Source of the DNA: Eledone cirrhosa
Lineage: Eukaryota
Length of the DNA: 64,000 nt
Assembly: GCA_964016885.1 (NCBI GenBank)
Contig: OZ024750.1
Span: 3,596,001-3,660,000, forward strand
Direction: 5' to 3'
A program made the position numbers and the translations under genes. The first letter of the stretch is position 1. Each line of letters starts with the position of its first letter. This document shows positions 1-64,000 of this stretch, piece by piece. The notes below the pieces were generated by a model. It searched no databases. It saw only the letters and a program-made list of their open reading frames with translations, and had not been told where the DNA came from.

Positions 1-236
1 ACTTTCATGAGATGCTTTCAAATAATAGCCACTACATTAAAAAAACATTTTTTTATCAAGTACAAAATGTAAATCATCATCATCCTCATTTTAACATCTG
101 CTTTCCCTGCTAGCAAGGGTTAGACAGGTCTATATAGACCAAGTCAGGGTTAGACAGGTCTAGATCTAGATAGACCAAGTCAGTACTGAAGCGGTGGCTA
201 CTGATCTCTAAGACAAGCCAGGAATCTGTCGTCCTG

Positions 237-282
<46 letters not shown>

Positions 283-689
283 TATATAAGCCAGGGATCT
301 GTCGTTCCTGTCACCAACCAATTTACAGTATGTACTGAGTGCATTTATAGTGTGGTGTCAGGAAGGATTTCCAGCTATAGAAAGCTTGCCAAACAAAGAG
401 TTGGGGGGACCTTCAGTTGTGTCAAAAACATAACAATCTCCACTGTGTACTCAGTAGAACATGAAACCATAGATATGCAGGACAACAGATCCCTGGCTTG
501 TCTGGGAGGTCAGTAGTCAACTTCAAATTCTACATAAATAAGGTTTGGATTCTTGCCTATTTCTCAGGCATAAAATAGTGGTGGGGTCAGCTTATATTTG
601 AGTATATACAGTAAATATATAATTTCCTATGATCAATAAATAAATCACTAAACATCTTTGCAGCATTGCAGCAATAACCAAAGTAATAG

Positions 690-1075
690 AGAGGAGGGAG
701 CTCCGTGAGATGGGGGTGGACATTGCAGCGAGTGTCTCTGACCATTCTCTGTAGTAACACTTGCTGTTTTGTCCGTGTAGCGCGGTTGAGGCACCGCTCA
801 GACTGGAGTATAGCAACTTGCCCCTCCCCTTTTCCCTTTTTTTTTTCACTACTTAATCCTTTCTTTTTCTCTTTTTCATTTTTTTCTTCTTTTTTTGTTC
901 CCTTTAATATTTTGTTTTGTGTTTTTATTAACTACTGTTCAATCATTTTTATATAATGTCAATGGCCTTCCTTGACATTGTGAAATTTTATATATTGAAT
1001 AAATTCTTTATCATTGACTGTTTTTTCCTCGGCTGAACCTTGATACATAAAGAAACAGCTGTCCTCACTACTTAA
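690..1075 (+). mobile_element. 3' remnant of an RLE-type (CRE-like) non-LTR element
   Basis: WTLQRVSLTILCSN resembles the QRLSxAIQRGN C-terminal motif and is followed by a T-rich UTR. Homologous to about 5520-5720 (-) and 38300-38600 (-). Confidence 0.45.
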
Positions 1076-1759
1076 GATTATATTTGATCTATTGTCCCCT
1101 TTTTTTCTTAGTTCAACCTTATCCAACAAGTCATTTTAATGCTTAATTGAGACTCACAAGTAGAATATATATTTAGGATGTTTTAACATGTCTTCTTAAT
1201 CTGTTATTCGTGCGTAATTTATCAATATCAGAAAGATAAAAGTCTACCCACCTCAAAAGAAATTTAACCCAGATTTGTAAGATATTAAACCATTTATCAA
1301 TAATATGGTCTAGACTGCTTACATCTGCCCCTCTTCTTCTCCTGCATCATTCTGTCAGTTATGGCCATGGCTTATACCCATAGCCATCTTATCTTTGCTG
1401 AAGATATCTTAAGAATTAGAATGGATATGAGGTTGCACTATTTAAGCTATAAGAGATTAGTTTTAAAGAAATTTTCACTATTATGTTAACATGTTAACCA
1501 ACTGGCTCTTGGAAATATTTTGTTGGTTTACTAACCATTCAATGTTATTGAGATATCTTGAGGCCATGAAAATAATGAATAAATTTTACAGCTATATATA
1601 TAATATAATGGGTTTGTATTTTGAATAATACTAACAGTTATATCATTGAGGCTGTGTCAGTTCTCTTTGAATAGCTTTGTATACCTATATACATATGTAT
1701 ATTATTCTAATAATTTATTGGTGGCAATAATTTTAGCCTTTATGTGATCTTTATATTAA

Positions 1760-1966
1760 CTCTTTAGCATTTACATTACTCTGATATATACTATTGTATT
1801 TTCGCAGTAAAGGCTCTATCTCACATAATATCGAATCTGATATTATGATATTATTTATTTTGGGAGCAATACCTTAACATCAGTATGAGTGGTCAGTTAC
1901 AGCCGCTTTGAACAGAAAGAGGTGAGAGAATTCTGGCTGGATACGGCCAGTTTAAATGCTAAAGGG
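1760..1966. mobile_element. piggyBac-type MITE (about 210 bp)
   Basis: TTAA target site on both sides and TIR C(C/T)CTTTAGCATTTA. Other copies at about 3155-3366, 3612-3814, 21692-21899, 25907-26114, 30766-30948, 54438-54610 (partial), 56794-57001, 58393-58612 and 61306-61473. Confidence 0.85.
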
Positions 1967-2667
1967 TTAAATAAGAACTAGTTATATTCTTCTATATTGT
2001 AGAAGAGTATTTCAGTCATATACCTTTGCTTATCTGCCATAAAAATATTAATATTAATTTGTTTCATAAAATACCAAGTGTTTTAATATACACTTCAGTA
2101 GCCACGGGATTCACATGTTATTTTCCTAGAATTCATTTTATTAACATGTAAATTTATTCACACTTATTTTGCTTCAGAAGAGTTTTTGTTTCTAGCAACA
2201 AAATGACAGTAGGAAATTCCATTTCTCAGTGTTTAGTTTTGTTTTCATCTGTCAATAGAAAAACAGAGAGAGAGAAGAATGCTTTTTCTAGAAACCCTTC
2301 ATGTACTTCAGTGTATTTGTTTTGTTTAGAGAGAGAGTTGCATCTCTCTTCTGAGTTTGTATGGAAGTGCCTCTTCTGGCAATTCAGTTTGGCCAGAGAG
2401 AGAGAGGAAAAACAGCTGTCTCTGTTGCAATGCTGACAAGTACTTCATAAATGCGCAATTATGGATGCAGATGTTGTTGACAGATTTCCTTTGTGTAGAT
2501 GTGCAGATGCATGTGTGTTGTGTGTGTCTTATACTGTTACATTAGAAATATAACCTAACTTGCTTATCTAAATTCTATCTATGACCTGCTCTCATTGATC
2601 TTCTCTTTACCATTCACTCCTCTCTAGAGGTTGTTATGGTTATAATGTCATTATTTAGACAATATAT

Positions 2668-2813
2668 ATTTATTAAAATAACAGATTAAAGTTTAAGCAA
2701 AAGAATCTGTTATTTTAATAAATATTTGCTCTAGGGTTCTTATATATTTGATATATATATTTATCCTTATTGAGCCTTCTTGGATTTTAGTCTTCACATT
2801 TATTATTATTACT
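2668..2813. mobile_element. Fold-back element family C, short copy
   Basis: tttattaaaataacagatt...aatctgttattttaataaa hairpin plus the same tail as 45120-45219, in (TA)n. Confidence 0.55.
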
Positions 2814-5062
2814 ATATATATATATATATATACTGTATATACACATATATACATACATATTGGTACCATGCTAATTTCACAGATCAACACTTATGCTGCC
2901 AGCTAGATTTTTATGTGATATTAAAAACAAGGAAGTTGGCAGAAATTGTTTTTGTATACATTTGGAAAAGGTTCAGAATTAACCTTTTCATTACCACATT
3001 TCTAATGAAAGACAGTCCTATGATTTCCAAACATCTTTGAAAATAATTAAATATTTTGAGAGATTTAGCAAAATAACTAGCTTACTCATTATTAACCCTA
3101 TAGATGTGAGAGAAAGACAGAGCTTGGACGAACTAAGGGAGAAGCTAGGTTTAACCTTTTAGCATTTACATAACTCTATATATATATACTATTGTATTTT
3201 CACAGTAAAGGCTCTATCTCACATAATATCGAATTTACGAGATTTTGATATTATTTATTTTGAGAATAATACCTTAACACCTGTATTAGCAGCCAGTTAC
3301 GGCTGGTTTAAAGAGAAAGAGGTGAGAGAATTCTGGCCGGATATGGCTGGTTTAAATGCTAGAGGATTAAGCTAATGTTTGGAACATTTGCAACAAAGGT
3401 TCACATTTGCAATAAAGCAGCGATGTATTTATTTTGCATGATTTTTTTAATATGAAATCGTGTGATGAAACAGATATTGTTATATTTGGGGAGGGTCAGG
3501 TTGCCAGAATATTTTTTGGCAATATTAGGACTACATGACCCTCCCCAAATATAACAATATTCTTTCATAAAATTATGGTAGAATGTTTTTAGATAAATAT
3601 AAATACTTTAACTCTTTAGCATTTAAACCAGCTGTATCTGGCCAGAATTCTCTCACTTCTCTCTGTTCAAACCGGCCGTAAATGGCCGTTCATACTGATG
3701 TTAAATTACTGTTCTCGAAATAAGTATAAAAATCTCGTAGATTCGCTATTATGTGAGATAGTGTTTACCATGAAATTACAATAGAAAATATAGAGTAATG
3801 TAAATGCTAAAGGGTTAAAATAAAGTCTTGTATTGTAGAATCAAGGGTGGGTTCAAACAATTTGATATGAAAGGGGTTTAACATAAACAAAGTTTATTGT
3901 TAGCTCAGACATTAATTTCAGCTGGAGTTTATCTCAATAAATTTATCAATTTGTGTAAACATTTACATTAAATGTTTCACGTAGCCATCATTAAATAACA
4001 ATTATCATTTGTTCAAGGATAGTCATTTGAATAGACACATGATGGTTTGTGTGAGCATAAATGGGTTAGCATGAACTGAATAAAAAGAGGGCAATGTTGA
4101 TGTGGGTATGATAACAATGTTGATGTTGATGTGATAGGGAGATTAAAAAACATTTAGAGTAGGGTCTTTTGTTGAAGAAATGGGACCAAACTAAGAAGAC
4201 ATCTGTTAATTAATAACATTTCTTATCTCAGCACACACACACACACACACACACATATTTATTATAAGAACAGATTAAAATTCAAGCAAAGAATCGCTGC
4301 TTTCATCCTTAATGGGATATATGTATATATCTGTATATATATCATCATCATCATCATCATTTAACATCTGCTTTCCCTGCTAGCAAGGGTTGGTTGAAGG
4401 GTCTGCATTCTGCTTATGTACTGTTTATATATACGTGTGTGTGTGTGCCATGTGTAGCCTGGTTTTCAGAATAGGTACACCATGTCTATTTCAACCATAT
4501 ATATATGTGTGTGTAAGGAGGGGAGTAGAGCTATTTATTGTAAAATTTGGATTTTCTCCACAAATCTACAGGGGCAAGTAAAAGTAAGATTCATTCAACT
4601 ACATTCTGTAAAAGAAACTGCCAAAATTGCTATTTTTACTATATTGCTGTTTTCTTTGTTATACAGTTCCTTTCGTTTCATTCATAATAAATAATTGACA
4701 CTTTTCAGAAGACAAGAATGATTAAAAGTCAAATTCAAATACCGTATATACCTGAATATAAGCTGACCCCACTATTTTATGTCTGAGAAATGGGCAAAAA
4801 TTCCAACCTTATTTACACAAAATTTGACGACCCTCACAAGAATAAGTGGGCAAAGAAGACAAAACTAAGTTATGTTCCAAACATCAACTTAATGAGAAAG
4901 TTAGTTATATTATTAAACCCCTTTAAACTATTATTTTCAAAGTTATTTGAAAATCATTGGCAATGCCTTTCATTAAATGACTTAAGTTGCATTTATTGTA
5001 CATAGCAGTCTTTTGTTTAAATAAAGTATGAGACATTTTAAATGTGATCCTTATTTGTCTAG

Positions 5063-5138
5063 ACAACCTCTCTGTTGCCACTGAGTGAACATATGGTGGC
5101 AACCTCTCTGTTGCCACTGAGTGAACATATGGTGGCAA
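5063..5138. repeat. 36 bp tandem duplication
   Basis: caacctctctgttgccactgagtgaacatatggtgg occurs twice. Confidence 0.9.
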
Positions 5139-5519
5139 TCTGAAATAGAGGATAGAGAGGGGGTTTTCATCTTGTCAAGGCCAAGATAATTTATCTAATG
5201 TTGATGCATGCTAAAATGCACCCCATATATTCTATAAAGTGATTGGAATGCATGAGATATGGCCATGCACACATGCAAACATACGTGTGTGTGTGTGTGA
5301 GAGTTTTTATGAGAAACATAAAGAACCTTTAAAACGTCCATGTTACTGAAAGCATTGTTTTTAATTACAGACTAACATTAAAGTTAGAAATAGAAAAACC
5401 AGGCTTCTGATTGGTTGTTTCATAAGATTATTTCTTTAGTGACAAATGAAAGATGATTCCTTTATCTGTTGGGTCATAAATAACAACACCAAGAAAAATA
5501 AAACACACTAATAAAGGGA

Positions 5520-5730
5520 ACAAAAAATAATAGAAAATGAAAAGAAGAAAAAGAAAAAAAGGATCAAGAAACGAAAGGGAGAGGGGGAAGGACAGACACT
5601 ACACCCCAGTGTGAATGGTGCCTCAGCCATGCCCTGCGGACAAAATGGCAATGGCGTTACTACAGAAAATGGCAAGGGACACCTGCTAAAACAGCCACCT
5701 CACGGGGCTTCCTCCTCAAACAGGCCACTG
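5520..5730 (-). mobile_element. RLE-type (CRE-like) 3' remnant, copy 2
   Basis: gaggaggaagccccgtgagg...cagcaggtgtcccttgccatttt-like segment colinear with 690-830. Confidence 0.45.
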
Positions 5731-7542
5731 TCTTTCTGATTTTATGGAGGAAATCTGCAGTGCAGAGACCAAGGACACCAGAGGTCTCGACGGAGACCGA
5801 TACAAATAGGAAATGGTTGAACAGGCCCCGGTATTTAATTATCTTCCTCACAAAGAATATTTCCACAATCTGAAACTTAGATTCTTGGAACTTGCCAATG
5901 TTTGCATTGGTAAACATTTCTAGTTAAAACCGTTTCCATCAACATATATTTGATCAGCTGTCAGATTAGATTCCATGATAAGCTCATAAAACATAGCATT
6001 GTATTCCATATCTGCTGCTGACTTTCCTCAATGTCTTTCGTCTGTAATATCCAATTTCCATCCATTTTCTCTTTAGCTTCGGTTAAAATCATTGTGTCAG
6101 ATATAAGTACGAGAGGGCATGTGACTTACTGGTAAGTGGGTTGAACTTATGACCATAGTATTGTGGGTTCAATTCCTGGACTGGGTTATGTGTTGTGTTC
6201 TTGAACAATACACTTTATTTTACATTACTGCAGTACACTCAGCTAAAAATGAGCCCTGGCAATAGTGTTGAAGCAGGATGATATCGAAAGGGTTAAGGTT
6301 GTATAAACAAAACCCAATGTTCCGATGTTACACAGTAATTAATACATGTTTATTTATGCTCGTTCTATTTTTTTAACGATATCTAGTTTATCTCTAAGTT
6401 TCAATGTAGTTTCCTTTCATTTTTTTTTGGTAATTTTACGCCTTACAATGAAGTTTTTTGATAAAAAAAGAAAATATTTGAAATAAAGATCTAGTCATTT
6501 CTTATGTTACTTGCATGGCATTCACTCTAGAAATAGTAACAGCAAACATCAACAAACTACTGGGTAGCTGGTCATTCATTTTAGAGTATCTCAATTTATA
6601 AAGGTACCTTCTTCAGATTAGATTTTCTCTTGTTCTTGTTGACATTAATCCAGTGTATTACTGGTATGACTACAAACATGTCAGCCATCACAGATTTTGA
6701 TCTTTGTCTTTTTATTTCCATTCTCACGGTTGGATTTGTGTGTGTTTGTGTCTGTCTGTCTGTCTGTCTGTGTGTCTGTCTGTCTGTCTCTGTGTGTCTG
6801 TATGTCTGTGTGTGTGCCTGTGCATTTGTATGTGTGATAATTTATTTAATTCAAACTGTTCTTTTCATGTGTGAATGAATAAGAGAAGGTGAGGGGGAGA
6901 GAGATTGGGAGAGGGGAGCGAGAGAGATGCCAACAGCCTTGTTTGTTTATCAATGAATCACTGGTCACTGTTGTTCCTGTGTATTTTTTTGCTTGCAACT
7001 TTGACATGAAAATTAAATCTCTTCTGTGAACCTAGGCAGATGAAACTCACTCTCAAGCTATTCTCAACTTTCTAATCACTACAAATGCAGATCAATTGAT
7101 AGGCAACTTTTGTCCTCTTCCTAAACTATATATTGAATTAGAAATGAAATGTGACTCATTGAATCTCTGTTGGAAGCCATCTGTCAAGAAAATTAACCAC
7201 TGGAAGCAATCCAAAGCCCCTTCCAATATAACAGTGTCCAGTTTTAGGTGGTTTACTTAGTCATAAAGTAATATAATCCTGTGAAAACACATTTTGAACC
7301 ACACTGTCATATTGATTAATTGTAATATGTTAAATTGGAATGATGCCAAACGAGCTGTAACGATGGCAATGATAACGATGATGATGATGATAACTCATAT
7401 TGATATTAATGTTGGCTTCTTCGACATTACATCGGAGCATTCATGCAGACATTTATATGTCTATGCTTACATACACAACCTGACACAAGCAACTGCACAC
7501 AAACACAAACTAGATGCATTTCATTGACAGCTTCTGACACTC

Positions 7543-8042
7543 CAACACACACACTGACACACACACACTGACACACACACTGACACACACACTGACACAG
7601 ACACACTGACACAGACACACTGACACAGACACACTGACACAGACACACTGACACAGACACACTGACACTGACACAGACACACTGACACAGACACACTGAC
7701 ACACACACTCACAGACACACTCAGACACACTCACAGACACACTCACAGACACACTCACAGACACACTCACAGACACACTCACAGACACACTCACAGACAC
7801 ACTCACAGACACACTCACAGACACACTCACAGACACACTCACAGACACACTCACAGACACACTCACAGACACACTCACAGACACACTCACAGACACACTC
7901 ACAGACACACTCACAGACACACTCACAGACACACTCACAGACACACTCACAGACACACTCACAGACACACTCACAGACACACTCACAGACACACTCACAG
8001 ACACACTCACAGACACACTCACAGACACACTCACAGACACCA
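7543..8042. repeat. CA-rich minisatellite (10-12 bp units, ACAGACACACTG grading into ACAGACACACTC)
   Basis: Direct reading; about 30 near-perfect 12-mers in the 3' part. Confidence 0.95.
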
Positions 8043-8292
8043 ACACCAACACACATATAAGTCTATTTCTTTGCAGAAATATCCCCTTATGCATATGCAT
8101 GAACATATCTCCCAGGGAGATATATATTCTATTTTATGCATGAACCCCTATTCACACAGGAATTGATATATCCTCTCAGATATCAACATATCTTCCTCTA
8201 TATCCATGCATAGGCAACCCCCTTGCTGGCAAGTAAAACAGATGTTAAATGATGATGATGATGATGTAGTCTTCTCTCTCTATATATATATA

Positions 8293-8483
8293 GGAACAAG
8301 TATGACCCCGACGGCAGAGCTCAAGCCGTTTCGACGGCTAATTCTGCCCAGAATTAGCCGCCGAAACGGCTTGAGCTCTGCCGTCGGGGTCATACTTGTT
8401 CCTATTACCCACTCCACTACCCTAAGTATTGAGTACTTTGGTGCGTTGTGGTCCACCTGGTTCCTTACCACATTTCCTTTGTT
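8293..8483 (+). mobile_element. Fold-back element family A, copy 1 (3' half of a hammerhead)
   Basis: About 55 bp inverted arms containing GAAACGGC-TTGAGCTCT-GCCGTC-GGGGTC, plus an approximately 80 bp tail. (TA)n flanks. Four copies in the window. Confidence 0.7.
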
Positions 8484-9037
8484 ATATATCTATATCTATC
8501 TATCTATATATATATATATATATAAGCCCCTTTTGATTTTATGCCAACATGGATGTCATATTGACTATTTATCAAGGTTGCATCTTTCTTCTACATTTTC
8601 AACTTTGAAGATAGATAGATATCAGTTCATTGATTTACTGGTGAGTCAAGATATTTAAGTCTAAAGTATGTACTAATGAACTAGTCAGCTTCTACTTGTA
8701 CAGTTTTTAATGGAATCACAAAATTAAATGGAAATTATGACAACGTTCATTGGCTTGATTATATATTGTTAGACTTGTTTAGATAAACTATTGTAAAACG
8801 TGTAGAATATTAAACTTTAAACACACCTAAAGGGTGTGCTTACTCTATCAATTGTATGAGGTGTCAGTTACTCAGAGTTTTTCAAATCATGTTACTAAGA
8901 TTGCCACTGATTAATAGTTTAAAATAGCACAATATATCTTCAGTGACCGATAAGACGGTATTTGCTAGATTTAGTTTCTGATTTGAAGCTCTAAATATAG
9001 TAATTTGGAAGAATATGAAGGACTGACATACAGTACA

Positions 9038-9165
9038 ATCATCATCATCACCATCACCACCACCATCATCATTGTCATCACCATCACCACCATCATCATC
9101 ATCATCATCGTCATTGTCATTGTCATTGTCATTGTCATCACCATCACCACCACCATCATCATCGC
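9038..9165. repeat. Compound (CAT)/(CAC)/(CATTGT) repeat expanded from a retroposon tail
   Basis: Directly abuts the tttaacatctatttttc tail motif. Confidence 0.85.
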
Positions 9166-9703
9166 CATTTAACATCTATTTTTCTATGTGTGTATGGGCC
9201 TGACAGGTCGTCCACTTTATGAGACAAGTCTGGGCTAGTTGACCGCGCCGTACCTTGCTCAAACAGAACTGTATTTTGGCTGAGGTCTTTTACAGCTGGA
9301 TACCTTTCTTCCTAACACCAACCACAGAATAAAGTCCAAATAGGATGTGATTCAAATATTGTATTTTTACTTTTTCCAAAGGTAAAATGAGCGCAGGTGT
9401 AGCTAGATAATTTCAAACAGGTATTGGCACTAGAGTAGTTCAGAATAAAATCATTGAGATAAAATATATATGGTGAAGGATATTCAAGGATTAGCAGCAG
9501 TAATAAAAACCAATTCTATTCACTTCTGCATACTTCATTCAAAGAGAAGCACTGGAAATAACAATAATTTTGCAGGAATATGTCAGCTCTATCAATTGTT
9601 ACCTCATTAAGTTCAAGGCAGTTAGTTTTGCTTTAACAAAAATGAACTTCAAAGAAGAATACAAAATGTTTAACAGAAATACAACCAAGTCATGAATTCT
9701 TTA

Positions 9704-10455
9704 ATATATATATGTATATGTGTATATATATGTATGTGTATGTATATATGTATATGTATGTGTATGTATGTGTATGTATATATATGTATATGTGTATGTA
9801 TATATATATATGTATGTGTATGTATATATATATGTATGTGTATGTATATATATATATGTATATGTGTATGTATATATATATATGTGTGTATGTATATATA
9901 TATATATATATATGTGTATGTATATATATATATGTATATGTGTATGTATATATATATATGTATATGTGTATGTATATATGTATATGTGTATGTATATATG
10001 TATATGTGTATGTATATATATATATGTGTATGTATATATATATATGTGTATGTATATATATATATGTATGTATATATATATATGTATGTATATATATATA
10101 TGTATGTATATATATATATGTATGTATATATATATATGTATATGTGTATGTATATATATGTATATGTGTATGTATATATATGTATATGTGTATGTATATA
10201 TATGTATATGTGTATGTATATATATGTATATGTATATATATGTGTATGTATATATATATATATGTATATGTATATATGTATATGTGTATGTATATATATA
10301 TATATGTATATGTATATATGTATATGTGTATGTATATATATGTATATGTGTATGTATATATATGTATATGTGTATGTATATATATGTATATGTATATGTA
10401 TATATGTATGTCATCATTTTACGTCTGCTTTTCCCTGCTTGCAAAGGTGGGATGC

Positions 10456-10501
<46 letters not shown>

Positions 10502-10758
10502 ATATGTATATGTGTGTGTGTGTATATGTGTGTGTGTATATATGTATATGTGTGTGTATATATGTGTGTGTGTATATATGTATATGTGTGTGTGTATATA
10601 TGTATATGTGTGTGTGTATATATGTATATGTGTGTGTGTATATATGTATGTGTGTGTGTATATATGTGTGTGTGTGTGTATATATGTATATGTTGTGTAT
10701 ATATGTATATGTTGTGTATATATGTATATGTACATGTGTGTGTATATATATATATATA

Positions 10759-10797
<39 letters not shown>

Positions 10798-11795
10798 ATA
10801 TATATATATGTGTGTGTATATATATATATATGTGTGTGTATATATATATATGTGTGTGTGTATATATATATATGTGTGTGTATATATATATATATGTGTG
10901 TGTATATATATATATGTGTGTATATATATATATATATATGTGTGTGTATATATATATATATATATATGTGTGTATATATATATATATATATGTGTGTGTA
11001 TATATATATATATGTGTGTGTATATATATATATATGTGTGTGTATATATATATATATGTGTGTGTATATATATATATATATATGTGTGTATATATATATA
11101 TATGTGTGTGTATATATATATATATATATGTGTGTGTATATATATATATATATATGTGTGTGTATATATATATATATGTGTGTGTATATATATATATATG
11201 TGTGTGTATATATATATATATGTGTGTGTATATATATATATATATGTGTGTATATATATATATATATGTGTGTGTATATATATATATATATATGTGTGTG
11301 TGTATATATATATATATGTGTGTGTATATATATATATGTGTGTGTATATATATATATGTGTGTGTATATATGTGTATATATATATGTATGTGTATATATA
11401 TATGTATGTGTATATATATATGTATGTGTATATATATGTATGTGTATATATATATGTATGTGTATATATGTATGTATGTGTATATATATATGTATGTGTA
11501 TATATGTATATGTGTGTATATATGTATATGTGTGTATATATGTATATGTGTGTATATATGTATATGTGTGTATATATGTATATGTGTGTATATATGTATA
11601 TGTGTATATATATGTATATGTGTATATATATGTATATATATGTATATATGTGTATATATATGTATATATATGTATATGTGTATATATATGTGTATATATG
11701 TATATGTGTATATATGTGTATATATGTATATGTGTATATATATGTATATGTGTATATATATGTATATATGTATATGTGTATATATATATATATAT
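9704..11795. repeat. About 2.1 kb compound (TA)/(TG) microsatellite
   Basis: Almost pure alternating purine-pyrimidine sequence, interrupted at about 10411-10456 by a SINE/RTE tail fragment. Confidence 0.97.
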
Positions 11796-11865
11796 CAGGG
11801 CATACAGACGCTTTAAGCATCCAACACCAATTATATATATATATATATATATATATTCATACATA

Positions 11866-11963
11866 CAGGGTGGCCAAAAAATGTATACATACTTCAACAG
11901 CATTCTAATAAATATTGCCTGTACAGGTAATCAAAGTGTGTATACATTTTTCGGGACACCCTG
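11866..11963. mobile_element. Tc1-type MITE (about 100 bp)
   Basis: TA-CAGGGTGGCCAAAAAATGTATACA...TGTATACATTTTTCGGGACACCCTG-TA. A second copy lies at about 18843-18971. Confidence 0.8.
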
Positions 11964-12754
11964 TATATATATATATATAGCTATTTTTGTAGGTTCTAAT
12001 AAATTTGAATAAATTAAATAAAAATAAAACAATAATTAAAGTCTTTAATGAAATTAAGACATCTTCAGTGTTCCTGTTTTTTCTTTAATTTTTAGCATAA
12101 ATATATTTAGTGCTATAAATAAAATTCACATGCATCTGGAAGTATTGTTCTGATTTTTTTTTTTTTTTTTTTTTTAGTCTACTATAGCTCACCTGTCTTA
12201 AGGCATCATTAGAAGAAAAAAGCTGGTGTGTTAATTAGTCTGATTTGGATTTAAAACTAAAATAATAATACAACTCTCTCTGGTAATCAGATTAGCCTCA
12301 GATTGCAAACCATTGTAAAAAAAAAAAAAGTTATAAGAAACTAAATGCTTCAGCTAATCATAATTTAATTAATCAAAGGTGTGTGTAGTTCTTGTCTGGT
12401 ATACGACAGAGGTCGGCTGGAAATTTCATAGCCTGACTATAAAGGAGTGATGCTAGAGCTGTGAAATCTTACATGCATTAATTTCAACTCTTTCTTATTA
12501 ATAACTGCATTTTCTTTCCAGGGACTATGTTGAAAAGTAAACCTCATTTTGTTAATTCCTTGAGAGGATCTTGGTCAGCCTATCAACTTTTTCAGCCAAC
12601 TCTTGTTAATGCTACAAAATCAAAAATGAAAAAAATGGAGGATTCTTGTAATATATAGTGGAGATAAAATAGAAATATTTATTGATGTCATCTCAGAATG
12701 TTCGTGCTAGGCTGTCGGACTGCGTACTTTATCTAATAATTCACTGAATCACCT

Positions 12755-12794
<40 letters not shown>

Positions 12795-13049
12795 GAGTGG
12801 ACATCGGCTATGTAAATGTCATTTTTATCTGTTCCCTTGTCTTTAGAGAGGATTGCTTCAAAAACGTAACCTTATTACATAATGATGCTGTCTGATGAGA
12901 TCACGTAACCAGTTTCATGATTGAACAATCATGTAACCATGATTGTCATTGAAATATGTATCATAGCTTTATTAACAAAGGACTCTTTAACAGCTACACC
13001 AAACTTCACATTTTCCTTATTCTCTCTCGATATATATATATATATATAT

Positions 13050-13250
13050 AACGAAGGAAATGTGGTAAGGAACCAGGTGGACCATAACGCACCAAAGTAC
13101 TCAATACTTGAGGTAGTAGAGTGGGTAATAGGAACCAGTAAGACCCCGACAGCTGAGCTCAAGCCGTTTCGACGGCTAATTCTGGACTCTTGAGTCCAGA
13201 ATTAGCCGTCGAAACGGCTTGAGCTCAGCTGTCGGGGTCTTACTGGTTCC
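13050..13250 (-). mobile_element. Fold-back element family A, copy 2
   Basis: Same tail and hairpin, apex CTGGACTCT|TGAGTCCAG, (TA)n flanks. Confidence 0.7.
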
Positions 13251-13277
13251 TATATATATATATATATATATATATAT

Positions 13278-13406
13278 AGATGAGATTCTGCAGGACTAGA
13301 ACAGTTCTAGTCCTGTAGAATCTCATCTATATTAAAACTTTTATACTCTATGTATTATTGAGTACCTTACTTACTGTGGTTACCTCCGATTCAACCCGGA
13401 ATATCT

Positions 13407-13410
<4 letters not shown>
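13278..13410 (+). mobile_element. Fold-back element family B, truncated at GAAAC
   Basis: Hairpin gatgagattctgcaggactagaac/gttctagtcctgtagaatctcatc plus tail ttactgtggttacctccgattcaacccggaat, between (TA)n tracts. Confidence 0.6.
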
Positions 13411-13477
<67 letters not shown>

Positions 13478-13478
13478 T

Positions 13479-13514
<36 letters not shown>

Positions 13515-13753
13515 CACATTACACATATATATATAATGTGTGTGTGTGTGTATTGTAGTTTCTGAAACTGAGATTCAAACTATAAAACAAGGCATGATAA
13601 AAATATGAAAAGAGTTAGAGGGGTTGAAAAAAAATCTCTGCTAAAAAAAATGCGTGCTTGAAATTGTTCATTGTTTTATATTTATAACTACATATAATAT
13701 ATTTCCATTGTATTGATACTTTTATCTTTAATTTTGCTATTGTTTCTTTGTAG

Positions 13754-13890
13754 ATTTCTGAAGAATACATTTTGGTGTGTAAAGTACATCTTGGGAATAG
13801 ACATTGAAACAAGAGGAAAGAAAAATCTGGATGTGGTTAAAGGACCTTATATTATTACATGCAACCACCAAAGTTCTCTTGACTTCATGG
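13754..13890 (+). CDS. AGPAT1/2: AGPAT1/2-like lysophosphatidic acid acyltransferase, internal coding exon (motif I)
   Basis: ttgtag|A acceptor and G|gtaagt donor. Encodes FLKNTFWCVKYILGIDIETRGKKNLDVVKGPYIITCNHQSSLDFM, including the catalytic NHQSSLD (HX4D) motif. The upstream coding exon was not found in the window. Confidence 0.93.
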
Positions 13891-14937
13891 GTAAGTGATA
13901 GATCTTATAAACACTATTTTGTAATAACATATCCCTTACCATTAAAATCCATTTGCAAATCACATTTAAAAGGGGTAAGGACAAAATTTCTTTCTAGAAA
14001 GCTTATATTTGTCTTTGATAATTTATGTTCGAGGAGTGAACCTCTTGCCCTCTGGATGAAATTTCTCACACATTCAAAGTTCTCTAAAAATTTTAATGAA
14101 AATTAGAAAAAAAAAAAAGAAAATAATAATAATAAAAGACAGCTTAAGAAGCTTTAAGACCAAAACAGTAATTTAATATAAGTTGCTTTCGACACATAAA
14201 GCATAAACAACTTTCTTTTAGTTGTAAAGTTTCTTGTGACATTATTCAGGAATCAGATTGTATATTTTTATTCAATTGCTTTAAATTAAACAACTACTAA
14301 TGTACTAAAAGTGATACAATTGACTATATCTGGTGCAGGGTTTGATTTCATTTCAAGCTAAATTCTTGTATCCAAATGTTGTAATATAACATAAACAAAA
14401 TCTTAAGCCAGAACATAATTCTAACCAAAAGAAGTGTTTAAATGTTGAGATATCTACAAGATATCCTTACTAAAGTTCATAGACTGACCAAGATACCTTC
14501 ATGGGATGACCAAATGAGGATTATTTTTTAATATAGTCCCTGGAAAGAAACAATGCAGCTATTAATAAGAAGAGTTGACATTAATGCATGCAAGATTTCA
14601 TAGCTCTAGCATCACTACAATATATGAGGATCAGCTGAAAATTTCAGAAGCTAGACCAGTCAAGTGACTTTGCCTTGCTCATACACTCCATTTTTGATTT
14701 GGCTTTTACGGCTGGATGCCCTTCCTAACACCAACCACTTTAAAGTGTGTACTGAGAACATTTTATCATGCTTCCAACACTATCACTGCACAGTGCAGAC
14801 TGGGTGCTTTTTGTTGTAGCACCAGCACTATCATCTTACATGGGGGACTTTTTATCATGGCAACAACACTAACACTTTACAGAGTAAATGTACAATTTTC
14901 AGTTTTCTTGTATGTGTGTGCACACACACAACACCCA

Positions 14938-14969
<32 letters not shown>

Positions 14970-17709
14970 ACACTTCATTAAACTGGCAGAAATAACATAT
15001 TAACTAGGAGAGTTATCTGAGACAGACTGGCATATCCTATCTAAAAATAAGTTTGTCATATGTTTCATGCTATGAAACTGGAGTTCAGTAATGGTACTTT
15101 AAAAGTTCTTCAGAGTTTGGCAGTCATTTTGTTTATATTTACTTATATATAAAGAACATGAAAATATAGACCGTCTGTTGTAAATATTTAATAGATCATC
15201 ATCATCACTGATTAACATCCATTTTCCCACGCTAACTTGAGTTAGGTGAGTTGTCTCATTGTAAGACAAGCCAGATCAGATGGCCTTGTCTTGTGTGTTG
15301 TTCATGCAGAACTGATTTTGGCTTGGTTTCTATGGCTGGATGCCTTTACTAATGCCAACCACATTTACTGTGTTTACTGGGTGCTTTTTATCGTGGCATG
15401 AAATTTGGTTGTGTGTTGTGTTCTTGAGTAAAACACTTCATTTCTTGTTGCTCCAGTATACTCAGCTGAAAATGAGTCCCAGCAATAGCTAGGGGTTTAA
15501 CCCTGATATGAACTGGTGCCCTGTCCAGGGGGAGTCTTGTATTCTCAGTTACTTCATGCCATGGAAACTGGGGTAAGCAGCAGCTTTATGAGACTCCGGG
15601 CTCGAGGCAGACTTTAGAGATGACAAATGTCTGATTTTCTGTGTTTTTTAATGTAAACTTTGCATTTTCCTTTAGGATTGATTGTGAAAAGATCTGTTAA
15701 AAAATAATTATTAAATTCTAAATTTCTCCAAGTTTGTCTGAGAAATTTACAACAAATACAAAATAAAGAAATGAAATATTTCTTTTTTTCTTTCAAATTT
15801 GTTCCAGATGTATTTAAAAGAATATGCAAATGTTTTTTTTTTTTTCTTATAAAAAAAATACAAAGAAGAAAAAATAGTTGAAGAAACAAAAGTTGATCGG
15901 GTGTTTATTTTTCAGCACAAAAGAATCTATTAGGAAGATTAGAGGGTGGGGGATAATTTTATTAGTTAAAATGCCATGATGGGATACATAGGGACTTATT
16001 TTGATGTAATGTCTGGGTTGTGACTAGAATCTTAGACACAGAATGAAATTTTATATGCAGCATTAAATTTCCATCAAATTTCTGCTTCTCTTTGCTAACT
16101 GAAAAACTAACTAAATAAATAAATCATATATAATAAATACATAAATTGGAGGAAATTTAATAACAGTGACTGTGATTATATTTGTGTTAACGGATGTTTG
16201 TTGTTTTACGCTGTGTAAATATACAAGTTGTGAGTTTATTGTACAAGTGTCAACTGTAAGGTTCATAGGCTGACCAAGATACTCTCATGGAATGACTAAA
16301 TGAGGCTTATTTTTCAACATAGTTCTGGAAAGAAACAAAGCAGTTATTAATAAGAAGAGTTGAAATTAATGTATGCAAGATTTCACAGCTCTTGCATCAC
16401 TCCTTTGTAGTCAGCCTATGACCAAGATACTCATGGAATGACCAAATGAGGTTTGTTTTTCAACATAGTTCCTGGAAAGAAACAATGCAGTTATTAATAT
16501 GAAGAGTTGAAATTAATGTATGCAAGATTTCATAGCTCTATCACCACTCCTTCGTAGTCAGCCTACCCTTTTATAAGCAGTACTCTTGTATGAAGTGCAC
16601 TTGTACCTTGTGTAAGATTAACTCTTCAGAGAAGTTGTGGTTTCTGGCTTCGATGAGAAGATGACGTAGAGATGTGGTTTTGGCTAGGTTATAGATGTGT
16701 GGTTGCTGTCATGAGAGATTGTCAGACATTGAGAGGCCTAGCATGTGTATGTAATGTTTAAATGTGGTTTATTTTCCAACATAGTCCCTAGAAAGAAACA
16801 ATGCAGTTATTAATAAGCATCACTCCCTCATAGTCAGCCTATGAACTTTTCTTTCCATCCTATAAATATGACCTATAAATAAAACATTTCAAATGTCATA
16901 TTGATCTTTAATACTTGGAGGCTGTTTTAAATTAAACCATGGGGTCAGTTAGTATTATTATCATAAATATAACAATTGGTGACGAAGATGTTCATCTTTA
17001 ATAAAATATAAGATGGCTGGTTACTTATACTCAGCCACACTGAATGATAAAATCTATGAAACATGGAACTGGAATTTACTACTTCATCTCAGCCATATTG
17101 TTTTGAAATCAAGAATGTACAAACATTTCTCTGAATAATAATCAATTATTCAATGAACTTTCATACCAACCACTCATCTATAATATAACTATGACTGCTC
17201 TCTTAGAAGCTTGGTTTCCTCTTCTGGGTTAGAAAATACTTTTAACTTCTGAACAGTTGCTGCCATATGTACTCTATATGGGATAGTACAACCATACATC
17301 TACACTGGAATGCATCCAAAATGATGCCATCTGCATAATAGACAAAATTTTACTCCCCAACATGTATTTTACAACTGCTTGGATACCATATGCGGTGTTT
17401 TCTTTCTCTCTTTTCTATATGTTCTATTTTGAGGCTACCTTCTTCATGCTATAATCCATCACCCACTGTACCTCCTCTTGCTCCTCTTGTCAACTCTATT
17501 GTACCTTATTTACCAAATGTACTCGAATATAAGCCAACCCCACTATTTTATGCCTGAGAAATGGGTAAAAATCCAAACCTTATTTAAGTAGAATTTGAAG
17601 TTGGTGAAATTCGTCAAAATATTGACCAATAATATTCAACCATTACAAAACAAGTCTATTTATCTAACTAAAAGTACATTGGCTTATATTTGATAATATA
17701 TACACATAT

Positions 17710-18027
17710 GGAGGCACATGGCTTAGTGGTTAGAGCATTGGCCTTGCAATCGAAAGGTTGTGAGTTCAATTCTCAGACCGGGTGATGTGTTGTTTCCTTG
17801 AGCAAGACACTTTATTTCACATTGCTCCAGTTTACTCAGCTGTAGAAATGAGATGATAGGGACTGCAAAGGGGTCGTGGAGGTGCCATGGCAAAAAAGCA
17901 CCCAGCACTCACTGTAAATGAGGTTGGTGTTAGGAAGGGCATCCAGCTGTAGAAATCAAGCCAGATAAAAACGTCCCACCCTTGCAAGCAGGGAAAAGCG
18001 GACGTAAAATGATGATGATGATGATGA
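17710..18027 (+). mobile_element. tRNA-derived SINE with RTE-like tail ending (TGA)n
   Basis: A box tggcttagtggtt, B box gagttcaattctc, central ccttgagcaagacactt, tail ggcatccagctgtagaaa...ggacgtaaaatgatgatg. Confidence 0.8.
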
Positions 18028-18037
18028 TATATATATG

Positions 18038-18240
18038 TTATTCCGGGTTCAATCGGGGGTAACCACAGTAAGTAACTTTAAACCCATCAACCAATGGCCT
18101 CCACCCATCCCAATCCCCACCCTTTTCTACCTCCAGAAAAGATATAAATACCACTACATTTACTTGGACAGCCAGCTTCCTGATGATTTCTCATGAATGA
18201 AACAGTTCTAGTCCTGTAGAAAGTTTTCATTAAAACATAT
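18038..18240 (+). mobile_element. Penelope-like pseudo-LTR fragment family B with hammerhead motif
   Basis: Inverted tail (ccgggttcaatcgggggtaaccacagtaagta), then TATAAATA, gcttc-CTGATGA-tttctcatgaat-GAAACAG-ttctagtc-CTGTA-gaa and ATTAAA. Confidence 0.6.
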
Positions 18241-20512
18241 GTATATATATATATAGCCTTATCCATACACCTAAGTCATTTATGTACTTTGCACTCTTGT
18301 AAATCATTCCCTAACTTTCCTACCACAGTTTCTATCCTTCTATCCTTTTCCTGTCAAACTATTGGGAATTGTACAATTCAGTTAATACTGAGAACAATAC
18401 CAGCTTTTATGTGAGTTATCTAACCTGAGCAAACATTGATTCAGTGCTATTGTATTTTACTCTATAGCCTATTCGGTTTACTTTTGCTAATGGAATTGGA
18501 AATTTCAAATAGATTCTTTTGGCAAGTCTTATAGAAGTTTGCTTCTATCAATAAACAGCTGAAATGTGTAAATAGAGAGAGAAAAAAAGATATGTTAGGC
18601 TGGCTGGAAGATGTAAATTTTTTTTTCTGTTGTATTGTGAGTGGTGAAAATATATGATGTTTGAGTATAAAAGGAAAAATAAATCTTATGTTAATGGCAA
18701 AGGGAAGGGTTGAATTTGTAGGTCAACATTAGTGACCTTTGATCTTGTCTTACATTCGGATATTCTTTCTTTTATATAAACATTTGTTTTTTTAGATAAC
18801 ACTTTTGGGTGCACAATTTAAATTTTTTTTATTTGAAAAATATAGGGTGTCCCTAAAAAATGTATGCATACTTTGATCACCTGTACAGGTAATATTCATT
18901 AGAATACTGTTGAAGTCTTCTTATCATGTCCACACTGTTGAAGTGTGTATACATTGTTTTGGGACAGCCTGTATTATCATTTTTGATTGAAAGATATATT
19001 GTAATTATGTTAGATTCTGAATAGAGATTTAACATGACACAGTGTGTGACAAGACTCCTAGAATTACAGGTATGACTCAGTTTTGTCAGCTGAGTTGATT
19101 GGAGGAATAAAGTGAAATAAAGTGTCTTGCTCAAGGACACAATACACCGTTCTGTTCAGGAATTGAACTCATGACCTTATGGTCATTAGACCATATATAT
19201 ATACAGGTAAAATTCTGTTATGAATACCATTATAACGAATTTTTCAGTATAATGAAATTTTTTCAATCCCTAAATGTGTTAGGTCAGTCTCGTTATAAAG
19301 AATTTTTCGTTTTAACAAATTTTTTTTTTTATATATCATTGTACTGTATTGTTTTGTGTTCCTTCTTGATTTTTTGTGTATATATATCATCATCATCACC
19401 CATGCTAGTGTGGAAAAACGTTAAACCGTGATGATGATGATGATGGTGTGTGTGTGTGTTGAAAAGCTAACTTGATACACTTGTATTGATAAAACATCAA
19501 AGAGAGTGAATTTCAGTCTAAAATGATAAGGGGGTTGTTGTGGTGGTGATGATGGCAGTGGCAATAAAGATAGCAGTAGTAGTATACCTCCCCACTACCC
19601 CCCCCCCTCTCTCTCCCTCAAATACACTGATTAAAATGAAAAATAACTCAAACACCACCACTATTTCATCTACAAATATTTTTCTTGTAATGAAAATGAA
19701 TCAATAATAGAAAATGAAGTAGGTTTCAGTGAGTCATGTATAAATGTCAAGCACTATTATTTTCTCCTTTAATAGAAGTTGATGTCAGAAAAGTAAATTC
19801 GCAGATAAAAGTATTCAAATAAGTACTGAAAATAAACTTCAGGTGTTTTTCATTTAATCTAAAGAATTGTCCTAAAGTAGGTCAAAAAGCTAATAAAAAA
19901 TGGCATTCTTTTTGTGTTGTGAAAGCCAAACCTAACTTATTAGACTCTTGATGACACAAAAATGTTTTTAACAAAAACACCAATGTCATTCTTTTATATT
20001 AATATTGAACCAAGGAGCGGTCGTCTGTCTGTTGTTATTACTTTATTACACTAGGAGAAACACTACCTTGCTTGATATTTCTTTCTTCTAGTTTATGGAA
20101 TATATATTGCCTTGTCTATTAGTGTAAACACACACACACACACACACACACACATGAGATAAAAAGGAAGACAAATGCAGAGATAAAATTACAGTCATAT
20201 TAGTTTCACACACACACACATAATTTAGGTGAATAACCAAAGATTTTATAGTTGAAATCCCTTTATTCATTTCTATGACCGTTTCGATTTATTGAAATGT
20301 AATTGCAAACATCAATAACAATTTGCAGATGAATGAATTAACAAACAGTGATTATATTTCATCTATATATATATATATGTGTGTGTGTGTAGTTGGCTGG
20401 CTGATTTACCCCAGGCTATCAGTGGGATTTGAATCTCTAGGTTGAATTTGATCTTAGAACACAGTACTGGAACAGATATCTCAAGACATCTTGTCCAGCG
20501 CTCTAACAATTT

Positions 20513-20678
20513 CAATAATCCTCTACCACAGATTGGTTCTTTATTTTATCAATAATCCCCTACCACAGATTGGTTCTTTATTTTATCAATAATCCCCTAC
20601 CACAGATTGGTTCTTTATTTTATCAATAATCCCCTACCACGGATTGGTTCTTTATTTTATCAATAATCCCCTACCACA
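20513..20678. repeat. 37 bp tandem repeat, about 4.5 copies
   Basis: Unit caataatcccctaccacagattggttctttattttat. Confidence 0.92.
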
Positions 20679-22294
20679 GGGTAGATGAATGGCAATGTAA
20701 GAGTTCTACTTGGAGTACAGCAGACCTGATGAAATACCACAAGATATTCAGACACCCTGACAACTCTGCCATATCAACTGTCTTTATGATACTATTATAT
20801 AGAATAGATGAAGGGCAGTGGATTGGCAGTGTCGGTAGAGTGTTGGACTACATGCTTTACGACATATAGTTATGTCTCTTTACATTCTGAGTTCCAATCC
20901 TGCTGAGGTTAACTTCGCTTTTCATTCTTACAGAGTCATTAAAATAAAGTACCAGTAACATACTGGGGTTGATTTAATCGACTTTCCCCCTCCCTCCCCC
21001 AAAATTGTTGTCCTTGAGCCTAAATCAAGAGTCATTATGTAGAATAGATGTAAATAAAATTACTCTATTGTTGGAATTAATATTGGTTCTATGAATTCTT
21101 GCTTTCTAGCATGAAATTATCTGATACTTTACTAACTTCCATACACTGCTGATGTTGGGATTGCTGTGTATCTCTTTGATTTGCACAAATTGAATTTGAA
21201 GTTATTAAATTATTGATTTATATTTTGCCTAACCAGTTAAGGAAGCTATCATCTTGAAATAAATATTTTTATTTATTTTTATTTCTTTACTGATTTTATT
21301 GCATTACCCGTGACTTGAAAAATAAATCAATATCAGATAGTACTTGTTCCAACTGTGTCCTTCATTTCTTGTTTTATCAAATCTAATTTAACCCTTTCGT
21401 TACCATGTTTCTAATGAAAGATACTGATTTCCAAACATTTTTTTTAAAGATAATCAAAAGTTTGAAATAACTGACTTCCTTGTTATCAATTTGGTGTTTG
21501 GAACATCAGAAATCAAAGGTTTTTTACATAAAATTATGATGAAAGATACTCTTATATTTGGTGAGGTCATGTTGTCCTAATATTTCCAAAAGGAAAGTCT
21601 CTTAGATAAATATGAATATTTAAAAACAGTTTTGTATCATAGGATAGGGGCAGATTCAGACGGTTTTGTATAAAATAAGTTAATGCCTTAACACTTTACC
21701 ATTTACATTACTCTATATTTACTATTGTATTTTCAAAGTAAAGGCTTTATCTCACATTATATTGCATCAATGAGATTTTAATATTATTTATTTTGAGAGA
21801 AATACGTTAACATCAGTATGAGTGGCTAGTTTGGGCTGGTTTGAACAGAAAGAGGTGAGAGAATTCTGGCCGGATATGGCCGATTTGAATGTTAAAGGGT
21901 TATACTTTTGTTCCTAGCCAAAACTGTGTTTTCCTGTGATTTTATTTCCTTTCAGTATAATTCTAATTGAATCCAATGTCGTTTAGACTGCTTCATTATG
22001 CCAATATTAAGATCAGTTTTACTCAAGCCTATTAATCTTTATACATACTTTCAAAACAGAATAAATTTGTTTATGATGAATGACATTTTGAAACTTATGG
22101 GTAACAAAACACAAAATTACTTGTTCTATTTAATAAAATACCTTTCACTTATTGTTACAACTCCTTTTAAAAGATTTACTATTGTAGTAAAATGAATGCG
22201 CATGGCTTAGTGGTTAAAGTATTGGATATTTTCTCCTTTTATCAAACAACAGCAATAACTCTTTATTCTTTTATCTTTTCTTATTTTATTCTAG

Positions 22295-22470
22295 GTATGA
22301 TGGAAATATGGCCAAATTATTGCACCAGTTTAGCTAAAAAAGAACTCCTATATACCGGAGTATTTGGTTTAGCTGCCTGGCTTTGTGGTACAATCTTTAT
22401 TGATCGTTTAAATCATGAAAAAGCACTAAAAACCTTGGTGGATACAGCAGAAATTATTACCAAAAAACAG
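22295..22470 (+). CDS. AGPAT1/2: AGPAT1/2-like exon (motif II)
   Basis: ctag|GT...CAG|gtaaat, 176 nt, phase-compatible with the previous exon. Encodes GMMEIWPNYCTSLAKKELLYTGVFGLAAWLCGTIFIDRLNHEKALKTLVDTAEIITKKQ (FIDR motif). Confidence 0.95.
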
Positions 22471-22791
22471 GTAAATTATTTTATGTCTATGATGATATTT
22501 TTATGTCAGACATTTTGGTTTTTATCCGCCAGTTTTTATACAGTGGAATTTGGCATTGAATATTGTATTTATTTGTTAATAACTTTACTTTTATTAACAT
22601 TTTCAATACATTGTAGCTGGAAATCATTTGGTTATTCTAAAAGAATATTAGTCTCCTGATATTTTCATAGCAAAAATATGTTGTTTTTCATAGCAAGAAA
22701 TTGTTTTTCTCACTCCATATAAGGACATAATAGTAATAAAAATAACTTTATTAATATTTTTTATTTATTATTATATTTTTCTTTGCTTCAG

Positions 22792-22887
22792 ATTCGTTTG
22801 TTCACATTCCCAGAAGGTACTAGAAATCGTGATGGACGTATGTTACCATTCAAAAAAGGTGTTTTTCATTTGGCGGTTCAGTCCCAG
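22792..22887 (+). CDS. AGPAT1/2: AGPAT1/2-like exon (motif III)
   Basis: ttcag|ATT...CAG|gtatat, 96 nt. Encodes [32 protein letters not shown] (FPEGTRN motif). Confidence 0.95.
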
Positions 22888-23149
22888 GTATATTTATCTC
22901 ATTTCTCTTTCTTCACAAGTTAATTCTTTCAATACCAACCTGATTGTGTGATGACTAAAATTGATTTTAAATACAACTCACACATCCTCTCACTTACACT
23001 CACACATCAATAGCTCACTGGTTATTGAGTTCACATATTTCTTTTCTCCAAGTCATCACTCCCACTCTCTCTTTGTCTGTCTTTGTCTTATATACACATA
23101 TGTATTTGTGGTTGTGTGTGTGAGTATATACAAATATATATATATATCT

Positions 23150-23300
23150 AGGGTGGGTAAAATTCCCTCATTATCGCTGCCATGTCCTGCATCTCCAACA
23201 GACCAGTGTCTGTCCTTAGGGCATCAACATGCGTTAACCTTGGTCTTCCTCTTCCAGTGTGTCTGGGGCTCCCACAGGAGCACTGAGTGCAATGTCAATA
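23150..23300 (-). mobile_element. RTE-like LINE 3' coding remnant
   Basis: Minus-strand translation GRGRPRLTHVDALRTDTGL, typical of RTE C-termini. Confidence 0.45.
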
Positions 23301-23344
23301 TATATATATCATCATCATCATCATTTTACGTCCACTTTTCCCTG

Positions 23345-23390
<46 letters not shown>

Positions 23391-23513
23391 GGAGGTGAGT
23401 TTTATTGTAGTACAATAAAGCAATGCAGATATCGGATAAGAAGCACTCTACAGTTTGTAGGACTGGAGTATACATAATATATAAGATCAAAAGATGGTTA
23501 AAGGAGTTCCATG

Positions 23514-23584
23514 TATTTTATTATGCGCATTTCAAAAACAAACATCATCATGCAATAATATTTGTGTTTTCATCAGATAAAACA
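23514..23584 (-). ncRNA. Mirror copy of the same hammerhead ribozyme
   Basis: Exact reverse complement of 23700-23770, within the inverted repeat. Confidence 0.8.
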
Positions 23585-23699
23585 GGAGAACATGATATGA
23601 AGGCTAAAAAACACTTGTGGATAGTGCAGTTGATTTAAAACTGTTGATTTAAAACTGCACTATCCACAAGTGTTTTTTAGCCTTCATATCATGTTCTCC

Positions 23700-23770
23700 T
23701 GTTTTATCTGATGAAAACACAAATATTATTGCATGATGATGTTTGTTTTTGAAATGCGCATAATAAAATA
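23700..23770 (+). ncRNA. Type I hammerhead ribozyme, apparently intact, minimal palindromic stem III
   Basis: Stem I UGUUUUAU/AUAAAAUA; core CUGAUGA (23708-23714); long stem II with G-U wobbles; GAAA (23751-23754); stem III AUGCGCAU; cleavage triplet AUA ending at 23762. Confidence 0.8.
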
Positions 23771-23800
23771 CATGGAACTCCTTTAACCATCTTTTGATCT

Positions 23801-23850
<50 letters not shown>

Positions 23851-24170
23851 GGAAAAATGATGAGATTTTTCATTTAGATGTATTTATTTTTTGTTGAATC
23901 ATCATCATCATCATCGTTTAACGTCCATCTTCCACGCTTGCATGGGTTTGGACGGGAATTTTCCCACTTGAGGCAACATTGGTTGTCTTGCTCGTATAGG
24001 ACTATCTGGCGGGTTTTCTATGGCTGGATGCCCTTCCTAACACCAACCACGTTTACAGATCTCTGCATAACACCAACCACTGATAAACAGATCTCTGCAT
24101 CTTTTTATACAGCTATCATCCTGCATATGCATCACATGTCCATAGCACCACAATCTCCTCTCCTGCACAC

Positions 24171-24212
<42 letters not shown>

Positions 24213-24423
24213 CATAATTTCGTTTTCAAATATAATTGTAATTGATCATAAAATGATTGATTTTGATAAGTCCTAATGAGGATGAAACAATTGTAAATCA
24301 AGATTTGGTGTGAAATTGTATTTGGTAATACTTTAATGTATATAAATATAAACACACAGAGGGAAACACATGCATATATTCACCATTGAAATGGCATAAG
24401 CTCAGCTGTCAGGCACTAGCATT

Positions 24424-24466
<43 letters not shown>

Positions 24467-24888
24467 ACTTCTGTAATGGCTGTTCTTCTTTAATGATCAA
24501 ATGTTTTACTATGTGTAGTTGTAGTAACTACTTAGTGATCAGGTGTTTTGTGTTTGAGTTTCTCACTTTTAGAGCAATTTTGAAACTGGTCTTTCTCTCC
24601 TGAGTCTTGCAGTTAATATAATATATCCCTGTTGAATATCTGGAGAGTGCAGTGTTTATATGGAACGAAATAATAAAAAACATGCAAATGAAATCAAATC
24701 AAATCGAGTATAATAAATAAATTTAAAAAATGACACAGTTGTTGTGGGTGTTAGGTGAGGGGAGGGGGTAGGATGTGAGGTGAATATAATCGAGGATAAG
24801 ATGTAAATATGATATGAACCAGAAGTTCACAAGGATTAGAAATAAAAAGAAATGTTTTGTTCCACAAGTAAATGGCACACACCCACTC

Positions 24889-24942
<54 letters not shown>

Positions 24943-24947
24943 TATAT

Positions 24948-25109
24948 AATGAAGGAAATGTGGTAAGGAACCAGATGGACCATAACACACCAAAGTACTC
25001 AATACTTAGGGTAGTAGAGTGGGTAATAGGAACAAGTATGACCCCGACGGCAGAGCTCAAGCCGTTTCTTCGAAACGGCTTGAGCTCAGCCGTCGGGGTC
25101 CTACTCATT

Positions 25110-25111
<2 letters not shown>
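24948..25111 (-). mobile_element. Fold-back element family A, copy 3
   Basis: Same tail, shorter arms carrying different variants, (TA)n flanks. Confidence 0.7.
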
Positions 25112-25154
<43 letters not shown>

Positions 25155-25155
<1 letters not shown>

Positions 25156-25375
25156 AAGGCGTGTGGCTGAGTGGTTAGAGAACTGGATTCGCAATCGTGA
25201 GGTTGTGAGTTCGATTCCTGGACCGGTCAATGCGTTATGTCCTTGAGCAAGACACTTTATTTCACGTTGCTCCTTCTACCTGGAGTTACGACCGATAGAT
25301 AATATTAGCAATTGGAAAGACCAATGGAAACACTGTTTCCTCGGTCCGATTTGATGAAAGTCGATCGTTAGGAAT
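25155..25375 (+). mobile_element. tRNA-derived SINE, second subfamily
   Basis: A box tggctgagtggtt, B box gagttcgattcc, distinct tail. A second copy lies at about 27585-27790. Confidence 0.75.
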
Positions 25376-25388
25376 AAAAATAAAAAAA

Positions 25389-25432
<44 letters not shown>

Positions 25433-26231
25433 GATTGTGTGTGTACTAATGCTATTCCATCCAACCATCCACTACCAGCAATAGCACCAGTTTTTAAACC
25501 ACCAAATCAAAGACACACAGGTATTTGTTGGTGTGTGTGTATGGGTGCATGTTTGTGTGGGTGCATGTGTTTGTGTGTATGGGTGCATATGTTTGTGGGT
25601 GGGTACATGTATTTTTCCTTTTCTTTCTGACTACTCCTTGTTAAGATCTGGCTCATATTGTGTTGTTTATATTTAACCTCGATTGATTTAATTTGATCCT
25701 CCGATCACATTACTCTCCCTATAATCCTGGCAAATATCTGGGGAAGTGGGGGAGAGCTTATACGAAAAAATGTACAAATCAATTGAAATTAATTGTGGAT
25801 AAAAAATAAACATGTTTGTCACTGTTTGGTGGTTTAACCCTTTGGCATTTAAACCAGAAGTCTCTCACCTCTTTCTGTTCAAACTGGTTGCTCATACTTA
25901 TGTTAACCCTTTAGCATCAAAACCGGCCATATCTGGCCAGAGTTATCTTACCTCTTTCTGTCCAAACCAGCCATAACTGGCTGCTCATACTGATGCTAAG
26001 GTATTGTTCTCAAAATAAATAACATCAAAATCTCATAGACTTGAAATTATGTAAGATAAAGCCTTTACGACGAAAATACAATAGTAAATATAGAGTAATT
26101 TAAATACTAAAGGGTTAAAGAACTGAGAAAAAAATTAGTTTTTAAAGATAGATCTTTTTGTTCTCGAATTCTATGTTAAAAGGTTCAACTTATGAATAAC
26201 TTCTGGGTTTTTTTTTTGGTTTTTTTTTCAG

Positions 26232-26304
26232 GTTCCAATTATACCAGTCATATTTTCGTCATTTCAGCCATTTTATAGCAAAAGTGAAAAAAAAATGGAG
26301 CCTG
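26232..26304 (+). CDS. AGPAT1/2: AGPAT1/2-like exon (motif IV)
   Basis: tttcag|GTT...CCTG|gtaatt, 73 nt. Encodes VPIIPVIFSSFQPFYSKSEKKMEP. Confidence 0.93.
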
Positions 26305-26807
26305 GTAATTATATTTTTAGAGTGTTTTCTAAGTTAAAATGATTTTAAATTTATAATTTCTGCATTGTTGGTGAATGTTAAAGTGTTACCTGCCATATGG
26401 TGGCTAATGTGGGGTGTATAGAATATACCTTTGCCACTGTGGGTAAACAGTAGGTAAATAAATATAAATAAATAAATTCACAATACCTGCATCTAGCTAA
26501 AACAACAATATAATATTTTAAAAAGTAGTGAATTTAAGATAAAGGAAGTAAAAATATTGAGGAAAGGGAATATATATTTTCATGTATGTATATTCCATTT
26601 GTCAGAATGGACAAAGGAAGGAGAAAAAGAAAATGTAACTTTGTACAAATGCTCAGCAGGTGACTATTGTGTGTGTGTGTGTGTGTGTGTGTGTTCGTTC
26701 CAGTATAGCATTCCTTTACTTTTCAATTTCCCTCACTCTTTGCTTGTCATTCTGCTCAGTACATATACTCTTCCTTCAACCCATATGTTAATTCTTTCTT
26801 TCTCTTA

Positions 26808-27262
26808 AGGAACGACAACTCCCTCTAGTATCATTCATACAAATATTAGATTAAAGAACAACTCTTTCTAGTATTATTCATACAAATATTAGATTAAAGA
26901 ACAACTCTTTCTAGTATTATTCATACAAATATTAGATTAAAGAACAACTCTTTCTAGTATTATTCATACAAATATTAGATTAAAGAACAACTCTTTCTAG
27001 TATCATTCATACAAATATTAGATTAAAGAACAACTCTTTCTAGTATCATTCATACAAATATTAGATTAAAGAACAACTCTTTCTAGTATTATTCATACAA
27101 ATATTAGATTAAAGAACAACTCTTTCTAGTATTATTCATACAAATATTAGATTAAAGAACAACTCTTTCTAGTATTATTCATACAAATATTAGATTAAAG
27201 AACAACTCCCTCTAGTATCATTCATACAAATATTAGATTAAAGAACAACTCCCTCTAGTATC
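26808..27262. repeat. 43 bp tandem repeat, about 10.5 copies
   Basis: Unit aagaacaactctttctagtattattcatacaaatattagatta. Confidence 0.95.
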
Positions 27263-27870
27263 GATCCTTAAATTAAGGAACAACAACTCCTTTAGTATTG
27301 TTATATAAGTGATATTATGATGCTAGACAGACTATAATGGAACTGAATATCCTACTAAAATAAAGTACAATAAGAAATGCCAACCTAGTCGGTGGAACAA
27401 AAATAACTTTAATCACAGGGTTGTGGGTTCGAGCCCCACATTGGACAAAGGGTTTGTTTATGAAAGTAGTTCCCCAGCATTGCTACAGTTCAATGACTGA
27501 ACTCAGTAAAAGAATAAAAGAATTCTAACCATAGGTAACATGGCCATTTTAGCTAATTTAGGATATATTTTACTGTTTTCACAAGGCTGATTGGTTAGAG
27601 AACTGGACTCACAATTGTGAGGTTATCAGTTCAATTCCTGGACTGGGCGATGCGTTATGTCCTTGAGCAAGACACTTTATTTCACGTTGCTCCTTCTACC
27701 TGGAGTTGCGACAGAGAGATACTACTAGCAATTGGAAAGACCAATGGAAATATTGTTTCCTTGCTCCAATTTGACAAAAGTCAATCGATCTTCCCTTAAC
27801 TGTTTTTTTAAATGGATAAATTAATTGTTTTATTTTCCTTTAATTTTCTTTCTTCTTTTTTTTCCAATAG

Positions 27871-28349
27871 GTAAATTTATTATTACTATCTTATCTCCAA
27901 TTCCAACAACTCGTCTGAAGTCAAGTGATGTTAATGATTTATGTGAAAAAATCCAAACTCAGATGGAGAACGTCTATTACAAAACTTCACATGAAATTTC
28001 GCCTATTGTTCTCGGTGGTAGTTCAATCACTTCAAAGGAGAAGCGACCGATATCGGTATCAGTAGGTTCACTGACTGACTCTGGAGGTCTGGGAGTGTTA
28101 GAAAGGATTGAAGAAGAGTCTGGTGAAAGTAATATAGAAACAATCAGTTCTGATGTTAACACAAAAGAAGGACAAAGATTACAAAGTGACCGATGTATAG
28201 AAACAGCAGTTGCTGATGCACACTCTACCATGGAAAGACTAAATAGAAGCAAACAAACAGAAGAATTAGCTCAGAAAATTGTTGCAAAAACAGTTAAAGA
28301 GGCACAAGAACTGGTAAAAGCAAATTCTTTCAGAGAAGCTGAAAAATGA
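27871..28349 (+). CDS. AGPAT1/2: AGPAT1/2-like last coding exon with long C-terminal extension
   Basis: Polypyrimidine tract plus aatag|GT, in phase. GKFIITILSPIPTTRLKSSDVNDLCEKIQTQM matches the AGPAT C-terminal region, and the frame stays open to TGA at 28347-28349. Confidence 0.85.
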
Positions 28350-30181
28350 GCAGGTATTATTATAGTTGATTTAGTTGTTGTAATTGAGGGCAGTAGATTG
28401 GTGCATTAATTGGTAGAGCATCAGACAACATGCTTTGTGGAATAGTTACATCCCTTTACGCTCTGAGTTCAAATCCCGCCGAGGTTAGCTTTGCCTTTCG
28501 TCCTTAGAGGGTCCATAAAATAAAGTACCAGTAATACACTGGAGTCGATTTAATTGACCCCCCCCCCCCTCCTTGTGCCTAAAGTAGAAACTATTATAGT
28601 TCATCTACAGACTAAAACTCACACCACATCCATTCATCTCATGTACAGAATAAACTAGAATAGCTGTACAGTTTACATACAGAACTGCAGTAGACAGGGA
28701 GTCATTACTTCAAATCTTACATCTAAGTCTATATAGTGAGACTTTGGTGTCAATTCACATATTTTTGTTTGTCTTAGTTTTCTTGGATAAAAATGGGTTT
28801 AACTTTTAGTTCATAAGTGAAGACAAGTTCTGTATGAGTAAAACACGGCCACCTGATCTATTGCCTCAAATGGAACAACACATCTAACCCATGCTAGTGT
28901 GGAAAATGGACGTTAAATGATGATAATGATTTAAATGGCAATAAATGTATTGATTATAATCAATACATTTATTGAGTTAGAAGCAAAACTAATGGTTAAA
29001 TGTAAGTAAATTTCTAGGGACTCCCTGTATTTTTGACCATACTGAATAAAATCCAACTTGACATTTGGAATTGTGGTTGTTCAGTTAAGTCCTGCGTGTT
29101 TTAATTAAGAATTATAATCACAAAATTGATTTAGAGCAAAGTTTGAAATTTGTTCTTAAATAGAATTAATTCATATGCTCTTTATGCGATACATAATATA
29201 CAGAATTATATAGCCTATGTTAATATCTTTATGTATTCCCCTCTCTCTCTTTCACACATGTTTTTCATTATGATTATTTTTTATTTTTCAGAAATATGAC
29301 TTAATTTGAGTGGACTTGAAAATTGATCTCAGTTCAAGGTAACATTTCAGCCTCAAAAGGAAAGTTCCTTGAAACTTGGACTTCTAGATCCAATTGCCTT
29401 TTGACAGCTATGTCTAAGAGCAGTGGCAAAGATGCAAACTGCAGCAGTATGTAGCCATACAGCAACATCCTCCTTCACTTTCCATTCCCTACATTTCCAT
29501 CCTCCCTATTCCATTCTTCCATTTTTATGAAGAATCTAACTGTGATTACACAAGTCTCACTTTCCCAGCCCTACCTCCTGCACTTTTCACTGAACATTTC
29601 AAGTTGATTTTCTTTCTAAAGACTAAAAAAATCATATTGGCAAGCGTTTCTTTGAGCCATGAGTTCCAGTAAATTCTTTAACCTGGAAATATTTACATAT
29701 CTGAACACTAACATTGACTATATTTTCTTTCTTTTAAATTAAATTTGAAAAGATTAAATTCTGTGTTTAAATGTTATTTTGTCATATTTTTTTCTCTTTC
29801 CTTCGTTGATTAGAAGAAAATTATAAATTTATTTAATTTCAAATTGGATATCTTGTTTTTCCTGACTTGAAGCTTGATGAAAATATTGCTGAAATTTACA
29901 GATTTTTGTTTTCTTAAATGTTCTTGTTAGCAGCTAAAATGTCCGACCTTGATATATAAGGCAAATTGTTCTTTAGTTCCTGGTCAGCCCTGATCTGACA
30001 CCTTTATGATCAAAGGCTGGTTGAGCCATGGCTAGCTCTTTTTTTTTTTTTTTTCTTTTCTCTCTCTTTCAGATAGTTGGTCTAGGACTACATTATCCAA
30101 TGTGTCTCCATTTAGGACAGTATGGTGTGATTTGAGGGAGATTTGACTGCTAATATTAGCAAGTCAAGTGTCTGAGAGAAG

Positions 30182-30398
30182 CAGTGGTTCCTGAGCTTTT
30201 CATTAACAAGAGCCCCTTTTATCCCCCTCCCCCTTCAGATTGTTATATGGTGAGAATAATAATTGAAAGAAGGGAAAGAAAAATGTTTGTACTTAGAGAA
30301 GAATGGGGACCCAATAGTGTGTGCATATGTTTTTTTACAAAGTATTTGAAATGTGGTGACTACCCAGAAGTCTGAGGATCTCGGGCTGGGAACCACTA
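30182..30398. mobile_element. hAT (Charlie-like) MITE
   Basis: Ends CAGTGGTTCCTGAGC...GCTGGGAACCACTA. Confidence 0.5.
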
Positions 30399-30513
30399 AC
30401 CTAATGGTTGGCTCTTTTTTTCAAGCAACATTTTTTACAAATGGTAAAATTGATCTGCAATATTGCTGATAAAAAAAATATGAGTCTCGGACACTATACA
30501 GATGAAATAATTA

Positions 30514-30722
30514 CTGTATATACTCAAATATAAGCAGAGAAATATGACTTTAAAAAAAATCGATGATAGAAGGGGTTGGATTATATTCGGGGTCAATATA
30601 TTGTCGATTTTTCACCAACTTCAAATTCTATGTAAATAAAGTTTGGATTTTTGCCCATTTCTCAGACATAAAGTAGTGGGGTCGGCTTATATTCGTATGG
30701 TCTTATATTCAAGTATATATGG
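30514..30722. mobile_element. Tc2/pogo-like MITE
   Basis: TA-CTGTATATACTCAAATATAAG...CTTATATTCAAGTATATATGG-TA. Relatives at about 525-612, 4741-4825, 17512-17705 and 58986-59190. Confidence 0.7.
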
Positions 30723-33280
30723 TAATTACTGTTCATATATCTCATCGCTGCCAAGCAATATTTAACACTTTAGTATTTACATTACCATGAAAATACAATA
30801 GTATATATAGAGTAAAGGCTTTACCTAATATCAAATCTATGAAATTTTGATATTTACTTTGAGAACAATACCTTAATGTAGGTATGACTGGCCAGTTTGA
30901 ACAGAAAGAGAATTCTAGTTAGATATGGCTGGTTTAAATGCTAAAAGATTAACCTGTCAAACCCATGCAAGTTTGGAGAATAAACATTAAACAGTAACAA
31001 TGAAACTATTTAACTCTTAACTTTCTGTAATGTAGCAGAAAATATCTAAAAACGGGTTTAATTCAAATGTTTATAGTATCTTTACTGGTGGACAGATTGT
31101 TGTAGACTAAAGTAAAGACTTTAATGGGTTGCAATCAGTGCTGTGTTCTAGAATGTTTGCTAATACAGGTTCAAGTGACGCATTTTGTTCTTAAACAAAA
31201 CCCTTCATTTCACGTTATCCCAGTACATTCAGCTGAAAATGAGTACCAACAGTAGCTGGGGGGTTAACTTTGTTCATGGAGGGGTAAGTCTTGTATCCTC
31301 AGCCGCTTAATGCTGATGAAAATGCAGGGCACATTAAAAGGCTAACTAGGAATAATTATGCAGTAAGAAAAAGATACAAATCAATGAGTTATTTTAGGTT
31401 TTCCAACCAGTGTAGACAACTCCTGGGCATATTGTGAAAACCAGGAAAGAATAATCAGGGACAGGTTGTCACTTGCTGAGGCCTTAAACTATATGCAATT
31501 TGAGGCCCTTCTCTAAAAAAATTATTTTTATGTCAATCAAAGAATAAATTATATCATTTTTAATGATTTAGTATTAAAGAATAAAAACTAATAAAAATAT
31601 TTTTTTAAATGAGGCCTCCAAGGGTGTTCGACTCTAAGCTATAGCTTATCTGTAAGTCCAGCACTAGGAAGAATCGGGTTTTGTTTATAAGGGAGAAAAC
31701 TCAGTGATAAGCACTAAATGAATTCAGAGCAATAGATGTTTCACATTGCATGTTAGACTTATTACAATCTTCAACATTGAAGAGTTTCTTATTAACCAAT
31801 TGTATATTATTTCCCATGTTATCTTAGTCTTATTCAAATCACAACTTCTTCCAGTTGTAAATATATATATATATATTAGTTTTTCATGTAAGGTTTAGGT
31901 GAAATGTTTCCGAACTGGATATGTCACTATTAGTACGAATTATTCGGCATAGCCTAACAAGAAAGCCCATTTATTCGGTCACTCAGCTTTCTAGAAATAG
32001 CAACCAAATCGTACCCTATTATCTTAAAGAAAGAACAGAGCTGAAGTATTAGATACAAAAGACACGATGGCCATAGATGGAATGCCTTTAATCATAGGAC
32101 TGCTTGATCGTGGTTGAATTGAGGTTAATCAACTGAGGATATGACCATGAGCCTTCAATCCAGTTTGGAATCAGATTTAATTCAGGCCCTCATCGCTCGC
32201 TATGACCCTTGGATTTGCACCTAGAAAGTTTCCCAGCAATATCCTAGTTTTATAGTTTGTACATGAATGATCAGTAATGGGATATTACTCTTGTCTTGTA
32301 CTTTCCTAAACTTTTGTTTATGCCTTAACCAGCCCAGATCAAAGACATTCCAACTGATTATCTTGTCACTTTTCATTTAGCTACTTATAAAAGCAAGAGA
32401 TTTGTCTATTACACAGGCTGAGAACATAACACTTGTGAATCAAGCCTAAGTTTGGAAACTTACCAGAAATATTTTCTTAAAGATGAACATTAACCCTTTC
32501 ATTTCAATAGAATAACTAAGGTTTTTCATCTGTAAGCTGATATTTACAACATTACTCAAGAGAAATTGTTAAAATTATGATGGAAGGTTTTAATATAAGG
32601 ATAGACATTTTAAAATGTTATATTTTAAATCATAAATCCAGGGCTGTTTCAGCCAGATTGGTATCAAAACAGTTTAGTTACATGAGAATCAAAATAAAGG
32701 TGAAAGCTAAGTGTAATCATCGTTAGTTTATAAAATAATTGAATAAACAAACAAAAGAAACAATGTCAGAAGTATATCATTTGTTTTTATTTTCTCCAAA
32801 CAAGTCAAATGTAAGTTCAATAAATGTCTTTTTTTCTAAATTGCCCATATATCATCCAAGAGAACTTAAAATTTACACCAATCGTACTGATGGGATAACA
32901 AAAATTACAGCATTCAGAATTACTATTGTGATGAAGACTTAAAACTACCAGAAATGAATGATGTATGGAAAACAAATAATGGTTGAGAGCTGGGGAAAAA
33001 AATAAGAAGATTCTTTCTTTTATTTCTGGCAGATTAGTCTGCAACAGACAAATTCTGCAATCTTGCTGGTTAATTGAACTATGCATGCTTCATCTTCTGT
33101 AAGAATAGGCAGCATATGGAAATGTTTTGAAAGTGTTTGTGATGATTCTTCTCTGCCCAAGCCAGTTTAAATGTTTGAGCTTTTGATTTCAGCCTATCAC
33201 CAACTTTGTAACACATACACAGTAACTAACATAATATCCAGTATAATTTATATAATCAATTGCATGACAATAGACCAATA

Positions 33281-33451
33281 TTACAAGCACTTAAAATTTT
33301 GATGTAACTCTGGTTTAATATCATACACCATATCTAGAAGTTTCTTCAAAGCATATTCTCTATTCTTCTTCACCATGTTGTTAAGATCTACAATTTTCCG
33401 TTGAGTGCTGTCTTGAATACTTTGTTCCATATCACCCCGTGAACCAAGAAC
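33281..33451 (-). CDS. ATP6V1G: V-type proton ATPase subunit G, coding exon 3
   Basis: tttcag|GTT. Encodes VLGSRGDMEQSIQDSTQRKIVDLNNMVKKNREYALKKLLDMVYDIKPELHQNFKCL then TAA. Total CDS is 354 nt, 117 aa. Confidence 0.95.
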   Translation of the reverse strand, partial: VLGSRGDMEQSIQDSTQRKIVDLNNMVKKNREYALKKLLDMVYDIKPELHQNFKCL

Positions 33452-34017
33452 CTGAAACAAGAAGAAATGTCAGATTTTTTTTAATGTTTGTTCTAAGAGC
33501 ATCTTTGTATAAAAACAAAAAAAATGTATTTAAATTAATGAATGTTAATGTAATATTAAAAATATCTTCATCTTAATTTCGAAAGTGTTTTTCTTTTTTT
33601 CAAAAAGAAATTTAGTATCGTATGAATTTTAGTCAAGTTTAACGTCTTTTTTTTATCTCGGTATGAACTGTCTTCAAATGCCATATTTCAAACAAACGTT
33701 CAATACTTTTTTCTGTTATGCTACATTCCTGAGAATGTAGGAGAACAAGAAGTGCACAGAAGTGACTGGAAGAAGGACATAAATAAAGGTCATGTACAAG
33801 ACAAGTTTACACACATCTTTACCCTCATCAGCTCTCAAACCAGCAAACTGTTTCTCACAATTTAATTGAGAGTACCATTTGAAAATGCTGGATCATGCCA
33901 GAGAAAAATAAATCTTTCTGCTGGTATGATTGTGTGATAAAACAAACAGCATGTCAAAACACTTGATGGGGGTTTCTTCAAAGCTATATATACCTATAAA
34001 TGTAGACTATTATTACT

Positions 34018-34200
34018 GGGGCGGTGGATTGGCAGAGGGTTGAACGCCATGCTTTGCAGCATAGAGTTACGCTCTTTTACAGTCCGAGTTCAAATCCCGC
34101 CGAGGTTAACTTTGTCTTTCATCCTTAAGGGATCGATAAAATAAAGTACCAGTAATACACTGGAATAATTGCTGGCCTTGTGCCAAAAGTATAAACAATT
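34018..34200 (+). mobile_element. SINE with Nin/Deu-like core
   Basis: ggcggtggattggcaga...gagttcaaatcccgccgaggttaactttg.ctttcatcc...gataaaataaagtaccag. Further copies at about 20813-21030, 28388-28595, 57400-57530 and 58000-58165 (+), and 44149-44333 and 59195-59380 (-). Confidence 0.75.
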
Positions 34201-34210
34201 ATTTACTAAC

Positions 34211-34311
34211 CTTGTTCTCATATTCTTTGTATTTTGCATCAGACTCTGCACGGAAATTCTCAATCTCGGCTTGTGCTTCTTCTTTTGCTTGCTTTAGACG
34301 CCTTGCTTTAC
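34211..34311 (-). CDS. ATP6V1G: V-type proton ATPase subunit G, coding exon 2
   Basis: tttaaag|GT...AAG|gttagt, 101 nt. Encodes (R)KARRLKQAKEEAQAEIENFRAESDAKYKEYENK. Confidence 0.96.
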
Positions 34312-35871
34312 CTTTAAACAAACAAGGATCAACAATTGTTGAAACAGTTAATACCAAAGGTTGAGAATTTGGTTGAAACAGTTAATACTAATTCCAATAA
34401 AATGAAGATAGTTGTTAGTTAAGAAAATCCAAAGTAAATAGAAGGATAAAGAAAGATTATTTTGTGTAAATGGAGAAAATAAATGTCTTCTCGTAACTGT
34501 TTTTCATTTGCAAAACTATCTGAATTTACAACAAAAACAATGTGAGATATGTGGCCACTTGGAAAGTCATCAGGGATGGCAGTAATGTACCTGTAGAGAA
34601 CGTGAAGCGGTTTTTAGCTGTTGTGCAGAAGGAGAATATTACAATAGTGGGTTTAACTAAAACAATGGAGGTGGTAAAACTTCTTTACTACATGAACATG
34701 CTTGCACCCATTATCAAGAGGAATATTTAAAGCCCGTCTAATTTCATATGATCAGTATTTTTATTTAATGGCAGATAATATCAAATCATTGATACTCATT
34801 TCAACTTGGAACAATAGAGAATCTTTGGACTTGCCACAGTCTTCAGAACTGAAGTAATGTCAACACTGTCTGTTGTAAGAGTCACAAAGAATGCTGTTAA
34901 CTTCAATTCTTAAAATATGCTAATTGTAAAGTGTTTGTAAATCTATGGTGAAAAAATATAATATAAACCCAGTGTACAAAAGACAGCATATTTATTATCC
35001 ATATAGAAATAATTGCCAACATATATAGCGGACATTGAAGAAACAGTGTAAAGAATGGTCAGATTACTAATTAACAATAGGTATGTAACCAAATGTTGAA
35101 AATGGGCTAAGTATTTGTAAATAAATTCAGTTAAGTGGGCCATATACTGACAGCTGTTGCATTCTCACCTGCATATATTAGTTTTATTCTCACCTCCATA
35201 TATAAATTTTATATCCTTAATATTATATGAAAGAAAAAAAGATTACTGTTGAGATTGTTAATATAATTCATTTCTTTGATTTACTAATGGTTGCCAAATA
35301 GAAAAATGAGATATTAATAGCTTTAGTAAGACAAAAGACAGATATTGCAAACAAAGAATGTTTGATTAAGATGTCTATTATTCATTAATTTAAATAATAT
35401 AGACAGCATTTAAAGCAAATGGTGACATTTGTTTAACCCCTGCAGCTTAGTAGTCAGCAATGTATACTTTACTAACTACACTTGGAAATATGGGAAGGCA
35501 TCTAGATGTAGAAATATGGGAAGGGTGTCCAGATGTAGAAAAAACTGCCTTAAAAATGGTTCAATCCAGCACAGAAATTGGTGAATAATGACATTTGGTG
35601 AACATTTCCCTGGCCCAGCCTTTCTGAAACGGTGTTCACTGGAACCCTAGGGGCTCCACAAATAAATAAGCTAATGTATTTTTTTTTAGTAATTTTTGTT
35701 AAATCTTATATTCGTAATTTTACTATACACGTACAGCATATTGTTGGGAAATTCTTGGTTATTATAATAAAGGCTTCAACTTCTAAAAGAGATATTAATA
35801 ATGGTATATAATAATTTTTATTCCGGGGGTTCCTTGAAATATGAAAACTATTTCAAAGGTTCCACAAGGTG

Positions 35872-36040
35872 AAGGCGCATGGCTTAGTGGTTAGAGCATT
35901 GGGCTTGCAATCGAAAAGTTGTGAGTTCAATTCTCGGACCGGGTGATGTGTTGTTTCCTTGATCAAGACACTTTATTTCACATTGCTCCAGTTTACTCAG
36001 CTGTAGAAATAAGATGATAGGACTGGGGTCCCTATCATTA
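35872..36040 (+). mobile_element. tRNA-derived SINE nested in a hAT-like MITE (about 35616-36147)
   Basis: Same head as 17710. Host ends resemble CAG..TTTCTcAA...TTGAGAAAcaTTG. Confidence 0.65.
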
Positions 36041-36444
36041 AATTACCCAAGACACCTCCAACGAGATATACCTTGGAGGAGGCCAGCTAAACCTTCATAG
36101 GTGTGAGCTGTCACACACACACGGGTAAAAAGGTTGAGAAACATTGTTCTAATGTTTTAAGTGAAATTGTTCCCAAAATGTTTAAACATTAGAATGATTC
36201 CCATGAATTTCTTCCAATTTCTCTCATTTCACTAATTTTACAACAAATCGTGAATATCCTAAAATTAAGAAATCTAAACAAATGGCCAATTAATATTGCT
36301 TTAATTGAATTAACGAAGCTATATTTTTACTGATAGGGAATTTTTTGTTGTTTTATACATTAGATATATTATTAGTACAGGTTGTGGTCAGGTATTCAAT
36401 TCCTGGTTGCAACCAATTTATTAATCTCTACATAGACAATATAT

Positions 36445-37460
36445 AATAATGATAATAATAATGAAATTATTGTGTAAAGTGCTCAGGTGCACTACAACTC
36501 GTCAAAGGTGTATGTATAGTACATAGAATAATACACAAATGTCAGGGAAGTGAATAGTGTATGAGTCATGGTATACATGTGTGTATGTGTATGGAGGGGG
36601 AACATTAGCTGTAGTGTTGGCGGATCTCAGGAAGCATGGAGGCCTTAAAGGATGCAGTGTCTCAACAGCTAACAACTGATGCAGGTAGTTTGTTCCTCGT
36701 TTCAGCAACTCTGAGCGTGAAAAAATGTTTCCGAAAGTCATGGGAACTGTGCTGTTTTCTGACTTTGTGGGCATGTCCACGTGTGTTAGACACATGGAAA
36801 TCAAAAAGGTACTCAGGGTTGTTGGTTAACAATTTTGTGGGTGTTTACCAAGTCAGTTGCCAGGCGTCGGAGCTTCAATGTATCCATGCCCAGGGAAGCA
36901 AGGCGCTCAGAGTATGGTAGATGCCTGATGGAGGGTATTCGCTTGGTTGCACGTCTCTGAACAGTTTCCAGGCGGTCAATGTTCTGAGCAAGATAGGGGT
37001 TCCAGACTGGTGATGCAAATTCTAAGTGTGGCCGCACCATAGTCATGTACAACCTTAAATAGATATCTGGAGAGCGGCTGACAAAGGTCTTGGTGAGTGA
37101 TGCTAAGACATCCTCGGCCCTCTTGACAATTTTAGAGACGTGCTTCGTCCAACGCAAATCGCTGCTGACCGTAATGCCCAGGTCACATTCACAAGAAGAC
37201 TTCTTGATATTAGTGCTGTGGAGGGAGTATGTGGACGCTGGGTTTTTACTTCCAAAATGCATGGTGGTGCACTTGTCCACAGCTAGCTTGAGTTGCCAGT
37301 CTGAGATCCATTGTTGCATTGTGTCCAGGTCAGACTGCAAGCAAGATCTATAGTGTTCAGGATCTGTCCTTTTTATCTCAAGGTACAGCTTCATGTCATC
37401 TGCATACTTTAGTACGCATTCTTTAAGTCGGCATCTATGTCATTAATATATGCCACAAAC
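36445..37460 (-). mobile_element. 5'-truncated CR1-clade LINE (RT C-terminus, 3'UTR, ATT-like tail)
   Basis: KYADDMKLY, LQSDLD, DLGITVSSDLRW, VRPHLEFASPVWNP and LETVQRRATK motifs. Frameshifted 3' portion, ending in a short tandem tail. Confidence 0.9.
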
Positions 37461-38299
37461 ACCGTTCACATACTGTGCTGAAGTTTTTTTATACAATTGA
37501 GCCCACAATACATTTTCAATTCACAAAAAACTGATCACTAAACACAGAAAACTGATCTGTTTTTTCAGAGAATCAATAACTGATCAGAGATTAAAATTTT
37601 TCGGGGCTTGTAGTTACATTTGAAGAGACAGTGGATTACACTAAATGATATTTAAAACATTTTAAATATTAAAATATTTAAACTTCATAAATATATTCTC
37701 CACTCATGAGAATTTCAAAACCTCATCTAATCATATCTTGATTAGCTGCCTCAGCTTAGACACAGGGTTATTTCTCAGACATAAAATAGGGAGTCAACTT
37801 ATATTCAAGTATATACTGTACGTTTTGTATCTTAAAACCAAGGGAAGTTTCAGGCTGGGTAGCATGAAAAGGGTTAAACAATCTATTGTAGCTGGTGACC
37901 TAGACAGAATTTTATAATACAAAATAGGTCTTATCTATTGCTTGCAGTTATATGTGGAGATAGAGAAAGAGGGGGGGGGGCACATGAGAGATCAGAGATT
38001 GTGAGAATGTGCTACATTCATTTATTTATTTTATCAAAATAGTATGCCATTCAGAGCTCTTTTTGTGATTATTCTTTATCATGTCCTCAACTTGTCACAT
38101 GTATTTATGGGATGTCACATGTATTTATGGTTTAATACTTTATACGATACGATATACATAATATTATTAAAGGCAGTCAATTTGGCAGAGTCGTTAGTGT
38201 TGAATATTTGATACGAGTCGGTCTCTCTCTCCCTGTCTGTGTTTTGAAATCAAATACTTCCAAGGTCCACTTTACCTTTCATCCAGGGACAATTACAAG

Positions 38300-38600
38300 T
38301 TAATGTTTTTTTTATTGCAAACATTATACAAAAAAAAAACTTGTCTATGTTTTCAAAATGTAGGGGAAAAAAACAACAAAAGAGAGGAAAATGAGGGAAA
38401 GGGTTAGGATTGTTAAGCAACGAAAGAAAGAAGGAAGGGGAAAGGGTGACTACATATAAATCAGAGTGGTATTTCGGCTGTGCCCCGCGGACAATGGCCA
38501 GTGACACCTGCTGCAACAGCCACCCCACCTCGCAGGGATCCTTCCTCAGACGAGCTGCTGTCATTCCGATTTTACGGACGAGGTCAGCTGTTTCAAAATC
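38300..38600 (-). mobile_element. RLE-type (CRE-like) 3' remnant, copy 3
   Basis: Translation GWLLQQVSLAIVRG followed by a T-rich UTR. Confidence 0.5.
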
Positions 38601-39881
38601 ATATCTAAATCAATGGCAAAAACCAATATAGAAAATAGAAACTAGTTTTAATGTAGGAAAAATACAGAAATTTTGGAAATGGAGAAGATTAAGAAAAACA
38701 TTTTAATGAGAATTTCAGTTTAATTTTTAAATAAACTTTGTCTTTTATATAAAACAGACGAGCAAGAACATACATAACCCATATATATAAAATGACTATC
38801 TCACTGGAGAATTGTGTCACAATATCAAATAACAGAACTTGATATTGCCTCAGTTGTTGACAGAATTTCTCTTTTAAAGTTGACCTTTGTGGACACAAAA
38901 TCTCGGTAACACTAAACACTGTTGAACAAAAAATGTCAATTTTTAAGTAAATTCTAGTCAGAAATGTAATTTACCTGATAAAAAATAAAATTCAAAAATA
39001 AATCATAATTTGGTTTAAAAGAAAAAAAAATTCCAATTACGTTTGTAAAAACCCGAAAAAACAACCTGTCTGCATTTTAGTATTTAATTAATTAACGGCA
39101 AAACAAATTAATTATCAAAATAACTGTTAATGGTTCCCGAGAGTATATGATCGGAGCAGAGGCTTTAAATTAATTTTTATTCAGAATTATTTATATATAA
39201 AGGAAATGTAAAATAATCTTAAACTACTTGATTTATTAAAATTACGCAACTGTCAAACAGAACACTTGCTGGTTAAAAGCAGAAGAAACGTATTTAATTT
39301 ATGATAGACGGAGGTTTTAGGCCGTTTTAAAGTAAATATTATTAGAAAGGAGATATTGATACTATGGAAAACTGGTTAACCTCCAAAAGAATGCCCACGC
39401 ATTTCTCATTGTCGCATTCAGGTTATATAAAATACGTTGTTTAAAATACCACACGTAATATAATCGATATTATACTGATATTTAACTAATTAATATTTGG
39501 TCCAAAATAGATAATTGCAAATGATTCTGTTATATAGTGTTAAAAATATTCCCAGTGTCCTATAAATAAATCCCCGTTCTTAAGTCGAATCTTATCATAT
39601 GACTGCATTCATTAAAAAGGGGGAGTGGACATAAATTGGAGATGTCTTTCGTTTTCATTATATTTTAAATAAATTGGTTATTATACAAGAACAAATCAGA
39701 GAAGAAAAGCTGTATAATTATAAAATTGGGATATTGTAGTTTAGTTAGTTCCATGGTGAATGGTAATGAATGTCTCGGGATCAATGTCCAAACAAGATGA
39801 TAACAAATAGAGAAATAATAAAGGAGAACCTAGCATTTAGTTCTTGTTTTGATAATATAAACTAAAACTGTAATAACTTAC

Positions 39882-39963
39882 GCTTTCTAGCTTCAGCAAC
39901 TTTCTCGGCGGCTTTCTTCTCAGCAGCCAAAAGTTGTTGTATTCCAGCAGACTGACTGGCCAT
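39882..39963 (-). CDS. ATP6V1G: V-type proton ATPase subunit G, coding exon 1
   Basis: accATGG start. Encodes MASQSAGIQQLLAAEKKAAEKVAEARK, followed by a C|gtaagt donor (82 nt). Confidence 0.96.
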
Positions 39964-40034
39964 GGTAGATTTATTATTTGGAAGAAAATATTAAACGAAG
40001 CTGTAGAATGTAAAGTGTTCTGCAACTGTAGCTA

Positions 40035-40044
40035 GTCATGTGAC
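40035..40044. promoter_or_regulatory. CLEAR/M-box E-box (GTCATGTGAC) upstream of V-ATPase G
   Basis: One mismatch from the CLEAR palindrome GTCACGTGAC and contains the M-box core TCATGTG. Lies about 70 nt upstream of the ATG in a locally CpG-enriched patch. Confidence 0.65.
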
Positions 40045-40228
40045 ATCACAAAAGCGGATGTTTGATGACGTTTGTTCGTGTAATCTCGTGTAGCGGACGA
40101 TTTCTCGTCTAGTCTCACGAGATTATATCCTTTTAATTGTATTATTATTATTATTCATGTTGACAAAAGGAGGGGGCCAACTTTTTTCCAAGTAATTCCG
40201 TTTGTTTAAACAATTCAACCTGAATATA

Positions 40229-40735
40229 CGAGGGTCAGCTGAAAAGATCATAGGATGACTATAAACGAGTGATGCTAGAGCTGTGAAATCTTGCATGCAT
40301 TAATTTCAACTCTTTATATTAATAATGTTTAACTTACTAATTTTTATTCACAGTTGTATAAATAACATTACAAATTGCTAACAATTCTTTCAGAATAACA
40401 TTACAAATATGTCGTTGATAAACACATAATAAATACAATTAACCATTGCTAGGAACCTCCCCAAAACAACACCAAAATATATGACGAGCGAGAGAAATAA
40501 ATAAAAAAGGTGGGGAAATAAAAATGAAAACGGGGCCATCAATAAACCTCCAGTGCGACAATCGGCCGCACATCACATCATAAGGATCAACGATATACTT
40601 TGAGGCAAGCCAACACACTCGTAACATTACTATGGGTGATTGTTTCTTTCCAGGGACTATGTTGAAAAATAAACCTCATTTGGTCATACCATGAGAGTAT
40701 CTTGGTCAGCCTATGGACTTTTTAGCCGACCCTCG
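40229..40735. mobile_element. mariner-type MITE with internal foreign insert
   Basis: TA target duplication and about 30 bp TIRs (CGAGGGTCAGCTGAAAAGATCATAGGATGAC / GTCAGCCTATGGACTTTTTAGCCGACCCTCG). Insert-free relatives at about 12404-12606, 14470-14615 and 16258-16860. Confidence 0.8.
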
Positions 40736-41140
40736 TAATATATAATCTTATTTCATAAACACCAGTAGATAAAAACATTATTTTACCTTGTTTATTTTCC
40801 ATTTTTATTACATTTATATCAGATAAAAATGAATATATATAATCAATTAATTATTGCTAGGGACCTTATAGATATAATACACAAAATTATACGATCAAAG
40901 CGAAAAAGAACATTAATCCAAAGTTTCTTTTTTCTTATCCACCTGTTAATTATACCTATACATGTACCTTCGTATAAGACGTACAGTCAGCCACATGCGA
41001 GCCGAGTTCGTCATTCGGTTTCGATATCCTTGGCTTATAGTAATTAATATTTTATATATTTATCTATACTGGAGAAAGATATGGATATCACACAGTTTCA
41101 TTCCTCCTTGGCAGAGAAAAAATTATTGTATACAGTGTGT

Positions 41141-41467
41141 ACCAAGATACCCTCATGGAATGACCAAATGATCTTTATATTTCAGCATAGTCCCTGGAAA
41201 GAAACAATGACCAAGATACTCTCATGGAATGACCAAATGATCTTTATATTTCAGCATAGTCCCTGGAAAGAAACAATGACCAAGATACTCTCATGGAATG
41301 ACCAAATGATCTTTATATTTCAGCATAGTCCCTGGAAAGAAACAATGACCAAGATACTCTCATGGAATGACCAAATGATCTTTATATTTCAGCATAGTCC
41401 CTGGAAAGAAACAATGACCAAGATACTCTCATGGAATGACCAAATGATCTTTATATTTTAACATAGT
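41141..41467. repeat. 69 bp tandem repeat (about 4.7 copies) derived from the mariner-type MITE
   Basis: Unit accaagatactctcatggaatgaccaaatgatctttatatttcagcatagtccctggaaagaaacaatg matches the MITE interior. Confidence 0.92.
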
Positions 41468-42224
41468 AACTGCATTGTTTCTTTCCAGGGACTAATAAGA
41501 AGAGTTGAAATTAATGCATGCAAGATTTCACAGTGCTAGCTGTAAAAATACAATATGTTGAAATAACAATATTAAATTCTAGTAAATTAAAAAGATGGTG
41601 TAAAAAATCTAATTAATAAAAATAATTTAATTATTTGAAATTTCCATATTATATTCTATCTAGTAGATATTGTCACCTATGGTGACTTTGGAGAGCTTAT
41701 GATATATAACTCAAATTTATTAACTTCTGTTAATTCTTTTGGAGTAGCATCATACATCAAAAGCATGTATTATCTTTGATGAAGAGACCTTGGAATAAGT
41801 TTAACCCTACATTTTGTTTTGTATGGTTTAATCAAGAGATAGCCATGTCCTTGACCTTCGTATGCCCTTCAAGATTTGTGAGGTTGATATAGTTGATGCT
41901 CAGTTTGGAAATGTTTTAAGCTGACATCAGCAGTAAAAATATGAATGGAAGGAGATTTCCAGAGGATTGATGTATTGGAGAGAATTCACCATAGTGATTG
42001 ACACTGGGGTCAAGGTGGAATGGACAGGGTGGGTGGGTGGTAGAGATTGTAGGATAATATGCATTTAGCTTTTTGTCTGGATCAGCGGTTATTGTATTTA
42101 CTATAGAAAACAAAGAGGGAAGAGAGGGCATCTGTAAGGTAGAGGTTGAAAAAGGCTCTGAAGTTTCCCTCTAATAATTATTTAAGGAAGCCAACATACT
42201 TGCAGTATTGCTGCATTTGATAAC

Positions 42225-42710
42225 AAGGCTAAGACACTGGGATAAACAAGACTAAGGCACTGGGGTAACAAGGCTAAGTAGCTGGAGTAACCAAGAGTAA
42301 GGCATTGGGATAACCAAGACTAAGGCACTGGGATAACCATGGCTAAGGAGCTGGAGTAACCAAGTGTAAGACTGGGATAACCATGGGTAAAGCACTGGGA
42401 TAACCATGGCTAAGGCACTGGGATAACCATAGCTAAGGCACTAGGATAGCCATGGCTAAGGAGCTGGAGTAACCAAGTGTAAGACTGGGATAACCATGGC
42501 TAAGGCACTGGGATAACCATGGCTAAGGCACTGGGATAACCATAGCTAAGGCACTGGGATAGCCATGGCTAAGGAGCTGGAGTAACCAAGTGTAAGACTG
42601 GGATAACCATGGCTAAGGCACTGGGATAACCATAGCTAAGGCACTGGGATAGCCATGGCTAAGTAGCTAGAGTAACCAAGAGTAAGGCACTGGGATAACC
42701 ATGGGTAAGG
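42225..42710. repeat. 23 bp minisatellite with 113 bp higher-order period
   Basis: Monomer ggctaaggcactgggataaccat; the variant gagctggagtaaccaagtgtaaga recurs at 42348, 42461 and 42574. Confidence 0.9.
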
Positions 42711-43793
42711 CTCCTATCTCCAATCTCCCCCACAACAGGGAACACAGAACAGCCCATAAACCCTACGCACAAGTACCCTCAAAATGAACCCAAGTACTTA
42801 AAATGAAAAACCCCTGAGATAGTCGAGGAAGTACAATTTATTACCATAGCTAAATCAAACTTCACAGGCAGTACATTTTCAATTCTCTTCACACTCACAG
42901 AACCTTCAAGGCATGCTTTCCAACAGAAACAAAAACACAAAAAAACATCGAGGTAGATGTAACAACAATAGCCTCACTGTCACCACAACAATGTGAAACC
43001 AGTTGGACCTACAAATATTCAAGATCAGAAGTAGACAGCAAAAGAAATGCATCATGGCCAGGACTGCTACTGTGATAGATCTTTCGTTCAAGGGAAGCAA
43101 CTCTGTATGGTGTGAGTTTAAAAATGGACAGTCAGCTAAAACCTCTCTCTTTCTCTGCCCAACACTTTAACACATTACCTGTTATATTTACACTAGTGCA
43201 TCAGTGCCGACAATAGAGTCAAACATTTAATTTTGGGAGTCCATGATTGATATGTCATATATATCAGAATTACTGGATATATGAGCAATCATACAAAATG
43301 GGAATTAACATGTTGATCAATGTTGGTTTGCATAAGAGAAACCCTATAGTGTATGTTGATTACTGACATATGGAAGTGATTAAAGATAAGATAGTACTTT
43401 ATTTATATATATGATCACTTTTGAATTCAGTGTTTTTAGTAGCAGTAACCTCCTGGATAAAAGCACCCAGTAGATGCTGTAATGTGGTTGGCATTAGAAA
43501 GGACATCCAGCCATAGAAACTATACCAAAGACTGGAACATTTTCAAGAAGACGTCGTCCCCCTACCCATCTAGGAGCACAATCCATAACAGCCTGAGAAA
43601 AAGGCTGTAAAATGATGAACCAGCTGATAACATTAACCAGAACATATAACAATAGAATTCACTAATTATGATTATACCAGCTATTTGTTAATATTATCCA
43701 TAATAATTATAAGTGGCTTCCATTGTGTGACGAAAGTTGTATTTAATAAATTAGTAACATAGCGGCTTTAAGTTATTGTGGCTTAAATAATAT

Positions 43794-44076
43794 AACATTG
43801 AAATTATTGTGTACAGTGCTCAGGTGCACTACAACTCATCAAAGGTGCATGTATTGTACATAGAATTATGTACAAATGTCAGGAAAGTGAATAGTGTATG
43901 AGTCGCGATATACACACTGATATAGGCACATGCGTGCGTGTGTGTGGAGGTGGGATATTAGGTATAGTGTTGGCGAATTTCAGGAAGCATGGAGGTTTTA
44001 AAGGATGCAGTGTCCCGGTAGATAACAACTGATGTAGGTAGTTTGTTCCATGCTTCAGCCACTCTGAGCGGGAAAA
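43794..44076 (-). mobile_element. 3' end fragment of the same CR1-like LINE
   Basis: Colinear with 36460-36725 (gtgctcaggtgcactacaactc, ggatgcagtgtc). Confidence 0.85.
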
Positions 44077-44732
44077 AGATGTATATTTCATTTCCCATGT
44101 GATCAGGGCAAATCACACAAGGAACCACCACATCATCATCATCATCATAATTGTTTCTACTTTTGGCACAAGGTCAGCAATTAACCAGTGTATTACTGGT
44201 ACTTTATTTTAACGACCCCGTAAGGATGAAAGGCAAAGTTAACCTTGGCGGGATTTGAAATCAGAATGGCAAGGGCCGTAACTCTATGCGTCATAGCATG
44301 GCGTCCGACCCTCTACCGATACTGCCAATCCCCCATCATCATCATAATGAACACTGATACCCACTTACACACCCGCAATCTCTGGTCACACTGTACCAGG
44401 CATACCAATCTTCCTTCGTCTACCCTCTTCAGAACAGTGACCACACCACTGAGCGATCCACAAATAAGTAAGTACACACACAACAACCGAATTAACACCA
44501 CAACACCACTATCCATCCCAACAACAGACACGCTATAACCTAAATACGGAAACAACATCTGATGTACATGAGATGCGTCTAATCTCTCGGAGGCTGAGGT
44601 CACTAGAGCAACTAAAGTGTTCAAACGTGTCAAGGCCTCTGAGGAGGTTAAAATTCAGCCCGAGATGTTAATAGCTTTAAAAAGAGAAAGTATGCTCTAG
44701 CTGGCTCGTGTGTGCCAGGTAGCCTGAATATG

Positions 44733-44776
<44 letters not shown>

Positions 44777-44813
<37 letters not shown>

Positions 44814-44930
44814 GAAAACGAAAAATCAGTGATGCATCTGAACTCAATTTATTGTGTTATATATATATATATATATATATATAACACAATAAATTGAGTT
44901 CAGATGCATCACTGATTTTTCGTTTTCTAT

Positions 44931-44950
<20 letters not shown>
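44777..44950. repeat. Perfect inverted repeat centred on (TA)n, flanked by (GA)n/(TC)n
   Basis: atagaaaacgaaaaatcagtgatgcatctgaactcaatttattgtgt and its exact reverse complement. Confidence 0.9.
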
Positions 44951-45016
<66 letters not shown>

Positions 45017-45021
<5 letters not shown>

Positions 45022-45219
45022 TAAAATAACAGATTAAAGTTTAAGCAAAGAATCGCTGCTTTCACCCTTAACGGGATCTTCTGAAACTCAGAAGATTCCG
45101 TTAAACTTTAATGTTTTTTTAATAAATATTTGCTCTATATATAATATATATATTTCGATATATATATTATCCCTATCGAACCCTCTTCGGATTTTAGTCT
45201 TCACGCTTATTATTACTAT
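45017..45219. mobile_element. Fold-back element family C with hammerhead-like motif
   Basis: Minus strand reads AGTTT-CAGAAGA-TCCCGTTAAGGGT-GAAAGCAG...TTGCTT-AAACT. Has an inverted, partly deleted arm and a tail, with (TA)n flanks. Related copies at about 2668-2813 and 4258-4319. Confidence 0.55.
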
Positions 45220-45239
45220 ATATATATATATATATATAT

Positions 45240-45429
45240 AACGAAGGAAATGTGGTAAGGAACCAGGTGGACCATAACGCACCAAAGTACTCAATACTTA
45301 GGGTAGTAGAGTGGGTAATAGGAACGAGTAGGACCCCGACGGCTGAGCTCAAGCCGTTTCGACGGCTAATTCTGGACCAAAATTAGCCGTCGAAACGGCT
45401 TGAGCTCAGCCGTCGGGGTCCTACTCGTT

Positions 45430-45431
<2 letters not shown>
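45240..45431 (-). mobile_element. Fold-back element family A, copy 4
   Basis: Same tail and hairpin, (TA)n flanks. Confidence 0.7.
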
Positions 45432-45494
<63 letters not shown>

Positions 45495-47179
45495 GCCACC
45501 TATATATATATAAACACAGCCACCGTACTTGCTATTAACTAAAATGTATCCTCTCTGAACTACGAGTTGCATTACCATTACTGCAATCTAGCAGATTTAT
45601 TGAGTAGACGAGTTAATATCAACGATCTTCGTAAAACATCGCACCAACTAAAGGGAAGTAACTGTAGCTTTACATTTCGGATTTTGGAAAATCAAATCGT
45701 AACTGAATGGACTTTGTTTAGAATATTTTGATTATTGTATTTTTATTATATAAATATATTGTTGTTGATTTTTTTTACAATAAAAGGTATGTGTTGTAAT
45801 TTCACGTATGTGATATTTTCTATGAAAAATATTTTTCAAATGCTGTTATGACAAGCACGGTAGAAGACTACAACATTTAACAGCATAACCATTTTTGTTG
45901 TCGTTGTTGTTGCTATTTAGTCAGGGAGGGAATGACAGTACTCATGACTTTTTTCGAAGCCACTGTGGTTGGTGGAAAGGAAGGAGGTATCCTCAAACTG
46001 GGGACCTGGTTCGAATGCCTGCAACAGAATGCAATAAAAACAGCCGGAGTCAGGTGTTGGGATTAAACTAGACGATGAGTTAAGTTTACTACCCAAGTAG
46101 AAATTTGAACTCAGAATGCAATGAGCCGGAACAAATACTGCAAGTCATCTCGTCCAGCCTTCTAACAATTTCGCGAAGCCACCGTTCTAGATTGGTACTT
46201 TATTTTATAGATCCTGGAAGATAATGAATTTATCCAATGTAAATCAAATGACAATGGTCTTGAAAGTTTAGATAATTTGCGTGATTCGATTTAAAAGAGA
46301 AAATAAAAGACAAAAATATAGTAAAGAACGGACGACGGGAGATAGTAAAATTAACAATAATATACTTATTTAGTAAATGGTGAGAAAATACTTGATTGAA
46401 ACCGATAAAATATATCGCTTATATTCATTTTATCAACTCTGGAAAGATGAAAAGCAAATTCTGTCTAATATTTAAATGCTTGCATATGAAGCATCAAATT
46501 AGTTATGATTAAATAAATATATCTTGGGCGATTCTCTCGCATTTATGTAACTCCACCCACCCCAAGAAGGGACATAATAAGATCGAAAGCGAAAGAGAAA
46601 TAAAGTGTTTCGTTGTTGTTCTTTTTAATATCACAAATTGATGACATATTAACCATTATTGTTTTCTGTTTTAAGCATAAAACAATGACGTTTTAAACAT
46701 GATTTGTTTCAATGAAAGAACTCGTTGCATTGTATCCAGAGGAAATAACTATTAAAAAGCAGTCTAATATCTACTATGGTAGGGAGTTGCTGAATTTATT
46801 GTTGTTGTTACTACTGCTGCTCCTGCTGTAATAATAGACATCTCGGCAATAATACCACTTGATTTGGAGTTATACGAAGCAGCAAAGAGTCTGGGCAGCT
46901 TTATATCTTTTTATGAACATCCATGAAACGATCAAGCAGAAATATCGGTTTTATTAATTCTGATTACAAAATTTAAAGGACCCCCCAAAAAAAAGAAAAG
47001 AAAAAGACGATAATAATTGGCCATAATATACTAAGTTAAATATGTTTCATGTTAAGTTACTGCAGCAGAAAACACCCGAATGACTTTGAAACATTCTCAA
47101 ATTGCAGGTAGAAAACAAAATACAGCAATCGATTCATAAATACATTGATAGATATTATTGTTATAGATTGATATCTTAA

Positions 47180-48017
47180 ATTTGTCTATAAATTTACCAT
47201 CAAGATATTACGTTGATTGTTTCCCTTCATCCTCATCACTAACAGCCTCACTCCACCCGGTGCAAGCCATTTTAAGTTGTCAGCTTTTTTCTCTCTCTCT
47301 CTTTCTCTCCTTACTTTCGCCAAGTTGCCATCGCTGGAATTATAAATACGTGCAGTTGGTAGTTGTTTTACTTTCTTTCTTTGTTTCTTTGTTATTGTTT
47401 AAATTTCCTGTCAACTGTGTCGCCGCAGCGCACTCACCTCTCGGCAATTAACAATTAATCACTGACTTTGACAAATCACCGACTTCTTCCTAGTTAACTT
47501 TAGCTTCTTATTTTGTGTTCATGAGTCATAGCTGCACACTTCGGCAGCCATTTTCGACTATAAACATGCTTTAAAACAGGAATATATAAATATATAAATA
47601 AAATCAAAAGAAATAAGGAAGAGAAAAAAAAACTCCAGCTGCACAAGAAAAATAAATAACATCAGTTTTCCCCCCTCCTCCAACGCGATCTTCGACTTTT
47701 TAATCGATCACTTTGCTAGTAAATAAGACAACTCACACAGGTAACAAGTGTGATTCAAGGTGGAGATTTGTAAGACAAACAACACGTGCCCTTTAGGAGT
47801 TGCAACTATTTTGTCTGGCGCCGATATCGGAAAACGGAAGCAGTCTAGCTTTTTCGCTCAGCTGTTCTGGATCTTCTATTGTTAATATATATTTCACATC
47901 AGCTTTTGTTAGGTCGTCCTAGACAGATTGCTGAATGGCTTGTTAAACTTATTAAACGAAGGAAACCTTTTCTGAATTCAGTGTTTTAAAAATAAGGGTT
48001 CTGAAAAGAAAAGAATA
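47180..48017 (+). promoter_or_regulatory. Probable promoter/5'UTR of the Ro60 gene
   Basis: Repeat-free, CpG-enriched stretch directly upstream of the ATG. Contains GCCATTTT (YY1-like) motifs near 47266 and 47547 and a possible donor cag|gtaaca at 47741. Confidence 0.45.
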
Positions 48018-48525
48018 ATGAGTATAGAAGCGGATGACCTGTGGAAACTCAATCGTTTCCTGTCTATTGGCACTGAAGGGCCTTTATATGAATTTGGAGA
48101 ACAAATCCTCAAAAAAGAAAATGCTCCAACCATTTCAAAACTGATTGAAGATGGTAAAGGTAAAGAAGTTGTTAAAGAAGTGCTTTCCTACAGCAAAGAA
48201 GGTAAATCAATTCGGAAAACCCCATTGCTTTTTTGTCTGGCACTCTGTACACGAAGTTCTGATAAAATAGCAAAACGAGATGCCTACACGGCTTTAGCTG
48301 AGGTTTGTACTTTACCAACTGACTTATTCACATTCATAGCCTTTTCTCAAACTTTAAACAACCCTTCTAAAGGATGGGGCAAACTTCAGAGAAAGACCAT
48401 CAGTTCCTGGTACAATTCCAAGGACCCCAAGCAGCTAGCTGAGAATGCAACACGTTATAAATCTAAAGCCGGTTGGACGCATAAGGATGTTTTGCGTTTA
48501 ACCCACACAAAGGCTTCTAATGATG
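48018..48525 (+). CDS. RO60: 60 kDa SS-A/Ro ribonucleoprotein (TROVE domain), first coding exon
   Basis: LNRFLSIGTEG, LIEDGKGKEVVKE, PLLFCLALC, PTDLFTFI, WGKLQRKTISSWY and GWTHKDVLRLTH are colinear with Ro60. The exon ends at G|gtaagt (phase 1). No further exon was recognised before the end of the window. Confidence 0.93.
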
Positions 48526-51217
48526 GTAAGTTGAGAACCTTATTATTATCATGGTTAATTGCAGCATTTAACTTAATTTATTTACCTAAACAAAAACACA
48601 ATAATGATAATAAATGACACATCTAATGCCAAGTTTCTCTATCGTTGTCATAATTGCTTTTATATCGTGATTACATTCCGAATGTCAACAAGAGTCCCAA
48701 ACAGAATATAGTTTCAGCTTTTCAGAATTGTCAAATGGATCAATATCTATCTTTATCTAATATTTAACTATCTACATTTTATTTGAATATGAATATTCGA
48801 ATATCTGTGTATAGTTCATTGTACTTTTGTTTTACTTATTGCCCGCAGTTATTTTCAATTTAAAAGTCTACAGTATTTATATATAGAGAGAGATTAATAC
48901 GACATTCCTGATATGCTGGAAGTAATTAGAATATAAGTACTCTCGGGTCTCGAATAATCGTCCTACCCCTCGCTCTTGTTCCACCATCACCACCCTTATT
49001 AAAATGTTAATCTATCTCCGGCGAAATGCTATTTTAAGTGGTAGCATTCCTGCAACAATTAATTTTCTTTATGCGTTAAAAAACATTATATGTCTTAAGT
49101 ATATATTTTAAGTATGGTCATTTGGTACTCGGTAAGGGTAATTTAGACTCATACCAGGATAGAGACGATCCTCTTTTGGGTATCTAGCAAAACTTGGTTG
49201 GGTCGGGCTCGCAATATGTAAACTAAATGACTAATTCTAGTTTTTTTTTAAAATCAACGGAGACAAACTATAAAAATTACCGATTCCCCTCCCCGTTTAT
49301 TCCAAACCCTACCCCTATTATTTGGAACCCGAGGGTATAATAATTGCTTGGTTTGATTTAAAAACCTCTTGGCAATAAATGATGTTTAAGTACCAAATAT
49401 AAAAGTTACAAATGCAGAAAAATAAACACGGACAAAAACCTAGTATAGCAACAACAGAATCTTTCAGGTGTTTCCAATATATGTTGACATTGATTTAGAG
49501 TGGTCGCTAAACTATTATTAGTAGCTTAGTAATATATATCTTTGTTGCGTGTAATTTATTCTGGAATACTAGATGAATTGCTCGAGTTATTGCGATAGAA
49601 AGTACTTCAGATTCCTGAATCTGAGAGAATATTTTCTGCGAGATGTTATAAAGAAAACAAATGATGAATGAATGTTTAGATGACATTTCCCTGTGGTTCA
49701 CCCTTATTTGGACGAACGTATATTTAGTAGGTTTCTAAATGAATGTATTAGTATGCAAGTTTTACCTAGAGAAATACACGTGTTATTTAAGATTATATAC
49801 TTCGATAACTCCACACGTATATATATTGTCATTTACATCGGATTTGGGCTGATAACTAACACAGAAGCCAGAAAAACTAGCTACTATCGTGTAATCATAG
49901 TAATCTGTTGGTAATCCATTAGTTGTGTACTGGTGTTGCTTACAAGATTACTTTTACTCACAGCCTATGTCGATTTTTTTTTATCATTTCTATTTTAGTG
50001 CACTTATGTAGCACAAAACACCGGCAAATGAATGATTTCAATGTTGTAAACTTTCTGTTAACATCTGTAAATAAATGTAACCGTTTAAGTGAAATTTCCT
50101 TTATTAATTTTAAATATTGGGAACCTAGCGAACACATTAGGTTTATAAATGTTTAGTTAAACGAATTTGCAACCCGATTTTTTTTCTTTTTTTAAAAACT
50201 AATACACACTTTTATTTCTAATAATACAAGTTTAAACTTTGTCAAAACATGTTGCACACACACACTACACACATCTATTTTGTCTAGAAATAAAATCAAC
50301 TAGAAAACACCACAGCGTGGCCTTTACTTGAAATTCTGAAGGTTGGTCCATTAGTAAAATCTGATACTTATGTGGTTTATATATCAGAAAGAAGGCCGTT
50401 TCTCTTGCAGTAGAAATATAGAATTGTTCGGGTGTTTGCTACAGTTGTTTATTAATTCCTAGCCCCTTGGTTAAAAATCTTACTTACAGCCTATTACGAA
50501 AACAAACTTGCAAAAGATTCTAGACGGGCGATGAAGTATCTCGTCCACTTAATGTTATGTGAACTTGGTAAACTTCTGGTTACCGACTTTGAAAAAATGG
50601 TTCGAAAGCAGAATAAAAAAAATTGTTTTTCTTATTTTTTTACTTTGGGGAGGAGAGATATTGCCTTTGTTTTCTTTTTCGGCCTCTTACCACGGGGAAC
50701 TAGGTATAATTATTGCTGTCTCAAAGATGGGAGGATGTACAAGAAAGACAAGTGCTTCCAATGAGTATAATGCGAGTAGTATAGTTAGTTGTCCTGTCCA
50801 AGCCAAAAACTGTGTCAGTATTTGAAGGGTGGTAGTGCATGTTTATATCATTATTATGTATAAATACCAATATGTATTAATGCATCCCAAAATAAGTTTA
50901 AACACTTACATTTTCAATACTTTATTTTTTTATAAATTTTCAAGACTATTTTAGTTACTCTACGTAAAAACGTTTTCGAAATTACTAAAATTAACAATTA
51001 ATATAAAATAAAAGTCAAAGAAAACTGGTTGTAGTCTGAGTCGGAATAGTGAAGTTTGTGAGTTTGGATAAGTTCGTGTTTGGCGAGAAGTAGAATCTAA
51101 CGCTTCAAGACTTAACCCTGTGTTCAAGGGAAAACAAAATGTTCAATTTTATTATATATTTCAGGAACGTTTTCCTTTTAAATCCTAACACTTGCATTTA
51201 TTTATGAAATATATATG

Positions 51218-51400
51218 TGTCGGGTTCATTTGGGGGTAACCACAGTAAGTAAAGTACTCAATACATTAGTAGAGTATATAGAAATGGCTTCTACAGGACT
51301 ACAACTGTTTCATTTGAAGGAAATCACCAGGAAAACTTTCTTAATGATTTCCTTCAAATGAAACAGTTCTAGTCCTGTAGAAGCCATTTCTGTATTAAAT

Positions 51401-51462
<62 letters not shown>

Positions 51463-51517
51463 ATGGCTCCTACAGAACTAGAACTGTTTCATTTGAAGGA
51501 AATCATTAGGAAAGTTT
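51218..51517. mobile_element. Fold-back element family B, three alternating hammerhead-like arms
   Basis: Tail, then a minus arm (about 51277-51335), a plus arm (about 51336-51395), (TA)n, and another minus arm (about 51457-51516). Cores are degenerate (CTGGTGA, TTAATGA, CTAATGA). Confidence 0.6.
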
Positions 51518-52419
51518 ATATATATATATATAGTGTTATATATATATATATATAGTGTCATGTCATACGGAATTTATCTAAATGTGGTGTGGTTCTTAAC
51601 ATTTACAAGTTTTTATCAACTGGTCACCTTTATAATGTGTGAATCTTATAGTCACCTTATGTATAAACACACAAATAGCATATATTGACATTACCGTATC
51701 AATGACATATTTAGATCCAGATTGTTTCTGCTTTTGGCACAAATCTGGGGTAGGCAAAAGTCAATTAAATTAAATCAACTCAGTATTTGACTGGTATTTT
51801 ATTTTATTGACCCTTTGTTTAAACAGACTGGGGTCAGATTAAGTCCTTTTGAGGTGTCCCCCTCCTCCCGTATATACAGTTGTTAGAAACATTTTTTCAT
51901 GGAATGTCAAATACATTTTTAATTTGAATAATATAGTGCCCCCCCCCCCTCTTTCCATGATGCATCAAGTAAGTTTGTTTAATGGTTTATCCAGACCAAG
52001 AACAGTCCAGTGATGAAAGCTACTCCAGCTATGACCATCTCATCTGTTTGATTGTCTAAGCCAATGTCTCCTTTCTTAAAGAGACCCTACAGTTGTTTTG
52101 TGTAGTCCCAACTCATTCTTGATTGAAATGACCTATGACAAAAGTCACTCCAGTCATGACCATCTCATCTGTTTGTACTCTATGTCTAAGCCATTGTCTA
52201 ATGTCTCCTTCCTTACAGAGACCCTACACTTGTTTTAAGTATGTAATAACATTTTGTAAAAGTGAAACATCAAAATATGGTTTATCTGATGTACATCTAT
52301 TTCATTTTACTAACAGCATCTCTGGACATGGCTTTCACTGCTCTTTCATCTACTAGTTTTTTTTTGTTTTTTTTTGGAGGGGGGGGGTGTTCCTTATTCT
52401 ACAGATTGTGGTAATCTAT

Positions 52420-53090
52420 CAAAGACCTCCTCCAGATCAACAAAAGCTACATATTGTGCGTTACCCTTCAGTAAGAACTTCTCACTAAGAAGAAAGCACC
52501 AGATGTACTCCATTCTGGCACAAATCCAAACTGCATCTCATTTAATCTACTTCTTTTCCTGATCAGTCATACTAAAACACTTTCTGTTGTCTTCATAACT
52601 TCCTCCATCAATTTGATGTCTCTGTAGTTGCTCCTTTCTCACACCTCACCTTTGTCTTTGTAGCAATTAATGATAATATTGCTGTACCAGTCATCAGATG
52701 CCATCATACCCAGTTGACTATGCAAGATTTGATTATGCTAATATCCTATTTCACTGAATATTTTCAACAATCCCTGATCATCTGTTGGTTTTTTTTTTGT
52801 CTTCGTTCCTATCCTATCTTTAACTATATAACTATTGACTCTCCTGTTGCTGTATCTACTGGGGATGGTCTCTCTTCTTCCCACATATTCTCTACATTCA
52901 GAAATGTCTTTTAATAACATTTTCTGTACTCTTCTGAGTGTTTCTGAGGCTAAGTCCACCAGAGAGCCATTCTGAACATACTTTACTAAACATCTTGATC
53001 CACACTGGCACACACTGCCTTGCAATCCATATCACCTTATGCCTCTCATCCTCTTGTCGCAGAACACTGGCAAAACTTTTCCTTTCAGTT
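52420..53090 (-). mobile_element. Degenerate RTE-clade LINE ORF2 fragment
   Basis: Frameshifted remnants (VLRQEDERH.VIWIARQCV, KYVQNGSL, IVN...GI.DDW) resembling the RTE region between endonuclease and RT. Recognised by eye only. Confidence 0.45.
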
Positions 53091-56000
53091 TCTCTCCAAG
53101 CCCTGTAAACCTGACATCTTTTAGCTACTCCTTATTGTTATTTCCTATTCTCTTTCTCCTAGTTTTTCCAGGCTTGTCTTTTATCTTTTATGGTTCTATC
53201 TACAATACCATCAGTACTATTCCACCACCATGCCACCTTTTGTATGGTTTGTTCTTTGCTTCAGCAACAGATTTTGTTAAATGTTTATAGTGTCTTTACT
53301 AGTGGACAGATGGACTGTTGTAAAAATGTCTGGTATTAGAAGAGAAAAGACTTTTAATTGAATCGGTCATAAAGCTGTTTTGTGCTTTTGAAGAATATCT
53401 TGCTAATATGGTACAGGACATTAAGAGTTAAAAATAAATAGGAAAGAGAAAAACTTCGAGGAAGATCCAAGTCTATCTTGGGACAAAATGGCAAATAGAT
53501 GTTTGAGCCAATTACGTGTCTGTTTATAATGTAGATCACTTATTGAAGTAACACTTTTTTATATATGAGAAACTGGACATAAGATTTATTAAAACTTAGC
53601 TATTTTTTTTTTTTATGTTTCTGGTCCATAGAAACTTCTTCAGTTAGAAGTTTATATTTTACTTTATTTTTAATAAAAATTTAATCGAAGTTTGAAACTT
53701 ACAATCAATTTAATGGTTGATGTGTGTCTGAAAATGCAGTAACTCATGTCAAAAATAGCTGCAATATGGTTGGCTTTGAGCCAGCTGGGATGTTTAAGAA
53801 AGATTTATTGAAAGTAACACAATGTTTGGGGTGGGTTTCTTTTCTTTTTTTCATCATTTATTATGTGTCAACAATTTTATTTTCGTCTCCTGATCAATGA
53901 AGTTAAACATACAGAATTTCTGATAAAAAATTTGGGCAATCTCTTAACTTTGCTTCGTTTGTTCCACTAGTTTCATCTCTGCTGGCCAAACTCCATATAA
54001 TTTTGAAAGTGTTTCGTGTGAAGGAAATTACTGGCTTTCTATATTACCCTTTTAAGTTAACCATAATTTATTTTTCCTTCAATTTTTTTGAGAGTTTATT
54101 ATTACCTGTATAGAAATTATAAATTTCAAACTTCCGATTTTGCTTCAACGGAGTAAGATTGAAAAAGAAGTTTTGCCAATTTTTACTGTAGCATTATCAT
54201 TTGAGAAGCCTCTGTACCAATATGATTTGAAAAGACTTAGGTGATTAATAATTTGTATAAAAACTGCCAACAATTCACAGCTATCTATATTTCTTATAAA
54301 CTTGGTCAGTTGTTTACAGTCATAAAAATATCATCCACATAAATCTTCTATCCATTTTTATTCTATAAAATGTTCTTTTTTCCCACTAGGAACAGTATTT
54401 ATTTATGAAAACATCTTGTACATATAAACACATTAACCCTTTAGTCTATATCTACTATTATATTTTCACGATAAAGGCTTTACCTCACATAATATAGAAT
54501 CTGAGATTTTGATATTATTTATTTTGAGAACAATACCTTAACATCAGTATGCATGACAGGTTACAGCAGGTTTAAACAGAAAGAGGTGAGAGAATTCTGG
54601 CCAAATATGGCAACTGACTTGGTAGAGATACCACAAGATTATTAACCATCTGTTACTAATGTGTTGATTAACTGCCTTGGTTTATACTCTGGGTTTGTGT
54701 ATTTGCCTATTTCTCAGACATAAAATAGGAGGTTGACTTATATTTGAATATATTTGGTAAATAATCAAATGTAATAAATTTATAGATTGTGAACTAAAGA
54801 AATTTTAAAATGAGGTATTTAGACCTTAAAATATCTGGAATTAAGATATTCCCTTTTAGTGAGAAGCAAACTAATCAAACCCACACCAAGATTGTAAAAT
54901 TGCAGATGTATCTCTCAAATAACTTTCTAATTAGTAAATAGTAAATTTTGAGCTTATTTTAATTAATAAAGTGAAATTTTGAAGTGTATTTTATTTTATC
55001 AGGTGAGCATTTATGTCTGTAAGTGAAAGGATCTAAATGAGATAATTGTAAAGTGAACACAAAAAGAATATGTGAAGGTGTACAATTATCTAAAAGTAGG
55101 ATAGGCAGCTTGAGAGGGCACTTTGACATTGTCAACAGTAAGGGTTATACATATATATATGTGTCCAAGCAGACAAACATGACAACTTTCAGACTGAACA
55201 AATAGACATTAGAAGTCAATACAATAGTGTCAATAAACAATTGTGTACTTAAGAGTTGATTATTGTTGATATAGTGGTTTCTATGCTGACAGGGGAAATA
55301 AGGGTTCAGGTATTTAAGAAAGATTCCTGAGCTGTAATCAGAAGAGAATTTCTTCTTCATAAAAAATAAGTAAAGCCTGTTACTAAGGTAGAGACAGTAT
55401 AGTTATATATGAAACTATAAAGTTTATTTAACACATTTTTCAAAAGCTAATGACAACTCTGCTCTAAAACTTTGCATATCTTTTTTAATTTAATCAATAT
55501 TTGCTTTAAAGAGCTTTACAGTGCAAGTTTATCTTTGTCTCTCAATCTTGTATCTGATTCTTTTCTGTTTACTTTCTTCATAGTTTTGTTGTTGTTTTCT
55601 GTAAAAGTAATAGTGACACTCTAAAAGAAAAGTGTTGCTCAAGAACTCAGATGTGCTGCCCAGTCCAGGAACTGACAACCCCACGATTGTGTGCCCAACA
55701 CTCTAACCACTAAGCCGAGTAGATTACAACTTGATACTAGCAAATGAAATAATTGATACATAAGTGATATGTAAACTGTTTGATAGTAATTCAACAAGTG
55801 TATTTCATTACAGGATGTTGACAGTTAATATTCATAGTTCCATGGTCCTGCTACTCTAAAATAAATGGATGTCCTTCTTAAATAATCACCCAAATATGTG
55901 GGACTGATGGCTAATTTAAGCAAAATTAACTTAAGCAAGCAGAATACCATGAAATGCATTGTGAGCAATGAGGTTCAAACTCCTAAGCCCTTCACCTTAT

Positions 56001-56793
56001 CCACTGTCTGAAATAGATGTACTATTATTTAGCCCTTAAGGGTAAAATACAATGGTGTGTATTTGAAGTAGATGTACTATTATTAAGTCATTAAGGGTTA
56101 AAATAGAGTGGCATATTTTTGAAGTAGCTATTTTACTATTTAGCCCTTAAGGGTAAAATACAGTAGTATGTATTGCTAAGAAGCAAGATAATCATTACTT
56201 ACACTATAAAAATTAATTTATGTATTCATTCAGCCTTTTCTCTTTTTTTTTCTTTGTTTCCTACGACTACAAGACTTATTATCATAATACTTGAAGAATG
56301 ACATTAACATTTTAGAATAATATAACAAATTAATTATGGTATAAACCATTTTTTGTTTTGTTTTGTTTCTTAATCTATTAGATTTTGTTTTGAAAGAGAT
56401 GGTATGATTGTGTGAGGTTAATGTCCCTCAAATATGCAGCATTCCATTTGCTTATCCTAGCATTTCCGTTTTCATGACATGCCACTGGTGTAGTGTAATA
56501 CTTAATATTTGTGAGCACTGAAAATATAGCTTAAATGGTAGCTAAAGGATTTGGCCTGCATACAAAAGTATGAAGTATTGAAATGTGAATGATAAAAATA
56601 GTAGATCTGTAATAACACTAGAGTAATGAGCTGATCATAATTTAATAGCGATACCATTTAACTCTTAGCATCCTCTAATGATTTACCAGAAAAATGCAAA
56701 TATCTAAAAGCAAGGATTGTTAATTCAAATGTTTGTAGTCTCTACTAATGAACACACCGTTGTGAAAATTTGTAGTTTTAGAATAATGTTTAA

Positions 56794-57001
56794 CCCTTTA
56801 GCATTTAAATTGGCCGTATCCGGCCACAATTCTCTCACTCCTTTCTGTTCAAACTGGCCGTAACCGGCCACTCATACTGATATTAAGGTAGTGTTCTCAA
56901 AATAAATAATATCAAAATCTCATAGATTCGATATTATGTGAGGTAAAACCTTTACCACGAAAATACAATAGTAAATATAGAGTAATGAAAATGGTAAAGG
57001 G
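56794..57001. mobile_element. piggyBac-type MITE, same family
   Basis: TTAA-CCCTTTAGCATTTA...TAAAGGG-TTGA, internal sequence colinear with 1760-1966. Confidence 0.85.
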
Positions 57002-57791
57002 TTGATGTTTAATATGATGCAGTCATATTGCTGTTTTGTACTTTTTAAAACCATCTCACTAATGCAGTTTCATATGCTACAGGATGATATATATATATGT
57101 GTGTGTGTACATTTATGAATGACACCAGTATTAATTATTTTCAACAACCCATGCTAGCGTGGAAGATGGATGTTAAACGAAGATGATGATAAACTTTAAT
57201 CTACTTATTCAAATGTTCACAATGGCAGCAGTATCAAAATTGATACTTACTGGTTTAAGAGCTATTGGTTATGTTGTTTAAAATAGCTTCAGTTAAATTT
57301 TCATTTTTCTAGGGTTGATGACATAAGTACTAACTAGATCAATTAAAGATGAAAGAGTGACTGGTAGTGACTAATTTCACATTAATTGGCTGTTGGTTAT
57401 GGCCCTTTATGATCCGAGTTCAAATCCCGCTGATGTTAACTTTGCCTTTCATCTTTACGGGGTCGATAAAATAAAGTACCAGTAATACACTGGGATAATT
57501 GCTGGCCTTGAGCCAAAAGTAGAAACAATTAATTGGCTGTAGGTTGCTGGTGACTCTTGTGTAACTTTATGGTTCCGAGGTTGAGAAACGCTGATCTAGA
57601 GATTCTTTTATTGCCTTGCTTAGATATGTTATCTTCCAACTCCATCAAATACAGCATTTAAGATAGTACAGTTGGGGGTGGATAATAAAAACATGCATGG
57701 GTGTAATGGATGGTGTTTACAGTTGAAGTAAATAGTCTTGAAATGGCCCTTTGTTATAAAATATAGAAAGAACAAATGAAAAAAGAAATAC

Positions 57792-57829
<38 letters not shown>

Positions 57830-58834
57830 CAAAACAAAAAAGATATAGGAGATAATGGTTTCTGATTTAGGCACAAGGCCGACAATTTTAGGAGAGGGGA
57901 AAGTTGATTAAATCAAACCAGTGCATTACTGGTACTTTATTTTATGGACTCTGTAAGGATGAATCATAATGGAAGTGACAGAAGATTAATATCATTCTCC
58001 GGTGGGTTGGCAGAATCGGTAGAGCGTCGGACAGCATGCTTCATAGCATGAAGTTACGGCCCTTTACGTTCTGATTTCAAATCCTGCTGAGGTTAGCTTT
58101 GCCTTTCATTCTTAAGGGGTCAATAAAATACAGTACCAGTAATGCAGTGGGGTCGATTTAAATGATTTTCCACTATCTTATATTAATGAAGTGGCTGATG
58201 CTGAATTGTGACCCTGGGTCCATGACCCAATTTCTACTAACAAACACTTCACTTACATCATTAACAGTTTTTAGAAAATGCCTGTCACACTATCCCATAC
58301 CCACTTCCATAGAAATTTCATGCTTAAGTAATAAATTACTATTTTATAGTAACACTTAACTATATAAGGCTTCCTGATATTTTACACATTAACCCTTTAG
58401 TGTTCAAACCGGCCAAAACCGTCCAGAATTCTCTACCTCTTTCTGTTGAAACTGGCTGTAACTGGTAACTCAAACTGATGTTAAGGTATTGTTCTCAAAA
58501 TAAATACTTTCAAAATCTCATAGATTCTATATTATGTGTGATAATTATGTGAGGTAATGCATTTACCATGAAAATATAATAGTATATATAGAGTAATGTG
58601 AATGCTAAAGGGTTAATGTATATTTTTTAATGAGATAACTACAAGGCCAAATTTAAAATATATATTCCTTATAAGGCAGCAAATTGCCAAGATGCTTAGG
58701 ATATAGGATAGAATGATTTGTGGTATTCATTATGGCTATTTGTTGCCCTCTCAGTTCAAATCTCACTGGTCAACTTTGCCTCCCATCTTTTTGGGGTCGA
58801 TAAAAAAAGTACCAGTCTAGTACTTGAGTTGATT

Positions 58835-58889
<55 letters not shown>

Positions 58890-61725
58890 GGAAGAAATCA
58901 GCTAGTTTCTTGCAGTTTGCAATAGCACCACCCTCCTAAATTTACTTCAATAACATGTTAGATAAACTGATTTTCCATTAAACTTACTGTTATATACTCA
59001 AATATAAGTTGCCCCTCTATTTTATGTCTGAGAAATGGGTAAAAATCCAAACCCTATTTATAAACCAAGCAGCTAATCAACACATCGTTTAGATGGTGTA
59101 TATAAACCATCCCCTCCCCCATTTTACCATCGATTTTATGAATTTATTTTTGGTGTCATATTCCTCAGCTTATATTAAAGTATTTACAGTAATAATTGTT
59201 TCTATTTTTGGCACAAGGCCAGCAATTATCCCAGTGCGTTACTGGTACTTTATTTTATCGACCCCGTAAGGATTAAATGCAAAGTTAACCTTGGCGAAAT
59301 TTGAACTCGGACCGTAAAGGGGCATAACTCTATGCTGCAAAGCATGGTGTCTGACCCTCTACCGATACTGCCAATCCACCACCTTCTATTTACAGTAGTA
59401 ATGTTCCTAAAAAACTTAATAGAAATTAGTGAGACAATCTGAAACAGATCAAACTACTGGCATTACTAGAGGAATTATAACATCCATCAACATAGAAGGG
59501 TTCTGTTTTTTGTCAATACTAAGTACTATATAATTTTTGTCAATACTAAGTACTATATCTTTTTTCATGAATCTCTCAATTTTTATGTAATCTTTATTAA
59601 ACAATAGATTTTTTTTTTTACGTTTCGTCATTTCTATTCTAATAATTTTTAATTGAGTTTTATCAAAACATAAATTATAAATCTTCCTCTATAAACAAGT
59701 CATTTAAGTCTAGCATTGAAAGATTTAAATAAAAATGTAATAGAGATAATAAGCTATTTATGATTCTGGGCTATAAGGTAAGGAAGATTAAATTAATCCT
59801 ACACTTACATTGTTTCAAGGAGACTTAGGGAAGTAAGGATTACCAATAGTCTTATTAATCTTTTTTATTTTATTTCATATACTTTATTTTTAGTGGTTTA
59901 TTAAATCAACATAAAACATGAACTCAGTGAAATATTGAAATGAAAAAACTAAAGTAACAAGATAAAATACAGCTTGCTTTTGATGGTTTGATTTTATTTA
60001 GTTTTCTTATGGCAAGATATAAATAAATTATAACTGATGTTTCTGTATTTATCAAGAATAAATTTAATAAAATCATTGCATCTTAAAAATTAATTAGTTT
60101 AACTCTTTTCATGACTAAGGAAATATGTTTAGAAAGCAGCGAGCGGAGTTTGAAGATTGAAATTGAAGCTTCACTGTAACTTTTTGACTAAATGAAATAG
60201 TCTAATAATGGGGCCTATAAATCCACAGAACAGAAAAAGATGGATATCGACTCCCATGTGAGCTGATACCCGTCTTTTTCTGTTCAGTGGATTTATCAAA
60301 AGGTGACAGCGAAGCCTTCTATTTCAATTTTCTTTCATTACTTCGGTACATCTGGAGATCCAACCGGATCAGTTGGAGACGATTGCTTCTGAGAGAATCT
60401 GCTGGAAGGATGTTTCAAGACTCTTCCTCCATGACCCTCTCAGGAATAAATAGGCGAAGAAGAAGAAGATTGTATTTCTAATGAAATGCATTGTATTTTT
60501 TTTCATATATAATTAGATCAGAAGGCTTTAATTTAAATAGGTACCCTTTAAAATGGGGGTTTTGTTTCATAGAACCAGAGACAGTTTTAGACAAGTCCGT
60601 ATCAAAAGGGTTAAACCTTCTATCAGTCACTTAACTGAAGTGAGTAAATGTTTTGATTTAACGGTTGCAGATGGTAACTTTATGAAGTAGATAATAACGC
60701 ATTAGATAAAGAGTCAGACCAGTTGATTTGCAATAAATAATTGACTGTAATATATTTTAAACTCATATCATGCTGAACTTGGCCTTTCATCCTTTCAAGG
60801 TCAATAGAATATATATCAGTAAGCTAGTGTAATTTATGTGATTAGGTCTCATCTAGTTCCATTGTGAGTTATTCAACCATATGTCCTCATCTTTGTTGTT
60901 ATAATCACAATGTTGTCTGCTGTTATATCCTCCAGCCTTCTTAAAATGCCCATCATCATCATCATCATCACCACCACCACCACTGTTCCACTCAATATAT
61001 ACACATATGCTCTAAATATATACACAAACACTCTAAACCTTGTTCTCCATAAAAATCATTCGACTTACACACAAGTCTTCTATAACAACCTAATGTACCA
61101 ATGCCATCACCAATGATGGCACTAGTGTTGGATGTATTTGGGTAGTCTCGGATTTGTATGCCTTATTTAGCACGGTTATTGGCTATATGAGCAATCATAC
61201 AAACTGGGAAATTTAGCATTTTTATTAAATTTATGGTTTGTATAAGAGAAACCATATAGTCTATGCTGACATGTGGAAATAAATAAAGATAAAAATGATA
61301 TTTAACCCTTTAGCATTTAAACAGCCATATCCGGCCAGAATTCTCTAAGGTATTGTTCTCAAAGTAAATATCAAAATCTCATAGATTCAATATTATGTGA
61401 GATAATTATGTGAGGTAAAGCCTTTACTGTGAAAATACAATAGTATATATAGAGTAATGTAAATGCTAAAGGGTTAAATAATTTATTTCTGGGATATAAT
61501 TACTTAAACGTTCAGCATGTATGTACAAATGACATACAGGATTAAATAAATGTATGAGTAACTTTGAAGAAATAACTATTTACAGGAACAAATGTAGGTT
61601 TAGAACCCAGGACCTTGTGATTGGAAAGTGAATTTATGGTAGCAAAATGGCTGATATAGGTAACACATTTTATGTATGTTTGTGTGTGTGTAAATTTTAA
61701 AGAGTTACAGACAGATATATATATA

Positions 61726-62040
61726 TCATCATCATCATTTTACGTCTGCTTTTCTCTGCTTGCAAGGGTGGGACGGGAACTGATTCTGGCTTGATTTCTA
61801 CAGCTGGATGCCCTTCCTAACACCAACCTCATTTACAGTGAGTGCTGGGTGCTTTTTTGCCGTGCGACCTCCACGACCACTTTGCAGTGGAATGATAGGG
61901 ACCCCAGTCCCTATCATCTCATTTCTACAGCTGAGTGAACTGGAGCAATGTGAAATAAAGTGTCTTGCTCAAGGAAACAACACATCAACCGGTCTGAGAA
62001 TTGAACACACAACCTTTCCAATGCTCTAACCGCTAAGCCA
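61726..62040 (-). mobile_element. Same SINE family, reverse orientation
   Basis: Reverse-complement match to 17710-18027. Confidence 0.8.
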
Positions 62041-62837
62041 TATATATATATATATAAATGCAAACATATGTAGCATATTATGGTTGATATTCTATCATCT
62101 TTAGTTCACTATTCAACTAAGACAGTATGTATTTTCTTGTTTCAATATAAACAACATCTTTGAACAGCATCTCTGTACCACCCTCCACCAAACTATATTC
62201 CCTTTCATGCTAACTGTACCCACCATACATCTCACCTTCCTTTCAATTCTATCTAAACCAGCTCCTATATTTCCCTACAACTACTAACCTGTAGCAATTT
62301 AAAATCAAACAATGGTACCCTTTTGCTATTGATTCAAAACAAATATCAACACACTAACAACATCTTGTCTAAGATATGTGAAAAGACTTAAGGTACATAC
62401 TATTCCTCTTCTTTAGACTAATGAAAGAAGAATATTATTAGCTAAAAAGCCTTCCTATGTATATACCATTATGTGCATTGTGTAAAGCATATTATTTACC
62501 TTAACCAGCCTGATTTGAAAGTAAACACTTACCTGAATACACCTCAGCTCCCCACCCCACCCCACTCCCACCCACTCATAAACACACTTACACAAAAAAA
62601 GGCAAAATGTCTGAATTTTTAGGAATTTCTCTTGTGGAAAATTATTTTGTGTAAGTTAAACGTTGCAGAGGTTAATTAGCTATCAGTAAATGATATATAA
62701 GCTCCGTACAGATTGGCTGATTAACTTGCTTTTTCGTTGTACAGTTGAAATCTCGACTACCATTCAACACTAAAGTGCCACAGTTTGTAAATTTAAATTG
62801 TTCATTCATTAATTTCTTAGGATTTAATCAATGACAG

Positions 62838-62925
62838 TGGGTAGGTTTGGGGGTTAGAATGTGTGTTGGGTAGGTTTGGGGGTTAGAATGTGTGTTGGGT
62901 AAGTGTGGCGGTTAGAATGTGTGTT
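62838..62925. repeat. 29 bp G-rich tandem repeat, 3 copies
   Basis: Unit tgggtaggtttgggggttagaatgtgtgt. Confidence 0.85.
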
Positions 62926-63180
62926 AACCGTTATTTTTTTGTCAATGACAAGATTTGTGAGATTTTAACTTAGCATTACAAACTAGTGAAATAATTGTCA
63001 CTTACATAGTGATTTTTGTTACCAACAGTTAACCTGATTAAACTGTTAAGATTTAACTCTTAACGCCCTGTACCACTTGAAACTACATTAGCAAAATATT
63101 CTTCAAAAGTACACTGCATCATATCTCTTTCTTTCTCACTCTCTTTCTCTTCTTCTCTTGAAGAAATCGACTGTTCAGAC

Positions 63181-63264
63181 TTGGAGATGGGGTGTGTTCC
63201 ACCAGATTTAGAGTGCCCATGTTTGGAGATGGGGTGTGTTCCACCAGATTTAGAGTGCCCATGT
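63181..63264. repeat. 42 bp tandem duplication
   Basis: ttggagatggggtgtgttccaccagatttagagtgcccatgt occurs twice. Confidence 0.9.
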
Positions 63265-64000
63265 CACAATGGTGTCTCTAAGATTCCCTCAGGACTTACA
63301 GGTCCATACATACTCTTTTATGTAAACAAAATGTTAACCATTCGGCATAATTTAATATTGATGAAAATGCTGAACAAAATCAATAGAACTGGTAGCTTTA
63401 ATCCACCGCCTGGTTAAATACCACCACTTGGTCCTTAGGTACCTTTAGCAGAGTCCTTTTGTTGCAAGCATTTGGACCAGGTATCTGCTCTAACGATAAC
63501 TATTACCCTCTAATAATGGAGGCCCTGAAAAGAGTCTTGATCATGGCCCTTAGAATTCTGGCTAAACCTGAGGTCCTCGAAATGGTCAGCATTTATTCTT
63601 GGAAGTTAATGGGACTACATATAGTGAAATGGAGGGGCAGTCAGTTGTATGAGAAATGAAAATACCAAAAAATATTAATCTAAAGACAAGACCAGCAATT
63701 TCAGGGTAGGAGAAAGTTGATTTTCTCGACATCTCCATCTTCCCCAGGAGGATAAAAGAAAAAAATTGACATCAGCAGGATTTGAACTCAGAAAGTAAAG
63801 GGCCATAACTAAATGCCACAAAGCATTTTGTCAGCCACTCTAATAATTCTGTCAATCCGCCATCTTTGAAAATACATAAAATAATACTGTAAAGATAAAA
63901 TACAACTTATACAACTTTCAGATTTATATATTTATATATAATTATTACTTATTGTCTGTTTTATATTCTCTTTACTGATATATCTACTTATTTATTGTTG

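Follow-up and report, generated by a model that had tools for sequence, protein, structure and literature searches.

The inverted repeat inside an AGPAT intron of Eledone cirrhosa is, to judge from its sequence, the pseudo-LTR (pLTR) of a young Penelope-like element (PLE) of the Hydra clade. It very probably represents a short insertion without an ORF, whose inverted repeat was made during insertion itself, by priming from both target ends on one uncleaved RNA. The family is a new one in a known clade, and the copy in the AGPAT intron is ordinary transposon debris. Our literature search, which covered mainly open-access papers, returned no publication on this family, or on cap-G run-off stubs in PLEs. 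We use "the window" for the whole 64-kb stretch of DNA that was analysed, and all unprefixed positions refer to it.

The whole element occupies 23387-23810 and is bounded by (TA)n tracts on both sides, in the order (TA)n, tail, arm A, turn, inverted arm B, (TA)n, with the tail-bearing arm on the minus strand (Table 1). A previous sequence-only reading had delimited the feature as 23474..23810, a span that covers the repeat and misses the 87-nt tail (23387-23473) of the same element. The perfect 158-bp inverted repeat proposed there stands: arms 23474-23631 and 23653-23810 pair with 0 mismatches around a spacer of 21 nt. Relative to the arm-end hot spot described below, the two arms stop at about +4 and about +15 and not at +1, with a 14-nt duplication between them, and we infer that the turn (23629..23656) arose by re-priming on the template followed by joining at microhomology. 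Both copying start points have a small bulged hairpin after them (23440-23478 on the minus strand; L031:1228-1266); the two fold weakly alone (z -0.95 and z -0.12), so that their position is all these folds show. In raw DNA reads from two further samples, strand-switch joints occur at 23631 (1-3 read starts each) along with (TA)n loose ends at the start of arm B, in both cases evidence at the level of the family, not of this locus.

Table 1. Features of the insertion and of the AGPAT exons that flank it (positions in the window)
Feature	Position	Strand	Remarks
AGPAT exon upstream of the intron, FPEGTR motif	22792..22887	+	Pfam PF01553, E 1.2e-8
Left (TA)n target tract	23347..23386	.	Nearly every terminal copy listed has (TA)n after its tail
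PLE tail, ~90 nt	23387..23473	-	In full-length copies continues into 5' UTR and ORF (copies L031, L039, L059, L062, L096); first small bulged hairpin at about 23443-23473
Arm A: pseudo-LTR in element sense, contiguous with the tail	23474..23631	-	5' end falls short of the inferred start site by ~15 nt
Type I hammerhead of arm A, antisense to AGPAT pre-mRNA	23514..23584	-	Predicted cut 23522/23521; motif on both strands
Turn: 14-nt piece of the pLTR 5' end in two head-to-tail copies	23629..23656	+	3-nt overlap with arm A
Arm B: inverted pseudo-LTR copy without tail	23643..23810	+	From ~+4/+5 of the inferred start site to an internal TA-rich site
Type I hammerhead of arm B, sense to AGPAT pre-mRNA	23700..23770	+	Predicted cut 23762/23763
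Right (TA)n target tract	23808..23848	.	Read from the sequence
Next AGPAT exon, VPIIPV, closing the intron	26232..26320	+	3' end approximate

The hammerhead first noticed on the plus strand sits in the tail-less inverted arm B, and all its parts lie where they had been placed. Stem I (23700-23707/23763-23770) has 8 bp, including one G-U; the core consists of CUGAUGA at 23708-23714 and GAAA at 23751-23754; stem II has 3 bp, a C.U mismatch, and 12 bp, including three U-G pairs; and the palindrome AUGCGCAU at 23754-23761 forms stem III, with the cut predicted after A23762. An identical hammerhead, the mirror of the plus-strand copy, is found on the minus strand in arm A. The type I features CUGANGA, GAAA, UH, and three helices are all present, and the motif bears out the assignment to PLE-type hammerheads with a palindromic stem III. 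No hammerhead family appears among the 113 Rfam matches to the whole 64-kb window (E<=1). As an 81-nt piece the motif folds no better than its shuffles (z -0.15), and the exact monomer hammerhead fold is predicted at -6.4 kcal/mol with a probability of 3e-5, while pairing of the stem III palindrome with a second copy is predicted at -10.5 kcal/mol. Small PLE hammerheads are said to cleave as dimers, a result credited to Lunse et al. A lone copy with a palindromic stem III is described as a poor cleaver without a tandem partner (PMC4209133). By analogy, the plus-strand hammerhead, which has no tandem partner, would be expected to cleave poorly even without the antisense arm.

To examine the fold among relatives we used a relaxed pattern, which retrieved 42,013 related hammerheads genome-wide; from 65 distinct variants, 23 were picked by hand as a sister-family set. 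In this set 97.4% of cells are paired. Two-sided changes are seen at every one of the five proximal stem II pairs tested and at one pair of stem III, whose palindrome occurs as GCGC, AUAU, or AUGU. The count of six two-sided pairs was reached by 180 of 500 shuffles, and the share of paired cells and the covariation score by none; the variants are kin, so these shuffle counts are not probabilities. The core letters were set by the search pattern, and their invariance across variants is no evidence. The base pair of stem II that is G10.1-C11.1 elsewhere is A-U at this locus, and in the 23 variants it is A-U in 13, G-U in 7, and G-C in 2. In a second set, of 16 close variants also picked by hand, the three U-G pairs are replaced in some members by U-A, C-G, and C-G, and stem II is still 98.8% paired; 9 of its 15 pairs vary on one side and are still paired, and 0 vary on both. 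This alternation within a paired stem bears out the earlier argument that the wobble pairs reflect selection on the RNA fold. Since the fold covaries across sister families, that selection would have acted in the replicating transposon, not at the AGPAT locus. Across the 42,013 hammerheads (L131-L160; genome-wide), stem I and the core are common and stem II differs. Nearly all of them keep 3 bp and then a C.C or C.U mismatch in stem II, perhaps as a tertiary contact. The H17 base is A in 65/65 distinct variants.

A 29-mer from the core has 11,783 exact matches in the genome; a pattern for a tail segment has 8,741, and the reversed controls have 0 in each case, so the motif is no product of chance. 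A search with one arm scored at least 40 full-length copies at 96-100% identity, of which 10, the window included, are 100% identical over 166 nt. Identity of the arm to unlinked loci points to a very young insertion.

We looked for an autonomous partner in 20 stretches with core matches 1-7 kb apart, and these hold long ORFs of one protein. Copy L031 has the order pLTR with hammerhead, tail, 5' UTR, and ATG, and the short unit equals the pLTR plus tail of such ORF-bearing copies. The ORF of copy L033 encodes 800 aa with, by motif, an RT and a GIY-YIG-type C-terminal domain (LIYEC...YFGST). It has the motifs RRLRW, SDKT (SDKTNN), and YRDD, a CxCx5C linker (CNCRIKNKC), and a C-terminal part with CxxC and CxH around a conserved E and N (CNLC-LNEK...N...CLH); CCHH is absent from this protein as read by eye. 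At the N-terminal RWK place RW is kept and K is replaced by T or I, with RWK present in four of five homologues. At E<=1e-63 the protein is matched by 18 homologues, all of them unnamed. The one Pfam match to the ORF is unrelated (E 0.24) and none is to an RT or GIY-YIG model, so the clade is assigned by motifs. These RT, DKT, CxCx5C, and C-terminal endonuclease (EN) features are those by which the Hydra clade is defined (PMC8557442, section 11). Two further traits of the clade are present, a hammerhead in the pLTR and insertion into (TA)n, together with two PLE insertion traits, an inverted 5'-truncated copy and a tail at one end (23387-23473); inverted copy and tail are general PLE features (PMC8557442). 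The C-terminal EN and the hammerhead rule out the Naiad clade.

The layout at the AGPAT locus is the usual one for the family. As a sample we took the first 100 matches to the tail on contig C1, which cover the initial 62 Mb of one chromosome (one duplicate row dropped), and 75/100 tail copies carry an inverted arm that starts at the internal TA-rich site. Copies that are pLTR only make up 44/100, and those with two whole hammerheads in a short hairpin, like this locus, 26/100. A second tail-ended arm occurs in 11/100 (insertions counted from both ends) and other inversions in 3/100; by the rule of the script 11/100 have no inverted arm, though some of them still show a very short one. The outer end of the inverted arm lies at reference 3640/3643, two positions 3 nt apart, in 69/75. 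The family has two fixed start points on the outer side, some 90 nt from each other. At 24/41 loci both arms of an insertion agree in all of 108 nt, versus 8.5% of between-locus pairs, which suggests one template for the two; later gene conversion could contribute to this identity. Arm lengths within one insertion are often very unequal (up to kilobases), and turns vary among most short copies while their arm ends coincide. Unequal arms and a variable turn rule out a MITE with terminal inverted repeats.

Similar shapes occur around the element and in other families. Two-armed stubs of another (TA)n family, with the same layout of tail, arm, variable turn, and inverted arm, lie at 8290-8480, 13050-13253, 24950-25110, and 45230-45430; a hammerhead scan of these four stubs in the window found none. 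A fifth stub of that family abuts the element in L001. Palindromic insertions of other sequence are found among (TA)n and (GA)n tracts at 51280-51508 and 44792-44949, and 41188-41494 holds a 69-nt tandem repeat with one inverted partial copy. Copies of the present family are adjoined in L050:1475-3219 by a GC-rich broken ORF with GVAMGT and HPTHTK motifs, which we take to belong to another PLE clade.

The short hairpin might instead be a self-propagating non-autonomous element, retrozyme- or MITE-like, that the Hydra RT re-inserts as a unit. The exact 41-nt turn of this locus is common to five loci, with the tail on the same side in 4/5, which would suit such a unit, and animal retrozymes have been proposed to be non-autonomous PLE derivatives (bioRxiv 10.64898/2026.07.22.740005). 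However, the fifth locus (L130), a member of another subfamily, carries its tail at the opposite side, which argues that the turn recurs independently. Most short copies differ in their turns yet coincide in their arm ends, no long head-to-tail array of the short monomer was found in the 100 copies (isolated tandem pairs only), and the unit matches what ORF-bearing copies already contain as pLTR and tail. We therefore regard propagation of the hairpin as a unit as unlikely.

The inner ends were examined in 157 arms in L031-L125. Of these, 73 read through upstream into the 3' UTR, and 43 of the 84 short arms stop at -1..+1, within three bases of a point 69 nt above the hammerhead core; of the remaining short arms, 8 stop at +2..+6 and 33 are scattered over the next 137 nt. 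Genome-wide, the position before +1 holds G in 2,198 arms, A or T in 2,266, and templated TC in 5,471 (other C lies outside this count), so that G makes up 49% of the G/A/T class versus 20% by base composition. A sample of 114 comprised 66 templated ends, 20 palindromic joins, and ends with G (12), other C (7), T (5), and A (4). The context of the hot spot, TTCATA, presumably fits the initiator consensus. We infer that the hot spot may be the transcription start of an internal pLTR promoter and the extra G a copied cap, by analogy with the internal promoter of Penelope in D. virilis (PMC2377424) and with L1, where an extra G marks copying of the cap (PMC11702581). If the hot spot is a transcription start, the short copies would be run-offs from the 5' pLTR of the element mRNA. 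The hot spot also coincides with a CATATG palindrome, where annealing end to end or pausing of the RT could contribute ends, and the extra G could reflect a terminal-addition bias of the RT.

We also considered whether arm ends at the cut site might be fossils of hammerhead cleavage, and rejected this for the sample, in which scattered ends within 2 nt of the cut show no enrichment (3/33 vs 1.2 expected, p 0.12). Genome-wide, a base other than A immediately precedes the cut in 199 copies; the control position, one nucleotide further along, gives 131. By a hand count of the first 100 rows of each, about 44 (cut) and about 40 (control) are junctions, the rest being substitutions or small deletions; extrapolation gives about 88 junctions at the cut site versus about 52 at the control, or ~1.7x. 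Cut-site ends are thus somewhat commoner than those at the neighbouring position, and a little cleaved template may be copied, while they are about 50 times rarer than the 4,464 non-C hot-spot ends genome-wide. Their rarity bears on the templates that became copied, and not on cleavage as such.

In the proposed insertion, a cut in a (TA)n tract would leave two ends, each of which would prime reverse transcription on the same uncleaved element RNA. Copying would run off at the capped 5' end, where the cap would be copied as an extra G, and the two cDNA copies would be joined back to back to give the inverted repeat. A PLE protein is known to nick and extend both strands, and to use unprocessed RNA with two internal start sites that bound the tail (PMC11167929). 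The origin of the tandem and inverted ends of PLEs has been stated as an open question (PMC8557442). On balance we favour the fuller reading that the hairpin stubs are a fossil record of the Penelope insertion cycle, in which a single capped, uncleaved mRNA is copied at its 5' pLTR by priming from either end of the break, and the copies run off at a transcription start 69 nt above the hammerhead, take in the cap, and then anneal to each other. If this is true, the promoter can be mapped from DNA alone, the inverted pLTR is explained, and in copied templates the hammerhead stays mostly silent; there would also be about 2,300 perfect hairpins genome-wide (26% of 8,741, extrapolated) open to A-to-I editing. 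A young, high-copy family with fixed starts, a sharp inner end, and an extra G yields exact predictions for PLE copying, and its stubs, if transcribed inside host genes, are a large and young source of perfect double-stranded RNA.

The host gene was correctly recognized as AGPAT: two plus-strand exons match Pfam Acyltransferase PF01553 (E 2e-6 and 1.2e-8), and the element lies inside the intron 22888-26231. Elsewhere in the same intron, 24255-24303 on the plus strand resembles a type I hammerhead in degenerate form: stem I has 6 bp, the CUGANGA core is altered at two places, stem II has 4 bp, GAAA is present, and stem III is palindromic; it is probably an old PLE remnant of another family. The last AGPAT exon (27825-28346, plus strand) ends in an acidic, helical-looking C-terminal extension of about 130 aa.

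In the AGPAT pre-mRNA, pairing of the 158-bp arms is predicted to bury the sense hammerhead. The hairpin 23387-23812 is predicted at -277.7 kcal/mol (z -42) and by this model would outcompete the hammerhead fold at -6.4, in agreement with the sequestering hairpin that had been suggested. It would bury both hammerheads, likely as a by-product of insertion and not as a selected function. One sequencing run whose kind is unrecorded (X4) has, among the differences listed, an A>G at 23523 on 22 contigs at 575/3,724 depth (15%), compared with 3/2,503 and 2/2,982 reads in two DNA runs and 27 genomic copies with the variant; reads on the element are family-wide and not assignable to this locus. If X4 is RNA, the difference possibly marks A-to-I editing of the antisense arm somewhere in the family. 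Among the sequencing runs listed as containing the element none is recorded as RNA, which tells neither for nor against expression.

That the inverted arm is kept here to silence the sense hammerhead, or as an ADAR or Dicer substrate that regulates AGPAT, would accord with the great predicted stability of the hairpin, with the antisense arm being transcribed first, and with editing in the family if X4 is RNA, but we think it very unlikely. About a quarter of the sampled copies share the shape whatever their location, the copy is very young and 100% identical to unlinked loci, the X4 reads are not assignable to this locus, and the same window holds at least four two-armed stubs that are alike but come from another family, without a hammerhead in the scan. 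The earlier idea of an arrangement specific to AGPAT accordingly fails on two counts, the inverted arm being usual in the family (75/100) and the copy matching at least nine unlinked loci over 166 nt. Most improbable is an inverted copy made by later DNA fold-back or template switching, or as a chimera of assembly or amplification: a quasi-palindromic turn containing a 14-nt duplication, and outer ends in self-complementary (TA)n, would suit it, but the inverted arm begins at the same internal site in 69/75, arms as unequal as those seen (up to kilobases) are not the yield of simple fold-back, and the joints at 23631 recur in raw DNA reads (family-level).

The element can be compared with several known systems, among them the Hydra clade (Craig et al. 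2021, PMC8557442; e.g. Hydra-1_Obim and Penelope-13_HM). Its members likewise have a single ORF with RT and then a C-terminal EN; DKT, CxCx5C, CxxC, and CxH without CCHH; a pLTR hammerhead; (TA)n targets; and a tail at one end. An inverted 5'-truncated copy of Penelope-13_HM is listed in the supplement. The hammerhead of Hydra-1_Obim has another stem II and stem III, so the Eledone element is another family. The unit here is about 3.7 kb with a 1-kb 3' UTR whereas most are <3 kb, and its tail is about 90 nt as compared to the typical 30-40; it also differs in having RWT or RWI for RWK, and in a 15-bp stem II with a C.Y mismatch kept across sister families. PLE hammerheads as described by Cervera and de la Pena (2014, PMC4209133) share the type I core, the palindromic helix III/loop 3, and the dimer-dependent architecture, with low in vitro activity in theirs, and differ from the long A/U-rich stem II found here, which is without the G10.1-C11.1 pair. 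Animal non-LTR retrozymes are similarly non-coding, with a type I hammerhead and a PLE pLTR origin (bioRxiv 10.64898/2026.07.22.740005; PMC7229834), but the first of these sources defines them by tandem units with at least two consecutive hammerheads, as opposed to the two inverted ones here. The inverted, not tandem, hammerheads, and sequence equal to the pLTR of ORF-bearing copies, rule out a non-LTR retrozyme.

For the copying step, one parallel is Poseidon_Ac in vitro (Frangieh et al. 2024, PMC11167929), with two internal RT starts bounding the tail, extension of both strands, AT-rich targets, and unprocessed RNA as the main template. It belongs to another clade, and the available part of that paper contains neither a genome-wide count of two-armed run-off stubs nor a hot spot at the start site. 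Twin priming in L1 (PMC11702581) is alike in that a second reverse transcription is primed from the other DNA end, with microhomology at the inversion and an extra G at full-length 5' junctions. Its products cover adjacent parts of the RNA, whereas in the Eledone element both arms cover the same part, and the outcome is a palindrome.
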